A stretch of 64,000 nt of DNA from Ginglymostoma cirratum (Eukaryota). The DNA lies in assembly GCA_024137785.1 (NCBI GenBank), contig JAHRHZ010000145.1, forward strand, positions 3,080,517 through 3,144,516. The letters are read 5' to 3'. The notes under the pieces were generated by a model. That model was given only the letters and a program-made list of their open reading frames with translations. It ran no database searches and had not been told where the DNA came from. The translations under genes and the position numbers were made by a program. Shown one piece after another: positions 1-64,000 of the stretch. How positions within the stretch are numbered: the first letter of the stretch is position 1; each line of letters starts with the position of its first letter.

Positions 1-198
1 GAGTTAGTGCCTGAGACCTATAGGTACAAATTCCAGAATATAAGAAAGCAGTTTGGGCAAATCTATGTTGCATTTGAAAGGGTTCAGCAAAGTAATTTTG
101 ACAGGTGGATACGAGCACTAGAGGGTGAAACCATGTATGAATCTCTCAGGGAGGTTATTCTCTGAGAGGAATTTAAAAACTCACTACCTTCCATAGTG
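1..198 (+). mobile_element. Decayed Gypsy (Gmr1-like) gag fragment with SCAN-like capsid region, truncated by window edge
   Basis: Frame +1 reads ELVPETYRYKFQNIRKQFGQIYVAFERVQQSNFDRWIRALEGETMYESLREVIL*EEFKNSLPSIV. This matches the ELVPEAYRQ.FR...FDRW...LRE.I.LEEF..SLP pattern of SCAN/Gmr1 gag, with one in-frame stop. Confidence 0.75.
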
Positions 199-227
199 TG
201 GTTAAAGATAAAGTTGATATAGTTCTG

Positions 228-415
228 TCAGTCCGTATAACTGCTTTCTCATTACAGAGAGGTGACTAGTGGTGGTTTAACCTAAGAGTCACCATGCCTC
301 AGACAACAGGAGCGGCTGAGAAATGAAGTCTTTCATAGTAACCTCATCCACTGCAGGAATTGATGCTGTTGGAATCACTCTATATTACCAACCAGTCATT
401 CAGCCAACTGAGCTA
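228..415 (-). mobile_element. tRNA-derived SINE (family A; second copy at ~2835-3000)
   Basis: Minus strand begins TAGCTCAGTTGG (A-box-like). The body aligns by eye with 2880-3000. Confidence 0.6.
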
Positions 416-428
416 GTAAGAACTCATG

Positions 429-647
429 AACAAAAACAAAGTTGTTGGAAAAGCTTAGCAGATCTGGCAGCATCTGTGCAGGAAAAAACAGAGTTAACGT
501 TTCAGGTCCGGTGAGGTAGGGTCACCGTACCCGAAACGTTAACTCTGTTTTTTACTTCACAGATGCTGCCAGACCAGCTGAGCTTTTCTAGCAACTTTGT
601 TTTAGTTTCTGATTTATAGCATCTGTAGTTCTTTCGGTTTTTATCTT
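429..647. mobile_element. Short palindromic Penelope-derived element with hammerhead-like motif
   Basis: Arms ~432-515 and ~520-605 are reverse complements. The centre carries TGAGG..GGGTC..ACCC-GAAACGTT. Flanked by GTAAGA(A/G)CTCATG at 416-428 and 648-660. Confidence 0.75.
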
Positions 648-746
648 GTAAGAGCTCATGTTGGGGATCAAAGAGTTGTAACTGCTTGACAGGCAACAAT
701 ATCAACTGACAATTATGAGTTAATCCACAAACTAATCCTTTGTTCC

Positions 747-1360
747 TGTGATGATACTATAGCTTCAAGAGGTGTATTTTGTCTTGGTATTTTTGAAAAG
801 AGGTTTTAAGATAGAGATGTCGAGCTGTGTATTGAAATTCCCATAAAGTAAAAAGTTTTTTTTACATGTAGCAACAGTAGAAACAGCTGAATGGTTGGGG
901 CAAGCTCCCACAAAACCAGTGTATTTTAGCTTTAGCTTTTCAGTAGCAACTGCTGAGGTCTTGAAGCTGGACACAGAAGCTGTTTTTCCTCTCAGTTACA
1001 GCTAAAATCTGGTGGTTCTCTTCCTGCTGCTAGCATTACATGCGAGACAATCTGTTTTACTGGATTTGCCTTTGTCAAGGGTGCGTTTATGGAATGTAAC
1101 TATACTGGAACAGTTACTGTTTAGAGTTAATTAATCTATTATCCAGTTAAGTTTTCCAATAGAGTTATTTCTTCTTTCTTTTGTTGTATTTTAACTATAG
1201 TGTATAAATAAAATGTGCTTTGCTTAATATCTGGTAGTTTTGGCAAATTGAATTGCATCTAGACTGCAACACTTTACACTTACATTTGAAATAAGAAAAT
1301 GTTAGGGTTTAGACTACCTTCTGAATATATTTCGAGAGGTCTGGTCTGATCCTTTACTGG
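747..1360 (+). mobile_element. Probable LTR (may belong to the upstream Gypsy element)
   Basis: Starts TGTGATG, is non-coding, contains AATAAA (~1207) and lies downstream of the gag remnant. No second copy in the window. Confidence 0.35.
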
Positions 1361-1579
1361 TTCTAATAGTTCCTTTACCCTATCGGGTAAAAGGTATAGA
1401 AAATGGGAATGAAAGATAGGCAAGCAGCCAAGGTAAGGAATGGATAGCTGGGAATACTCAAGGGCTTTTTCTCAGATCAGGAAAGTACTGAGCATGGAGA
1501 TGAGAATTGGAAGCCAAAGTGTTCCCATTGTAAGATGGTAGGATATATTTGTTTGGAGTGAGATGGCAAATCAATTAAA

Positions 1580-2425
1580 TACATACTTTGGTCTGTCTTC
1601 ACAAATGAGGATACAAATAATGTCCAAAAATATTGGAACACAGGATTCAGTGAGAGGGCGGAATTGAAGGAAATTAGTATTAATAGGGATATGGTCTTGG
1701 GGAAATTCACGAGATTAAAAATTGATAAATCCCCAGGGCCCAATAATCTATATCCAGGTTACTTAAACAAGTAGATTTAGAAATAGTGGATGCATTGGTG
1801 ATCATCTTTCAAGATGCTATAGATTCTAGAGTAGCTCCTGTGGATTGCAGGTAGCTAATGTAACCCCAATATTATAAAAAAAAGCAGGTCGAGAGAAAAC
1901 AGCGAATTTTGACTTGTTATCCTGACATCAGTAGTATGGAAAATGCTGGAGTCTATTATAGGACTTAACAGCAGAACAGTCAGAAAACAGTGACAGGATC
2001 AGACAGAATCAGAATGGATTTACAAAAGGGAAATCATGGTTAAAATATATTGGAAGTTTTCGAGTATCTAATTAATACAGTTGATTACGGGGTGCCAGTG
2101 GATATGGTTTACTTGGGCTTACAAAGGGCTTTTGATAAGAAATCACGTAAGAAATTAGCGTGTAAAGTTAAAGCGTGTCGGATTGGGAACAGAGTACTAA
2201 CATGGGAAGAGAACTGGTTGGTAGAAAGATTCAAAATGTAAGAATATACAGATCTTTTTCCTAGTGCCAGGCAGTGACTAGTGCGACAACCACAGGGATC
2301 AGTGCTTGGATTGCAGCTATTCACAATATACATTCATGATTTAGACGAAGGCAATAAATGTGATATCTCCAAATTGCGGAAGACACAAAGTTGTGTGGAA
2401 GGTTGTGCTATGAAAATGCAGCAGA
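1580..2425 (+). mobile_element. CR1 LINE ORF2 (RT) fragment, decayed
   Basis: Remnants of KSPGP, ANVTP, DMVYLGLQRAFDK, ENWL and PQGSVLG motifs, with stops and frameshifts. Confidence 0.85.
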
Positions 2426-2834
2426 GGTAAGCCACTTCATTAGCACAAACAGTGTATCAAGTGAAGTGTTAAAGCAGGCCAAATTTGAAAAGGCTCAGAA
2501 TGAAACTGGACATGGAACACAGCAAGGCAGTGTTTTTGGGAAGTTAGTGGAATTATAGTTCATGCAACCTGGACATCATTGTATCCTGTATCTAACTAAA
2601 CATTACAGAAGTATTAATGGCATAAAAGGATAAGAGTTTAAAGAAAAAAAGTTGACTGTCTTAAAGGAGTACATCCATCCAACTTCTAACAAGCGACAAA
2701 CACTACAAAAGAATGTGGGTCTAACGGTCAATGAGATGAGATCAGTGATAAGTGTGATATATGTTACAAAAATACAGAATGACAAAATCATGGCCCACAG
2801 AGAGTCTCTCATTAGCAAGAGGCTTGTATTAAGT

Positions 2835-3000
2835 TGACTTGACTTGTTGGTAAAGCTATGCGAAGTCGCTGTAGTCGTGAAGGACCATAGGGTTGCTCGC
2901 CCATTAGAGAGAAATGACTGATGCAGTTTCACCGGAGGGTCACAGTGCCTCAGGTGAGGGGAGAGGTTGAGAAGAAGAGTTCTTTATGGTAATTTCAGCT
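2835..3000 (-). mobile_element. SINE family A fragment inserted in the copia integrase
   Basis: Similar to 228-350. Interrupts the integrase after the CDIC zinc-finger remnant (~2753). Confidence 0.55.
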
Positions 3001-3075
3001 GTGTGTATGGTATAAGGAAAAAAGCATTTTCATCTCGCACTTCTTCCATTGGCAAATAGATTTAGCCACTCTACA

Positions 3076-3212
3076 TTTTCTTTTTAATTTAATTTATTTT
3101 TCTAATCAACCTGTTCAGAGAGGTTATGACACACCTCTGGAGCATGTGGGACTTAAACCCGGGTATCTCGGTCCATGGGTAAGGACACAACCACTGCATC
3201 ATAAAAGCACTG
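3076..3212 (-). mobile_element. ~110-bp tRNA-derived SINE (family B) with A-rich tail, fused downstream of U6
   Basis: Minus strand has TGATGCAGTGG (A box) and GGTTTAAGTCCC (B box), ends ...GAACAGGTTGATTAGA and has an A-rich tail at 3076-3101. Other copies at 6151, 7760, 7884, 28855 and 31255. Confidence 0.8.
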
Positions 3213-3317
3213 AAAAATATGGAAACCTTCATGAATTTGTGTGTCATCCTTGCCCAGGGGCCATGCTAATTGTCTCCGTATCATTCCAATTTTAACAAAT
3301 GTGCTGCCAAAGTGAGC
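3213..3317 (-). pseudogene. RNU6: U6 snRNA retropseudogene, near full length
   Basis: Reverse complement aligns without gaps to vertebrate U6 nt 3-107 (..GGCAGCACAT..AAAATTGGAA..ATTAGCATGGCCCCTG..AAGGATGACAC..TTCCATATTTTT). About 14 mismatches by eye, many at CpG. The ACAGAGA box is mutated to ACGGAGA. Confidence 0.95.
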
Positions 3318-5010
3318 CAGTCTACAATATATAGTAAGAGGAAACAGGTGACTGTTGACAATTCATGGCGAAATGGACAGAAACTAGACTGGAGGCAATG
3401 AGCTAGATTCCTCACTGACAATGGGGTGAGATTTGTCAATTATGATTTTATTGATGTATGTGAAAATATGAACATTATAGAAATGACTATGACTGCAGAA
3501 AGTCCCTTTAATAATGGAGTTTGTGAAATAAATCATGCAGTAATAGATGAGATGCTTCAGTAAAGCTTAATAGACCAACTAGTCCATGGGCAGTCATTCC
3601 ATGAAAATAACTCACTGCAAATGGTTGGGAGCTACATTCCATATCAATTGGCTTTTTGCAGAATTCCAAAAATGTCTTCAGTAAAAAGTGACTATTCTCC
3701 AGTTTGGGAAAGGATTACAATCAGCTCCACTTCTTCTTAGAATATGAATACCCTGCATGAAGGGAGAAGGGAATTAAGACTAAGGTTTCAGAGAAAATGT
3801 GGGAGTTAAATGGCATCATTTGCCTTCAAAAATGAATTTTAATCTAGGGTCATAGTATATTATAAAGAAATTGTAACTTTACAATATGGCAATCAGCCTG
3901 TTAGAGTGCATAACTTGAGGTTGACTGACACTGCTTGTACCTTTACCGAATTAAAACAATTCATAGATGTGGTACTGTGCACTTCCAATATGCGTATCTT
4001 GAACAATTATAAGCAGTAGATTATGGGAGGTGAAGGGCCGACCGAGTAGGGACAAAGTGATGTTGACGCATAGAATAGGCTATTTATCCACACGAACAAC
4101 TACCAAGGGTCTGCATATATGTGACAGAAAGACGCAGTGAATGGAGGGATGCCACCATAATCAGGACAGCCTGGAATGTCACCAACCTATAGAAACATTG
4201 CCTAAATGTGCAAGATGAGGGACAGGAGGTAAAATCCTTGGATCAGCAAAATGAGGCAAAGACGTGGAAGGCCAGAAAACAAGTTCTGAAAGTGAATTTG
4301 GAAGTGAACACAGTTGTATGAAAACATCATGGACTTGTGATGGGTGTTTTGACCATGGGAGGGGGTGGATTTGCCGTAATAGTTTTGAATACGATAGGAA
4401 GTCGATTAGAGGTCATAGTCTGGTAAGTTCAATGGAACAGAATTGGAATACCATCAGAAGTAGAAGTGTTTATGATTAAAAAGTTTTAGTGGCCACTAAT
4501 AAATTAAAAGATAAGTTGATAAAGGATGCCAAACAAAAAGGATTGAAAAAACTGGTGTATACACTAAGGTGCTAGATAACACAGCCTTGTATTGTCACCA
4601 GAAAAAGTGCTTCCTGATGGTACATATAAGGTTAAACCCAGGTTAGTGGCTTGGGTTTTGAAGACAGATCTACTGACCAAAATTCTGGGTTGATTCCCCT
4701 ATAGCAAGAAGAGTAAGCCTGAAGATTTTCTTAGCTCTTTCAGCAACATATTTCTGGGAAGGTGATTTGGTTGATATAAAAACTACAATTTTCAAGAGGT
4801 GAAATTTCAACGGAAAGTTTTATCGAAGTCACCCACAGAAATCAGGATGATACAGAACTGAAATTATGGAAAATAAACAACTATGTTTATGGATTGAATC
4901 AAGGGTTGCTACATCTCAGTTTGGTCTGTTGCTGAAAGCAGATTGTATTCTGTTAAAAGTAGACACAGTCATGTTTTATTGGCATCATAAGACTAAACTA
5001 ACGGGTATAT

Positions 5011-5107
5011 TTCTGAAGAAGGGTCTTGGCCCGAAACGCCAGCTTTCCTGCTCCTTTGATTCTGTCTGGCCTGCTGTGTTCATCCAGCTCTACACCATGT
5101 TATCTTG
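5011..5107 (+). mobile_element. Short Penelope-derived element (hammerhead-like core) inserted in copia RT
   Basis: CTGAAGA-AGGGTCTTGGCCC-GAAACGCC. Flanked by GGGTATATTT and GGGTATTTTT, and the copia RT frame resumes after it. Confidence 0.7.
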
Positions 5108-5937
5108 GGTATTTTTATGATATGTGTTAATGCTTTTCCGAGGAGAACTTCTGCAGAATTTGAGCAATATGTAATAGTTAAATTAAAATAAAGCTGAAAT
5201 GGTTATGTATGCTCTCTGGATGCGACGCCACTTGTGGAACTGCACCATGATAAAATATGCTACATTTGAGGAAGTTCTCAGATCCAATTAAACAGAGAAG
5301 AAATTAAATTCAGAGAAATGTGCACCCAAGTTTCCAGCCTTGGATGATCCAAAAGATAAGATGCTAGTCATCGTGGTTACGCTCAACATGCCAATCATCT
5401 TAATGGATATTCTATTATGGCAGAGTTTATCATATTTTTGATTGGAAACAATCATAAATATTGTGCTAATGATTGGCCTGAGAAACTAAGAAAATATAAA
5501 GAGGTAAGACATAATTAAAAGGACCTTAGCTGCTAAACACTGAAAATACTGGAACCAAGATATGGGAGATACTTGTCTAAATTTTTGAAAGAAATCTTAA
5601 ACAAGATGTAATCTGGGGCAAAAAAAGATTGCTCATGGAATACCTTGTAGATAATAGTTCTTTGTAGACAATGTTCATTCGACAAAGGGTGTTGCAGAGA
5701 CGAAGTTGAGAATTGACTAGTGTGAAATGTGGGAAAGAAACGAGGTCTCTAAAAGAAAAGTGTCAACGCAAGTCACCAACTGATAGACTGTTTTAAGAAG
5801 GGGAATGTGTGCCTGAAGAAATTATCAGATGTTCTTGAAGAGGTACATCTTGTATTATAAGAACATAGGAAAATTAACATGGTTTGGATTGCTTTGAAAT
5901 TGTATATAATGTATATTTTTCTTTAAAGATGGGAGAA

Positions 5938-6392
5938 TATTAAATACGGAAGGTTGAATATATTATAATACAAGACAAGACAAGGACCATGGAAATGAAT
6001 CATTTTGATCTCCTTTTATTTTATCTGTATATTAAAAAAAATTATTTAAATACAAGATGAGGCCTGATAATGAAGGTTAGAAAGAAAATAGGTGACGTCT
6101 GTCAATTGATATATAGATATATGAAGGGTGAAGCTATATACAGGGTAAACAGGATCTTGTGGAGCTATGGTAGTGGTAGTGTCCCTAGGTCTGGGCCATA
6201 AAGTTCAGGTTCAAGTCCCACTTGCCCCAGAGATGTGCCACAATAGGTTAATTTTTTTTTTTAAAAAGGGGGATACAGCTACAACTGGATGTGTAAGAGC
6301 TGCTGGTTTGGTGTAATCAATAAACTGCACAAAAAAGTTTATGTCTTTTTGTTTCCATTATAACAACCTGGTTAAAATTAAATATCACCACA
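5938..6392 (+). mobile_element. Probable 3' LTR of the copia element (contains a family-B SINE at ~6151-6270)
   Basis: Directly follows the purine tract AAAGATGGGAGAA, has AATAAA at ~6319 and ends near ...ATCACCACA. Confidence 0.4.
6151..6270 (+). mobile_element. Family-B tRNA SINE
   Basis: TCTTGTGG..GTAGTGGTAGTGTCCCTA..GGTTCAAGTCCCAC..CCAGAGATGTG. Confidence 0.7.
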
Positions 6393-6814
6393 GCATCTAT
6401 ACACTTTCTCCTATCATACTTCCTTCTTGACATTTGCTTACGCTCATCTAATCCTTAAAAAAAGTTCATTCATTTTACCTTTCTCTGGCTACAGTCTGAA
6501 ACTTTCCAAGATTGTGAAAATCTGTGCTTAACTAGCAGATTAAGATTACCTGAGTGCCAATTTGACTTATTGCATGGATATTCCACTGGTGATTTTGGTA
6601 GCTATGTCATCTCTGAAGGTACAATCTTGAACACCCTGTAAATCCATAAGGCCTTGGTATAGTTTGGCACAATGTTCTTCAAAACAAAGCAACATCATAC
6701 ACTCTCCCACAAATCTTATGTCAATAGCTTTCTAATTTCCTTTCAAATCACTCCAGTTAAAGTTGTAGTTTGTTGTATGACTGTTCCCAAAGAGATCTGT
6801 TCTCTCTCCTATAA

Positions 6815-6912
6815 TAAAAACAGAAAGTGCTGGAAGTACTCAGCAGGTCTGGTAGTATCAGTGCAGAGTGAAACAGTCAATGTTTCAAGTTGAATATAAC
6901 ATCATCAGAGCT
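6815..6912 (-). mobile_element. Short Penelope-derived fragment
   Basis: AAAAACAGAAAGTGCTGGAAGTACTCAGCAGGTCTGG arm, as at 432 and 31560. Minus strand carries CTGATGA...GAAAC. Confidence 0.6.
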
Positions 6913-7189
6913 AAGTTCGCTATTCCATCCAGACATGAATAACAGCCAATGTTTGCCAAAACAGAGGGATCCCAGATTAGTTCTAGATTGGTCTTCAGGC
7001 CACATTATCATAATTCCTGCAAGCTGTGGGTACTAATCAGACAGCCCAATGTTTGGGACCTGATCAATTCACCCACAGGTAAATCTGTGGAGGAAGTGGT
7101 TGGAAGAATACAAGCTACGTAGGTTAACATGGTGATGCAGAGAAAGGAAACATACCAAATACACCAGTAGCAATCAATTCATGGTGCTG

Positions 7190-7400
7190 CTTAAGAGATG
7201 AATATTAGATAGGAAATTGGGAGAACCCTTCTTCATTTTGAATAGTTTCATGGGATTTCTCTCCAGTTTAATTTCTTATTGAAGGACAGCGCATTCAACA
7301 AAAAAACACTCACTCAATATTGCCCTGAAGTACTAGCCTAAATAGTGCAGTCTAGCCTTGGAATGTGTCTGAACCTACAATTTAGCAACTCAGCAACAAG
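7190..7400 (-). mobile_element. Old Deu-domain-type SINE (SacSINE1-like), degraded
   Basis: GGGAGAAC..GAATAG..CATGGGAT..GTTTAA..GAACCTACAA pattern, shared with 33240-33545. Confidence 0.5.
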
Positions 7401-7759
7401 ATTTTTGAAAAGAAACATAAAGCTTAATTGTCATTTAAATGACAAATGCTGCTCATGTAATTTCCAGACTGCTAACTGGCTTTCTTTTTGCTTCTTTTAT
7501 ATGACTGTGTTGCATCTGTAACAGAGTGTGTGAGATTCTCAGAAGTTAAATGCACGACACTTGAGAGTGTGTGTGTACGCAAATGTGTATTGAATCAGGT
7601 GTGTATTCATTATACATTAAAACTTAAATTTTGATGAAAAATTGTTATTTTAGTAAGGGACATAAAACCAGTCAATTTTTACTTCTAATACCTGGCTTGT
7701 CTTCAGCAGTCCTGGGGAATTTACAAACATAATCAAAATGCTTCCTTCATATAGTTTAT

Positions 7760-7997
7760 AACCAACCTTTTCAGAGATAGTGTGACAAACCCTTGTAGGA
7801 TGGGCCTTGAACCTTGTCTCTCAGCTTGGAAGTAGGGACACTACCACGGCATCACAAGAGCCCCTCTGAAATGTTCTTCATTTTCTAATCAACCAGTTCA
7901 GAGATGGTATTAAACACCTCTGGAGCAGGTGGAACTTGAGCCAGGGCTCCCTTGGGTCAGAGGGAGGAACACTACCACTGCACCACAACAGCCCCTC
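7760..7997 (-). mobile_element. Tandem pair of family-B SINEs
   Basis: Two head-to-tail units (~7760-7866 and ~7884-7997), each ending CACAA(G/C)AGCCCCTC on the plus strand. Confidence 0.75.
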
Positions 7998-8405
7998 CAA
8001 AGTGTTGAGTGTTTAGCTGATGTCAAGAGGTGCTCATTTAAACCTCACTGGTAGTAAATAAACATCTAGGGCTGATTTTGAGGATGGAAACCAAGTTAAG
8101 TGTGACTCCATTTAGCAGCCAACAACATCAGCCATGTTCCAAATCCCAAAAAATTTGTCAGTATGACCATGATGATTCAACTGTTTATTTTTATGCAATA
8201 GCATAGCACACCAATTCAGTGAATTAATTGCTAATATTTGTTTAAATATTTGCATTCAGCAAACAACAGCAAATTGTCTAATCAAATAGCAACTCGTGAT
8301 AAGATCGATCCTTTGTTCTCTCTTCAGCATAGTCAGCTTTGAACAGGCAGTTGATTACTATTTTGCCATTACATATTGTTAGTAAAGAAAGACAGCAAAT
8401 CTCAC

Positions 8406-8537
8406 CAACAAATTTTTGCGGTGTGGAGCTTTTACGCTTTCCTACATTGCTTGATAGCCTCTCTATGACTGCAGGTCTCTCAAATGACATCAGAGGAATG
8501 TGATCTGCTACTGGATCCTGCTCCTTGTACTCATCTG
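8406..8537 (-). CDS. IKZF2: IKZF2 (Helios) internal coding exon after ZF4 (132 bp, or 129 bp with the distal acceptor)
   Basis: Reads (A)[43 protein letters not shown](G), matching Helios [23 protein letters not shown]. Acceptor ctctgCAG|CAG, donor G|GTGAG at 8405, phase 1 at both ends. Confidence 0.95.
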
Positions 8538-10239
8538 CTGCAGAGAACAGTGAACATTCAAAATGTGAAAACACCAATCCATAGAAGTTTTTACTTTAAG
8601 TATCTCTTTTAAATTATTATATTAATAATATAATGCTGTTAAAATTAACAGTTAAAGTGCTGAATATTTTAGAAATACAGGGACTAGTTTATCAGAGGAT
8701 AAAGTGCTCATACAAAAGACTTCATTGCTAGTATATGGGCGATATTTAAACATAATAGAATGTCTCAATTTTCAGAAGAATTCAACTTGTTACGTTTCAA
8801 CAGCATTATGTTTCAATAACAATGCAATTTCTTTGAAATATTGCAATGAGGACAAATGGTGTTTTCTGCTTGACTATATTGAAGCTTGACAAACTTTTAC
8901 ATGTAAATTAAGATTTGGAAACTTAAGGCAATGCTAAATGATTAATTATGTTCTGTCACCACATGAAAATATATTATTACTGGAAAAGTAAATTAAAGTT
9001 AATTTGTTGGTTGAACTTTCATTTTCTGCCAAGTACACCCATAATTTTTGTAGTTTTAAATGGTATGATGTTCTATGTTATAACTGACAAAGGATATTGC
9101 TGCTGTGTTAAAAATAGCCAAAACTTTTATGTTCTAACTCTCTACTCCCTTTATTATATTTATCAGATGAACACGTATTGTATTATTTGATTCAAAGAGA
9201 AAAAAAATCCACTTTTTATATATATGCTAATAAAGGACACTGTTGACCCCAACTAATTTAATTCAACTAATATCCGTGAAAAAATATCTGCAAACAATAA
9301 CCTGACACAATGCCTCTTGTATTTGTTTAGGAACTGAGTTTTATGATTAAAATTATATGGTGAAAATTAAACATTTTGCTAAGGAATAGAAAATAAAGAA
9401 ATTAATTGTGCAAAGAGGCAAGATTAAAGTGTACAGACAAATTCTTCATAAGCTGTGGATCGGGGAACAGCAGCATTTTAGAAATGCAATGCTGTACTGC
9501 TAACTGTTTTGCCTCCATGCAGTTTGGCTGAGAAATGATAGCACCAAATCGTTGCAACCTATCCAATCTCAGACAACCATGAGCAGACACAAAACATTCC
9601 CTCTGCTTTTTAAATGGATGGTTTCTTCAAATCCGTTAAGTCTTTTGCTGACTGAGGTAATAAAGAACATTTCTAGTGAGTGGTTCCACTATTATCAGGA
9701 ATATCTGAAAAAGAAAAATCAAAGACTTGTGACTCCTTGCAGTATTAATCCGATAGAGGCCAAACAAGGGAGGACGATTGTCAAGCAGAGGGTTAATGGG
9801 CTAAATTTTGAAGCAATTTCTGAACAGGTCAAAATGTTTAAATTCAAAAAGGCTATAGTTTCCAAGCCATCATCATGAAGGTCTAATGGCAACAGATGTA
9901 TCCAATGGCTATGAAAGGTGAAGGTGAGGGGAAGTCTCCCAGAACAACTGAGCACTGCCACTTCCCTTTGCCTACTATTGGGAGGTCATCTCCATTTCTC
10001 GGCCATGTACATTCTTCAGTGATATTTCTGGTGCCAACTGGAAATTCCAGGCTTATTAGGCCTGTTAAACAGCTAATGAGTAACCTGTGACTTGTGAGTA
10101 GTAGCTCTTATCCACACCCTGAACAAAAACGGCCTGGAGGCAACAGCATATCAGCAGATTGGTACACTTATCGACAGCACGAAATTGCAGGCTTGCCTTT
10201 CTCCAGTCAGGCAAATGAACATTCTGCTCAGAATCTCAC

Positions 10240-11535
10240 CGATAGAAATTCATGAGAAAAATAAACCTGCAGCTATGATGTACTTGGATTTCCAAAAAAG
10301 GACTTGTTAATGTGCTGTATTAAAAGTTACTGTACAAGATAAGAGTTCATGGTATGAGGTAACATATTAGCATTGATTGGTTATAGCTAAAAGGAAGCAA
10401 GCAGTAGGAATAAATTGATATTTTTTGGGTTGGCAAGCTGTATCTGCTGGAATGCCACACAGATCATTAAGCTCAACCCTCAACTATTTACAATCAATGT
10501 CAATGACTTGGATGAAGGGGCTGAATGCGTGGTAGCTAAATTTGCAGATCACATCAAAGAGTTAAGAAAATAAGTTGTCAAAAGGATGCAGAAAGTCAGC
10601 AAAAAGATAGATAGGTTAAGTGAGTGGGTAAAAAATTGGCAGGTGTAATACAATGTGGGAAGATGTGAACTTCACTTTGGCAAGAAGAATGGAACAACAG
10701 TAAACTATTTAAATGGAGACAAATTGCAGAATAGAGTGGTACAGAGGGACTGAGTGTCCTGGTACATGAATTGCAAACAGTATTTAGACTCAGTAAGTGA
10801 TTAGAAAGGCAAATGTAATGTTGGCATATATGGGGAACAGAATATATTGGAAGTCGAGAAATTGTACTACAGCTGCAGAGGGCCATGGTAAAAACACATC
10901 TGGGGTACCTCATACAGTTTTGGTCTTCTTATTTTAAAAAGGACATAATAGCATTACCAGCAGTTCACAGAAGGGCCACACAACCGACTCCTGGAATGAG
11001 GGCTTATCACATGATGAAAGAGTGAACAGATTGACCTGTACCCAGTGAAGCTTAGAACTATGAGAAGTGATTTTAGTTGAATGTAAAAGATCCTAAAAAA
11101 CTTCATCCATGCTAATACGTTGCCCCACAGTGTGAGCTCTTATCTTGTCCAAATCTCTTATCTTACAACACATCATAGCTACAGGTTCATTGTGGATACA
11201 GAAAGATGTTTCGTTTTGGCCAGAATAGTAGAACTAGGGCTACAGTATAAAAATAAGAGTTCTACCTTATAAGGCAGAGACAATGAGAATTTTTTTGCTC
11301 AGAGGGTCGTTACTATGTGGAATTCTCTCCCACAGAAAAATAGTGAAGGGTGAATTAGCGAATTCATTTAATGCTAAGTTAGATTGATTTTTAATACACA
11401 AGAAAATCATAGGTAATGAGGATTAGACAGGAAAGTGGAGTTGAGACCACAACCAGATCAGCCATCATTTTGAATGATAGAGCTGCCTTGAAGCCCTGAA
11501 TAGCTGACTCCTGTTCCTAAATCCTATGTTCTTAA
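10240..11535 (+). mobile_element. CR1 LINE 3' portion (RT to 3' end), decayed
   Basis: YLDFQK, INDLDEG, KFADH and HFG motifs plus a CR1 3' UTR ending ...CCTAAATCCTATGTTCTTA. Confidence 0.85.
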
Positions 11536-12673
11536 AAGTCAGAAAGAATCATCTGGACAACTATCATATCTCCTAGTAATACAATGTCTCTTTCTTCCTT
11601 AAGTATCAGATTCATGAAGGAAACTTGTCTGTGTGGTCCCTTTTTTTGCAAGCAATTGAATGTATCATAGGACTAAAACAACAAGGTACTAAAGGTGTAA
11701 GAAAGAAAACTTTCATTCAGGTTTTAAACGGCGATGAGTGAAATTATGCACAAAATACCAAGCGGCAACATTTTTCTTGGGGTGAGAAGGAGGGAGGGGG
11801 AAGACTTTATTTCCAAATAATTGGGAAAATTATCAAGTTGCAAACCTGGAACGAGCAGCAACCTGCAGTCATTCAGAACTGAATGGTGAACCAAAACATA
11901 ATGCAAAACTGGAAAAGGTTTTTAAAAAAAATTGAAAAACTAATCCTAACTTCACAAAAAAAACCATCTTAATTTTAAGATGACCATAGTTGTTTCCAGA
12001 ATGTAATCTACAACTTTACATCACATTAGACAGGATTCACAGCACGGAAACAGGCCACTCAGCTAATATTCCCTGTAAATCTGGAAGCATCAAATTGCTA
12101 GCTGTTTTAAATGTTTGAATTTCAGGTTTTCCATTTAGTAACAGTGACCCAATTAAAAAAAACAGTTGACACCCGGATAAGAAGACACACTCTGATTTTT
12201 TTCTCTGAATTCGTTGAACATTGAATTTCCCTCCATTCTGGAAGAACACATACAGGAACTGTCAACAGCTTGTTACTGGAATTGAATATTTCTTTTGGAA
12301 ATGTCTGAATAAACATTACTACCAGAATGGAAATACTTGGGTCAGAAAGCACTAATAGGAAAATCTGAAAAGGTAATACTCACTTTTTCACATTAATATT
12401 TAATCATAACATTATGTGTAGTAGGAAAATATAGTTTGTGAAGTAACACTATGCCCACATCAGGATGCCTCTGTTTTACTATTTCCTTTTAGTAATAGTA
12501 GTTTTGATAATAAAAACTAATTGCGTTGGCTGGACATTCTGCTTATGACAGAAAACATACTTAATAATATCTAAAATTGGATACAGTATCAAGATAGAAA
12601 AGATAGAGAGTTTCAAGGTAAAACTATTGAGGAGTCACTACAAACTGGAACTCCTTCACGTCATCCCACCCAC

Positions 12674-12808
12674 CCTGGTGATTCATGGGCTGTGTAGCCT
12701 CCACGCCGGCATTCTGCAGGTAGTTGTGACAGCGCTCTTTATGCTCCTCCAGTGAACTGCGCTGTTTGTAGCTTCTACCACAGTAGTTGCACTTGTGAGG
12801 CTTGCCCA
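12674..12808 (-). CDS. IKZF2: IKZF2 (Helios) exon encoding zinc finger 4 (135 bp)
   Basis: Reads (V)[44 protein letters not shown]. Acceptor ttccttccacag| at 12809, donor G|GTGGGT at 12673. Joins in frame with both neighbouring exons. Confidence 0.97.
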
Positions 12809-14224
12809 CTGTGGAAGGAATTGTACTCAAGTTACATCATCATTATTATATCAATCATTTTCAATAAGCATTAAGTGTGTTTAAAGGGAAACTGTGCACC
12901 ATAAGTTTCATAAAGCATGAATCAAAGGCAACACGTAAGTTTAACCTATAGTTATCAGCAAAATATGTAGAGAAGCAGTCAAGTGCTACTGACTCATCCT
13001 TTTCTGAAACCACTACAAAAATACTTGCAATGGGAAAGCCACCAGAATTAGATTTTATTATAAATTATTACTGATTACTGTCCTAATTACTTTACCTGTA
13101 TGCCCTTCGTTAACATCTTACTATGTTGTGGTTGGCATTTGGGGTTGTGTCAGTCTTGTTTGGCAGGGTGGAGTTCAGGGAATGAAAAGCTACACAACTT
13201 TCTGGTTCCATTACCAAAGTTCATCGTTCCTGAAACTACACGGAGGTTGGGCTGAGTTTTTTTAAGATATAAATACTTTGGATTGGCTGAAAGTGCAGAT
13301 CTCATGAATTTCACAATTCTTTTTAATCAAAGAAATAACTTGTGAAAGTCTAGTATATTGGCATTTTAAATATCTGAGTTTCTTAAAAACATTAAAACAG
13401 TTACAGGTAATTTTGAGCCAATTCCATTGTTCATTAACAACAGCATTTTTCTTATGCAGTCGCTAAACAATTCAGTATTAAAATATGTTCAGTTTTGTAT
13501 TTTCATTACCAGGGAAGGAACTGATGTGTCCTTTACTTCAACAGGTAATAAAAAGACTAAATATGCATGGTGACAGAATAATACAAATTTTGTTATTATT
13601 TTGTAGCATTCTGGAATTTCTACAGGTATTTTAAAGATACTGTTATGATTAAAGGTGAATTTGCCTAAATTATAACTAATAACTTAAAGTATCTTATTAT
13701 AATTAAAACTATTTCCTTATGGCAACCAACTAGGTCAACATCATTTCAGGAGTGTTGGAATCAATATTTTGAGGATTTCATTCCACTATTCAATTAATTT
13801 TCCCTGAAAAAGCTGAAAATCTTGATTATGAGCCCTTTGTGAGATATAAAGGCATGTTTGTAAAGATTGTGATATCTGAAGTTTTCTTGAATACATGTGA
13901 TAGTTCCACATCTCTTACTCAATATTTACAAATTTGTAAAATTGAAGAATTTAAATAATCAGACTATCTTCCATGGACTAATGAATAAATCTGTAAAATA
14001 AAAAGTACTTTTATTGGCCTCTGCATTTCTAAAAAAGCATCTAACAGATTACAAGAGCAGTTGGCCCAAAACAGTCATCACTTTGCAGCATGACAGTTCA
14101 ACATGTAGCATAGTTGGAACTTGCACTTTGATTATTATGTTAAAAATGCTTATTGGTTGGAGCAGTCTGGAATGCATATAAACTGGAAGATGCACTCCCA
14201 ATAGTGTTCTGTATTGGAAAGTGC

Positions 14225-14383
14225 ATAATGGCCATGTTAAGTTGCCCATAGTGTTGAAGGATGTGTAGATTAGCTGGGCTATAGGGGGATGGGTCTGGGT
14301 GGGATGCTCTGAGGGTTGGTGTGAACTTGTTAGACTGAAGGGCCTGTTTCCACACTGTAGGGATTCTATGATGATGATGATGA
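14225..14383 (+). mobile_element. HE1/V-SINE-type SINE 3' fragment with (ATG)n tail
   Basis: TGGCCATGTTAAGTTGCCC...GAAGGGCCTGTTTCCACACTGTAGGGATTCTATGATGATG. Confidence 0.75.
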
Positions 14384-15825
14384 AGAAGTCAAATCTTTCA
14401 GTATTGTATTCCCTCCTCTTTTAAAAGTAGGCTAATAATTGAACATGAGGCTTTCTATATTCATATCTGCAAAAACAAGCTTAACGCTTTGAATGAGAAT
14501 AACGTGATAATGGTTTAGATTAGAATTGGGATTTGGATTTCAGTATATACCCTAATCTTGGATATACTACTGCCAAAACTACGCAGCTGTGCTATTGATT
14601 CCTTAGAGCAAAGTGGTTGATATTGCATAAATGTTTAAGGAGATTTTTTAAAAAATCAATAATAATTATCAGTAATAATAAACTAATAGAGTTTGATACA
14701 ATTAAGGGTTTGTGTTTCTCATTGGTTTTACTGTACGGACAATGGTTTCATTGCTGAAGTTCCTTCCCTATCAAAACAGATAATAGTAAGTCTAAACGCA
14801 TGATAAATAAATACCTGTTCATTTAATATATCCGATATGTCATAGAAGACATAATTCTACAAATATTAACAGATCAAAAGAATGTCAAGCGCTTTACAAC
14901 TGACCCACAGTTTAAAGCTTTAGGGCAATGTAAAAGCTAAGAAGAAACTTATTGTTTTGAGTTCTACTTGCAAGCATATAAATGATTTAAATATCACAAA
15001 TTACAAATGCCATACATTAATGTAAATTTCACAGGGATATGCTTGCTTCTGATACAAATGATATGATACTGGAAAAAAAGAAATAGTATCAAAATAGTGC
15101 TGTAGTGACTATAACCATGCACTTTAGGAAATAAACACGTTAAAGTTACCTTTTGGTTTGGTGCAATCAAGTTGAGAAGGAAAAGGAGAATCATTTTTCT
15201 ACAAAATATCAACGAAACTAAAACATATCGAATAAGTAAAATAACTTTAGAATATTAAAACCAATTTGTTTTAAACTATTATGGGCTATAATGCTGAAAT
15301 TTAACTAAAACACATAAATATGTAGCTAAAATAACAATTTATAGGGAGAAGTTGTAAATTGCTATTTTGGAATAAACTGGCTGCTGTCTTGGCAACTTGA
15401 CCAACCTTTGCAAACCTCCAGGCTTACCAAGTTCAACCAGTGAATCAGACTGAGATTGAAAACAAAGTTGATTGTATTTAGAAGGTTCCAAGTATAGTGC
15501 TTATTGTTTTGTTCTGGTCAACTCAGCAGCAAGTGATGTTTGACTGTGCTTAGCAATGCTACAAAATCTAATTTCATTTTCCTCAATGTCACTGTAACTG
15601 CATAGCGATACATGTAATTTGTTTATTGGCTATTACGAAGCTGTAAGAAGCTGCTACATAATGTTCGCTCGTGGAAAAATGGCGAAGATGAAGTATAAAA
15701 CAGCCTGGAATAGTTTTCAAAATATACTGAGTACATACTTAAACATAGAACTTAACTTATGATACGCTCTTTGAACACCCAAAAGTTGTGGCTTGTTTGT
15801 GTTTTTATCAATGTTCATTCAATAT

Positions 15826-16040
15826 AGAATCATAGAATCCCTATAGTGTGGAAGCAGGCCATTCGGCCCAACAAGTATGCACCAACTCTCCGAACAGCAT
15901 CCCTCGTGACACAACCCTCTACTCTATCCCTGTAACCCTGCATCTACCATGGCTAACCGACCTAGCCTGCACATCCCTGGACACCATGAACAATTTAACA
16001 TCACCAATCCATCTAGCCTGTACATATCTGGGAAGAAACT
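15826..16040 (-). mobile_element. HE1/V-SINE-type SINE 3' fragment
   Basis: (CATAGAAT)2 tail on plus strand, GGCCATTCGGCCCAACAAG, ACCTAGCCTGCACATC. Confidence 0.75.
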
Positions 16041-18853
16041 GGACAGCTTCTACATTTTTTAATAATGAAAGAATGGCTATTTGTGAAAACTGTCAGTACA
16101 CAGATATAGTACAAATAAGGACAGTCAACCTCAAGGTAAATATATGGAGGTAGAAAGACAGAAAGGCAAATAGTAAGAAGGCTAGCAAAGCTCATGTCAT
16201 AATGGCAATACTGCAGTGTATGTGAAAAGGTAGATGGGGTATTATCCATCTTCTTTGGATTGCAGTAGATATCAATGAACTAATAATATTCACTATACAG
16301 GGTTTAATATGATAGTATTATCTGTATGGTATCGCCTTCATCAGCAGGATCACTAGGAAAGTCTGAATCCATTATGTTCATCATTTAACATTTTATATGA
16401 CTCAACATCCAACAAACTCATTCAATTCCAATAATTCAGTAATAAAGTTGCAATATCTTTGAAATAACTTTATTATTCAAATATCATAATATTAGTACAA
16501 CAGTAGTCAGTTGATATTTTGTGGGTTGCATTTGGTGCAATTTTGACAGAAATGTTAAATTATTTCCTCCCAATTTACACTCCATTCATGATCTTGGAAT
16601 GTAGTACAAACAGACTTTTTGACATCCAAGATATATCAATGAAACTACAAAAAGATGCAAATCCTCTTTCTCAGTCCATTACAAGGACACTCGTTGCAAT
16701 GGTCTTAACGTTACCAGAAACTGAGGAACAAGGCATATCCCAGATCAACCATAAGTTTTGTTATACTACCTCAATCAATGACAACACAGCAGTGAATACC
16801 AATGAGCATCATTCATGTGGTCACCTAGGACAATTATGACTCGTTAGATTGAAATCTGGAAATATCTTGCTAATTCAGACGGCCTATATTACCTTTGGTT
16901 CAAACCTCTTGAACAAATACAGAACAACTAGGTAGGCTGCAGGACTAACTCCAGCAAACTGCACTGCTAGAAAGCAAGAAGTAAGGATCTTTACTCAACT
17001 AATTGGATCATTTAATCGCCACACAATTGAATGGTCATATGATCAAAAGTTATTTAGTAAGCACATTCTAAACGTAATATTGTAATTTAACACCAACACC
17101 CTTTGTTTCCATTATCAAGCGTACGCCTAAGTGTGGTTTTCCCCTCTAGGAAGTAGCAGGAATAAAAGCAAGCGTGATGCCTTAATCAGACCAGATTGCA
17201 AAAATCAAATCTTCACCATCAAGAAAAACTATTATAATTCAGTCATTGTTCCTCCTGAGATGGTGAGATCAACTATGAGCTGGCAAGAAACCTGCATACA
17301 TGCATTTGAATCTCATTAATTTCCTAACTCATCAAATTAATTTTCCCTTCTCAATTAACTTCTGCCCAATCAAGAAACTCAATGTTTCCTAATCTCAATA
17401 GCAAGAAACAAATGGATACCTGTTGAGTGAATCCTCAGCCTCAGTCTGGTACATGGATGTGCTTGCCACTCTCCTTCTCTTCACTTTACATAAAATCACT
17501 ACAACTGCAACAGGTGCCTTCATATTTGGCACAATGCCTCCCTGGACCCCAAACCACTCACTGGGCAACAGTGTCAGAATTCAGTTACATATTCATGAAC
17601 AGGCTTAGGATTCAGTTTTTCTCAAGTAGCAAACTAACATGCAGCGCAACAAGCAGCTTGTGGCCGAGGGGAAAAACATTAGCACTGAAAAAAATCCTGC
17701 TACCTGATAGCCAAAAAGGAAAACTTTAACTCAGAAAACAAAACAAGACCAGCTTGTGTCTGTAGCAGACTGTAATGAATAAATAGGAATGGCAGCAGTA
17801 AACACAATTACATTTGCTTGAAGAGCACGATATGTGAAGGTAAATATTTATTGCACTGGGGGGGCAGGAGCCAGTCGGTGAGGGGATACAGACCTGGTCA
17901 GTGCAGGCTAGGCCTTTTCTAATCTGGGGAGTTTGATTACCATCAGGTGATTGGTCCAGCACAAGTCAAGGGATCTCTATCACTGCAGTCTAAGAGAAGG
18001 TCACAGTCAGTTTTGGAACTCAAGTAAAAGTAGTCTGGGCCTTGCAATTGCTCATTTGGAGTGCCATTGCAAAATCAACCCAGGGCCACGGCCTGTCTGT
18101 GGCTTCCTGCAAAGTTCGTCCGGGGGTGGGAAATGGTCAGTTAGGGAGGTGGTGGTGGGGGTTCAGATAAAATCTAGGGGATTTTTAGGGTTCAGTACAT
18201 GTCAGCATCAAGGTTCTGGGTAGCTCACATCTGGTTCTCCCTAAGTATCTAATTCAAATAGCTGATTCACCTGGGCCAAATGTTATCATATTATTATTTT
18301 GAAGACCACAATCTAACATCCTCAAATCTATCCTGCTCGAGAATAAAATGGACACAGCTTCCAAAGCCTGTCATAAGTACAGATTAGACATAAATCTAGT
18401 GACTTTTGTCTGAATCTTTTCCAGTGTCTCTTATATCAAGCATTTTATATTAGGCCTAACTAGTTCTTCTGAAAAGGATTTTGCTGCTTTTTGTTTTGTC
18501 TGAGAAAAATATCCCAATATATGCTTTTACTGCAGCATCATAATACTGGTCATGAACCTTAAAAGATTCTTGTACAATAATAAAAATGGTCTTTCTGTCA
18601 TTATCGGTTTTCCAGTTCAAACTTCATACTTTATACATCCATGCACTCCCCAAATCCCTTCATCCAGATTATTAATAAAGATTGTAGAGAGCCTTAAATT
18701 CAATCTCTGAGTTAGTCCATGCGTAGTTGGTCCCCAGAACAATTCTAGTGAAACATACTGGCATTTCACAACTTTAGGACAGCCAAGGTTTTTCAAAGTC
18801 AATTAAGGATTTTTAAGTATAGCCACTGTTGCAATGTAGAAAATGCTTGATAA

Positions 18854-19205
18854 TACATTGTAACTTCACCATCTAAAATGCTTGGAACCACGTCACTTCT
18901 GCATTTCAGAATTTCCTGATTTATAAAATGACATCAGACTATCTAGCTACATGTGAGAGAACTGGAAAACACAGTGGTTATAAATATTGACCTGAAACAT
19001 AAAACATTGATAAAATAAATATTATAAATCATTAATAAAAATAGTTTTACTTATCCAAATGCTGTATATTTCATGTTTCTAATCCCAAATACTATCCTAA
19101 AATTATGTCAATAGTGTTGAAGAAATGTTTGGATTTGTTCAAAAAATTTCCAGACAACTTGCATTTCCAAACGATAGATTTCCACATTGGAAAACTTACA
19201 GTGTA
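18854..19205. mobile_element. Probable MITE (Tc1/pogo type)
   Basis: TACATTGTAACTT (18854-18866) and AACTTACAGTGTA (19193-19205) form an 11/13 inverted repeat with TA ends. The interior is AT-rich and non-coding. Confidence 0.45.
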
Positions 19206-20049
19206 TTCATAATGGTTTTCTGCTTATGACAATGAAAACGATTCTTTGTCCAACCCAGGATCTGTACACAAGTTTCACAGGATTCTATCTCAATAATTAG
19301 CCTATTTTATGAATGTGTCTGCTCAAGAGTGGGAGCATTTTTAAAGTTCACATTGCTATTTAGATATATTTTAAAAATGATCAATTATGCTGCTAATTAT
19401 ATCTGTTTTACCGTACCTGGACAACTTAAATTGCAGGAAAAAACAATCAACTGTCCTCTTCTGATCACAGGGGCATTTCTAAATAAGAGTCAAAGTACTG
19501 CAGATGTTGAAGATTTGCGACCCTTTAAAGACCACATTGCAAATCCACCAGTGACACCAAAATAAGTATGTGTCCAATCCCTTTACACTTGAAGAAATAA
19601 ACTATGAAGGATTATCTGATTGTGTCATTAAACAAATTATCAGACTTTTAGTTTGGGCTGAATTTTATGCTCGTTGAGGGCAGTTTGACAGGCAGGTGGG
19701 GATGTTGAAACAGGATGCAAGGCCATCAGTGCTGTTTCTGAAGCCTACCCACTCGTTATTGCATCATTGGGTGGCATCAGGCAACGTGCCCAAGAGCCTC
19801 TTCACACACTTTACAGTGAATTTTCCTGTAATGGGTAACAACCAATGCCAAGTTTAAAGTGTAGTATCTTTCACTGCTCAGGCATTTATGTTGGAAGAGT
19901 CGCCCTGTTATCTGTGAAATTCCAAACCCCATTTTTCAGCCAATCCTGCCATGAACAAAAAGCAATGTAAGATGCAAAGCTTGCCAAAATGACTTGGACC
20001 CATTGCTGACAAAACGAAGAAAGACGAAGATTTCAAGCGAATTACTCAA

Positions 20050-20130
20050 CACCCAAAACGTCAAGCTTTCCTGCTCCTATGATGCTGCTTGGCCTGCTGT
20101 GTTCATCCAGCTCCACACCTTGTTATCTCT
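20050..20130 (+). mobile_element. Short Penelope-derived fragment
   Basis: AAACGTCAAGCTTTCCTGCTCCTATGATGCTGCTTGGCCTGCTGTGTTCATCCAGCTCC, as at 5030, 41640 and 61120. Confidence 0.7.
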
Positions 20131-20759
20131 AAAAAAGTATTTTCTCCTCTTTACTTAATTAAGTTTTTCCTGTCCTATATTTCATATTGTGTCAAAAAGA
20201 TATACGATTTTTACCAAAGTAATTGTTGATTTAGCCAGGTGAAGATATGCAAGGATGACATGGGGTGACTCAAATACTCAGGCTACACTGCTTCGATGTG
20301 CCAAACTACTAAGCTCGACTTTCTGCTTCCCACTATTACAGAAAAACTTGTCTTTATTCTCTTGCCGCAATGATATTAATATTTTGTTGCTACAAAGAAG
20401 GAAAGCAAACAGCTTCCATTATTTTTTCTTCACCCGCAGAAAGATGTTCCACAACAGTATGGAACAAAAATAGGACTTCATCTAATTCAGTAAATAATGA
20501 CATGTTGGTGTACCTGCAATTTACTTCTGTGTAACATCCATGATCTCAGAGAAAGAAAATGCCAATAAAAACACTGCAGTCCTTCCCTAATTTGCAGAAC
20601 GACATCATCACAGAATTGTTTCAACACAGTAAGTAGGGGATTATTCAGTCCAATCCCCTGTGTCTGGGTTGATATCCACTGGAGCAATTTACCCCTTGCC
20701 AGTTCACAGCCTTTTCTATCCTAGTCCTGTTTGTTGTTCTTTTTCAGATAAGTTACTAT

Positions 20760-20942
20760 ACTCATACAGGCAAAGAGAAAGTAGATGTATTTTTCATATG
20801 TCAGGGAACTAACAACTATGATGTGCGGGCATGGATTAGTAGTTAAGGCCTGGAGCAGGTCAGCCATGATATTGTTGAATGGAGGTGCTGGCTTGAGGGG
20901 AAAAATGGTCTACTCCTGCACCTATTTCCTATCTTCTTATGA
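20760..20942 (+). mobile_element. CR1 3' end fragment
   Basis: TCAGCCATGAT..TTGAATGG..GGCTTGAGGGG..TACTCCTGCACCTATTTCCTAT, a CR1 3' UTR pattern. Confidence 0.65.
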
Positions 20943-21029
20943 ACAGCTGACAATTCACTCTGGCAGCTGAAGTGCCCTCAGTAATGCTCTGTGGGATGTT
21001 TTAAACCTATTTGAGGAAATGACCATCCT

Positions 21030-21298
21030 ATAGGGTAGTTAAGAGTCAACCACATTGTTGGAGGTCTGGAGTCAAATGTAGTCCAGACCAGGTAAGAATG
21101 TCTGTTTCCTTCCCTAAAGGACATCAGTGAATCAGATGGGTTTTTTCCTGACCACCATCAATGGATTTACGGCCATCATTAGACTCCTAATTCCAGACAT
21201 TTATTGAATTCAAATTCCACTATCTGCAATGGTGGGATTCAAGCCTCGATCTCTGTATTAATAGTCCAGAAATACCACTACTAGGCCATCGTCTCCCC
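21030..21298 (-). mobile_element. tRNA-derived SINE (family C), partial
   Basis: Aligns with 34420-34702. Minus strand starts GGGGAGACGATGGCCTAGTAGTGGT and has B box GCTTGAATCCC. Confidence 0.75.
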
Positions 21299-22479
21299 AG
21301 TTTTATGTGTATTTTGTACATATAGATTCGGAGATTTTCTTGTAAACATACAAAATCAAAGGGTAAGGAAAGAACATTTAGCATCCGGCCTATCCCAAAG
21401 AAATTTGATACCTGGACCATCACAATTTAGATGTCGTACCCACATCTGCATACTTGACCACTATTAGCCATGTAATCTCCTGCCAGAGGCAACAGGTTGG
21501 AAAAAGGTTCAAGGCCATTCAAGAAAAAAAATACAGAGAAATTCCTCTTCAACTCGCTTGAAACTTTTCCAGGGGACCAACATGACAATATAGTCAGCAT
21601 GTGGTATTTATCTACATTTTATAATACATGATCTCTTTCTGAATCAGGAACTCAGCCAGCTCTCTCTTGAAGGCACTTAGAGAGTTTGTAGTCTTACATG
21701 ACCCATGAGCTTGCTCCAAAGAAAACATTTTTTTCATGCATTTATATAGTGTCTACAAGGTAGAAAATAATCCCAAGGTGTAAACATTATGACAGTGTAA
21801 TTCCTATATTACTACGTTACAATTCAAAAATATTCCATTGCAGTGCTTTAGGACATGCCAAGGTCATGTATGTATTCAACCTCTTTCTTATCCAAACTGC
21901 TAAGGGAAAGCTGGTAGAGAAAGTAAAAATATTTACTATTCACATTAAATGTACTTTTGAGGCTTGGATGGATCACATTGCTGGGATAGATTAATTAGGA
22001 TTTAATCATCACAGGACTATGCTTATACTGATAGCATTTGATGTAAATACTAAATAATAATTCACCATTAATAACATTTCAATTGCATCACACCAGTGAT
22101 CAATACATTGGAGGACCAATATACTGCATTAACAAGAGAGAAAAATTAAACATCCAGTCATTGTTGAGCCACATTACAACCGAGGTGCATGTTGTAATTT
22201 GGGAAATAACAAGCAATTTGTGTCTGAGTTGGGAGCTAGAGGAAATGTAAACTATGCAGTCAGACTTCCATCATTAGGGACGAGTTCTGACCAGATTTTA
22301 GATAGGCATAAACAGGTATACAATCTCTTTAATTTCAGATGGGCCATAAAAAATCATTCATTCACTAAACTAGTGAAAGAACATAGGAAAAATTAAGGTC
22401 ATGTGCACATTCAAGTTCATCTCTCCAAACTAAAGCATCAGAGATGTACTTCAGGTATGAGAACATAATGGATATTAAT

Positions 22480-22915
22480 CAGGATCATTCTCCTAGGAAC
22501 AAAGAAAATTGAATTGTAAACTAAGAAGTGTTTTCAAGATGATGAAAGGTTTTAATGGAATAGAAAGAAACCACTACCCAGGGCCAGTTAGTCAGTAACA
22601 AGTGGAAAAAGATTCTTCTCAACTCTAGACATTTTAGCAGTGATTTGAAATTGTTGACACAAGATCTAGAGTTGAGGAGGATTATTTCATCTCAGACAGT
22701 GGCCAGGATCTGGGATGCAATTCACAAAAGATGATTGAAGCTGATTCCATAAATAATTTTAAAAGGTGGTTTAATAGGTACTTGATAATGAGGATCTCAC
22801 AGGATAATGGACACAGAATAGGTATCGGGGGCTAGGAAGAACTATTTTATTGAATGGCCAGCGCAGACAAAATGAGTCAAACAGCATCCTATTGATTGGT
22901 AAGAGTCTCTGATTC
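22480..22915 (+). mobile_element. Old CR1 3' fragment
   Basis: VFKMMKGF remnant and degraded 3' UTR. Confidence 0.55.
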
Positions 22916-23894
22916 CACATTTTAAAAGTATTTTCTCAACAGGAAAAAAAAATGAAAAGGAAAGTCTAACACATGATCTTAGGTAGGACACACGCAGCCA
23001 CAATGAAAGTGTTTTTATTTGCTAATTTCTAAAGAATTAAGTCAGGTCACACATTTCTCAATCCAAATGGCAACTATAATCAGGTGCAAAGGTGCTCTAC
23101 CTTACAGTGGCTTAGACATTATACTTGATACCAACACCAGAAACCTTTTGAAAATTGAACAAATTTACCAGTATTCGCAAACAAATTCAATTAGGCAGAG
23201 CGTGACGGGACCATATGTTTTTGTGTGAAATGTTAATATAGAGCTCAAAGTTAAAGAAGCTTTGTGACCATTATTCCTATTCTGTCCAGCTGCTGTTCAT
23301 TCCAAGGAAATATGTTGATCAAGCTAAGAGGGAAGCCCAATCATCAGGACTAAATTTTCATTATGAATTGACCAATGAGTGACAATATAAGGAACTACAG
23401 CTCACAGGTTACAGTAGCAGCAACACAAAAGAAGTTGTTAAAGAACAAAGCAGGTTGCTGTCATCCTCCTTGCACTCATGCCTTTAACTGAGTTGATAGC
23501 AACAAAGTTAGCAGCTGTGAAGTCGGTTGCTACTCATGGTGGTTTGGATATAAACAGTTTCAGAGCTTCAATTCACCACACTTTGTTCAATCTCTACTTT
23601 GTCCACTGTTCGTTTTCGGTCGTTCCTAAGCTAACATTTTACATCTTTTAGACACGTAATTTTAAAAAAATAAGTGGAGCAATAAAAACAATAAACATGC
23701 CAAAGTACATTCAATATTGAAGGAAATGGGGCACTGTGAGAAATAAATTGTAGCTACTTACTATAGCATTTCCTTCATAACCTCAATGGAGTGTTTTACT
23801 CGATTCAGCTATTCAAATGCTCTTTTAAGACAAAATGGATCCTGCAAGCTGCGTTTCTGTGGTTAATCTGTCTGCCACAGAGACGAAACAACAA

Positions 23895-24290
23895 TGACTT
23901 ACACTTGTACAGTGTAAGCAAAGGATGAAAAAAAATCCCACAAGACTTCATTGCGGATAAAAGGTAGGGTTAGGTGAGTTAGCCAAAAGTGTGGTCAGAA
24001 AGAGGTGTTTACGAAGGATGTCGGTAAAGCTGGGAGGCAAGTGGAGACATAAGAGTATTTTACAGAGATGGTTCTGAAGAGTGGGTGGAGTGGGCTAACA
24101 GGAAAATGAACAACAGAGGCATGGAATGAATGGTGGTAGTGGGAAGCATGTAGGCAGGAGAGGAATTCCACAGCTGGAGATGATTGTAGGCAGAAGGTGG
24201 GCAAAGTCGTGTAGATATTTGTGGGTGAATGTTTGAAATTCAATCCCTTAGGAGGTGAGGATCCGATGTGGAACATCCAAAGGGGAATTG
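23895..24290 (-). mobile_element. Old L2-like LINE 3' fragment
   Basis: Purine-rich plus strand with GGAATTCCACAGC, typical of reverse-oriented L2 ends. Heavily degraded. Confidence 0.4.
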
Positions 24291-27200
24291 CACATATGCA
24301 TCTAAAATAACATCTCTATGGCGAAGTGCTCATGTACATCCAGAATAACATTGTCTCTACTCAACTATGGTAATAATGTATGTAAACATATTGAGTCTTT
24401 ATGTAAATGACATACTCATCGAATACTTGGTCTGGTCGGGATACATATATGTATATCTGTAAAATATTAAAAATTTTATGTATAGCACATATATCCTGCA
24501 AGACTCACAACTATTTAATGAGCTGCTGGTCCATAACATTATTTTAATATGTTGGCAAAAACACCTTCACTAAATTTAAAAAAAAATGCACCCCACACAA
24601 AATCACTTAAATAGGTAATGGGTATTTAGAACAATTTTCATAGAAATATAATTCAAAGACACATTTTTCCGTTTAGTGCAACTGAATATTCTTATATTTG
24701 GAACAATTAAAAGTTTCTATCTCCGTAGCCCTATGTAGCCACCAAGACCCAAAAACTCAGTTTCTATTTGAATTTGAACATCTTGCTTCCAGGTGTGTCC
24801 AGTTTAAACTTCACAAGTTTGGAACAAGGCTTGTTTTTAGTATTGTTGCATATTAATAGAAGAATGATCAGAACACCATGGTAACTAGTACTAGTATTCA
24901 CAGTCTCAGTCCATGAAATTAACACGGCCAAAAACCTGGACACTTTGTCTTAAAATGATATTAAGGCTTAAATACCCAAAATCTAAAATAATGAAAAAAT
25001 TCTTTTGAACAATCTAAGTTGCCAATGCACATTAAACAGCTGCTCTTTTTGTGTTGCTTTCTAATTGTTTTATCATTTTATACATTATGATGTGGAAACA
25101 ATATAACTAGAAAACTGAACTTGTCATTGGTCTATATTAACCTTTCCTCGCTAGTACTCAAATGACAGTATAAATTGCATATATCACAGTGATAAAATAG
25201 CTTCTATTTTTAATAGATTTTTCAGTGATCTGAAAAGAATTCTCAAAAATACATGATGAAAGTCATTATCAGAATATAAATTAGGATATACGAGGAATGT
25301 GTAGTTCAGACAGGTGATGCAGCAATGACTCATTGGTTGCCTGGAAACTACATGACAATTTGCACAGTTAACAGATGCTCACCTTTTCAGTGACATTGTT
25401 CCTACACAGCAATCATGATTCTAACAGTTTCTTGAATACTACATATTCATGACAAGAAATCATATCACAATACCAAAGCAATAGTAGTTTCAATTGATAT
25501 TCTGTGGTCTCCAAAACAAAACTCACTTCAAATATGTGTTAATACATTATAAGTAAGATATAAAGTAGAAGGGGACGGTTAGCATTTATTTCTGTTATAA
25601 AATTAATGGAGAAATGCAGCCAAGAGAGAAATGGGATAATACCCGTAAAGGGTAAACATTTTTCAAGATCTTACTTGTGATGAGGTCCATGATGAGTCAT
25701 GTGATGAGTCATCATAAGTAAAGACTGGACAATTGGCACTGGTCAAAACTTCCTGTGTATTGAAGGCAACAACTGAAAATGTGCAATAATAGTACCTGTA
25801 ATTTGCTAAACAGAATTTGTGATGGACCAGAGGCCTGTATTTGGAAAATCTATCCCACAATGTAGAAATATATTTTAAAACAACAGTGCCACAGTAGATC
25901 AATGATGTGTTTAAGTTGCTCCAGTAGTGTTTATTTAAAGTATTGTAATGCATTCATTAATTAGTACAGAATAAACAGCTTGACAGCAGATTTAAGATAG
26001 CATATACAGGAATTTCACTGAAATAGTTGGTTTGGTACTAGATAAAATTACCCTCCTCATTAGCACTATTCAATGAATACTTGATGGCCTTTGTACCATG
26101 AAAAATTTATCTTGATGAATCAATATATGTATATTCAAACAGTACAATTGTTCTGACCCGCTTTACTGACTGCAAAATAAAGATGCACCTTTAAACTATG
26201 CTAAAATCGCAGGATCATGTGCAAAATTTAAGTAATAAATAAAAATGATAGAATTCTAAAAGCTCATTCAAATTGCATGCCACTATTACGTAGTACCATT
26301 TACAACATTACAGAATGCCTGAATGGTTCCCAAAAAATATTTCTGCAAACAGCCAGATGCAAATAAGTTGAATCAAGCATAATATTGGGGGATTTTTTAA
26401 TGGAAATGTCATTTGAAAAGAGGAACTCTGACATTAAAAATTACTGAGCACTGTTTGACAGGTGCAAAGTCATCCAACGGTCTCATTACCACAGGTTGTA
26501 ACATGTAGAATAACAGTCCCATATGCATGTAGAGGGGTTGTTAATTCTCAAGGTACCCTTTCAAAATCCAGATTCCCAGTGCAATATATGTCCACATAAA
26601 ATACAGAAATTAGCAATACACATTGGGTCTATATTTTCTCAAAGGCTACTAGAAGGTGATCGGTAACTGACAGCTATCCCTTTTGAAGCTCAATAGAAAT
26701 AAAAAGCAGAGCCAGCAATTTGCATCACTCTGGCTTGCCAGCACTTGTATTCATGAAAGATCGACTGATAATATTTTCATGGCTGGAACTGAAAACACAT
26801 ACTCCTCTGCTACATCAACACCTGTGCTTCTGCTTATGTGCTCTACTCTCTTCAAACCATGCACCACTAACTAAAGTTATCTGAATTAGGGCTATGGTCA
26901 ACTTAACACTGTTTAACCTCAAACTTGCTACCCACACAGAACCCAGTAACCATGTAAATAAATGTATAATGAAAATACTAATTTTAGACATGAAATTAGC
27001 AACCTATAGCACTTTTTTTCCCCTCAAACTTTTATTTGTTTAGCCTTTCATTGAGTTGTTCTGCAAAGTTATGGAAGTATTCTGTGAAAGATTTTCATTA
27101 AATATGACAGCTACAAAGGTTTGCTAAGATTTTGACATATTATTCTTTGAATGTATAGCAGACATAAATGTGCAATATGCATTAACTAGTTTTTCCTCCT

Positions 27201-28539
27201 ACTGAACCACAATTCATTATATAAAATTTCAACGATTGAATCTCAAACTGTGTCAAAGTCAACAATATGTGAGCAACATTCCCTTTCATTTTATTTTACA
27301 AAGTGCATGTGTGATTTATTTAATGAAAGTGGCCCACTTATGCAGACCCTGTGCAGGGGCTTTCAGACTGCTGTGCAACATACAGGGAACTCTGCACTTT
27401 GGCTATAAATTAATTGTGTGCATTATCCTTAGGCCAAGGAAAAGCTTCAAATAAAATGCTTCAAATCAATTTCATAATGTCTACTGTACTTAAAGAAAGA
27501 AACCAATACTTGGGAATGTTTTAAAACTATAACCTCTACTTATGTTTAATGGTTTATGTTGTAACCTTAACTTGTCAATGAGGTAATCATTTCCCTGGCA
27601 TCAATCACTGACTAACAGAGAGGAAAAAACTTAAACTGAAAGATGACATATTGACTAAATCAGCTTGTTATGCTACAGAGGAAGGCAATGAACTGGACAG
27701 TTTATAAATTAATATATCATCTATAATTGACTCTATCATCATTGAAATTAGGAATGGTTACCTTGGGTATAGATGGGGGAGTGGCATGAAATTAAGTCAG
27801 CACTCCCATTTTTAATTGCTTTCCAGTATCTGATATTGTAAATTAAGGTGCGTGCTATGGACAAGATTGGTCCTGGTTGTGGTGATTTGTTTATTTTCCT
27901 CCCCTCTTTCCAGACAAACAGCACAGCAGTAATCACTGATCAGGTTTATACAAGCAAGCACTTGATCAATTACACCTAAAATTCCATCCCAGCGTGAACG
28001 TTAATCTTTGGGAAAGCAGAAAAGGACACAAAGTAGTAAAATGTGAATGAAAACTATCATATTTCATTTCCCGAATAATCGAAAAAAATCAAAAGATGGC
28101 AGTAAATTTTACACTCAAGGGCTGAACTGTAATGTTCTTCAAGTACCTCAGTGCTCTTCTGTACTATTTATTTAGCAGGTGGTTTCAGCATGTTTGTTTC
28201 ACCATACCAAAATTAAATCAAATATTTGAATGGATTTACTACTGCAAATTTTGCATTTCTGGAACTCAAATTTGGTGCAGCATGAAGGAGAAATTAGCTT
28301 CATATATGTCATTGTAAATGTACTCAGATAGTGGGTTGGAAGGAAAGTAAGGAGAGTAAGGTCGTGTGATCTCTTCAGTTAAGAGATTGCACTCATACTT
28401 AGTGAATAAATTCAGGGTATCACCAAGCCATAGAAACTACACACTCCCAGACTGAATCCATTTTGGTTAGGTAGTCAGACAGGACTGAAGTGAAATTTGT
28501 AAAAAACACGTACCAGTGAATGATCATCTCCAACTGTAT

Positions 28540-28850
28540 AGAATTTACCCACCTGTTCTTGACCCACCTGTACTGACATCACTGAATTACCCACTATTAA
28601 TGTCCTGGGCAACCAAATGAATACTGTGAGTACATGAGTAGGTCAGAGGCTCAGAATTCTTTGGCAGGAAACTAACTTGTTGATTCTTCGAACCTCTCTG
28701 TCACATTCAGGGCACAAGTCAGTAGTATGATGAATGCTCTTTGCTTGCCTGAATGACTGCAACTCCAACAACACTTCAAGAAGCTTGAAATCATAAAGGA
28801 TAAAGCATCCTGTTTGATTGGCACTCCAACCATTGATTTATAGATATTTT
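28540..28850 (+). mobile_element. LINE 3' fragment (same family as 45655-46048)
   Basis: GCACAAGTCAG..GAATGCTCT..GCCTGAATG..GCAACTCCAACAACACT..CCTGTTTGATTGGCAC. The last motif recurs at 45658. Confidence 0.55.
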
Positions 28851-29059
28851 AAAGCAACCTGTTCGGACATGTTATAACACACCTTTGGAGCAGATGGAAT
28901 TTGAACCCAAGCATGGTCAAATGGAGTCAAAGCAATACATAATTGTCACCTTTGATCATGATCACAATATTTCTCTTGCAGCTGCAGCAGCGAAAAGATC
29001 ATGTCAACAGCAGATCTTCTAGCTCTGAAACCACTTTTTGGGGTAGATGTATTCAGCAG

Positions 29060-29470
29060 GGAAATCTTGTGTCTTGAGGTGCAGTGGTAGCATTCCCTGC
29101 TGCTAAGATAGAGGCTCCAGGTTTGAGTCTCACTCCTAGACTAGGTGACCAAGGAAGATGCATTCATAATGTAATCAAACACGTAGAGTATCAACCTGCA
29201 ATTCCTTTCAAGAGCCTATGGAAAACAACAAGAGCAGGAGAGACTCCTGGTCAGCCAGGGTTGCTGTGGAGTGGTGTCCCTTCAAACCATAGTCTCTACC
29301 TTCTGGCAAGCAACCTGTTCCAGGAGGAACAATCTATGGAAATTAGACCCAAACATGTTCTTGTCAGCTACATGCATCTTGGGTGCAGGGAATCTTCAAC
29401 ATCTATGTCCAACTTAGTATGGGAGATGCTCTGTTAGCTGCGGTAATCACTACAGTCACCTTGCTCTTGT
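29060..29470 (+). mobile_element. Long SINE with family-B-like tRNA head
   Basis: TCTTGAGGTGCAGTGGTAGCATTCCCTGC..GGCTCCAGGTTTGAGTC head followed by ~300 bp of extra body. Confidence 0.5.
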
Positions 29471-29577
29471 AAAGGGTTACAAACTTTGCACAATGCATAC
29501 TCTAAGCAGAGTATCCTGTAGCAGTGCCCGCTCCCTCCATGCACATGTACTTGATGAGTTCAAGCATGAATCCCATT

Positions 29578-29833
29578 CATAGAATCCCGACAGTGCACAC
29601 TGACAAGTCAGCACTGACCCTCCAAACAGCATCTCACCCAGACCTAGCACCCTCCTTCCCCCCATCCCCGTTACCCCATGTTAACTATGTTTAATCCACC
29701 TAGCCTGCACATCCTTGGATACTGCGGGGCAAGTTAGCATTGCCAATCCACCTAATCTGCATATCTTTGGCTTATGGGAGGAAACCGGAGCACTTGACAG
29801 AAACCCATAGAGACACAGGGAGAACACAAACTC
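29578..29833 (-). mobile_element. HE1/V-SINE-type SINE, 5' truncated
   Basis: CATAGAATCCC tail, CCAATCCACCTAA, GGGAGGAAACCGGAGCAC..GAAACCCA V-domain motif. Confidence 0.8.
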
Positions 29834-29834
29834 T

Positions 29835-30293
29835 ATTTAAGCAGTACCTATTTTTTGTTGTTAATATGGTTCCGGTTATCAAATTTCAGATGGAAAACCA
29901 TTTCGGTGATTGAAAATAAACCAGAGAACTGCGGATAGTGGAAATCAGAAACAAAATCAGAATTGCTGGATAAACTCAGCAGGTCTGAATTCAAAAACAA
30001 TATGGTTTTCCATCTAAAATTGACAACAAATTGTGTCAAAAAGATTTCAAATTAAATAGAATTCAATAACAGTACTTTAATTAGTTCCGTAGACGGGTCT
30101 ATGGAAACATTAGCCCTGCTTCCTCTCCACAGATGCTGCCAAACTTGCTGAGTTTATCCAGCAATTTCTGATTTTGTTTCTGATTTCCACTATCCGCAGT
30201 TCTTTGACTTTTCTTCAATAACCAATATGGTTTTCCATCTGAAATTTGATAACTAGAATCATATTAACAATAAAAATTTGGTAATACTTAAAT
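29835..30293. repeat. ~150-bp inverted repeat made of a Penelope-derived arm plus duplicated flanking DNA
   Basis: 29835-29987 is the reverse complement of 30140-30293 (roughly 85% by eye), with a ~150-bp spacer. Confidence 0.9.
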
Positions 30294-31246
30294 GCTCAAG
30301 TAGCATAGACTACTCATCACTATTACTACTACATTATGACAGCATGTTTTTGGACAGTAAAAGACAGTTTCTCCATTTAGTCCATCTATACACCATATTT
30401 TCCAGGCATATTCCTATTACCGTTCACTGACAACAGCTTATTTAGTTACTCCCACCACTTGTCCACATTCTTGATTAAAAAAAAGTTCGGGTTTCATTTT
30501 TTGTCTCCTTTTATACTACTTAGCTGTAAATACGACCATTTGAGCTTAAATTGAATAAATGAAGTGAAAGCTTACTTTTATCCAATGTGTCCAAATGCTT
30601 TAACATTTTAAATGCCGCTGCATTTGACTGTATTGCCTCTCAGTTTCCTCTCTTCAAGACAGAATAAACCAGGGTCGTCAATCTTCTCTCATTTAGCATT
30701 CATTTAAATTGTCAGATTACCTGTGTAACCTTCCACATAACCCTTTCAAAAACTGAATATCCTTATTAGAATAAGGACACATGGCAGAAACCCATACAGA
30801 TATGGGGAGAATGTGCAAACTCCACGTAGATAGTGAGCCAAGATAACTGTATAAGGATATAATCACATCAGCTTCAGACACAGTCTAAAAGTGACCATTC
30901 TGGATTTGATACATTAGGCCCTTTGCCATGCATCCTAATATTCTGTTTGCTTTATAATTAAAATATTAGTTACAAGGTTTTGTAGAAGTTGTCTTTTCTA
31001 TAAATGTGTTTTAAATTTATCATTCTCACTGGATTTTTATGCGGTAGAAGGAGCAAAAGTAAAGACATTCCCCATTCTGAGCTATTTCATTTTCCAATGT
31101 AACTACAATTCTCCTTTCAACAACAATAAAAACAAACATAATAAGTGCAGTTAAAAAATATATCTAGTAAGTGCATCATAACATCTTTTCCATATAAGCA
31201 ATTGGTCTCAAGCTACCTGTGCACAAGAGTCCAATCTTCCTTTCTA

Positions 31247-31360
31247 GATATTATTCGAATCAACCTGTTCAGAGATCTTACTTCACACGCCTGAAATAGG
31301 TGGGCTTGAACCTGGGCCTTCTGACTTAGAGGTAGGGACATTACCAGCGCACAAGAGTCC
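31247..31360 (-). mobile_element. Family-B SINE between 26-bp direct repeats
   Basis: AATCAACCTGTTCAGAGAT..GGGCTTGAACCTGGG..GTAGGGACATTACCA. GCACAAGAGTCCAATC(T/G)TCCTTTCTA at 31221-31246 and 31349-31374. Confidence 0.75.
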
Positions 31361-31515
31361 AATCGTCCTTTCTACATTAAATCTAAGATCCTGGCAGTAG
31401 TAGTTATTAATTTATTATTAATGGTAGAGGTTAGACTACTAGAGTTCTTAATAAGAGGCACTTGGCTTACACAACAAGCTTTTGTTTATTTCATATGTAA
31501 AATTAACATTAACTA

Positions 31516-31646
31516 AAAACCAAAAGAACTGCGGATGATGTAAATCAGGAACAAAAACAAAGTTACCGGAAAAGCTCAGCAGGTCAGGCAGCATCTGTGG
31601 AGGAGAAAACACAGTTAATGCTTCGGGTCCAGTGACCCTTCCTCAG
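31516..31646 (-). mobile_element. Short Penelope-derived element, hammerhead-like motif
   Basis: Minus strand reads CTGAGGA-AGGGTCACTGGACCC-GAAGCATT. TSD AACATTAACTA at 31505-31515 and 31647-31657. Confidence 0.75.
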
Positions 31647-32564
31647 AACATTAACTAGTTAACATTAACTAGCTGGGTACAACTACAACAATCTGAAGCT
31701 GGGTATGTCATGTCTGGCTCCATTAGATTGGGACAAACTCAATACAAGTTAACATCAACTCTTGCAGAGCCATTACTTTATAAACATGTATTTACAACAG
31801 AATTAAACTAGGAATACTTCAGAGAATCTAATTTTGCCTTGATTATTGCTGCAAGATACAAGATTTCTGAGACAGTGCCAAAAATGCACACTACAGCTTA
31901 ATCGTGGATATGTCCAGGAAATTAAAGGAACATTTAGGCATTTTTATTTTCTTAGCAACCATCAAAGGGTTTCAATGAAAGCTCAGATAAAATCTCTTTA
32001 TTTGATATTGCCAATATGTCATTAAAGTCCTGAATATGTTGCAATTTTAGCATGACATAGCACATATTCATACACTTCGCTGTGGATATTTTAACAGAAA
32101 GATGAGTCCATTTGTTTTAACAACACTCATGAAGATGAGATTAATGTTGTCCGAGCTGGTTTCATCACTTAGACAAAAGCAGAATTATCCTCCAGCTGAA
32201 ACTGAAGAGTATCTCTCACTTGCGCACCTACGGCTATTTAAGCAAGCACTAACAGAGGAACAAACATTTTAGGAAAGGAAATGTGATGCTACTTAGAAAG
32301 CATGGGCCAATGCACAGAGTGACTGGGAAACATGTAAGGGAAGGTAGCAGTAATCACTGTTGATGAGAAGCAAAGAGAAGTGGTCCAACATGCTGGACTC
32401 TCTGACAGAATTTTTTGGGATATGCCGGTAACAACCTGCCTGCCTTGAAAACTGAGCTTGAATCAACATACAACACAGGATTATTTTCCACCTTATCCAC
32501 AACAGCAAAAAGTAGTTTAGCATGTGGGGAGTCCAAATCTGTTCTACCACCTTCCACAAATGAT

Positions 32565-32748
32565 AAAACAAAGAACTATGAAGATCTGAAACAAAAACAG
32601 AAATGGCTGGTACAGTCAGCAGGTGTGGCAGCATCCGTGGGGTGAAAGCAGAGCTAACACTTCGAGTCTGGTGAAGAGTTGTGAACTCTGCTTTCTCTCC
32701 ACAGATGCTGGCAAACCTGCTCAGTTTCACCAGCAATTTCTGTTTTTG
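32565..32748. mobile_element. Short palindromic Penelope-derived element
   Basis: Inverted arms ~32590-32655 and ~32685-32750. Perfect 13-bp TSD TTCCACAAATGAT at 32552-32564 and 32749-32761. Confidence 0.8.
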
Positions 32749-33239
32749 TTCCACAAATGATGTCATTAGCAGCAGTCTTCTGTATTGAATCTATCATTTA
32801 GCAGACAACAATACCAATGGTATCTACAATAAATATCACAAATATGCAATGCTATCAAGAGTTATGAAAACTTCCATGAATGCTCTCACAGGTATGAATG
32901 AAACTCTAGAAACTAAACTTTAAGATACACACAAAATCTCCTTTAACTTTCTTAGATGCCACCCGGAAGGATTCTGAGAATGAGAGGCATGCGCTTTTTT
33001 TTGGCCAGTTAAATCAATGGGCATCATGAAAAAATGCACTCAAGTGATGCCAACACAACTCACATCTGTTGTGACAGTGTTCTGAAATACTGCTAATTGT
33101 CAAATACGTTAATGCCAGTTATGAACTAGAATAAAGTATTCACTCGAACTCCTTCATGCCTTTTCCACTCTATATTACCACCTTTTGAAAGCTGTGTATT
33201 CTTCATAAGGTCGTCGATCCTGTAATGTAAGAAGTACTG

Positions 33240-33545
33240 CAGCTATTTTGTGTGTAGCAAGTTCCCAAAAACAAAAGTGTAATAATCATTGGTAGAAGTT
33301 GATTGAAAGATAAACACTGGGTCAGGATTCTAGGGAGAATGTCTTTGCTCTTTGTCAAACAGCGGAATGATAACTCCTGCGTTCACCTGAGGGGCCACAC
33401 AGGACCATGTTTCAATGTCTCATACAAGAGTGCAGCATTCTTTCACTACTTTACTCAAATGTCATGCCAGGTTTTGTGTTCATGTCTTTGGGGTGAGTGT
33501 GAACCCATTACATTCTGAAGCAGAGTTAATAAAATTAGCGACTGA
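33240..33545 (-). mobile_element. Deu-domain-type SINE (SacSINE1-like)
   Basis: TTGAAAGATAAACACTGG..GGGAGAA..CACCTGAG..GTTTCAATGTCTCAT..GTGAACCCATTACATTCTGA..ACTGAGC. Confidence 0.55.
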
Positions 33546-34351
33546 GCAATGAAGATACCATACTTTGTCTGCCTTCCTACTGTGCTCTAAACAAGTTCAA
33601 AGCAAACTTCAGAAAACGCATGCTAGTCCAAGGAATATTACCAACTTCAGAGTTCAACTCTCGAACTCTATTTCTCTACAAGAATTGTAATTTATGAAAA
33701 CTTATATTTAATTCTCCTTCACAAATTTAATCCATGGCCTTGACCTGTTTTCTTCTCTCCTTCATTTGCATCTGTCCTACAAAGGGACTCCCTTGTCTTC
33801 CTTTTTTAGTCTGATAAAGGGACTCTATGCGGCACAATGAACTTGATTATATACATCATTATTACGATTCAGAAGTTCCAGCAAATTATGGTGTGAGCGT
33901 CTTGTGCTATTATGTAGGCCAAGACACAATTTCCTGGGAATTTTTCTCAAAGATCTTCAGAGGAAATGCTCAACAGCTAAACTCAAAGTCCAATCAATAA
34001 AGGATTTTTAATTTACTATAAAAATAAATTTAAACTGAGTGATTAATTCTCCACAATACTTCCAAAAATATTTTCACAAAATTCTTATTTTATTTCATCA
34101 AGAAAGAATTATGCAAAAGGTATGATTTTTTCACATAAACAATCCAAATGTTTATATGCTGATTTTGCACTTGCACCCATTCAAAAGATTGATGCTACAA
34201 TACTTCAATTACTACTGTAGAAAAAAATTGCAAAACAGCTTCTGTGAAATAATGTACGTGTAACATTAACAGATAAGATCAAGCACAAAATGTTCAGTTT
34301 GACAAAAGGAAACAAACAAATCTTTCTGGCATTTTCTATTTGAGTTTTTTT

Positions 34352-34702
34352 GTTCATTCAAAGGATGTGGGCATCACTGGCCAGTCCAGCACTTACTACC
34401 CATCCCTAATTGCCAAGAGGGCAGTTTAGTGCTATCCACATTGTTAGGGGTCTGGAGTCACATGTAGGCCAGAGCAGGTAAGGACAGCAATTTCCTTCCC
34501 TAAAACATATTAGTGAACTAGATGGGTTTTTCCCCAACACTTGACAATGGTTTCATGGTCATCATTAGACTCCTAATTCCAGATAATTATTGAATTCAAA
34601 TTCCACCATCTGCCAAGGCAGGATTCAAACCCAGCTCCCCAGAATATTAGTAGGTCTCTGGATTACTAGTCTAGCAATGATACCACTAGGCCATCACCTC
34701 CC
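34352..34702 (-). mobile_element. Full-length family-C tRNA SINE (~350 bp)
   Basis: Minus strand starts GGGAGGTGATGGCCTAGTGG, has B box GGTTTGAATCC and ends ..GATGCCCACATCCTTTGAATGAA. Confidence 0.8.
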
Positions 34703-35299
34703 ATGAGACAAATGTACAGAAAATACATTTCCATCTCTAGCAAAATAAATCTAACACGTTAAAACATTATGAAAACTTTCATTGACCAAACTTGTGCCAA
34801 AGATTTAATGTAGGCCAGATCTAAATGAAAGTATTCTGTGGCAATTCCGAATTTTTGGCATTTTACAAGAATGAGCATACATTGCCAAATCAGGGTTTGA
34901 TAGCCTGGCACCACTTTTATCCATTTGGAATGCAGCTCACAATTGTGAAAAAAAAAACCTCCATAGTCTATTATTTTAATTCCTTTCAAGAACAGAGAAG
35001 TTCATGCTCCTATTGCAAAACAGTGGCCAAGTCTGACATAAAATCTCACTTAGTTAAGTTGGTATTGACTAGCTACCCTTTTACATCTCTCATGTTGTGA
35101 GTACAGTTTTTTGTTCAATCGAGGTGAAAATGAGATGTTGTGAATTTCATCAAATTCTGAGCATGAAGAAATACTAGGGGTATTAGTTTCCACTGTTGCT
35201 TTAGAATTCCATAATTTCTGTTCTATGGTAGAAATCTTTTTCAATGTCATTAAGTGTTTTTAAAATTGTCATTCAGTGGTACAGAACTTGAGCATTACT

Positions 35300-35830
35300 T
35301 AAAAGAAACATTTTGTTGAAGCATTTTGTCTTGCAATCTTCAGGATGCACATCAAACCTGGCATTCTTAAATCCATGCAAAGGCAACAACATTTTACACT
35401 GTATTAGAAAATAGCGCTGATTGGTTGATGCGTGAACTCTTGATTTCTAGATGCATTTTACCATCTAGAATGTCCAGTTATACAATGACTGACAGTTCAC
35501 TGCCAAACTTTATTAAAATTTAAACTAGACAGGTTGACTTGCTTAGCAGTCAAGGCAGTGCCCTGTTAAATTGCAACCGCTGTAATGTGCCTGTATGTTC
35601 TTCTGTCTACAAAAAACAGGATGCTTTGTAAAAATGCATGTAGCTTCCAGTTCGTGAAACTGCATCACACTGAGAGTCCAATCGACAATCATAACTTGGT
35701 AGTTTCTATAATCCATAGCATGATCAGGATTATTGTAAAAAATGCTGCTCAATTGTGGTGTCACACCTAATTTTGGGCAAAATTCTGCAAACACAGGCTG
35801 TTTGGGTATAGTCAGCACTTTCACAACTGA
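35300..35830 (-). mobile_element. Inverted copy of Penelope-like element 3' end (GIY-YIG C-terminus plus 3' UTR)
   Basis: ORF 35543-35824 contains NNPD..LEATCI..PVFCRQK. 35400-35525 is the reverse complement of 43595-43725. Confidence 0.7.
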
Positions 35831-36239
35831 AAACAGCTAAAGGAACATGTTCTCTGATATGATACCTAGCATCATAATAGCACTGAAAGTTATTTCCCAC
35901 AATACTCATTTACGTGATAAATAGACATATATTCTTTTGCATTGACAGCTGTACCCCGTTAGTGGTGAAGCCCATTTATGTCACTACTGCTTTGTAGCAG
36001 CATGAGTTGGCTAGCTTTATGTGTTGTCAAACCACTGAGACAGTTTACATAACAGGGTAAACCGAAGTGAGTGAAGACTTTTCAGGAATGAACGTTGCGC
36101 CTTAGGTCCCTTCATTGGTTTGTGATATATAGTGAGAAACAATCTGATCAGGGACATTTTGCAGGATGACTTTATTGTGCCCTATTTTAGAATTAAGCCT
36201 GCACAGTGAGCACCTTATTTACGAGGTTTCTGTTAATGC

Positions 36240-37312
36240 CAATTTTATAGCAATTGGAACAAGTTTTCCAAATACACAGTGAGGAAGTCCTTCAGATTTG
36301 TGAGGTCCATGCAGGATTTGTGTATTGATAACAATGCCATATCCATGTATTCATTTGATACTAATAGCCTATTCATCAATGTACCAACAAGAAGGTACAA
36401 ATCAAGAGAAGACGACCACATTTGGCACCTTCAGCCTTCTTTGCATAGCCACAGACGTTTGCATTGCAGCACTATGTTATGATGATCTAAATCTGCCATC
36501 ATTGTGTGAATTAGTACGCATTGAACACACCAACTCTGGCAGTCATAGAGCTGAGTTCGGTTCTAACTACACCATGTTTGCTTAAATAGTTGGGGTGACT
36601 ATGCAATCCACCCTAGACTCAACTTTCTGAAGCATTTTGCTGCATTGCATTTGTCTTCAATGGAATGAATCCGAACCTCCTACACATTCAATATTTGCAA
36701 CGTGCAGATGTATGTTTGCTACATTTGAATCCACAGCTGCATATAAGAATTTCATCCCACGTCTTTATGGGTCCAGTCTGAAATCCCCTTTGGAATGAAG
36801 CATTCAAATTAGCTGTCTTTCCTTGATGTGCTAACGGAGAGAAATACCAGACAATTCTCCACTAATGTCTACCACAAGCAAAGTATGCAATCAGATTCTT
36901 ACAGCTCCACGTGCTATAAGATTATCCTTAAGAGCAACTTGATGTTGGGCCCAAGCCATTTGTTCAATGTGCAAACTTGATGCTGAAATTGGACATATCA
37001 AAGCTATTCTGCAGAATAATGGCTACTCCTATCAGATGATTTCTTGTTGTACGTCACACAAACTCATGAACACGCTCATGGCTGCCACTTTCAGTCTTGA
37101 AAAATACTCAATCTATCTTAAATTACATGGCAAGAGTGAGGTATCTCAAAAAATTGAGCAACAGGTAAAACTAGCTGTTACAAGTTGCTACTATACAATA
37201 GCAACATGAGTGGTTCTTGCCACGAATAGGATGCTGTTGTCAAGGCAATCACAGAAATAAGTAATGTGGTATATGAATTACAGCGCTAATATGATGCTAG
37301 ATATCTATGCAG
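36240..37312 (+). mobile_element. Penelope-like element RT to start of GIY-YIG, part 1
   Basis: SMYSFDTNSLFINVP, GVTMQS, LSFLDVL, VYHK, ILQNNGY and NVVYE..DARY motifs, with stops and frameshifts. Confidence 0.75.
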
Positions 37313-40300
37313 GTATGCTCTGTGTGGCCTAGATGATTACGTATGCAGAATGTGTCTCCGCCAGCAAAAACTTGAGCTCCATACTTTGGAACTTAAACCA
37401 CACCTTGTCATTGTGGTGCATCCACGAAGCTGAGAACTTTGTGGTCAGCATATTTAACAAAATGGTCACAGTGAGTCAAAACAAGTAAGTTAGAGAGGGT
37501 ATGGGTGACCGCTAGCCAGTCAAGAAAGACCAGGCAGATAATGCAAGAGCCCTCTAAGTCGATTTCACTCACTAACCGGTTTGTCATTTTGGCTGGGATA
37601 CTGGTGAGGATGACAGTTCATAAGAAGAATGTAATGACATCCAAGTTTATAGCACCACGAGTGGCTCAACTGCACAGTGAAGAGGGGAAGAAGAGTGAAA
37701 AGTGAAAGCCAATAGTGGTAAGTGATTCAGAAGTCAGGGAACAGGCAGGTGTTTCCGTAGCTGTAGACATAATTCTAGATGGTATGTTACCTCCTCAGTG
37801 ACAGGGTCAAGGACATCCTAGAATGTCTGCAGAAGATTCATTGATGGAATGAGAAGAGCCAGAGGCTGTGATCCACATTAGCAACAATGGCACAAGTAGA
37901 AAGAGGGATAAAAGTCTGAAAGTAGCATTCAGGGAACTAGACAAGAGACTAGTATTTAGATGTGCACTTGCAATGCCAAGGCATACAAATGTATGGGCCA
38001 AGTGCTGGAAAATGGGATTAGAATAGTTAGGTGGTTGTTTACGAGTGACACAGACTCAATGGGCCAAAGGGCTCTTTCTTGGCTCTAGACATCTATGATG
38101 GAAAATCAGGGTCTCTGAGGTAGTAATCCCAGAATTGCTCCCAGCACTATGTTGGGGAGTATAAACAGGAAGTAATAGGAAGATTGAGTGAATGTTCGCT
38201 TGGCTGGAAAATGGTGCGGGGAGAAGTGTTTTAGATTCTGGAATATAGAGACTGGTTCTGCGGCAGGTAGGATCTGTACAAGAAGGACAAATTACATATT
38301 AGCAAGAATGTTAGTACTATTGTGAAGGGTATAAACTAGCTTGTTAAGGTGATGGGAACCACTGAGGCAATACAGCTAGTATAAAAACAAGATTGATTAT
38401 GCAAAGTAGAAAAGTTGCAAATTAAAACAGAAATCAGCAAAAACAAAGCTTGCAATCAACCAATTCATATCGCAGAGTAGTGCTAAAAAGACAGAATTAA
38501 AAGCTTTCTACATGAATGCATGCAGCATTTGGTAGGTAAATTGATGATGCTTGTGGAAACAGAAGGGCAGGACAGAGTTGCCATTACGGAGACATGACTG
38601 CAGGGTAACCAAGAGGAGGAACTGATTATTAAAAGATATTTCACATTGAGGTGAAATAGGCAAAAACGAAAAGGAAGTGGGGTAGTGCTGGTAAAAGGGA
38701 ATTGGATCAGTGTTTTCGTGAGAAAGGTACCCTGATCAGATGAATAGGATGTATAATCTATTTGGGTGGTGCTAAGAAACAGCAATCAACAGAAAAAAAT
38801 GGTAGGAGTGGATAGTAATAGTAATAGTAAAGTGGGACAAGGTATAAAGCAGGAAATCTAAGTTTTATGTAACAAGGGGGAATGCATTAACCAAAAATGC
38901 AAATTACATATGAACTAGGTAAACATAATGAGAACAAATGCAGTATAGGAAAAAATCCTCAATGTGCTCGAGACAGTTGACTGAAATTTTATGTTGAGGA
39001 ACAAACAGCAGCACAGGTTATTTTAGACCTAGTATGAGAAATGGCTAATAAAAACCTTTAGGGAAGAGTGATCGTAGCACGATAAAATTTTCTATAAAGT
39101 TTGAAAAAGATGTATTCAATCTAAAATAGGTGTCCTAAATCTAAAAAAGGGCAATTATGAAAGTGTGAAGTGGAAGTTACTTTTGGTGGATTGCAAAAAT
39201 ATATTAAAACATTTGATGGTGGTTAGGCAATAGTATTTAAATAATTCACGCTTAATTTTCAATAAACATATGTTCTTTTAATGCAAAAATATCCAACAGG
39301 AAAAGTCAGAGCTCCATGGGTAACAAGGTAAGTTAAATACAGTATGAGGTCAAAAGCTTTACAAAGTTGTCAAAAAAAATTGTAAGCTTGAGGATTGGGA
39401 AAATTTTAGATTCAGTAAAGGACAACCAAGAAAGTGACGAAGGAAAATAAAATAGAATATGAATGTAAAATAGCATTAAACATAAAAGTGGATTGTCAAG
39501 GCAATTATTGGTACATAAAACGGAAAAGACTAAGAGAGAAAAATGTGGGTCCATACAGGCAGAAATAAGATAACTTTTAATAAGAAATAGAGAAATGGCA
39601 GAAAAAGCCAAGTAAGTATCTATCTATCTTCTCACAGGATGATGCAAGAAGTCTCCCTCAAAAAATTTAAGATCCGAGGGAGTGTGAACTGAGTATTAGT
39701 AAAAATGCAGTAGTGAAGAAGTTAATGGGACTGAAAGTTGACAAATCCAGGGTACTGACAGACATGCCAACAGAGATAGAGGATACATTGGTGATCATCT
39801 TTCAAATTTCCATTGCACAGTTCCGTTAATTCTGCAATGGTATCTGCAGATTGGAAGATTGTAAATCTAACCCCATCAACCAATGGGGTGGGGGGGAGGG
39901 GCAGAATGAGAAAGCAAGGAACTACTGACCTGTTAACCTAACCTCAATAGTAGAGAAAATACTAGAATCTACTATAAATGACATCATTATTGGATATTCA
40001 GGGAACAAATGACCAGTTGGACAGAGTAACATGGATTTATGAAGGAGAGGTCGTGTTTGAGAAAACTGATTTGTTCGAGAACCTTACTAGGAGAGTCAAC
40101 AAGGGGCATCCAATGAAGGTGGTATATTCGGACTTTAACAAGGCTTTTGATAAAATTCTATACACGTTGTTAGTAATCAAAATGAAAGTGATGGGACTGG
40201 GGCTAAAACAGTGATGGGTAATCAGGATTTATTAACAGAGAATAGATTAAATGGATCATTTTCAGTTTGGCAGGATAAACCAATGTGTTACTTCAAAGAT

Positions 40301-41235
40301 CAGTGCATGAGCCCCACCTGTTCGCTATCTATATAAATGATTTGGATGTGGAGACCAGTCATAATATTTAAAGTTTGCAGATGATCGAAAACTTGATAGG
40401 AATGTGGGCTCTGAACATGATATAAAGAGAGTGCAACAGCATGGTAGGTGGAATGTAATGTGGATAAGTGTAAAGTTTTCTACTTTGGTAGGAGGAACCA
40501 ATGTGGAAAGTATTTCTTAAATGGTGAGAGATTGTAAAGTGGTGATGTCTAAAGGGACACTGTGTCCTTGTTCGTTAGTCATTAAAAGCTACTATGCACA
40601 CAGGGTGAGCAATTTGGAAGCCAAACAGTATATTAGCAAGAAAATTGGAGTAGAGGAGAAGTCTTGTTTGAATTGGAGAGGTTCACTAGTGGATTCACAC
40701 CTAAAATATTAGATGCAGTTCTGAGCCTTTGGTCTAAAGAAGGCTATACTTGTCATAGAAGGAGTTCAGTGGACGCTAACCAGACTGATTCCCAAGATGG
40801 TGGGACTGCCCAATCAGAAAGATTGAGGATTCTGACCCTGTATTCTCTGATCTTTAGAAGAAGGCACAATTCCACGGAAACTCAAAATTCTTAAACGATG
40901 GACAGAATAGATGCAGGACTGATATTTTCTCTTGCTGTTTGATTGAGAATGAAGTGCCACAGACTTAGAAAAAAAGGCAAGCCATTTAGGACTGAGATGA
41001 GGAGCTTCTTTATTTAGGCAGTGAATCTTTGGAATTCTCTAATTCAAGGGATTATGGATACTCAGCCATTAAATAAGGTCAAGACAGAGACTGATAGATT
41101 TCTACCTATGCATTCTACCTAAGTGATATGGGCATGGTGCAATAATATGTTGATGAGGTAGATGATCAACTAGTATCTAGAATGGCAGAACAAGCTTTAC
41201 AGGCTGATTGACCTACTTCAGCTCTTGTATTTCCA
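37313..41235 (+). mobile_element. Near full-length decayed CR1 LINE (ORF1 zinc finger plus esterase; ORF2 APE plus RT) inserted in the Penelope element
   Basis: DDYVCRMC (ORF1 zinc finger), VVSDS..VKD..VIHI (SGNH esterase), YMNACSI..AITET (APE), YSDFNKAFDK and KFADD (RT), plus 3' UTR. An internal CR1 tail is inserted at ~37950-38100. Confidence 0.85.
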
Positions 41236-41590
41236 CGTAGGTTGCACAGCCCAAAGAATGGAGAATTGTATCAAAAAGCATAGCCTTTAGACAGCCTTTG
41301 CACAGGCAAGCTACTGACAAAACCCAATCAGCCTGTGTTTACAAAGTTCAAGTTGAAGTTATTAGATCTTACTCTGTGATTGGTCAACATTTGCTAAACA
41401 ATCCAGAGTGTATTAATAGATATACTACTAACCATTTTACATTTATGCTACATAAATTAATATAGATGGTCTTGTTTTTTCACAAACAATAAGAGCACAT
41501 ACACATATTGTACTTGTTTTAAATTAACTAAACAGATGACAGCCAATTTCTGGTTCACTCCTTAGGGCAATGCCTTCACCAGAGTCAATC
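41236..41590 (+). mobile_element. Penelope-like element part 2 (rest of GIY-YIG)
   Basis: VGCTAQRMENCIKKH and IGQHLLNNPEC resume the endonuclease domain after the CR1 insertion. Confidence 0.7.
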
Positions 41591-41600
41591 TCTGAATAAG

Positions 41601-41727
41601 AGATAAAAGGTACTGCAGATGCTGGAGAATCCGAGATAACAAGCATGGGGCTGGATGAACACAGCAGGTCAAGCAGCATCATAGGAGCAGGAAAACTTGA
41701 CGTTTCGGGCCTAAACCCTTCATCAGA
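41601..41727 (-). mobile_element. Short Penelope-derived element with intact hammerhead core
   Basis: Minus strand reads CTGATGA-AGGGTTTAGGCCC-GAAA-CGTC. Perfect 14-bp TSD AATCTCTGAATAAG at 41587-41600 and 41728-41741. Confidence 0.85.
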
Positions 41728-41741
41728 AATCTCTGAATAAG

Positions 41742-43585
41742 TCTAGATGTTGGGGTTGCCTGCCCGGTGCCAGGCTTTGGGACATCTGGTCAGTGCAGAA
41801 CAAGAACCTGCAGTGGAATAGGGAGAATCTAATAACCATGGTCCATGTAGATACGAATGGCATAGGCAGGACAAAGCAGGAGGCTCTATATCGTAAGCAT
41901 GAGGAGCAAGGAGCCAAACCAAGAAGCAGAACCGAAAAGATCATAACCTCTAGATTTTAGCTCAGCCACGTTTAAATTGGCACAAGTCAAAACAGTTGTG
42001 ACTGATCTGGGAGAAGTGGCATTGGCACCGTTACCCGGAAAAGTGGCATCTAGACTGATTGGACGGTTTCCATTTGAACTTGCAAGCTGCATAACTAGGG
42101 GAGTAAAGAGGATTATACGATTATAAACTGAAGAGCAAGGGAAAGGAATCAAATTTGGGAAGAGGTGGTAAATTGAAGAGTAGAAAGATATTAATATAGG
42201 AAATGATAAAAAGACTGTAACAGGAAGAGATAGACAGTACAAATCTAAAAGTCAACCAACAGACAAGAAAAGAATTAAGAAAAATAATAAATGATGAAAG
42301 TAAAGACTCTGCATCTGAATGCACAGAGCATTCAATACTAAACAAATGAACTGAAAGTGCAATTAGAAATAAATATAATCCAATAGCAATTACAGAAACA
42401 TGGTTGTAATCACATGGATTGGGGGCTGAACCTTGAAGGGCACAGTCATAAAAGTACAATAAAGAGGGACGACCAAAGCTCAGGAAAGCAGAATGTAAAA
42501 CTGGCTGGATAGAGATGAGAAATGATAAAGACAAGAACTCACTTGTGGCAGTGGTATACAGGGCCCCTAACAGTACTCAAACAGTAGGGTGGAACATAAA
42601 GAAACAACAGGAGCTTGACAGAATAATAAGATAATAATAATGGGATATATTAATGGATTATAAAAAAAAAATCAGGTGGGCAAATATAGTCTCAATGAGA
42701 AGCTCATAAAATATTTTTGGGATAGTTTCTATCCCTCCAGAAAATCATGGCCTGAAGCTGACCAGAGCTCAGGCTATACTGGACTTGGTACTGTGTAATG
42801 AGATAGGATTGATTAATAATCTCATAGATATAGTGCACCAAGGTAGCAGCAGTTATAATATTACTGAATTTTACTTACAGTTGGAGCGAAGGAGGACTAT
42901 GTCTGAGATTATCTTCTAGAATTTAAATTAAGGGCAATTCCAAGGGATATGCAAACAGAGTGAATTGACAAATTAAAGGAAAGGTTATTAGAGATGCAGT
43001 GGTAGCTCTTTAAAGGGATATTTCTGAATACACAGAATAGATAAGTTCCAAAGGATGGACTGATCAGCCATTGTTAACTAAAACATGAAAGGGAATAACT
43101 TAAAGAAAAAGTATATAATTTCGCAAATATGGGTGGCGGGTCAAAACACTGGACAGAATACAAAAAAAGCAAATAATGACATGAATCAAATAAGCGGGGA
43201 ATTTAAAAGATTAAGAGATGATTTGATTGAAACATATCTTAAGGCGTCTCGGCAGGTTTGATGTAAAGAGGATGTTTCCTCTTTTGGGGGAAATCAAGAG
43301 CAAGGCATCGTTGTTGACCAGAGATCATTCATTTAAAACAGAGAGAGGAAAGTTTTTTTTTCCTCTCAGAGAGTTGAGAGTCTTTGGAATTCTCTTCCTG
43401 AAAAAGGAACATTTTTAAGTCAGAGATGGGTAAATTCTTGCTGAACAAGTAGGTGAAAGGTTTTTGGGGTAGATAGAAATGAGGATTTGAGGTTACAATC
43501 AGTTCAACCATGATCTTATTAAATGGCAGAGCAGGCTCAAGGGATCTAATGGCCTACTCTTGCCCCATCTTTTTATGTTTGAATG
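41742..43585 (+). mobile_element. Internally deleted CR1 LINE (ORF1 esterase, APE, 3' end)
   Basis: CLPGAR..D..MVHVDTN (esterase), LHLNAQS..IAITETWL and VVYRAP (APE), then a jump to the 3' end at ~43200. Confidence 0.8.
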
Positions 43586-43589
43586 TAAC

Positions 43590-43790
43590 CATCCTGGCTT
43601 AAATTTAAATATACCTTGGCAGTTAATGGTTAGTCATCATCTAACTGGTGCATTCTCCAATGGCAAGAGTTCTACCAAACAGAAGCTAATTGATAACCAA
43701 TCACCACTCTGTTCTCATATCATATAAAATGTCTTTTAAGAGGAAAGGTTTTGACAAATTATGTCTTTAAACAAATTATTTACACTGCAT
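43590..43790 (+). mobile_element. Penelope-like element part 3 (3' UTR)
   Basis: Reverse-complement match to 35400-35525 (TTTAAA..TTGGCAGT..AGTCAT..TAACTGG..AACCAATCA). Confidence 0.6.
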
Positions 43791-43881
43791 GGTTAACAAA
43801 TGACCTTGATTTATGCAGTGCCATACATGAACTCAAAAAGTCCAATAACAATTAGATAGTTACAGTTTTAATATAGCAAAT

Positions 43882-44178
43882 TAGAATCCCTACAGTGTGG
43901 GAACAGGCCCTTTGGCCCAACAAGTCCACACTGACCCTTGGAGCATCCCACCCAGGCCCATCCCCCTATAACCCACACACCCCTAAACACGATGGGCAAT
44001 TTAGCATGGCCAATCCACCTAGCCTGTACATCTTTTGATGGTGGGATGAAACTGGAGCACCTGGAGGAAACACATGCAATGTGCAAACTCCGCACAGACA
44101 GTCACCTGAGGCTGGAATCGAACCTGGGTCCCTAGCGCTGTGAGACTGCAGTGCTAACCACTGAGCCACCGTGCTGCC
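43882..44178 (-). mobile_element. Full-length HE1/V-SINE-type SINE
   Basis: Minus strand reads GGCAGCACGGTGGCTCAGTGGTTAGCACTGCAGTCTCACAGCGCTAGGGACCCAGGTTCGATTCC, then a V-domain and CR1-type tail. Confidence 0.9.
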
Positions 44179-44399
44179 TGAATTGTTGTAATTTGCTCAC
44201 AAACAAAAATATGCTGCTGACAGGATGTTAGGCTGAAGATTTGTGTGTGCTAGTTTTTGAAGCAGGATAATTACACTGTGTCCAATCAGAATGAAGTGGA
44301 CAAAATGTAATCTTTAGATTGGCTGCTCCTCACTATGTTTGTGGCATGCAGCCTAGAGCTAAAATTGCTGCTGACTGGTTGCACACTTAACAAGGCCCA

Positions 44400-44870
44400 A
44401 AGTACGTGTGAGGAGAACTAGCGTTTTGAACTTTTTAAAGCTAGTCTTCACATCTTAAAAGGTAAGTGCATTCTAGCTGCACAAAGTGGTAGAACGAACT
44501 CCAGAAATATTTCTGAGAAGGAAAAAAGAAGACCAACAGAACAGGAGCTGATCCTTACCATTGCTGCAAAACTCTCAACCATAATGCTCCTCCCACACAA
44601 AACCAGCTACCACGGTACACTTAAACAAACTGAGTGTACTAACTGACACTCTTCCCTCTCTCAGGACAAGGTGGCACATTAAAGTAAGAGATGGTGGAAG
44701 GTGGGAAGGACGACATGCAATGTCTGCATTTTGAGAGACCTTTGGAAGACAGAAGTATGTAAATTATTAGTCTGACCATGACTGAGAATATTGTAAATTA
44801 GTGCCATTGCAAAAATCCAGGAGGAAGATATGTTTCTGTCCTATGTGCTTTCTTTATTTGCCACTTCACC
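44400..44870 (+). mobile_element. Possible Harbinger Myb/SANT-like gene remnant
   Basis: Acceptor-like cttccctctctcag|GACAAGGTGGCACAT gives DKVAH..R..K.G, resembling 54724-54584. Very degraded. Confidence 0.3.
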
Positions 44871-45304
44871 CTCATCACAGAATCTGACATTAAATACAAA
44901 ACTGTAGAATTGACCACAGAGCTACTGTTTTCCGCCCAAACTTACCCAACACCCTACTTCTGCATGTATGATTTCAGATATCCACAAACTGCCATCGTCT
45001 AGGTGATACAGCCTGAGGTGAGGGGTGCAAGTAAGTCTGATGAGATACATAAACACGTGCAGCCAGCAACTATTATACTGGCACTGCATGTAGTTTAGAG
45101 GATGGTAAGGTGATAAAATCACCACATGATGAGTAATGGGCATAAGTGGGCTGCAACAGAGCCAGGGTAAAATGAAATCAAATGTGTCAGGCCCCCAGAG
45201 GATGAGGCTGCCTGTGAGTTCTGCTGCAGAAGACTCTGATGAGTACCTGCATGAGTGCCAGTCCATTAACACTCAAGAATCTAGACACTATCCAGGACAC
45301 AGAT

Positions 45305-45650
45305 GGGGTCACGGTGGCTCAGTGGTTAGCACTGTAGGCTCACAGCTCCCGTGACACGGGTTCGATTCCAGCCTTGGGTGACTGTCTGTGTAGAGTCTGC
45401 ACATTCTCCCTGTGTATGTGTGCATTTCTGCCAGGTGTTCTGGTTTCCTCCCTGTCCAAAGATGCGCCGGTTACGTGGATTGGCCATGCTAAATTGGCTG
45501 TAGTGTCTAGAGATATGCAGATTAAGTGGGTTAGCCATGGTAAATGTGGGGTTACAGAGATAGTGGGGGGGAGCTGGGTCTGGGTGGGATGGTCAAGTAC
45601 AAACTTGATGGACCCAATGGCGTCTTTCCGCACTATAGAGATTCTATGAT
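45305..45650 (+). mobile_element. Full-length HE1/V-SINE-type SINE
   Basis: GGGGTCACGGTGGCTCAGTGGTTAGCACTG..GGGTTCGATTCC..TGTCTGTGTAGAGTCTGCACATTCTCCC..GATTCTATGAT. Confidence 0.9.
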
Positions 45651-45654
45651 AAGG

Positions 45655-46048
45655 TCACCTGTTTGATTGGCACTTGGTACGCCACCTTGAATATTCACAG
45701 CCTCTATTACTGCCGCAGTGGAAGCAGTGTGTGCCATCTCCAACAGGCAAGACAACAACAGACTGAGTATCGCCCAATAGCACCTTACTATAACCAGGAC
45801 CTCTACGACTTAAAAAAAAGCAACAGATGCACAGTAACACCACCAACTGCAAATCACAAACAATCCTGACTTGGAACTATACTGTTGTTACTTCACTGTG
45901 GTTAGGGCAAAAACCTGGAATTTCTGTACTGTCTGCAAGCTGCAATGATTCAAGTAGACAGTTCACCACTCTATTCTCAAAGTCAATTTGAAATGGGTAA
46001 CAAATGCTGGCCTTACCAGAGATGTTCGCATCCTGTGCACAAGTAATA
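45655..46048 (+). mobile_element. LINE 3' end whose terminus matches family-C SINE tails
   Basis: Ends ATGGGTAACAAATGCTGGCCTTACCAGAGATGTTCGCATCC, versus SINE tail ATGGGTAGTAAGTGCTGGACTGGCCAGTGATGCCCACATCC. Confidence 0.65.
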
Positions 46049-46959
46049 ATGCCAAAAATTTGATGAGGTTGCTAAACAATATCAATTAAACCAATATTTA
46101 CTTAAAGTTTATGAGTGCATTAAATAGTTATGCATCAACCTATCATTTCAGATGTACACTCTGAATGAATTGTGCAGACAGTGCAAAATTCTGTAAGGTC
46201 ATTAGAATCTCACAGAAATCACCAATGTTTCTAATAGACAAGGTAAAGTATTATAAAATGAAGTGACGAATCACCTTAGGCCTTTCTAACTTCAATGCCT
46301 CCCTGCATTATGATTTGATGGAACAGTGTATGTAATGATAGTAGTACGTACATGGCAAATTATCAGAAGATGGAAGATGAAGAATATTAGCAGATAGTGT
46401 TCTAGTGAGAAGACATATACTGATAATAACCTGTTTTCTCAGATAAATGAATTACAAGTTTAAACACATTATAGTAATGAAACTGTACTTGTGGCAGAAT
46501 ACTATCAATAGGTATTTACTGAGTATAATGTGGACTTCCATTGGGACCTAATCAACAGTAATACATAATCATTGTTAGAGAAAAGCATAGAAACCCTGCT
46601 ACCCATATACAGGGTAGAATCTTGTGCTTCTCCCAGGATTAGGAAGAAAGCCAGGTGGAGGAAATTAATTAGATGGGAGGACAAAATTCAGCAGGACAAT
46701 TTTTGCAGTTAAGTCTTCTGAATTTTAACAGTGAGTGAGCTTCCCAATGGCAAGAAATCAGGAAGTCCTTTAGCATCTCATAAATGTTCAAAGGGGAGCC
46801 CATCAGAATTAACTGCCCCTTCTCAATTAAGTTCTCCACAATCAAGACATATACGTATTCAGATAACTGACTGCAGACAAGTGATGGACACCTAGTGAGG
46901 TAGACTTCTTCCTGGGTTTCAGAGTAAGTAGTTGCTACTTTGCCCATCTAATGATACAT

Positions 46960-49340
46960 TTTAACAATTAATATTTTTGATTCCTTTCTGGTGATGGTAT
47001 TCCAATCTGAGGAAAGATTTCACAACAGTGGGAAGGTCACCAGGGAAGGATGGACCGTACAAAGGAGGGAGTGTATCAGGCAAGGATGGAATGAAGGCTG
47101 CACAAGGGAGGAAGGGAGGGTTTCTGGCATGGGTGGGAGATTGTTTGGGAAAGGAGATCAGAGGAAGGTAGAAAGGTATACAGGACATGCATGTGTTTGT
47201 TGTGTTATGGGGTAGTGAAGGGAATGTCTTGGCTTCAGTATAAAGGTCTTCATTAGTTCAATCATGGGGGTATAATTAAAAGTATAATTAAAGCGCATTG
47301 TCAAAAAGAAAGGGTTGATGGAGGTTGGGTGTTGGATATAATAGTTTGGTAGTTGAAGGTTATCAATAGGTTTTGAACTGTTACACAAGGGGAGTTATGG
47401 AAAATCAGGATGAAAGTGGTCTTGAGTACAGAACGGTCAGGACCTGAATGGGATGGGCACATTGACAGGTCTCTGGGATAGGGGTGGATGGTGTTGATAG
47501 AGTAACAAGGTCAATTCGTTCAAGGTGGAATCAATGGCCATGAGGGAGAAGTTCAAGGGTATCGCATTAGAGGAATTACAAGTCAGTCTAATCTCAAGTG
47601 GTAGGGAAAACACTGGAAGCAATTCTGAGGGACAGAATTAATCTGCACTTGGAGAGGCAGGGATTAATCAAGAATAGGCAGCATGGTTTTGTCTGGGAAG
47701 GTCATACCTGACTAATTTAATTGAATTGTTCGAACAGGTAACCAGGTATGAAGGTGAGGGCAATACATTTGACGTAGTCTACTTAGGATACTTACACAAC
47801 TGGCCAAGAGCCAGGAAACAGAGGTGGTGTTTCCTCAGAGGTGGTGATTGAGGGGTCTGCATGTGACCAGAAGCCTGTGTCCAGTGAGGTACGCTGATAT
47901 CAGTACTGGGGCCCTTGCTATTTGTGGTATAAAGGATTTAAACTTGAATGTTTGCAGATGATTCGAAAATTGGTGAGAATGCGAACAGTGAGGATAGCTT
48001 TAGATTACAGAAGGTTACTCAGGCTGGTCAGATGGGCTGATTAGTGGCAATTTAATTCAATCCAGATAAATGTGAAGTGATACATTTCCGCAGAACAAAA
48101 AAGGCAAGGAAATAGATGGTAGGACCCTGGAAAACACAATGGATCAGAGGGACTTTGGTATACGCATCCACAGGTCCCTTATGGTAATAGGACAAGTAGA
48201 TAAAGTGGTTCAGAAGGCATATGGAATGCTTGTCTTTATTAGCCAAGGCATAGAGTTTAAGGGCAGCGAAGTGATCCTGGAACTGTATAAAATGGTGGTC
48301 AGGCCACAGCTAGAGTACTGAATGCAGTTCTAGAATCCACGTTGTAGGAGGAATGTGAATGCACTGGACAGGGTGCAGAGGAAATTTACCAGGATGTTTT
48401 CTGGGCTGGAGAGTTTTAGTAATGAAGAGAGATTGGATAGCCTGGGATTGTTTCCCTTGGAGCACAGGAGATTGAGGGGGTTATGACTGAGATACAGAGA
48501 ATTATGTGGGGGGCACAGACAGGGTAGACAGGAAGAAATGATTCACCAGGGAGCATGGATTTGTGGTAAAGACATGAGGTTTACAGGACACAATTTTCCA
48601 CCCAGACAGTGATGGGAATCTGGAACTCAATGACTGCAAGGGTGATAAAGGCAGAAACCCTCAGAACATTTAGGAAGTATTTAGACGTACACCTGCAATG
48701 CTAGGGCATACATGGCTATGGGCCAAGTGCTGGAAAATAGGATTAGAATAATTAGGTGGTTGTTTTTAACTGGTGTAGATTTGATGGGATGAAGGGCCTT
48801 TTTCTGTGTTGCTGCATGAATGAAGGATAATGGGGGGAAATTGGTAAGTGACAAGGGCAGGGTCAAAAGTATTGGAGTGAAATGCATGCGCAAATTGCAC
48901 CATTTCTAAAGCACATAACTTTCATCACAGACACTGACAAAAGATAACACCCAAATTAGGAAGATGTTCTTTTCTGTTGGGTAGAGGTAATGCTTTGAAC
49001 TTTTGGCAGAATAAAGGGACATCCCATTAATCGTGTGCATATGGAACCATGCTCAAGTGAATTCTCACCTCCACGCTCCAATGCCCAAGCAATCAGCATT
49101 TCTCTAAGGCAGGAGTTGTAATCCAATGAGATCCCATCAAAGTTTGGAATGACATCATATTGTGAGCTGATTAGTAACTCAGGATGTCTGAAGTATGGAT
49201 AAAGGCCTTGGAGGAAGAGATACAGCTGAAAGTTTGAAAGATCTAGATGGTATAAGGAAGCAATCTCTAGGACTAGATTCCTGGCTAGATGTTTGATAGA
49301 GATGTGGGGGTAAGTGGCAGGATGTTTATGGCAGAGCAAG
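46960..49340 (-). mobile_element. Old L2-like LINE fragment split by the CR1 at 47620-48810
   Basis: Purine-rich plus strand on both sides of the CR1. Protein motifs are poorly preserved. Confidence 0.35.
47620..48810 (+). mobile_element. CR1 LINE RT to 3' end
   Basis: QHGFV, FDVVYL, FADD, FNPDKCEVIHF, KAYGMLVFI..LYKMVVRPQLEY, plus 3' UTR. Confidence 0.9.
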
Positions 49341-49344
49341 GTAG

Positions 49345-50385
49345 ATACAATCTTAATTAGAGGTCTCTGGAGTAAAGTTTAATACCGTATTACCCAGATC
49401 GGTGTCTCCACGCACATGAATTTATTGCAGCAAAGAGGTCTTCTGTGTGTCACCTCAGGATAGACTACATGAGGTTAGATGAGAAAGTAGAAAGGGAGGA
49501 CAGATATAAACACAGAGAACACTGGAGGAACTCTGGAAGTCTGGCAGCACTGGTGGAGAGAAAAACAGAGTTAATGTTTTTAGTCTGGTATTTCTCTTCT
49601 TCACTCTTCTTTCCCTGGTGCTTCATCAGAGCACAAAGTTACAGGCAAGCCATCGTTCAACATTGAGATTTGTGAAAAGACGTTAGCTATCTGACTATGG
49701 CTAAATCTGAGACAGTTGAAAGTGCTGACAATGGAGACAAAGTAAAATTGATACAGCAAATGGAAAACTGTGGTGTGACCTGAAAAACAGATGTCATTAA
49801 GGAGTGGGAGAGACCACCATTGAGTACGTCAACCGTTCTAAAGCAGAAAGTGAATATCTTGGAAATGTTTGAAGGCAGACCTTCTCCCTAGTACTCAGGA
49901 GATTGAGAACAGCTGTCTATTCCAACATCAAAGAAATTTTGCTAATGTGGTTCATGGCAACGCAGCAAAAGAACATTCCCATTTCCAATCCAATCCTACA
50001 GGAAAGAACTGAAGCAGCAAAAGCCAATAGATGTTATACACTGCAGTATGAAAACATGTTTGACTGCGTTAATTACATAGTGGACTGTATTCTGCACACT
50101 TGTCAGAAGATAGTACTCTTCAGACACAAAAATGCTGACATTTTCTGAAGATAATTCACAACATTCAAAGTTTTTATCTGAACAAGATCAGGCAGTGGGA
50201 AGAAATCAAAAAGTAAAGACATTTTTCACACATTTATTGTGTAACTATTTTGTTTTTATTGATATTGAGCACATTTATCAGCAAATCAGGTTTCATATGA
50301 TCTTCCTCATTTATCTTGAAGCTCCACTCACTCGAATTTGTGGGTAGTCCCCCAGAAATTTGATTTAACATGATTTTATTATCTA
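49345..50385 (+). mobile_element. Tigger/pogo DNA transposon remnant (CENP-B-type HTH domains)
   Basis: DKVKLIQQME..KTDVIKEW..STVLKQK and RLRTAVYSNIKEILLMWF..QKNIPISNPILQE at 49690-50010. Tigger-like end GTCCCCCAGAAATTTGATTTAACATGATTTTA. Confidence 0.75.
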
Positions 50386-50419
50386 AGAGGCAATGCAGCT
50401 ACCTTCAATTGAATGAGAA

Positions 50420-51345
50420 GCAATGCAGAAGGTGCCTTAAAATGTCCTGTGAAGTTGATGCACAAATATGCCAAATGTTGGAAGATAACTTCAGCTGTAA
50501 CGGCTAAAACATGATCCCATGTTGGTTGCCTCTTTGCCGGTGGCTCATTCTAGGGGTCTCCTGGGGACCTTTGCGGGATATCACAACCACTCACTTGCAA
50601 ATGCATTGAGGAGGTCACAGATGCTCTCATCAAAGAGCTCATGAATTTGTGAAGTTCCATAAGGATCCAGGGAGATAGGCAAGCAAAACACTGGGATTTA
50701 CTGCAATCTTAGGATTCCTACAGGTGCAAGGGGCTATAGGTTGGACACATATAGCAAATGGAGTTCACTGGGATAAACTATCTGTCTTCATCAACAGAAA
50801 GATTGCGTGTGAACGTTCAGCTGATATGGGATCGTATCAGACAAATCATCCAATTTCATAATGCCAGCCTGGGAGTTCTAATGTATGCCTACATTCTCAA
50901 GAACTCACAGGTGATACAAGTCTTTGACACACCATTCAGAGTGCAGGGTCAACGTTGGAAGACAGGTTTACTCTCAGAAGAACGAGAAGACACCAGTTAA
51001 GAAAGCACCATGGAGGAGAGATACAATGCTGTCCATGATTACTCAAGGACTATGACTGAGAAGATGATTGGCCTACTGAAAATGAGTTTGAATCACTCAA
51101 GTGGAGCACTTCAGTGTTCCCCACAACAAGTGTCTTGTCTCAGTCTTGACTACTGCAGCTTGTACAATCTCACTCATCAAAGCGGGGGAAGAGGTTTTAG
51201 TGGTGGAAGAGATAGAGGGCTCAGATGAGAGTGGTGACAGGGGCCAAGAAGTTCCCTATTGAGATGGCCAGGGACAACCCAGGAGAGTGGTGAGACAAGG
51301 CACATAGGCTCATGATAATCTAAAAGCTAACAGATTCCAAGCCTA
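50420..51345 (+). mobile_element. PIF/Harbinger transposase (HARBI1-like), decayed
   Basis: FAGGSF*GSPGDLCGISQ..KCIEEVTDAL, GFLQVQGAIGWTHIA, FINRK, NVQL and EERYNAVH..SRTMTEKMIGLLKM..CSLYNL. Confidence 0.85.
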
Positions 51346-52949
51346 ATAAGCTACTGATATTTCGGTTTTACAGCTTTCTTTTTCAATATCTGCTGACTGG
51401 GAGGCTATTGTTTCCTATTTGGGACAGACATTATTGTGTTAGTTCATTTACACTGACTTTCCCTGAAGAAAATGATCTGTTTTACTTTAGCTCTACCAAT
51501 AGTTTTTTTCCTTCTTGTTTCGACCCTAGGTGAGGTTTACCAAGTTATTATGATTCTAAATAGATATTCCAAATTAAGGTGCCAGGTGAGAAGAAATGAA
51601 CTGGCACCTCCTTCTTTATTCACCCATCTCCTCAGTCGGCATCAAATATGCTCATTTGAAAAAGAATCCCTCCCTTGTGGATGTCATGCGGATGACAAAA
51701 TCACTATGTTTTGACAGTAGCCGAAGTAGAGAGACTTTCTTCAGTTAACAAAAGATTGAGTTTACTAGTTAGTAAATACAGAAGCACAAATTCAACGCAT
51801 ATATACACAGATTAGGAATAACTGGTGAGCCCAATAAAATGATAACTTTTAAAAGCCAAACAGGTGAGTCTCTCTGGAACATTTGTGATGACCAGACCAG
51901 GATGAAATGCTTCTTTATTCGCCACTTCTTCAGTTGGTGAAGTGTACAAAGTGGAGTGTTAATAATTGAACATACAATTTTAGGATTCTTGGCTGCGCAA
52001 TCAGTTGAAATACTTTTGCCTTATATCATTTTTCTGGTGGCTAGCCAGCAACTTTCGCAGACCAAAATAGTTCTTCTATTGTTTTGTTCCCTTCTGACCA
52101 AATTGCTGGCCGGTTGGCTTTTACCACTCAGGGCAAGAGAATCCTTTTACCTGAAATACAGCAGTGACTAGAGGATGGTTCTCCAACTATGACCTTCACA
52201 GTGCAATGGCACTCAAACCCGGGCTAGTACAAATGAACCTCAGTTAACTAGCATACCAAGAGCACATACAGACCAAGGTTGTACTTAGTTTTTAACCTTC
52301 TTTTGCACATGCCTGGAAGGACAAAACAACAAAAAAATCTGCAACTGCATACTGCTAAAGAAAGAAGAGATCGTCAATCTCCTCATTATTTCTTCCTGAT
52401 GTGACGCTCTTTCTGTTGGAATGTTGCACCTGCCAGAAAAACTTCAATGAGTCCCACATAGGACTTTGCCACAGCATATAATTAATATTTTCAGTCTTTG
52501 TTTTCACTACTAACAGTCCTCTTTTAACTAATTAAAAGTTAATAATATCCATAGCACTTCAGGGTTTGGATCTATAATCATAATACCCTGCATGCCTCAA
52601 TCAGTAAAGAAACAGGTTTTGCACAAATTACATGCAATAGAACCTGCACAACATTGGGAGCTTGACAGAAAACATGACTGCGATTGTGGCCCTTGGCTCA
52701 AGCAAACCATGTACATTCTGCATTGAAAGCCATATGCTGCCTTGATTTGGACTGGATGAACCGACACCATCCTGATACCTGTTTTAAATGATGACAAGAC
52801 ATTGCTGAAATCTAATGTTCCCTCTGCAGTCACTTAGAGGTTCCATGCATGCTAACCGGTTCTGGAAGTCACTGCTGCGCAATAGCTTTGGAGGGCTGCA
52901 CAGTGGCAGGAAAAATTACAGGAATTATAACTGAGAACTCTAAGGTGAA

Positions 52950-53270
52950 TATAGGAAAAAGAGGCAAGAGTAGGCCATTTGGACTCTCGAACATGCTCTA
53001 GCATTCTCCTAATTCATGGCTGATCTTCTGACACAACACCTTCTTATTCTTATACTCCTATACATTTTCTTTTCCTGAACTACCAAGTTTTGTAGTTAAG
53101 CTTTCTCATTGTGCCTCCACTTTCTGGGTGGGAAACTTCCAAACATAGCTCCCTGAAAGAATGATGTCCTGCACACCTTGATTGTTTACTGGATGCCTCT
53201 TATTCTGTGACAATGTCCCCTGGCTTTGGAAGTCCCTGCCTGGGAAGACCATCATCACATTCTAATGGAG
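52950..53270 (-). mobile_element. Old CR1 3' fragment
   Basis: ATAGGA..GAGTAGGCCATTTGG..CTCGA..ATGGCTGATC, a reverse-oriented CR1 3' UTR. A similar piece lies at 54060-54145. Confidence 0.55.
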
Positions 53271-53399
53271 AAAATGCTCCACTATTTTAAATTCACCAAA
53301 ACCATATCATCACAGGTAATAAGACGACACCAAACATACAAGCAGTGCAACTGAACATACATTTACTGCAGTGAAAACTACTTCAATTTATTGAACACC

Positions 53400-55200
53400 C
53401 ATGCCATTCATGTGCTCAACTGCTTTACTTTGCTTATGATAACGTCTTGGGCAAACCACCAAAGCTGAAGTGGAGACAACCTGTCATAAGTTATGCTTAA
53501 CTGTGATGAATTTGTTGCCCATCCTCTGGGGCTTGTCCTTGAAGGTTTCAGCTTGCTGAGAGTCTCCTGCACAGATGCTGGAACACTTCCCTTGGTCTGA
53601 CTTAGTGAAGGTAATGAGATCACTGGCATGAACTCTGAAATGTCCTGAGATAAAGTGTCCAGAATGTCTAACTGGGTGCTCCCCCTTCCTCTGGTGTACA
53701 AGAACGTATCCCTGAATCCTTGAAAAGAAGAGGCATTGGAAGGAGTTTGAATGCTTCATCTCTCATTTGCCTTGCTTAAGGTCCGGTGCACTATGGCTAC
53801 TGTCATGGAGTGCTGATCCAAGCCCATATCTGACAGCTACTTGTGTCCTGCTAAACCTGGGTTTCCAAGGCAGTTACAATCCTTTCTATGGAGACAGAAG
53901 TGCTCGCACGCAGAGCCAGGACATCAGACAAAAGTTGAAAGGCCTGCTCTATCTAAGGCTCTAATTTGCAAATGGTCTTGGCAGCTCTGCCTGATATTCC
54001 GCTGTCTATCTCTCCATCTCCAGAGACTCATCCTCTGCATTGAGCTCTATAACGCCATAAGGCTGCGTGGCACAGGAATAGAAGTAGGCCATTCAACGCA
54101 TCAATTCTGCTCTGCCATTAAATGAGATCGTGGCTGATTTTATAATCAGTATGATGGTCACCATGGGCCTGGTCTCCAGCAATTGTCCGAGTAAGTGTCA
54201 GAGAACTCAGTTGTTATTCCTTCTGCCAGTGGTTGGCTGGCGTCATTCAGTGATATGTTCACCATTTGTGACCTTAAGTCTAATCTAGAACGAGCATCCA
54301 CAGAGGTGAATGTGCTGGTGGAGGGTGCAGGTGAACACCACACTAGTACATTCTCTTTAGTTTAGGAGACATCAACCTCAAAGGTGGTGGTAAAGGTGAT
54401 ACTTGAGGAGGGTGTAGATTGGAGATGGGGTAAGGCTGCCTCCTCTTTTTTTTCCCCTTCCATTGGTTTTTACTGCCTAGAATAGCGAAGAGAAAGATTT
54501 AGCTGATGGTATGTGCACTCTCTTATCTAAACAGCCTTACTCCGCTGACCCATCTGACAACAGCAGACTGCAGGCATTCTCACTGGCCTACTTCTCCCTG
54601 AGTGCATGCACAGTCACATCCCCCACTTCCAGCTCTGTGGCCTCCTCCTCAAAAGGCTCGAGGATTTGAATATCTTCCATCCTTCTGCCAGTCGAGCCCA
54701 CTCCCTCCTATTATGCATGTTCTTCTGCAGATAGACAAAGCAAATAATTGAATATCATCTGTATTGGTGCATTAGCACTTCATGAGTATGCATACCAACA
54801 CCAGCTCCTGAGCCTACCCCAGTATATGTACAGGAACTGTACTGGCTTGTAACTAGTAGAAAACTGATAGCAAGAGGTGACCAGCACATACTCAGTACAC
54901 ATTTTCCATCTGGTGCTGAGGCCTGCACATTATCTTCCTCTTTTACATCTCTCTATATGGGCACAGTTAGATTTCACGATGGTCCTATGACTGTCACTTT
55001 GTGGTAAAAGTACGTTATACTTACCGTTGTGGAACATGGGGGATTGCTCACCCTTGAGTTGCTTTGGAGCCAGGTTTTTTTCTGGGCTGCAATCTCTATC
55101 CAGTCTGCTTAGGTCTGATGGGAAGGCTTCCTGCTCTCATAACTGGGGAATAGAAAAAGGAGGACAACCTGTAGTGAGGCATCACTGAACCGTGCTGCCA
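53400..55200 (-). mobile_element. Harbinger Myb/SANT-like accessory gene remnant with introns
   Basis: Exon ~55195-55025 reads ARFSDASLQV..LFP..RKP..WIEIA with donor GTAAGT. Exon 54724-54584 reads KNMHNRRE../TG..IQILEPFEEEA. Acceptor ttctcttcgctattctag at ~54478. Confidence 0.65.
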
Positions 55201-55429
55201 CTCAGCATGCCGGTGGCATGTCCAGGAGCATGATGTCCGACACAGGCTGCAGTGATGCTTCTAGCTTGGAGTGAGTGAATGGCTGTGCACATGCCCTTTA
55301 AGTATGCTGCCTGCACTTTAGGCCCCAGAAGATGGCAGTAGCGACAAGAACCTCCTGCCTGCCAAAATACAGGAGGTGCCATTATAGTCTGGCGCACTGA
55401 TCTTTACATTGTGGAGTTTCAATGTCAAC

Positions 55430-58400
55430 TCTCAGATATTTCTTCTTACCTCCCCCAGACCATGACCCCACTTCCGAACATTAAACCATTGTTGCCAGGA
55501 CTGTCACTGACATCAGTACGTCCAGAGATCTTCCCATCACTGCCTCCAACCTTACTGTCTCCCAACCCCGGACAGCCCACTTCTACGTCCTTCCCAAAAT
55601 CCACAAACCAGACTGCCTTGGTAGGGTCATTGTATCAGTTTGTTCTTCCCCCACCTAGCTCATTTCCTCCTACCTTGACTCCATCCTCTCTCCACATTTC
55701 CAGACCCTGCCCACCTACATGCGCAATTCCTCTGATGCCCTCCACAATATTGACAATTTCCAGTTCCCTGGCCCTAACTGCCTCTTGTTCATCATGGATG
55801 TCTAATCTCTCTATATCTCCATTCCCCACAAGGATAGTCTGAGAGCTAGAACAAAGAACAAAGAACAAAGAAAACTTACAGCCCAGGAACAGGCCCTTCG
55901 GCCCTCCAAGCCTGTGCCGATGCAAATCCACTGTCTAAACCTATCGCCCAATTCCTAAGGATCTGTATCCCTCTGCTCCCCACCTACTCATGCATCTGTC
56001 CAGACGCACCTTAAATGAATCTACCGTGCCTGCCTCTACTACCTCTGCTGGCAACGCGTTCCAGGCACCTACCACCCTCTGTGTAAAGTACTTTCCGCGT
56101 GTATCCCCCTTAAACTTTTCTCCTCTCACCTTGAACGCGTGACCCCTCGTTATTGAATCCCTCACCCTGGGAAAAAGCTTATCTCTATCAACCCTGTCTA
56201 TACCCTTCATGATTTTGAAGACGTCAATCAGGTCCCCCCTCAATCTCCTTTTTGCTAATGAAAACAATCCTAACCTACTCAACCTCTCTTCATAGCTAGC
56301 ACCTTCCATACCAGGCAACATCCTCGTAAACCTTCTCTGTACCCTCTCCAAAGCTTCCACATCCTTTTGGTAATGTGGCGACCAGAACTGTACACAGTAT
56401 TCTAAATGCGGCCGAACCAAAGTCTTGTACAATTTTAACATGACCTGCCAGCTCTTATACTCAATACCCCGTCCGATGAAGGCAAGCATACCATATGCCT
56501 TCTTGACCACTGTATCCACCTGTGCAGCCACCTTCAGGGTACAATGGACCTGAACTCCCAGATCTCTCTGCTCATCAACTTTTCCCAAGGCTCTTCCATT
56601 TACAGTATAGTTTGCTCTAGAATTAGACCTCCCAAAATGCATCACCTCACACTTGCCCGGATTGAACTCCATCTGTCACTTCTCCGCCCAACTCTCCAGT
56701 CTATCTATATTCTCCTGTATTCTTTGACAATCCCCTATGCTTTCTGCTACTCCCCCAATCTTCGTGTCATCTGCTCTCGTTTTCTTCTTCAACCAGAGGC
56801 CTGAACAATCCCCATCCACCACCAACTCTCCTCGGCTTGGCTGAACTTGCTCTCTCATGGAACAATTTCTGCTTTAATTCATCTCACTTTTGCCAAGTCA
56901 AAGGAGTGGCTATGGGCAACCGCATGGATCCCATCTTTGCCTGCCTCTTTATGGGGTATGTGGAACAATCTTTGTTCCAGTTGTACGCTGGCCCCCTTCC
57001 ACAACTCTTTTCTCGATACATCAATGACTGTTTCAGTACTGCTTCAGGCTTCAGCCAGGAGCTTGAAAAATTTGTTCATTTTACCTCCAATTTCCACCCC
57101 TCGATAGCCTTCACATTGTCCACTTCTGATACTTCTCTTCCTTTCGTTGACCTCTCTGTCTCCATTTCAGGGAATAAACTATCCACTGTCGTCCACTACA
57201 ATGCCACTGATTCCCACAGCTACCTTCACTATAGCTCTTCACAACCCATGTCCTGCAAGGATTCCATCCCATTCTTCCATTCCCTTTCGCCTACATCGTA
57301 TCTGTTCGGATGATGCCACCTTCCAATACAGCACCGGTGACATGGCTTCCCTCTTCCATGACCGTGGTTTCCCAGCCACTGTGGTTGAAAGGGCCTTCAA
57401 CTACTTCTGACCTATCACCCATGAATCCACCCTTGCCCTTCCCATCACTCACAACATGATCGGGTCCCCCTTGTCCTCACTTTTCATCCTACCAGTCTCT
57501 GCATTCAAATGATCATTAACTGCCATTTCAGAAAACGCCAGCAAAATGTCACCACCAAACACATCTTCCCCTCACTCTCCCGTCTGCATTTTGCAGGGAT
57601 CATTTCCTCCAGGACACCCAAGCCCATTCATCGACCGCTAACATCATGCCCCCTTTCCCATGGCACCTTCCCATATAACCACAGAAGATGCAATACCTGC
57701 TCCTTCACTTCCTACTGGCTCACCATCCAAGGGTCTAAACAATTTTTCCAGGTGGAAAGCAGCATTTTACTTGTACCTCCTCCAATCTGGTTTATTGTAT
57801 TCGCTGCACAAGATGCGGCCTACTCTACATTAGAGAAGCCAAACGCAGACTGGGTGACCAATTGGCAGAACAACTCCAATCTGTGTGCAAGCATGACTCT
57901 GACCTTCCCATAGCTGGTCATTTTAACACAGTGTCCTGCTCGCATGCCCACTTGTCTGTCCTTGGCATGCTGTAGTGCTCCAGCAAATCTCAGCACAAAC
58001 TGGAGGAACAACATCTCATCTTCAGACTAGGCATTTCATAACCTTCTGGACTTAATATTGAGTTCAACACCTTCAAATTGTGAACCAACTCCCATTTCTT
58101 CCCATTCTTTGAGCTTTACTTGTTACATTCTCTGTCATCATGTCCTCTCTCCCCTCCCCACACCCCAGTGGGACTGTCTCTTCTTTCCATCAGGCAGTTA
58201 GACTCACCATTGTTCTGCCACTCTCACTGTCCAATCACTATCCTGTTAACAATCAACATCCTTTCTCCTCCAGCACTCTTCAATCCACCTTTACCACCTC
58301 ACCCCAACTATAGTATAAAAGCTGCCCCCTCCACACTCACGTCAGCTCTGATGAAGAGTCATCTAGACTTGAAATGTTAGCTTGCTGTCTCTCCATGGAT

Positions 58401-58442
58401 GCTGCCTGATCCACTGTGAACTCCAGCATTTGTTGTTTTCAA
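55430..58442 (+). mobile_element. Penelope-like retroelement (RT, GIY-YIG, 3' terminus with hammerhead motif), split by a CR1 insertion
   Basis: FYVLPKIHKPD, MDV.SLYISIPH, QVKGVAMG, RYINDCF, LPFVDL and TSSNLVYCIRCTRCGLLYI motifs. 3' end carries CTGATGA-AGAGTCATCTAGACTT-GAAA at 58348-58374. Confidence 0.9.
55848..56774 (-). mobile_element. Young 5'-truncated CR1 LINE with (TTCTTTG)n tail
   Basis: Open frame from ADDTKIGG to the stop at 55941, broken only by one TGG>TGA at 56676-56678. 7-mer tandem tail at 55848-55875. Confidence 0.95.
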
Positions 58443-60104
58443 CACAGCTTCTGCCATCCTTCTCACACATGCATATGTAACAAGTTGAGAATTGTGTATT
58501 CATGCAAACAGGAACTGATGGAAGGTTCTGTCTAGAGTATGTGGAATAATCTTTAAATGTTATACAATACTGTAACCAATGGTTGAAATACTTAATGGCA
58601 GGCAGTAATTGTAACCTTTGAGATGGTAAATTGAGACCAAATTAACAAAGATAAATTTCTAGAATGAAAATGAAAGTATAAAACTGCTAATAAAACCACT
58701 GCAAAAAAATATTCATTATTGTTAACCAAATTGAAATAATCTGTCCATGAACCCTGCTTAAATGTAAGCTTTCAAAAATCATATGATTAAATACTGAGCT
58801 CAGTTCTTTTAAAAATTCAAATGCTGTTGTTTACAGATTGGAAGGCATCAATGGCTCCATTCTCAAACAGTACAAAGATAAATATATTAGATAGGAAGTG
58901 ATCTTTCAGATATGTTTTCAGTCAATGTGGACCATGTTTTAAAAAAAAGCTTGCTCCTTTCTTCAGAATGGATGGGGGACCAAGCAAACAAACAATAAAG
59001 ACCAAATTATCCACTTTACTCCATGTTGTTTAAAGAATAGCAGAGGAAATAGGATAAAAAAAAGACAAAAGTAAGGACAACATGAGCAAAGTATTCACTC
59101 ATTTTTATGTTAAAAATTAAATTTTAGACATTTAAAGAGGCAATTTTAACACAGACTACCCATTCAGACACTGGCAGGATCAGGTGCAATGTTTGTTTTA
59201 GACCCAATTTAATTTCCACTTTGCTGATCTCATTGGACAGTAATATGACATGGCGTAAAACTGGCACCTCATTCAGTTCCATCGGCGAATGAAGGCTAAA
59301 ATGTACTCCCAATAGATTATGATTAATATTACAAGAATAGAAGTATTTATCATGTTTGAATAGCTTTATTATTGCATAATTCTTTATTGCAATGTTGCAG
59401 CATGTGCACTGTAAAACAAACAAATCCAGGCAACTAGCCGAATCAAGAATTATCCTGAACCTGCCAGCAATCCAACGGTGTGTGTAACTGCCCAAAAAAT
59501 TCCCACCTCTGAACACAACATATTATTTCCTTCCATAAAAGCAAACAGGCTAAAAAAGCCCATTCCCTCACATGCTGATACTTCACATTACACCATGTGA
59601 GCAATAACAAACTAAAAGTCATACTAAGCCATACAAATTCAAATGATTTTTAAAAATTACACAACTACTGAAAAACCTACAGATTCATACTTCAGAATGT
59701 TGAAAGCACAAGTACCATAAAGCAACCACCTTAAACCGCGCAATACATCAAACAGTATCATGCCTAAAAACAACATGGTTCTACACTGTCAAACATAACT
59801 AATAGAGAAAGAGAAACTAGAAATGATTACAATATATCATGCTCACTTTGGCAGAATTTGCAGCAGGTTTCTACAGTTAAAGTGATACCTTCTTAAAATG
59901 TAATGTTTGTTCTGTAGGGTACTTCGTTCTCCGTTTTACAAATTGAAAGTTGGATAACTCCAATTAACCCGGGTACACAATACTTCACAACAACATGGAT
60001 CACTTGTATGTTATATAAATATTTATTGGATAATATTATGCTTGCTTAATTAGACAGGGAAACACTGGGGGTTTCCATTCCTGACAAGATTGAAACTGTG
60101 GCTA

Positions 60105-60434
<330 letters not shown>

Positions 60435-61048
60435 TTAAAGTCTTACCATTAATACATGTCCCAAAAAAAGTATAACTGGAAGTAGTAGCTTGTAGGAGCT
60501 TTTGAGAAAGTAGTGCGAGGGGGTTTTATCTAAAATACCCGGTTGAAATGACAGGTGATAAGATTTTATCTAGATTTTATGTGCAATACAATCCTAAAAA
60601 AAAAAACTGTTTAAAAACAGGCTTACATGAAGCAAACAGAAAACAATTTGTCCCCATGATCACTGAAACACACTCGGTTAATGACTGTATCTGCTAATCT
60701 AAGGTTTTGGAGTATCTGCTAATGTTAATTCAGTTGTTAATAATTGCAGCCCTACAATTGCACTGAGACTGTCAAAGGATTGTTGAGACACATCCAGATT
60801 TCCATCTTCATGGGCTACTTATTGCATGCCCCAGCATCCCATGGACCACATTTAAAAGGTACAGTACAAAATTTCAAAGTGAATAAATGCTTTTGCAGAC
60901 TATATCTCCTAAGCAAAATTACACACTTTGAATAAGAATTAGTTTTCTGTTATTTGAAATGTGATAAATATGGCCAACAAGTAGTTTGGGTTTAAGCTAA
61001 ATACATATTTAAGTATTGACAGGTAAAACACAACTATATTAATATGAT

Positions 61049-61192
61049 AGTAGGAACTGCCGATGCTGGAGAATCTGAGATAAAACGTTGTGGAGCTGGA
61101 TGAACACAGCAGTCGAGACCCGAAACGTCAGCTTTCCTGCTCCTCTGATGCTGCTCGGCCTGCTGTGTTCATCCAGCTCCACAACATTTTAG
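61049..61192. mobile_element. Short palindromic Penelope-derived element
   Basis: Near-perfect 31-bp inverted arms at 61082-61112 and 61160-61190. TSD ATTAATATGAT at 61038-61048 and 61193-61203. Confidence 0.85.
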
Positions 61193-62559
61193 ATTAATAT
61201 GATTCTTTTCACTGGGCACTGGTGTTGGAAGAGATTATATTGATTCAGACTATCTTCCATTTACAATGCTGTTGGGCTACTGCAGCGATTATTTATACAA
61301 TCTGTCTGTCTGAACCCAGCAGTCACTGCTATCAGTGGTAGTGACAACGGATTTCACTGCTGGACCTACTATTGCTAGTGTTTCTACACTGAACTCTCAA
61401 ATCCAGCTACCCAAAAACTGGCGTTCTTTGAAACCTAGACATTTTTTTATGGATCTTTTCTTGCTTTCAACAGGTCATATTGATGTAGGGAAGTAAGGAA
61501 AGCACAAGAGAGTTATTAAATGCAACTCATGAGAAGTGAATTAGTATCAGTAGCAACATGGCCATTAACTATCGTATTTTACAATCCTATTAGTTGGTTT
61601 TCCTGCATACTGTCTGTTCACTGAGCTAAGGCATTCCAATTTGAATTAAAACATTTTTTTGAAAAGTTTTGAGGCTGCTAGATTTGAGAGTGCGAACCTG
61701 TAACAATCAATGTAAAAATTAAAAATTGAAAACAGATGTTGCATAAATAAAAACACAACCAAATAGCAATTAATTATGTCAAATGAATTGTAAAGCAATG
61801 CATTGCAGATATGACTTAATAGTTTTATAGCTTTACTGGACAAAATGTTGATTTCTGACATGCCCCTAGAAGTCAAATTTTCAAGTCATTATAACCTCTT
61901 CATCCAGTCAATCATTACCATTCAATTACAATGCAAGTAAATAATTGGAAACCTATATCAGAACCAGCAAATCATCATTTGATATTTATTCGAAGTTATG
62001 TTTGAGCCCAGCCTCAGCATTTAAAATGATTAAATAATTCTTGCTTTATTTTGGTTCATCTGCCATTGGTGACTTCTCTCAATCCCATTGACTACAATCA
62101 TTCACGTTATGTCATGTTATGAGTGCTTTGCCCAAAGGCAGGTCTTCAACTGTCTGCTGATGTTTCATCCTAAGCCATTTTCTTGGCAGGTTTTCTAAAT
62201 GGTGGTTTTACATTTGCATTATCAGGGTCAGTGCAAGGAAGGAGGCCCCTAGACTTCTGTACAAATACGGTTTTATTAGTTCTGATTTGATTTGTATTAA
62301 ACTGGTTGCAAAGAACTTTATTTTTAAAGGAACAAAATTGAGAAGCAAAGAGGTTACACTACAAAGAGGTTTAGTACAAACCTTAGTTGAACTATATTTA
62401 ATTGAGTGTACCATGTAGTTCTTGTCTCCAAAATACACTTTGTTTCTGGAGGCACTGAGGAAGATAAAAATTCAATTTACACAGATTCCAGAAATGACAC
62501 GTAATAGCTATGGGAAAAAAAAGTGAGCAGCCTGCAACTTTTTTTCTCTAGGAAAATAA

Positions 62560-62920
62560 TACCAAGAGGTGAGTGAACAGGTAGTTTCGAAAATCTAGAA
62601 GAGATGGATATGATAGATTTAGAGGTGTTTCCACTTGTGGGAGTTCAAAAGTAAAGATTATAGAAATAAGATGGTAACTAATAAATCTGACAGGGAGTCC
62701 AAGAAATACACCTTCACCGAGAGAGTGGTTAAAATGTGCAACTTGCTACTGCAAGAAGTAGCTGAAGTGACTTACATAGGTGCTTTTAAGGGAGAACTAG
62801 ATAAATACTGGTGGCAGAAATGAACAGAAGTGTGTGCTGCTAAGGTTACATGAAATAGGGCGGGGGTAGATTTGTATCGAGTACGAACACTAGTCACTTG
62901 GACTGAATTGCCTGTTTATA
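62560..62920 (+). mobile_element. CR1 3' fragment
   Basis: FTERVVKMCNLL..AFKGELDKY C-terminal motif plus 3' UTR. Confidence 0.7.
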
Positions 62921-63794
62921 AAGGGATAGATATTGCAGCAGTAAGGCTGAATCCTGTTCACTACACTTTCTGATGCATGTTTACATTTAAAACATTTTTC
63001 CCCACAATGTTGCTAGAAGTCCAAGGTGATTACCCCACAGCTAGAATAACTGGACATTTGCAGCCTCGGTGAGCAATGCAATCAATATTGTATCACTTTA
63101 ACTAATGGGATGTGAGGACTGGAAAAAAAAAGCAAAGGAAGGGCTGAACAGATGAGTTAGAGTCAGATCCGGCACTGAAACATGAAAAGTGAGTATGAGG
63201 GAATGAATTAACCAGGAGATGAATAGAACAAAAGCAAAATATACTTAAGGAGTCAAAGTCTGTAATTTTTAAGATCACCCAAAACGAATCATAACCTGAA
63301 GGGATGAGATTCTACATTCAACTCTTTACTTTCAGGGCAAGCTTGATTGGCAGTCATTCTCAAGGACTATGTAATGGAAACAGTGCTTGTTACTGGGCTT
63401 AAATTCATGTGGCAAGTTTATTTAGGAATTAATGTCTAAATTTAGCAAGTTCATCAAAATTATGGATAGGTTAAACAAAAAAACATGATTTCTGTGAAAC
63501 CAAAGGCAGAGTGGTACAACTTAGTCAAAAACTTGTAGTGATTCACAATTCACAGGGTATCTCTTCCTTACTACAAGCTGTGGCCAATTTACATATTAAC
63601 AGTGTGGATAGCATGCAGACATCATTATTTTTCAGGCAAAGATCTAGCTTTGTAAAATCTTAATCGCAGGCTGGGCCTAATATTCAATAGCACAGCTACA
63701 CCAATGATTGTTTAAACAGGTAGATCGCTTCAGGTAAACACATTTCAAACTGAACAATCTGGATGTCTGAATCTTCACGTTACTATTTACGAAA

Positions 63795-64000
63795 GGTGGT
63801 AAGGAAGGGAACTATAGACCGATGAGCCTGACATCGGTGATGGGCAAGTTGTTGGAAGGGATTTTGAGGGGAAAGGATTTAGATGTCTTTGGAAAGGCAA
63901 GGGCTGATTAGGGAAAGTCAACATGGCTTTATGCATGGGAAACTGTGTCTCACTAACTTGATTGAGTTTTGTGAAGAAGTAACGAAGAGGATTAAAAACT
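63795..64000 (+). mobile_element. CR1 ORF2 RT fragment running off the window end
   Basis: GNYRPMSLTSVMGKLLEGIL..SQHGFMHGKLCLTNLIEFCEEV. Confidence 0.85.

Follow-up and report, generated by a model that had tools for sequence, protein, structure and literature searches.

The window analysed here is a stretch of 64,000 nucleotides from Ginglymostoma cirratum, and between its positions 3064 and 3326 a U6 snRNA copy immediately precedes, in the same orientation, the 5′ end of a retroelement. The locus raises the question of whether the two parts entered the DNA together, and whether the joined unit is a single accident, a member of a U6-headed SINE family, or one product of a process that has recurred in this genome.

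Structure of the U6-SINE Chimera

The first-pass annotation described a near-full-length U6 copy on the minus strand that ends in TTTTT, and this was reproduced using Rfam and by comparison with the genome's own U6 gene. The Rfam model RF00026 matches positions 3319-3213 of the minus strand (87.6 bits, E 2e-22). The U6 retrocopy occupies positions 3213..3317 (minus strand) and extends from nucleotide 3 to the 3′ end of U6; nucleotides 1-2 are absent. Across nucleotides 3-106 it shares 86.5% identity with the U6 gene of this genome, with a non-CpG divergence of 7%. It terminates in five T residues, and the U6 genes of this genome encode four.

The direct joint of U6 to the 5′ end of a SINE with an A-rich tail was also recovered. 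The first base of the SINE is position 3212, which leaves zero gap to the 3′ end of U6. The SINE (3102..3212, minus strand) is a full-length short element of the tRNA type, here designated family A, with an A box at 3201-3191 and a B box at 3159-3149. The A-rich tail (3076..3101, minus strand) is the same as that carried by solo copies, and the total length of the SINE is ~135 bp. The sequence diverges by 18% from the family-A majority. Neither Rfam nor ARAGORN called a tRNA within the SINE, so that the basis for the label "tRNA-derived" is the A and B boxes visible in its sequence. Assignment of the window copy to a "CAGTGC-head" SINE subfamily was rejected, with 1 match genome-wide, and an Rfam match to SNORD12 (E 0.14) is regarded as chance.

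The unit is bracketed by a 12-bp direct repeat, AGCCACTCTACA (3064-3075) and AGCCAGTCTACA (3315-3326), of which 11/12 positions are identical. The 3′ TSD copy (3064..3075, minus strand) differs from the 5′ TSD copy (3315..3326, minus strand) by one substitution. The direct-repeat score is 9, compared with a maximum of 6 for swapped-flank controls. The single bracketing repeat that had been described is thus retained with one correction: the last three nucleotides of the 5′ copy (GCT on the minus strand, positions 3315-3317) double as nucleotides 3-5 of U6 and constitute a 3-nt microhomology at the 5′ joint. The insertion site differs from TTTT/A, and the partner is a full-length SINE, not a 5′-truncated L1.

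The Host Element and the Empty Site

The chimera interrupts an element on the plus strand. Its left portion (3005..3063) was recognized by alignment to uninterrupted relatives, and it resumes at 3327..4932 with a decayed integrase-like region followed by weak RVT_2 pieces at 4677-4932. The integrase-like motifs were discerned by eye, and Pfam returned no match for the integrase pieces of the host. The two downstream pieces gave weak RVT_2 matches at consecutive profile positions (Pfam, E 0.12-0.15), and a relative of the host on contig C97 has an RVT_2 match above the cut-off 1.3 kb downstream. The earlier statement that a copia integrase is interrupted and then resumes is sustained for the interruption, by the flanks that align to relatives and the RVT_2 signals, and the integrase itself is an assignment by eye. 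As judged from these alignments, the host is a copia-like LTR element older than the chimera insertion.

The empty site was examined in nine uninterrupted copia-like relatives. The 12-mer is present once, with both flanks aligned, in four of these (L079, L081, L084, and L085); the alignment at the site is too poor to judge in the remaining five. Because the empty-site relatives hold the 12-mer once, a single insertion of the unit into the older LTR element is indicated. The TSD that encloses both parts and the empty site support the earlier proposal that U6 and the SINE arrived in one insertion. The feature in the window is a dead U6-SINE pseudogene, which is real and was inserted as a unit. 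Part of a further SINE (family C tail; window 2883-2992, minus strand) is also nested within this copia-like element, at a distance of ~70 bp from the chimera.

Census of U6 Copies in the Genome

A U6-core pattern with ≤3 mismatches was used to search the 4.36-Gb genome and gave 70 matches, compared with 0 in the control. Eight matches belong to a single gene cluster, and the other 62 are dispersed; more diverged U6 copies lie outside the count of 62. The sequence continues into a SINE or tRNA-like head in 41/62 of the dispersed copies, of which 35 passed the script score and six (L071, L073, L075, L092, L101, and L104) were recognized by eye. The partners are family A (18), family B (17), a B-tailed element (1), family C (1), D-like elements (3), and a tRNA-like head (1). 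Ten further chimeras beyond the census were obtained from searches with the unit. At least 27 U6-A and 17 U6-B loci are present in total. Family B is presumably HE1/V-SINE-like. HE1 is listed with HER1 in sharks and rays (PMC3747384). The presence of an HE1-like SINE, together with the size of the genome, points to a cartilaginous fish as the source.

Among the other 21 of the 62 dispersed copies are 3′-truncated copies with their own TSD, copies next to Penelope-like ends, and a small number of probable U6-LINE joins. At L045, L050, L103, and L106, internal CR1-like sequence follows U6 and no repeat match lies upstream; these are probable U6-LINE chimeras. Near-full U6 copies immediately adjoin the ends of elements that we take to be Penelope-like at L038, L041, L053, and L044; the flanks of L041 look inverted, which suggests Penelope-mediated capture of U6. 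The U6-A chimera at L104 (G000:C263) was later interrupted near U6 nucleotide 98 by a TG...CA element of ~220 bp, which is accompanied by a duplication of 5 bp and is likely a solo LTR. A tandem arrangement of SINE A, U6, and SINE A is found at L007 (G000:C13:36340420-36340780) as a possible double jump.

The U6 gene cluster (G000:C99:6396536-6424176) consists of six intact genes, one decayed copy, and one fragment. The six intact genes end in only four T, and such a weak terminator would suit an origin by read-through, in which a U6 gene is co-transcribed into a downstream SINE and the long RNA is retrotransposed. This origin is scarcely credible: a SINE head is found behind 0/7 of the cluster copies, and read-through fails to account for the several partner families, the extra T residues, and the joining of U2 and tRNA described below.

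The census also bears on whether the two parts could have arrived in two separate insertions at one spot, first the SINE and then U6 at its 5′ edge, or in the opposite order. A U6 copy inserted at a SINE edge with no duplication of its own would be indistinguishable from a joint arrival at any single locus, and at L121 a SINE was inserted just before another SINE. Two such events are nevertheless very improbable as an explanation, because the background density of heads predicts ~0.15 U6-head joins and 41 were observed in the sense orientation, with 0 head-to-head. No inner TSD was found between the U6 and SINE parts of the chimeras, and the U6 3′ end is repeated behind the SINE in 0/23 A and 0/16 B chimeras. 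Long TSDs surround both parts in 5/25 U6-A chimeras, a proportion similar to that for solo A copies (8/30); a sixth high TSD score, at L007, is a tail-to-tail artefact and was left out of the 5/25. The other 20/25 A chimeras have no clear TSD. A TSD was found in 0/17 B chimeras, as is expected of a CR1-type tail. The divergences of the U6 and SINE parts, which are short sequences, are uncorrelated (rho -0.27, p 0.21) and lend no support to co-insertion.

One Family or Recurrent Formation

The unit had been regarded as either a one-off event or a member of a U6-headed family. Neither alternative held: because the structure is found at dozens of loci whose SINE partners and junctions differ, recurrent and independent formation appears to be the best reading of the U6-SINE chimeras. 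A junction common to these loci was rejected, since the exact junction pattern of the window matches 1 locus genome-wide, and differing junctions are the outcome that had been put forward as the mark of recurrent chimera formation. The T-runs of the chimeras are 0-7 long, the spacers vary, and several U6 parts are 3′-truncated. The 5′ flanks are unshared.

Descent from the master copies of a U6-headed composite SINE family, or of a few small families, as for the crocodilian SINEU elements, would agree with the number of U6-A and U6-B loci and with a T-run+A junction that is repeated in several A copies. The non-CpG changes shared among the U6 parts of the A chimeras are in slight excess (111, compared with 89 ± 9 and a maximum of 123 after shuffling), and the chimera label is mildly clustered on the SINE tree (10/500 shuffles as low). 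Diagnostic changes were, however, not found. The frequent U6 changes fall at CpG sites, and the commonest non-CpG change is present in 5/23 A copies and 3/14 B copies, with none fixed. Comparison of 23 chimeric with 30 solo A copies gave 0/80 SINE columns that separate them at p<0.05. The tree of these sequences is star-like and interleaved, with 13 label changes, and the chimeras form one group in 0/200 bootstrap trees; the sequences are short and well-supported branches too few, so that one origin is compatible with the tree, and the selection of the solo set by a perfect 34-nt head biases the comparison.

Several unrelated partners and heterogeneous junctions also argue against a family, as does the vast excess of solo SINEs over chimeras. 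U6 is carried by 0/30 solo family-A copies with an intact head, which by the reasoning of Kojima indicates independent template switches (PMC4494074). The joined unit, moreover, is without a promoter. The promoter of a U6 gene lies upstream and is not copied, the T-run acts as a terminator for Pol III, and the internal boxes of the SINE start transcription at the SINE; the joined unit should therefore not re-copy itself. A U6-headed family is thus improbable and, as a general explanation, largely refuted. A few of the U6-A copies may already form a small family.

Template Jumping and RNA Ligation as Proposed Mechanisms

The first-pass annotation proposed that a pre-formed U6-SINE fusion RNA had been retrotransposed. 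A jump during reverse transcription fits better than this proposal. From the sequence comparisons, the window feature is read as a dead retrocopy that entered the site as one unit, likely one of dozens that arose independently when a LINE reverse transcriptase jumped from the SINE to U6, with a probability of roughly 0.6. The LINE protein would nick the target and prime on the SINE tail, as suggested by the TSD and the tail. The reverse transcriptase would read through to the first base of the SINE, where the joint is located, and would then add a few non-templated bases and jump onto the 3′ end or U-tail of U6. Finally, U6 would be copied and the 5′ joint closed via the 3-nt microhomology seen at the window locus.

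Most joints are located at the natural start of the SINE. The T-runs that exceed the four T of the genes point to an RNA template or to non-templated addition, whichever model is adopted. The non-templated bases added by the R2 reverse transcriptase are mainly A, and this enzyme needs such additions in order to jump (PMC8857657); the addition of A would favour U-ended acceptors. In the same paper, overhangs of 3 nt are unproductive, human chimeras are credited to ligation before reverse transcription, and a physiological role for jumping is doubted (PMC8857657).

Ligation would proceed by the repeated action of RtcB, which would join U6 bearing a 2′,3′-cyclic phosphate to SINE RNA trimmed to a 5′-OH, with subsequent retrotransposition of the fusion. 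Several observations are in accord with this route. U6 is the commonest passenger (41/62, compared with 8/29 for U2), most U6 parts end in a mature U-run, and T-runs of 5-7 fit mature U6, the substrate of RtcB. The SINE leaders vary by a few bases, which is compatible with a cut 1-4 nt into the SINE. Ligation to cleaved RNA predicts, however, that joints are scattered along the partner, and those observed cluster at the SINE start; U2 and tRNA fragments, moreover, show the same behaviour. The primary 5′ end of a Pol III transcript is a triphosphate. The primary SINE transcript is thus an unlikely partner for RtcB, as it should lack a 5′-OH. Ligation by RtcB is the demonstrated route for human U6/L1, and the enzyme requires a 5′-OH, a triphosphate partner having given 0/26 full-length joins (PMC6789731). 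Taken together, recurrent ligation is considered rather unlikely for the shark chimeras.

Under the template jump, two machineries appear to be involved, one for family A with long TSDs and one for family B without a TSD and with a tail of the LINE-ORF2-end type. The tail of family B is shared with the ends of LINE ORF2. In a search for a LINE with the family-A tail, 4/99 tails had no head according to the score, and none of the four resembled the end of a LINE.

Other RNAs Joined to SINEs

For U2, 30 of 43 matches were taken, of which 29 are non-gene copies. U2 is joined to a SINE in the same manner in 8/29 of these (five by score and three by eye). Two of the eight, L154 and L158, contain the same chimera of U2(1-142), a T-run, and SINE B with a common 5′ flank, and thus represent one event that was duplicated. 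Among the solo A copies, a tRNA-Lys is joined in 1/30 (L127), and family A itself is joined in this manner as dimers. The region L127/L141:1500-1570 contains a 3′-truncated tRNA-Lys(TTT) joined to the family-A head, as confirmed via the genomic tRNA-Lys genes. The segment ahead of L133 is taken to be tRNA-Val-like. At both L127 and L133, Rfam missed the upstream tRNA-like segment.

It is tentatively possible that U6, U2, and tRNAs enter the DNA of this genome mainly by end-to-end jumps off intact SINE 5′ ends, with at least two LINE machineries and independently of RtcB.

Other arrangements were encountered. Head-to-tail dimers and trimers of family A are frequent (window 7755-7999, minus strand; L012, L016, L027, L030, L117, and L138). 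At L087/L162 (G000:C130:1631528-1631793, minus strand), nucleotides 19-81 of U6 lie within U2 at about nucleotides 38-49 with a duplication of ~11 bp. This is the position at which poly(A)-tailed elements interrupt U2, so that U6 may have been inserted in trans by a LINE that targets U2. U2 begins at nucleotides 38-41 immediately after an A-rich tail at L152, L153, L155, L156, L157, L160, L164, and L166, and likewise at nucleotides 38-41 behind different upstream sequence at L163 and L170. Elements specific to U2, such as Keno, are marked by a U2 start at nucleotides 38-41 behind an A-tail (PMC4494074).

Relation to Known Chimeras

The annotation cited U6/L1 chimeras of mammals as precedent. 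These are known, and the precedent is wider, since U6-SINE chimeras have been published for platypus (U6/Mon-1) and anole (U6/AnolisSINE2, six copies), together with U6/Alu (Doucet et al. 2015, PMC4476161). The chimeras of Doucet et al. resemble those described here in having U6 in front and the SINE behind on the same strand, with one TSD; they involve non-L1 machineries and are ascribed to template switching. The platypus U6 parts are mostly 5′-truncated and joined to short L2 pieces, and U6/Alu is very rare (PMC4476161). In this genome, by contrast, SINE partners account for the majority, and the joint falls at their natural start; the available text of Doucet et al. is silent on the completeness of the anole SINE. 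Cartilaginous fish are absent from the table of that survey of 48 genomes (PMC4476161). Adjacency on the same strand, one TSD that is single at the empty site, and independent origins are shared with the "Repeat" group of Doucet et al.

The U6/L1 chimeras formed via RtcB ligation (Moldovan et al. 2019, PMC6789731) similarly have a full U6 with a short T-run at its end, located 5′ of the retroelement within one TSD. U6/L1 chimeras have an L1 fragment with a 5′-OH as their partner, whereas the partner in this genome is an intact SINE of the Pol III type, for which a triphosphate is expected at the primary 5′ end. In the crocodilian SINEU families and the 5′ extensions of SINEU-2, snRNA was repeatedly added at SINE 5′ ends, and template jumping was proposed (Kojima 2015, PMC4494074). 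The SINEU elements are true U1- or U2-headed families with master copies; here the passenger is U6, and the signature of a master copy was not found. Compared with snRNA-headed families, the junctions are not uniform and the 3′ part exists mainly solo. Chimeras of L1 with tRNA and other RNAs are listed by Law and Burns (PMC11838501), and PMC2912911, PMC7245038, and PMC11260458 serve as background only.

Literature searches found no report of a U6-SINE chimera in sharks (subscription journals and Repbase were outside their coverage). The window chimera falls within the known kind of U6-retroelement chimera, and no new family is demonstrated. The novel aspects are the lineage, the predominance of SINEs among the partners, and a joint that falls at the natural start of the SINE.

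Significance

Whether U6 chimeras arise by jumping of the reverse transcriptase or by ligation of RNA is still debated, and ligation has been demonstrated only for human L1. The many joints that fall at the intact 5′ end of a Pol III transcript provide a case that discriminates between jumping and ligation, with a substrate that can be tested. The chimeras repeatedly display the step proposed for the acquisition of new heads by SINEs, apparently without a new family having arisen. If end-to-end jumps are indeed the main route of entry, the shark chimeras would constitute evidence of jumping in vivo at the scale of a genome. They would also represent a standing pool of head-swapped SINEs, a possible source of snRNA-headed families.
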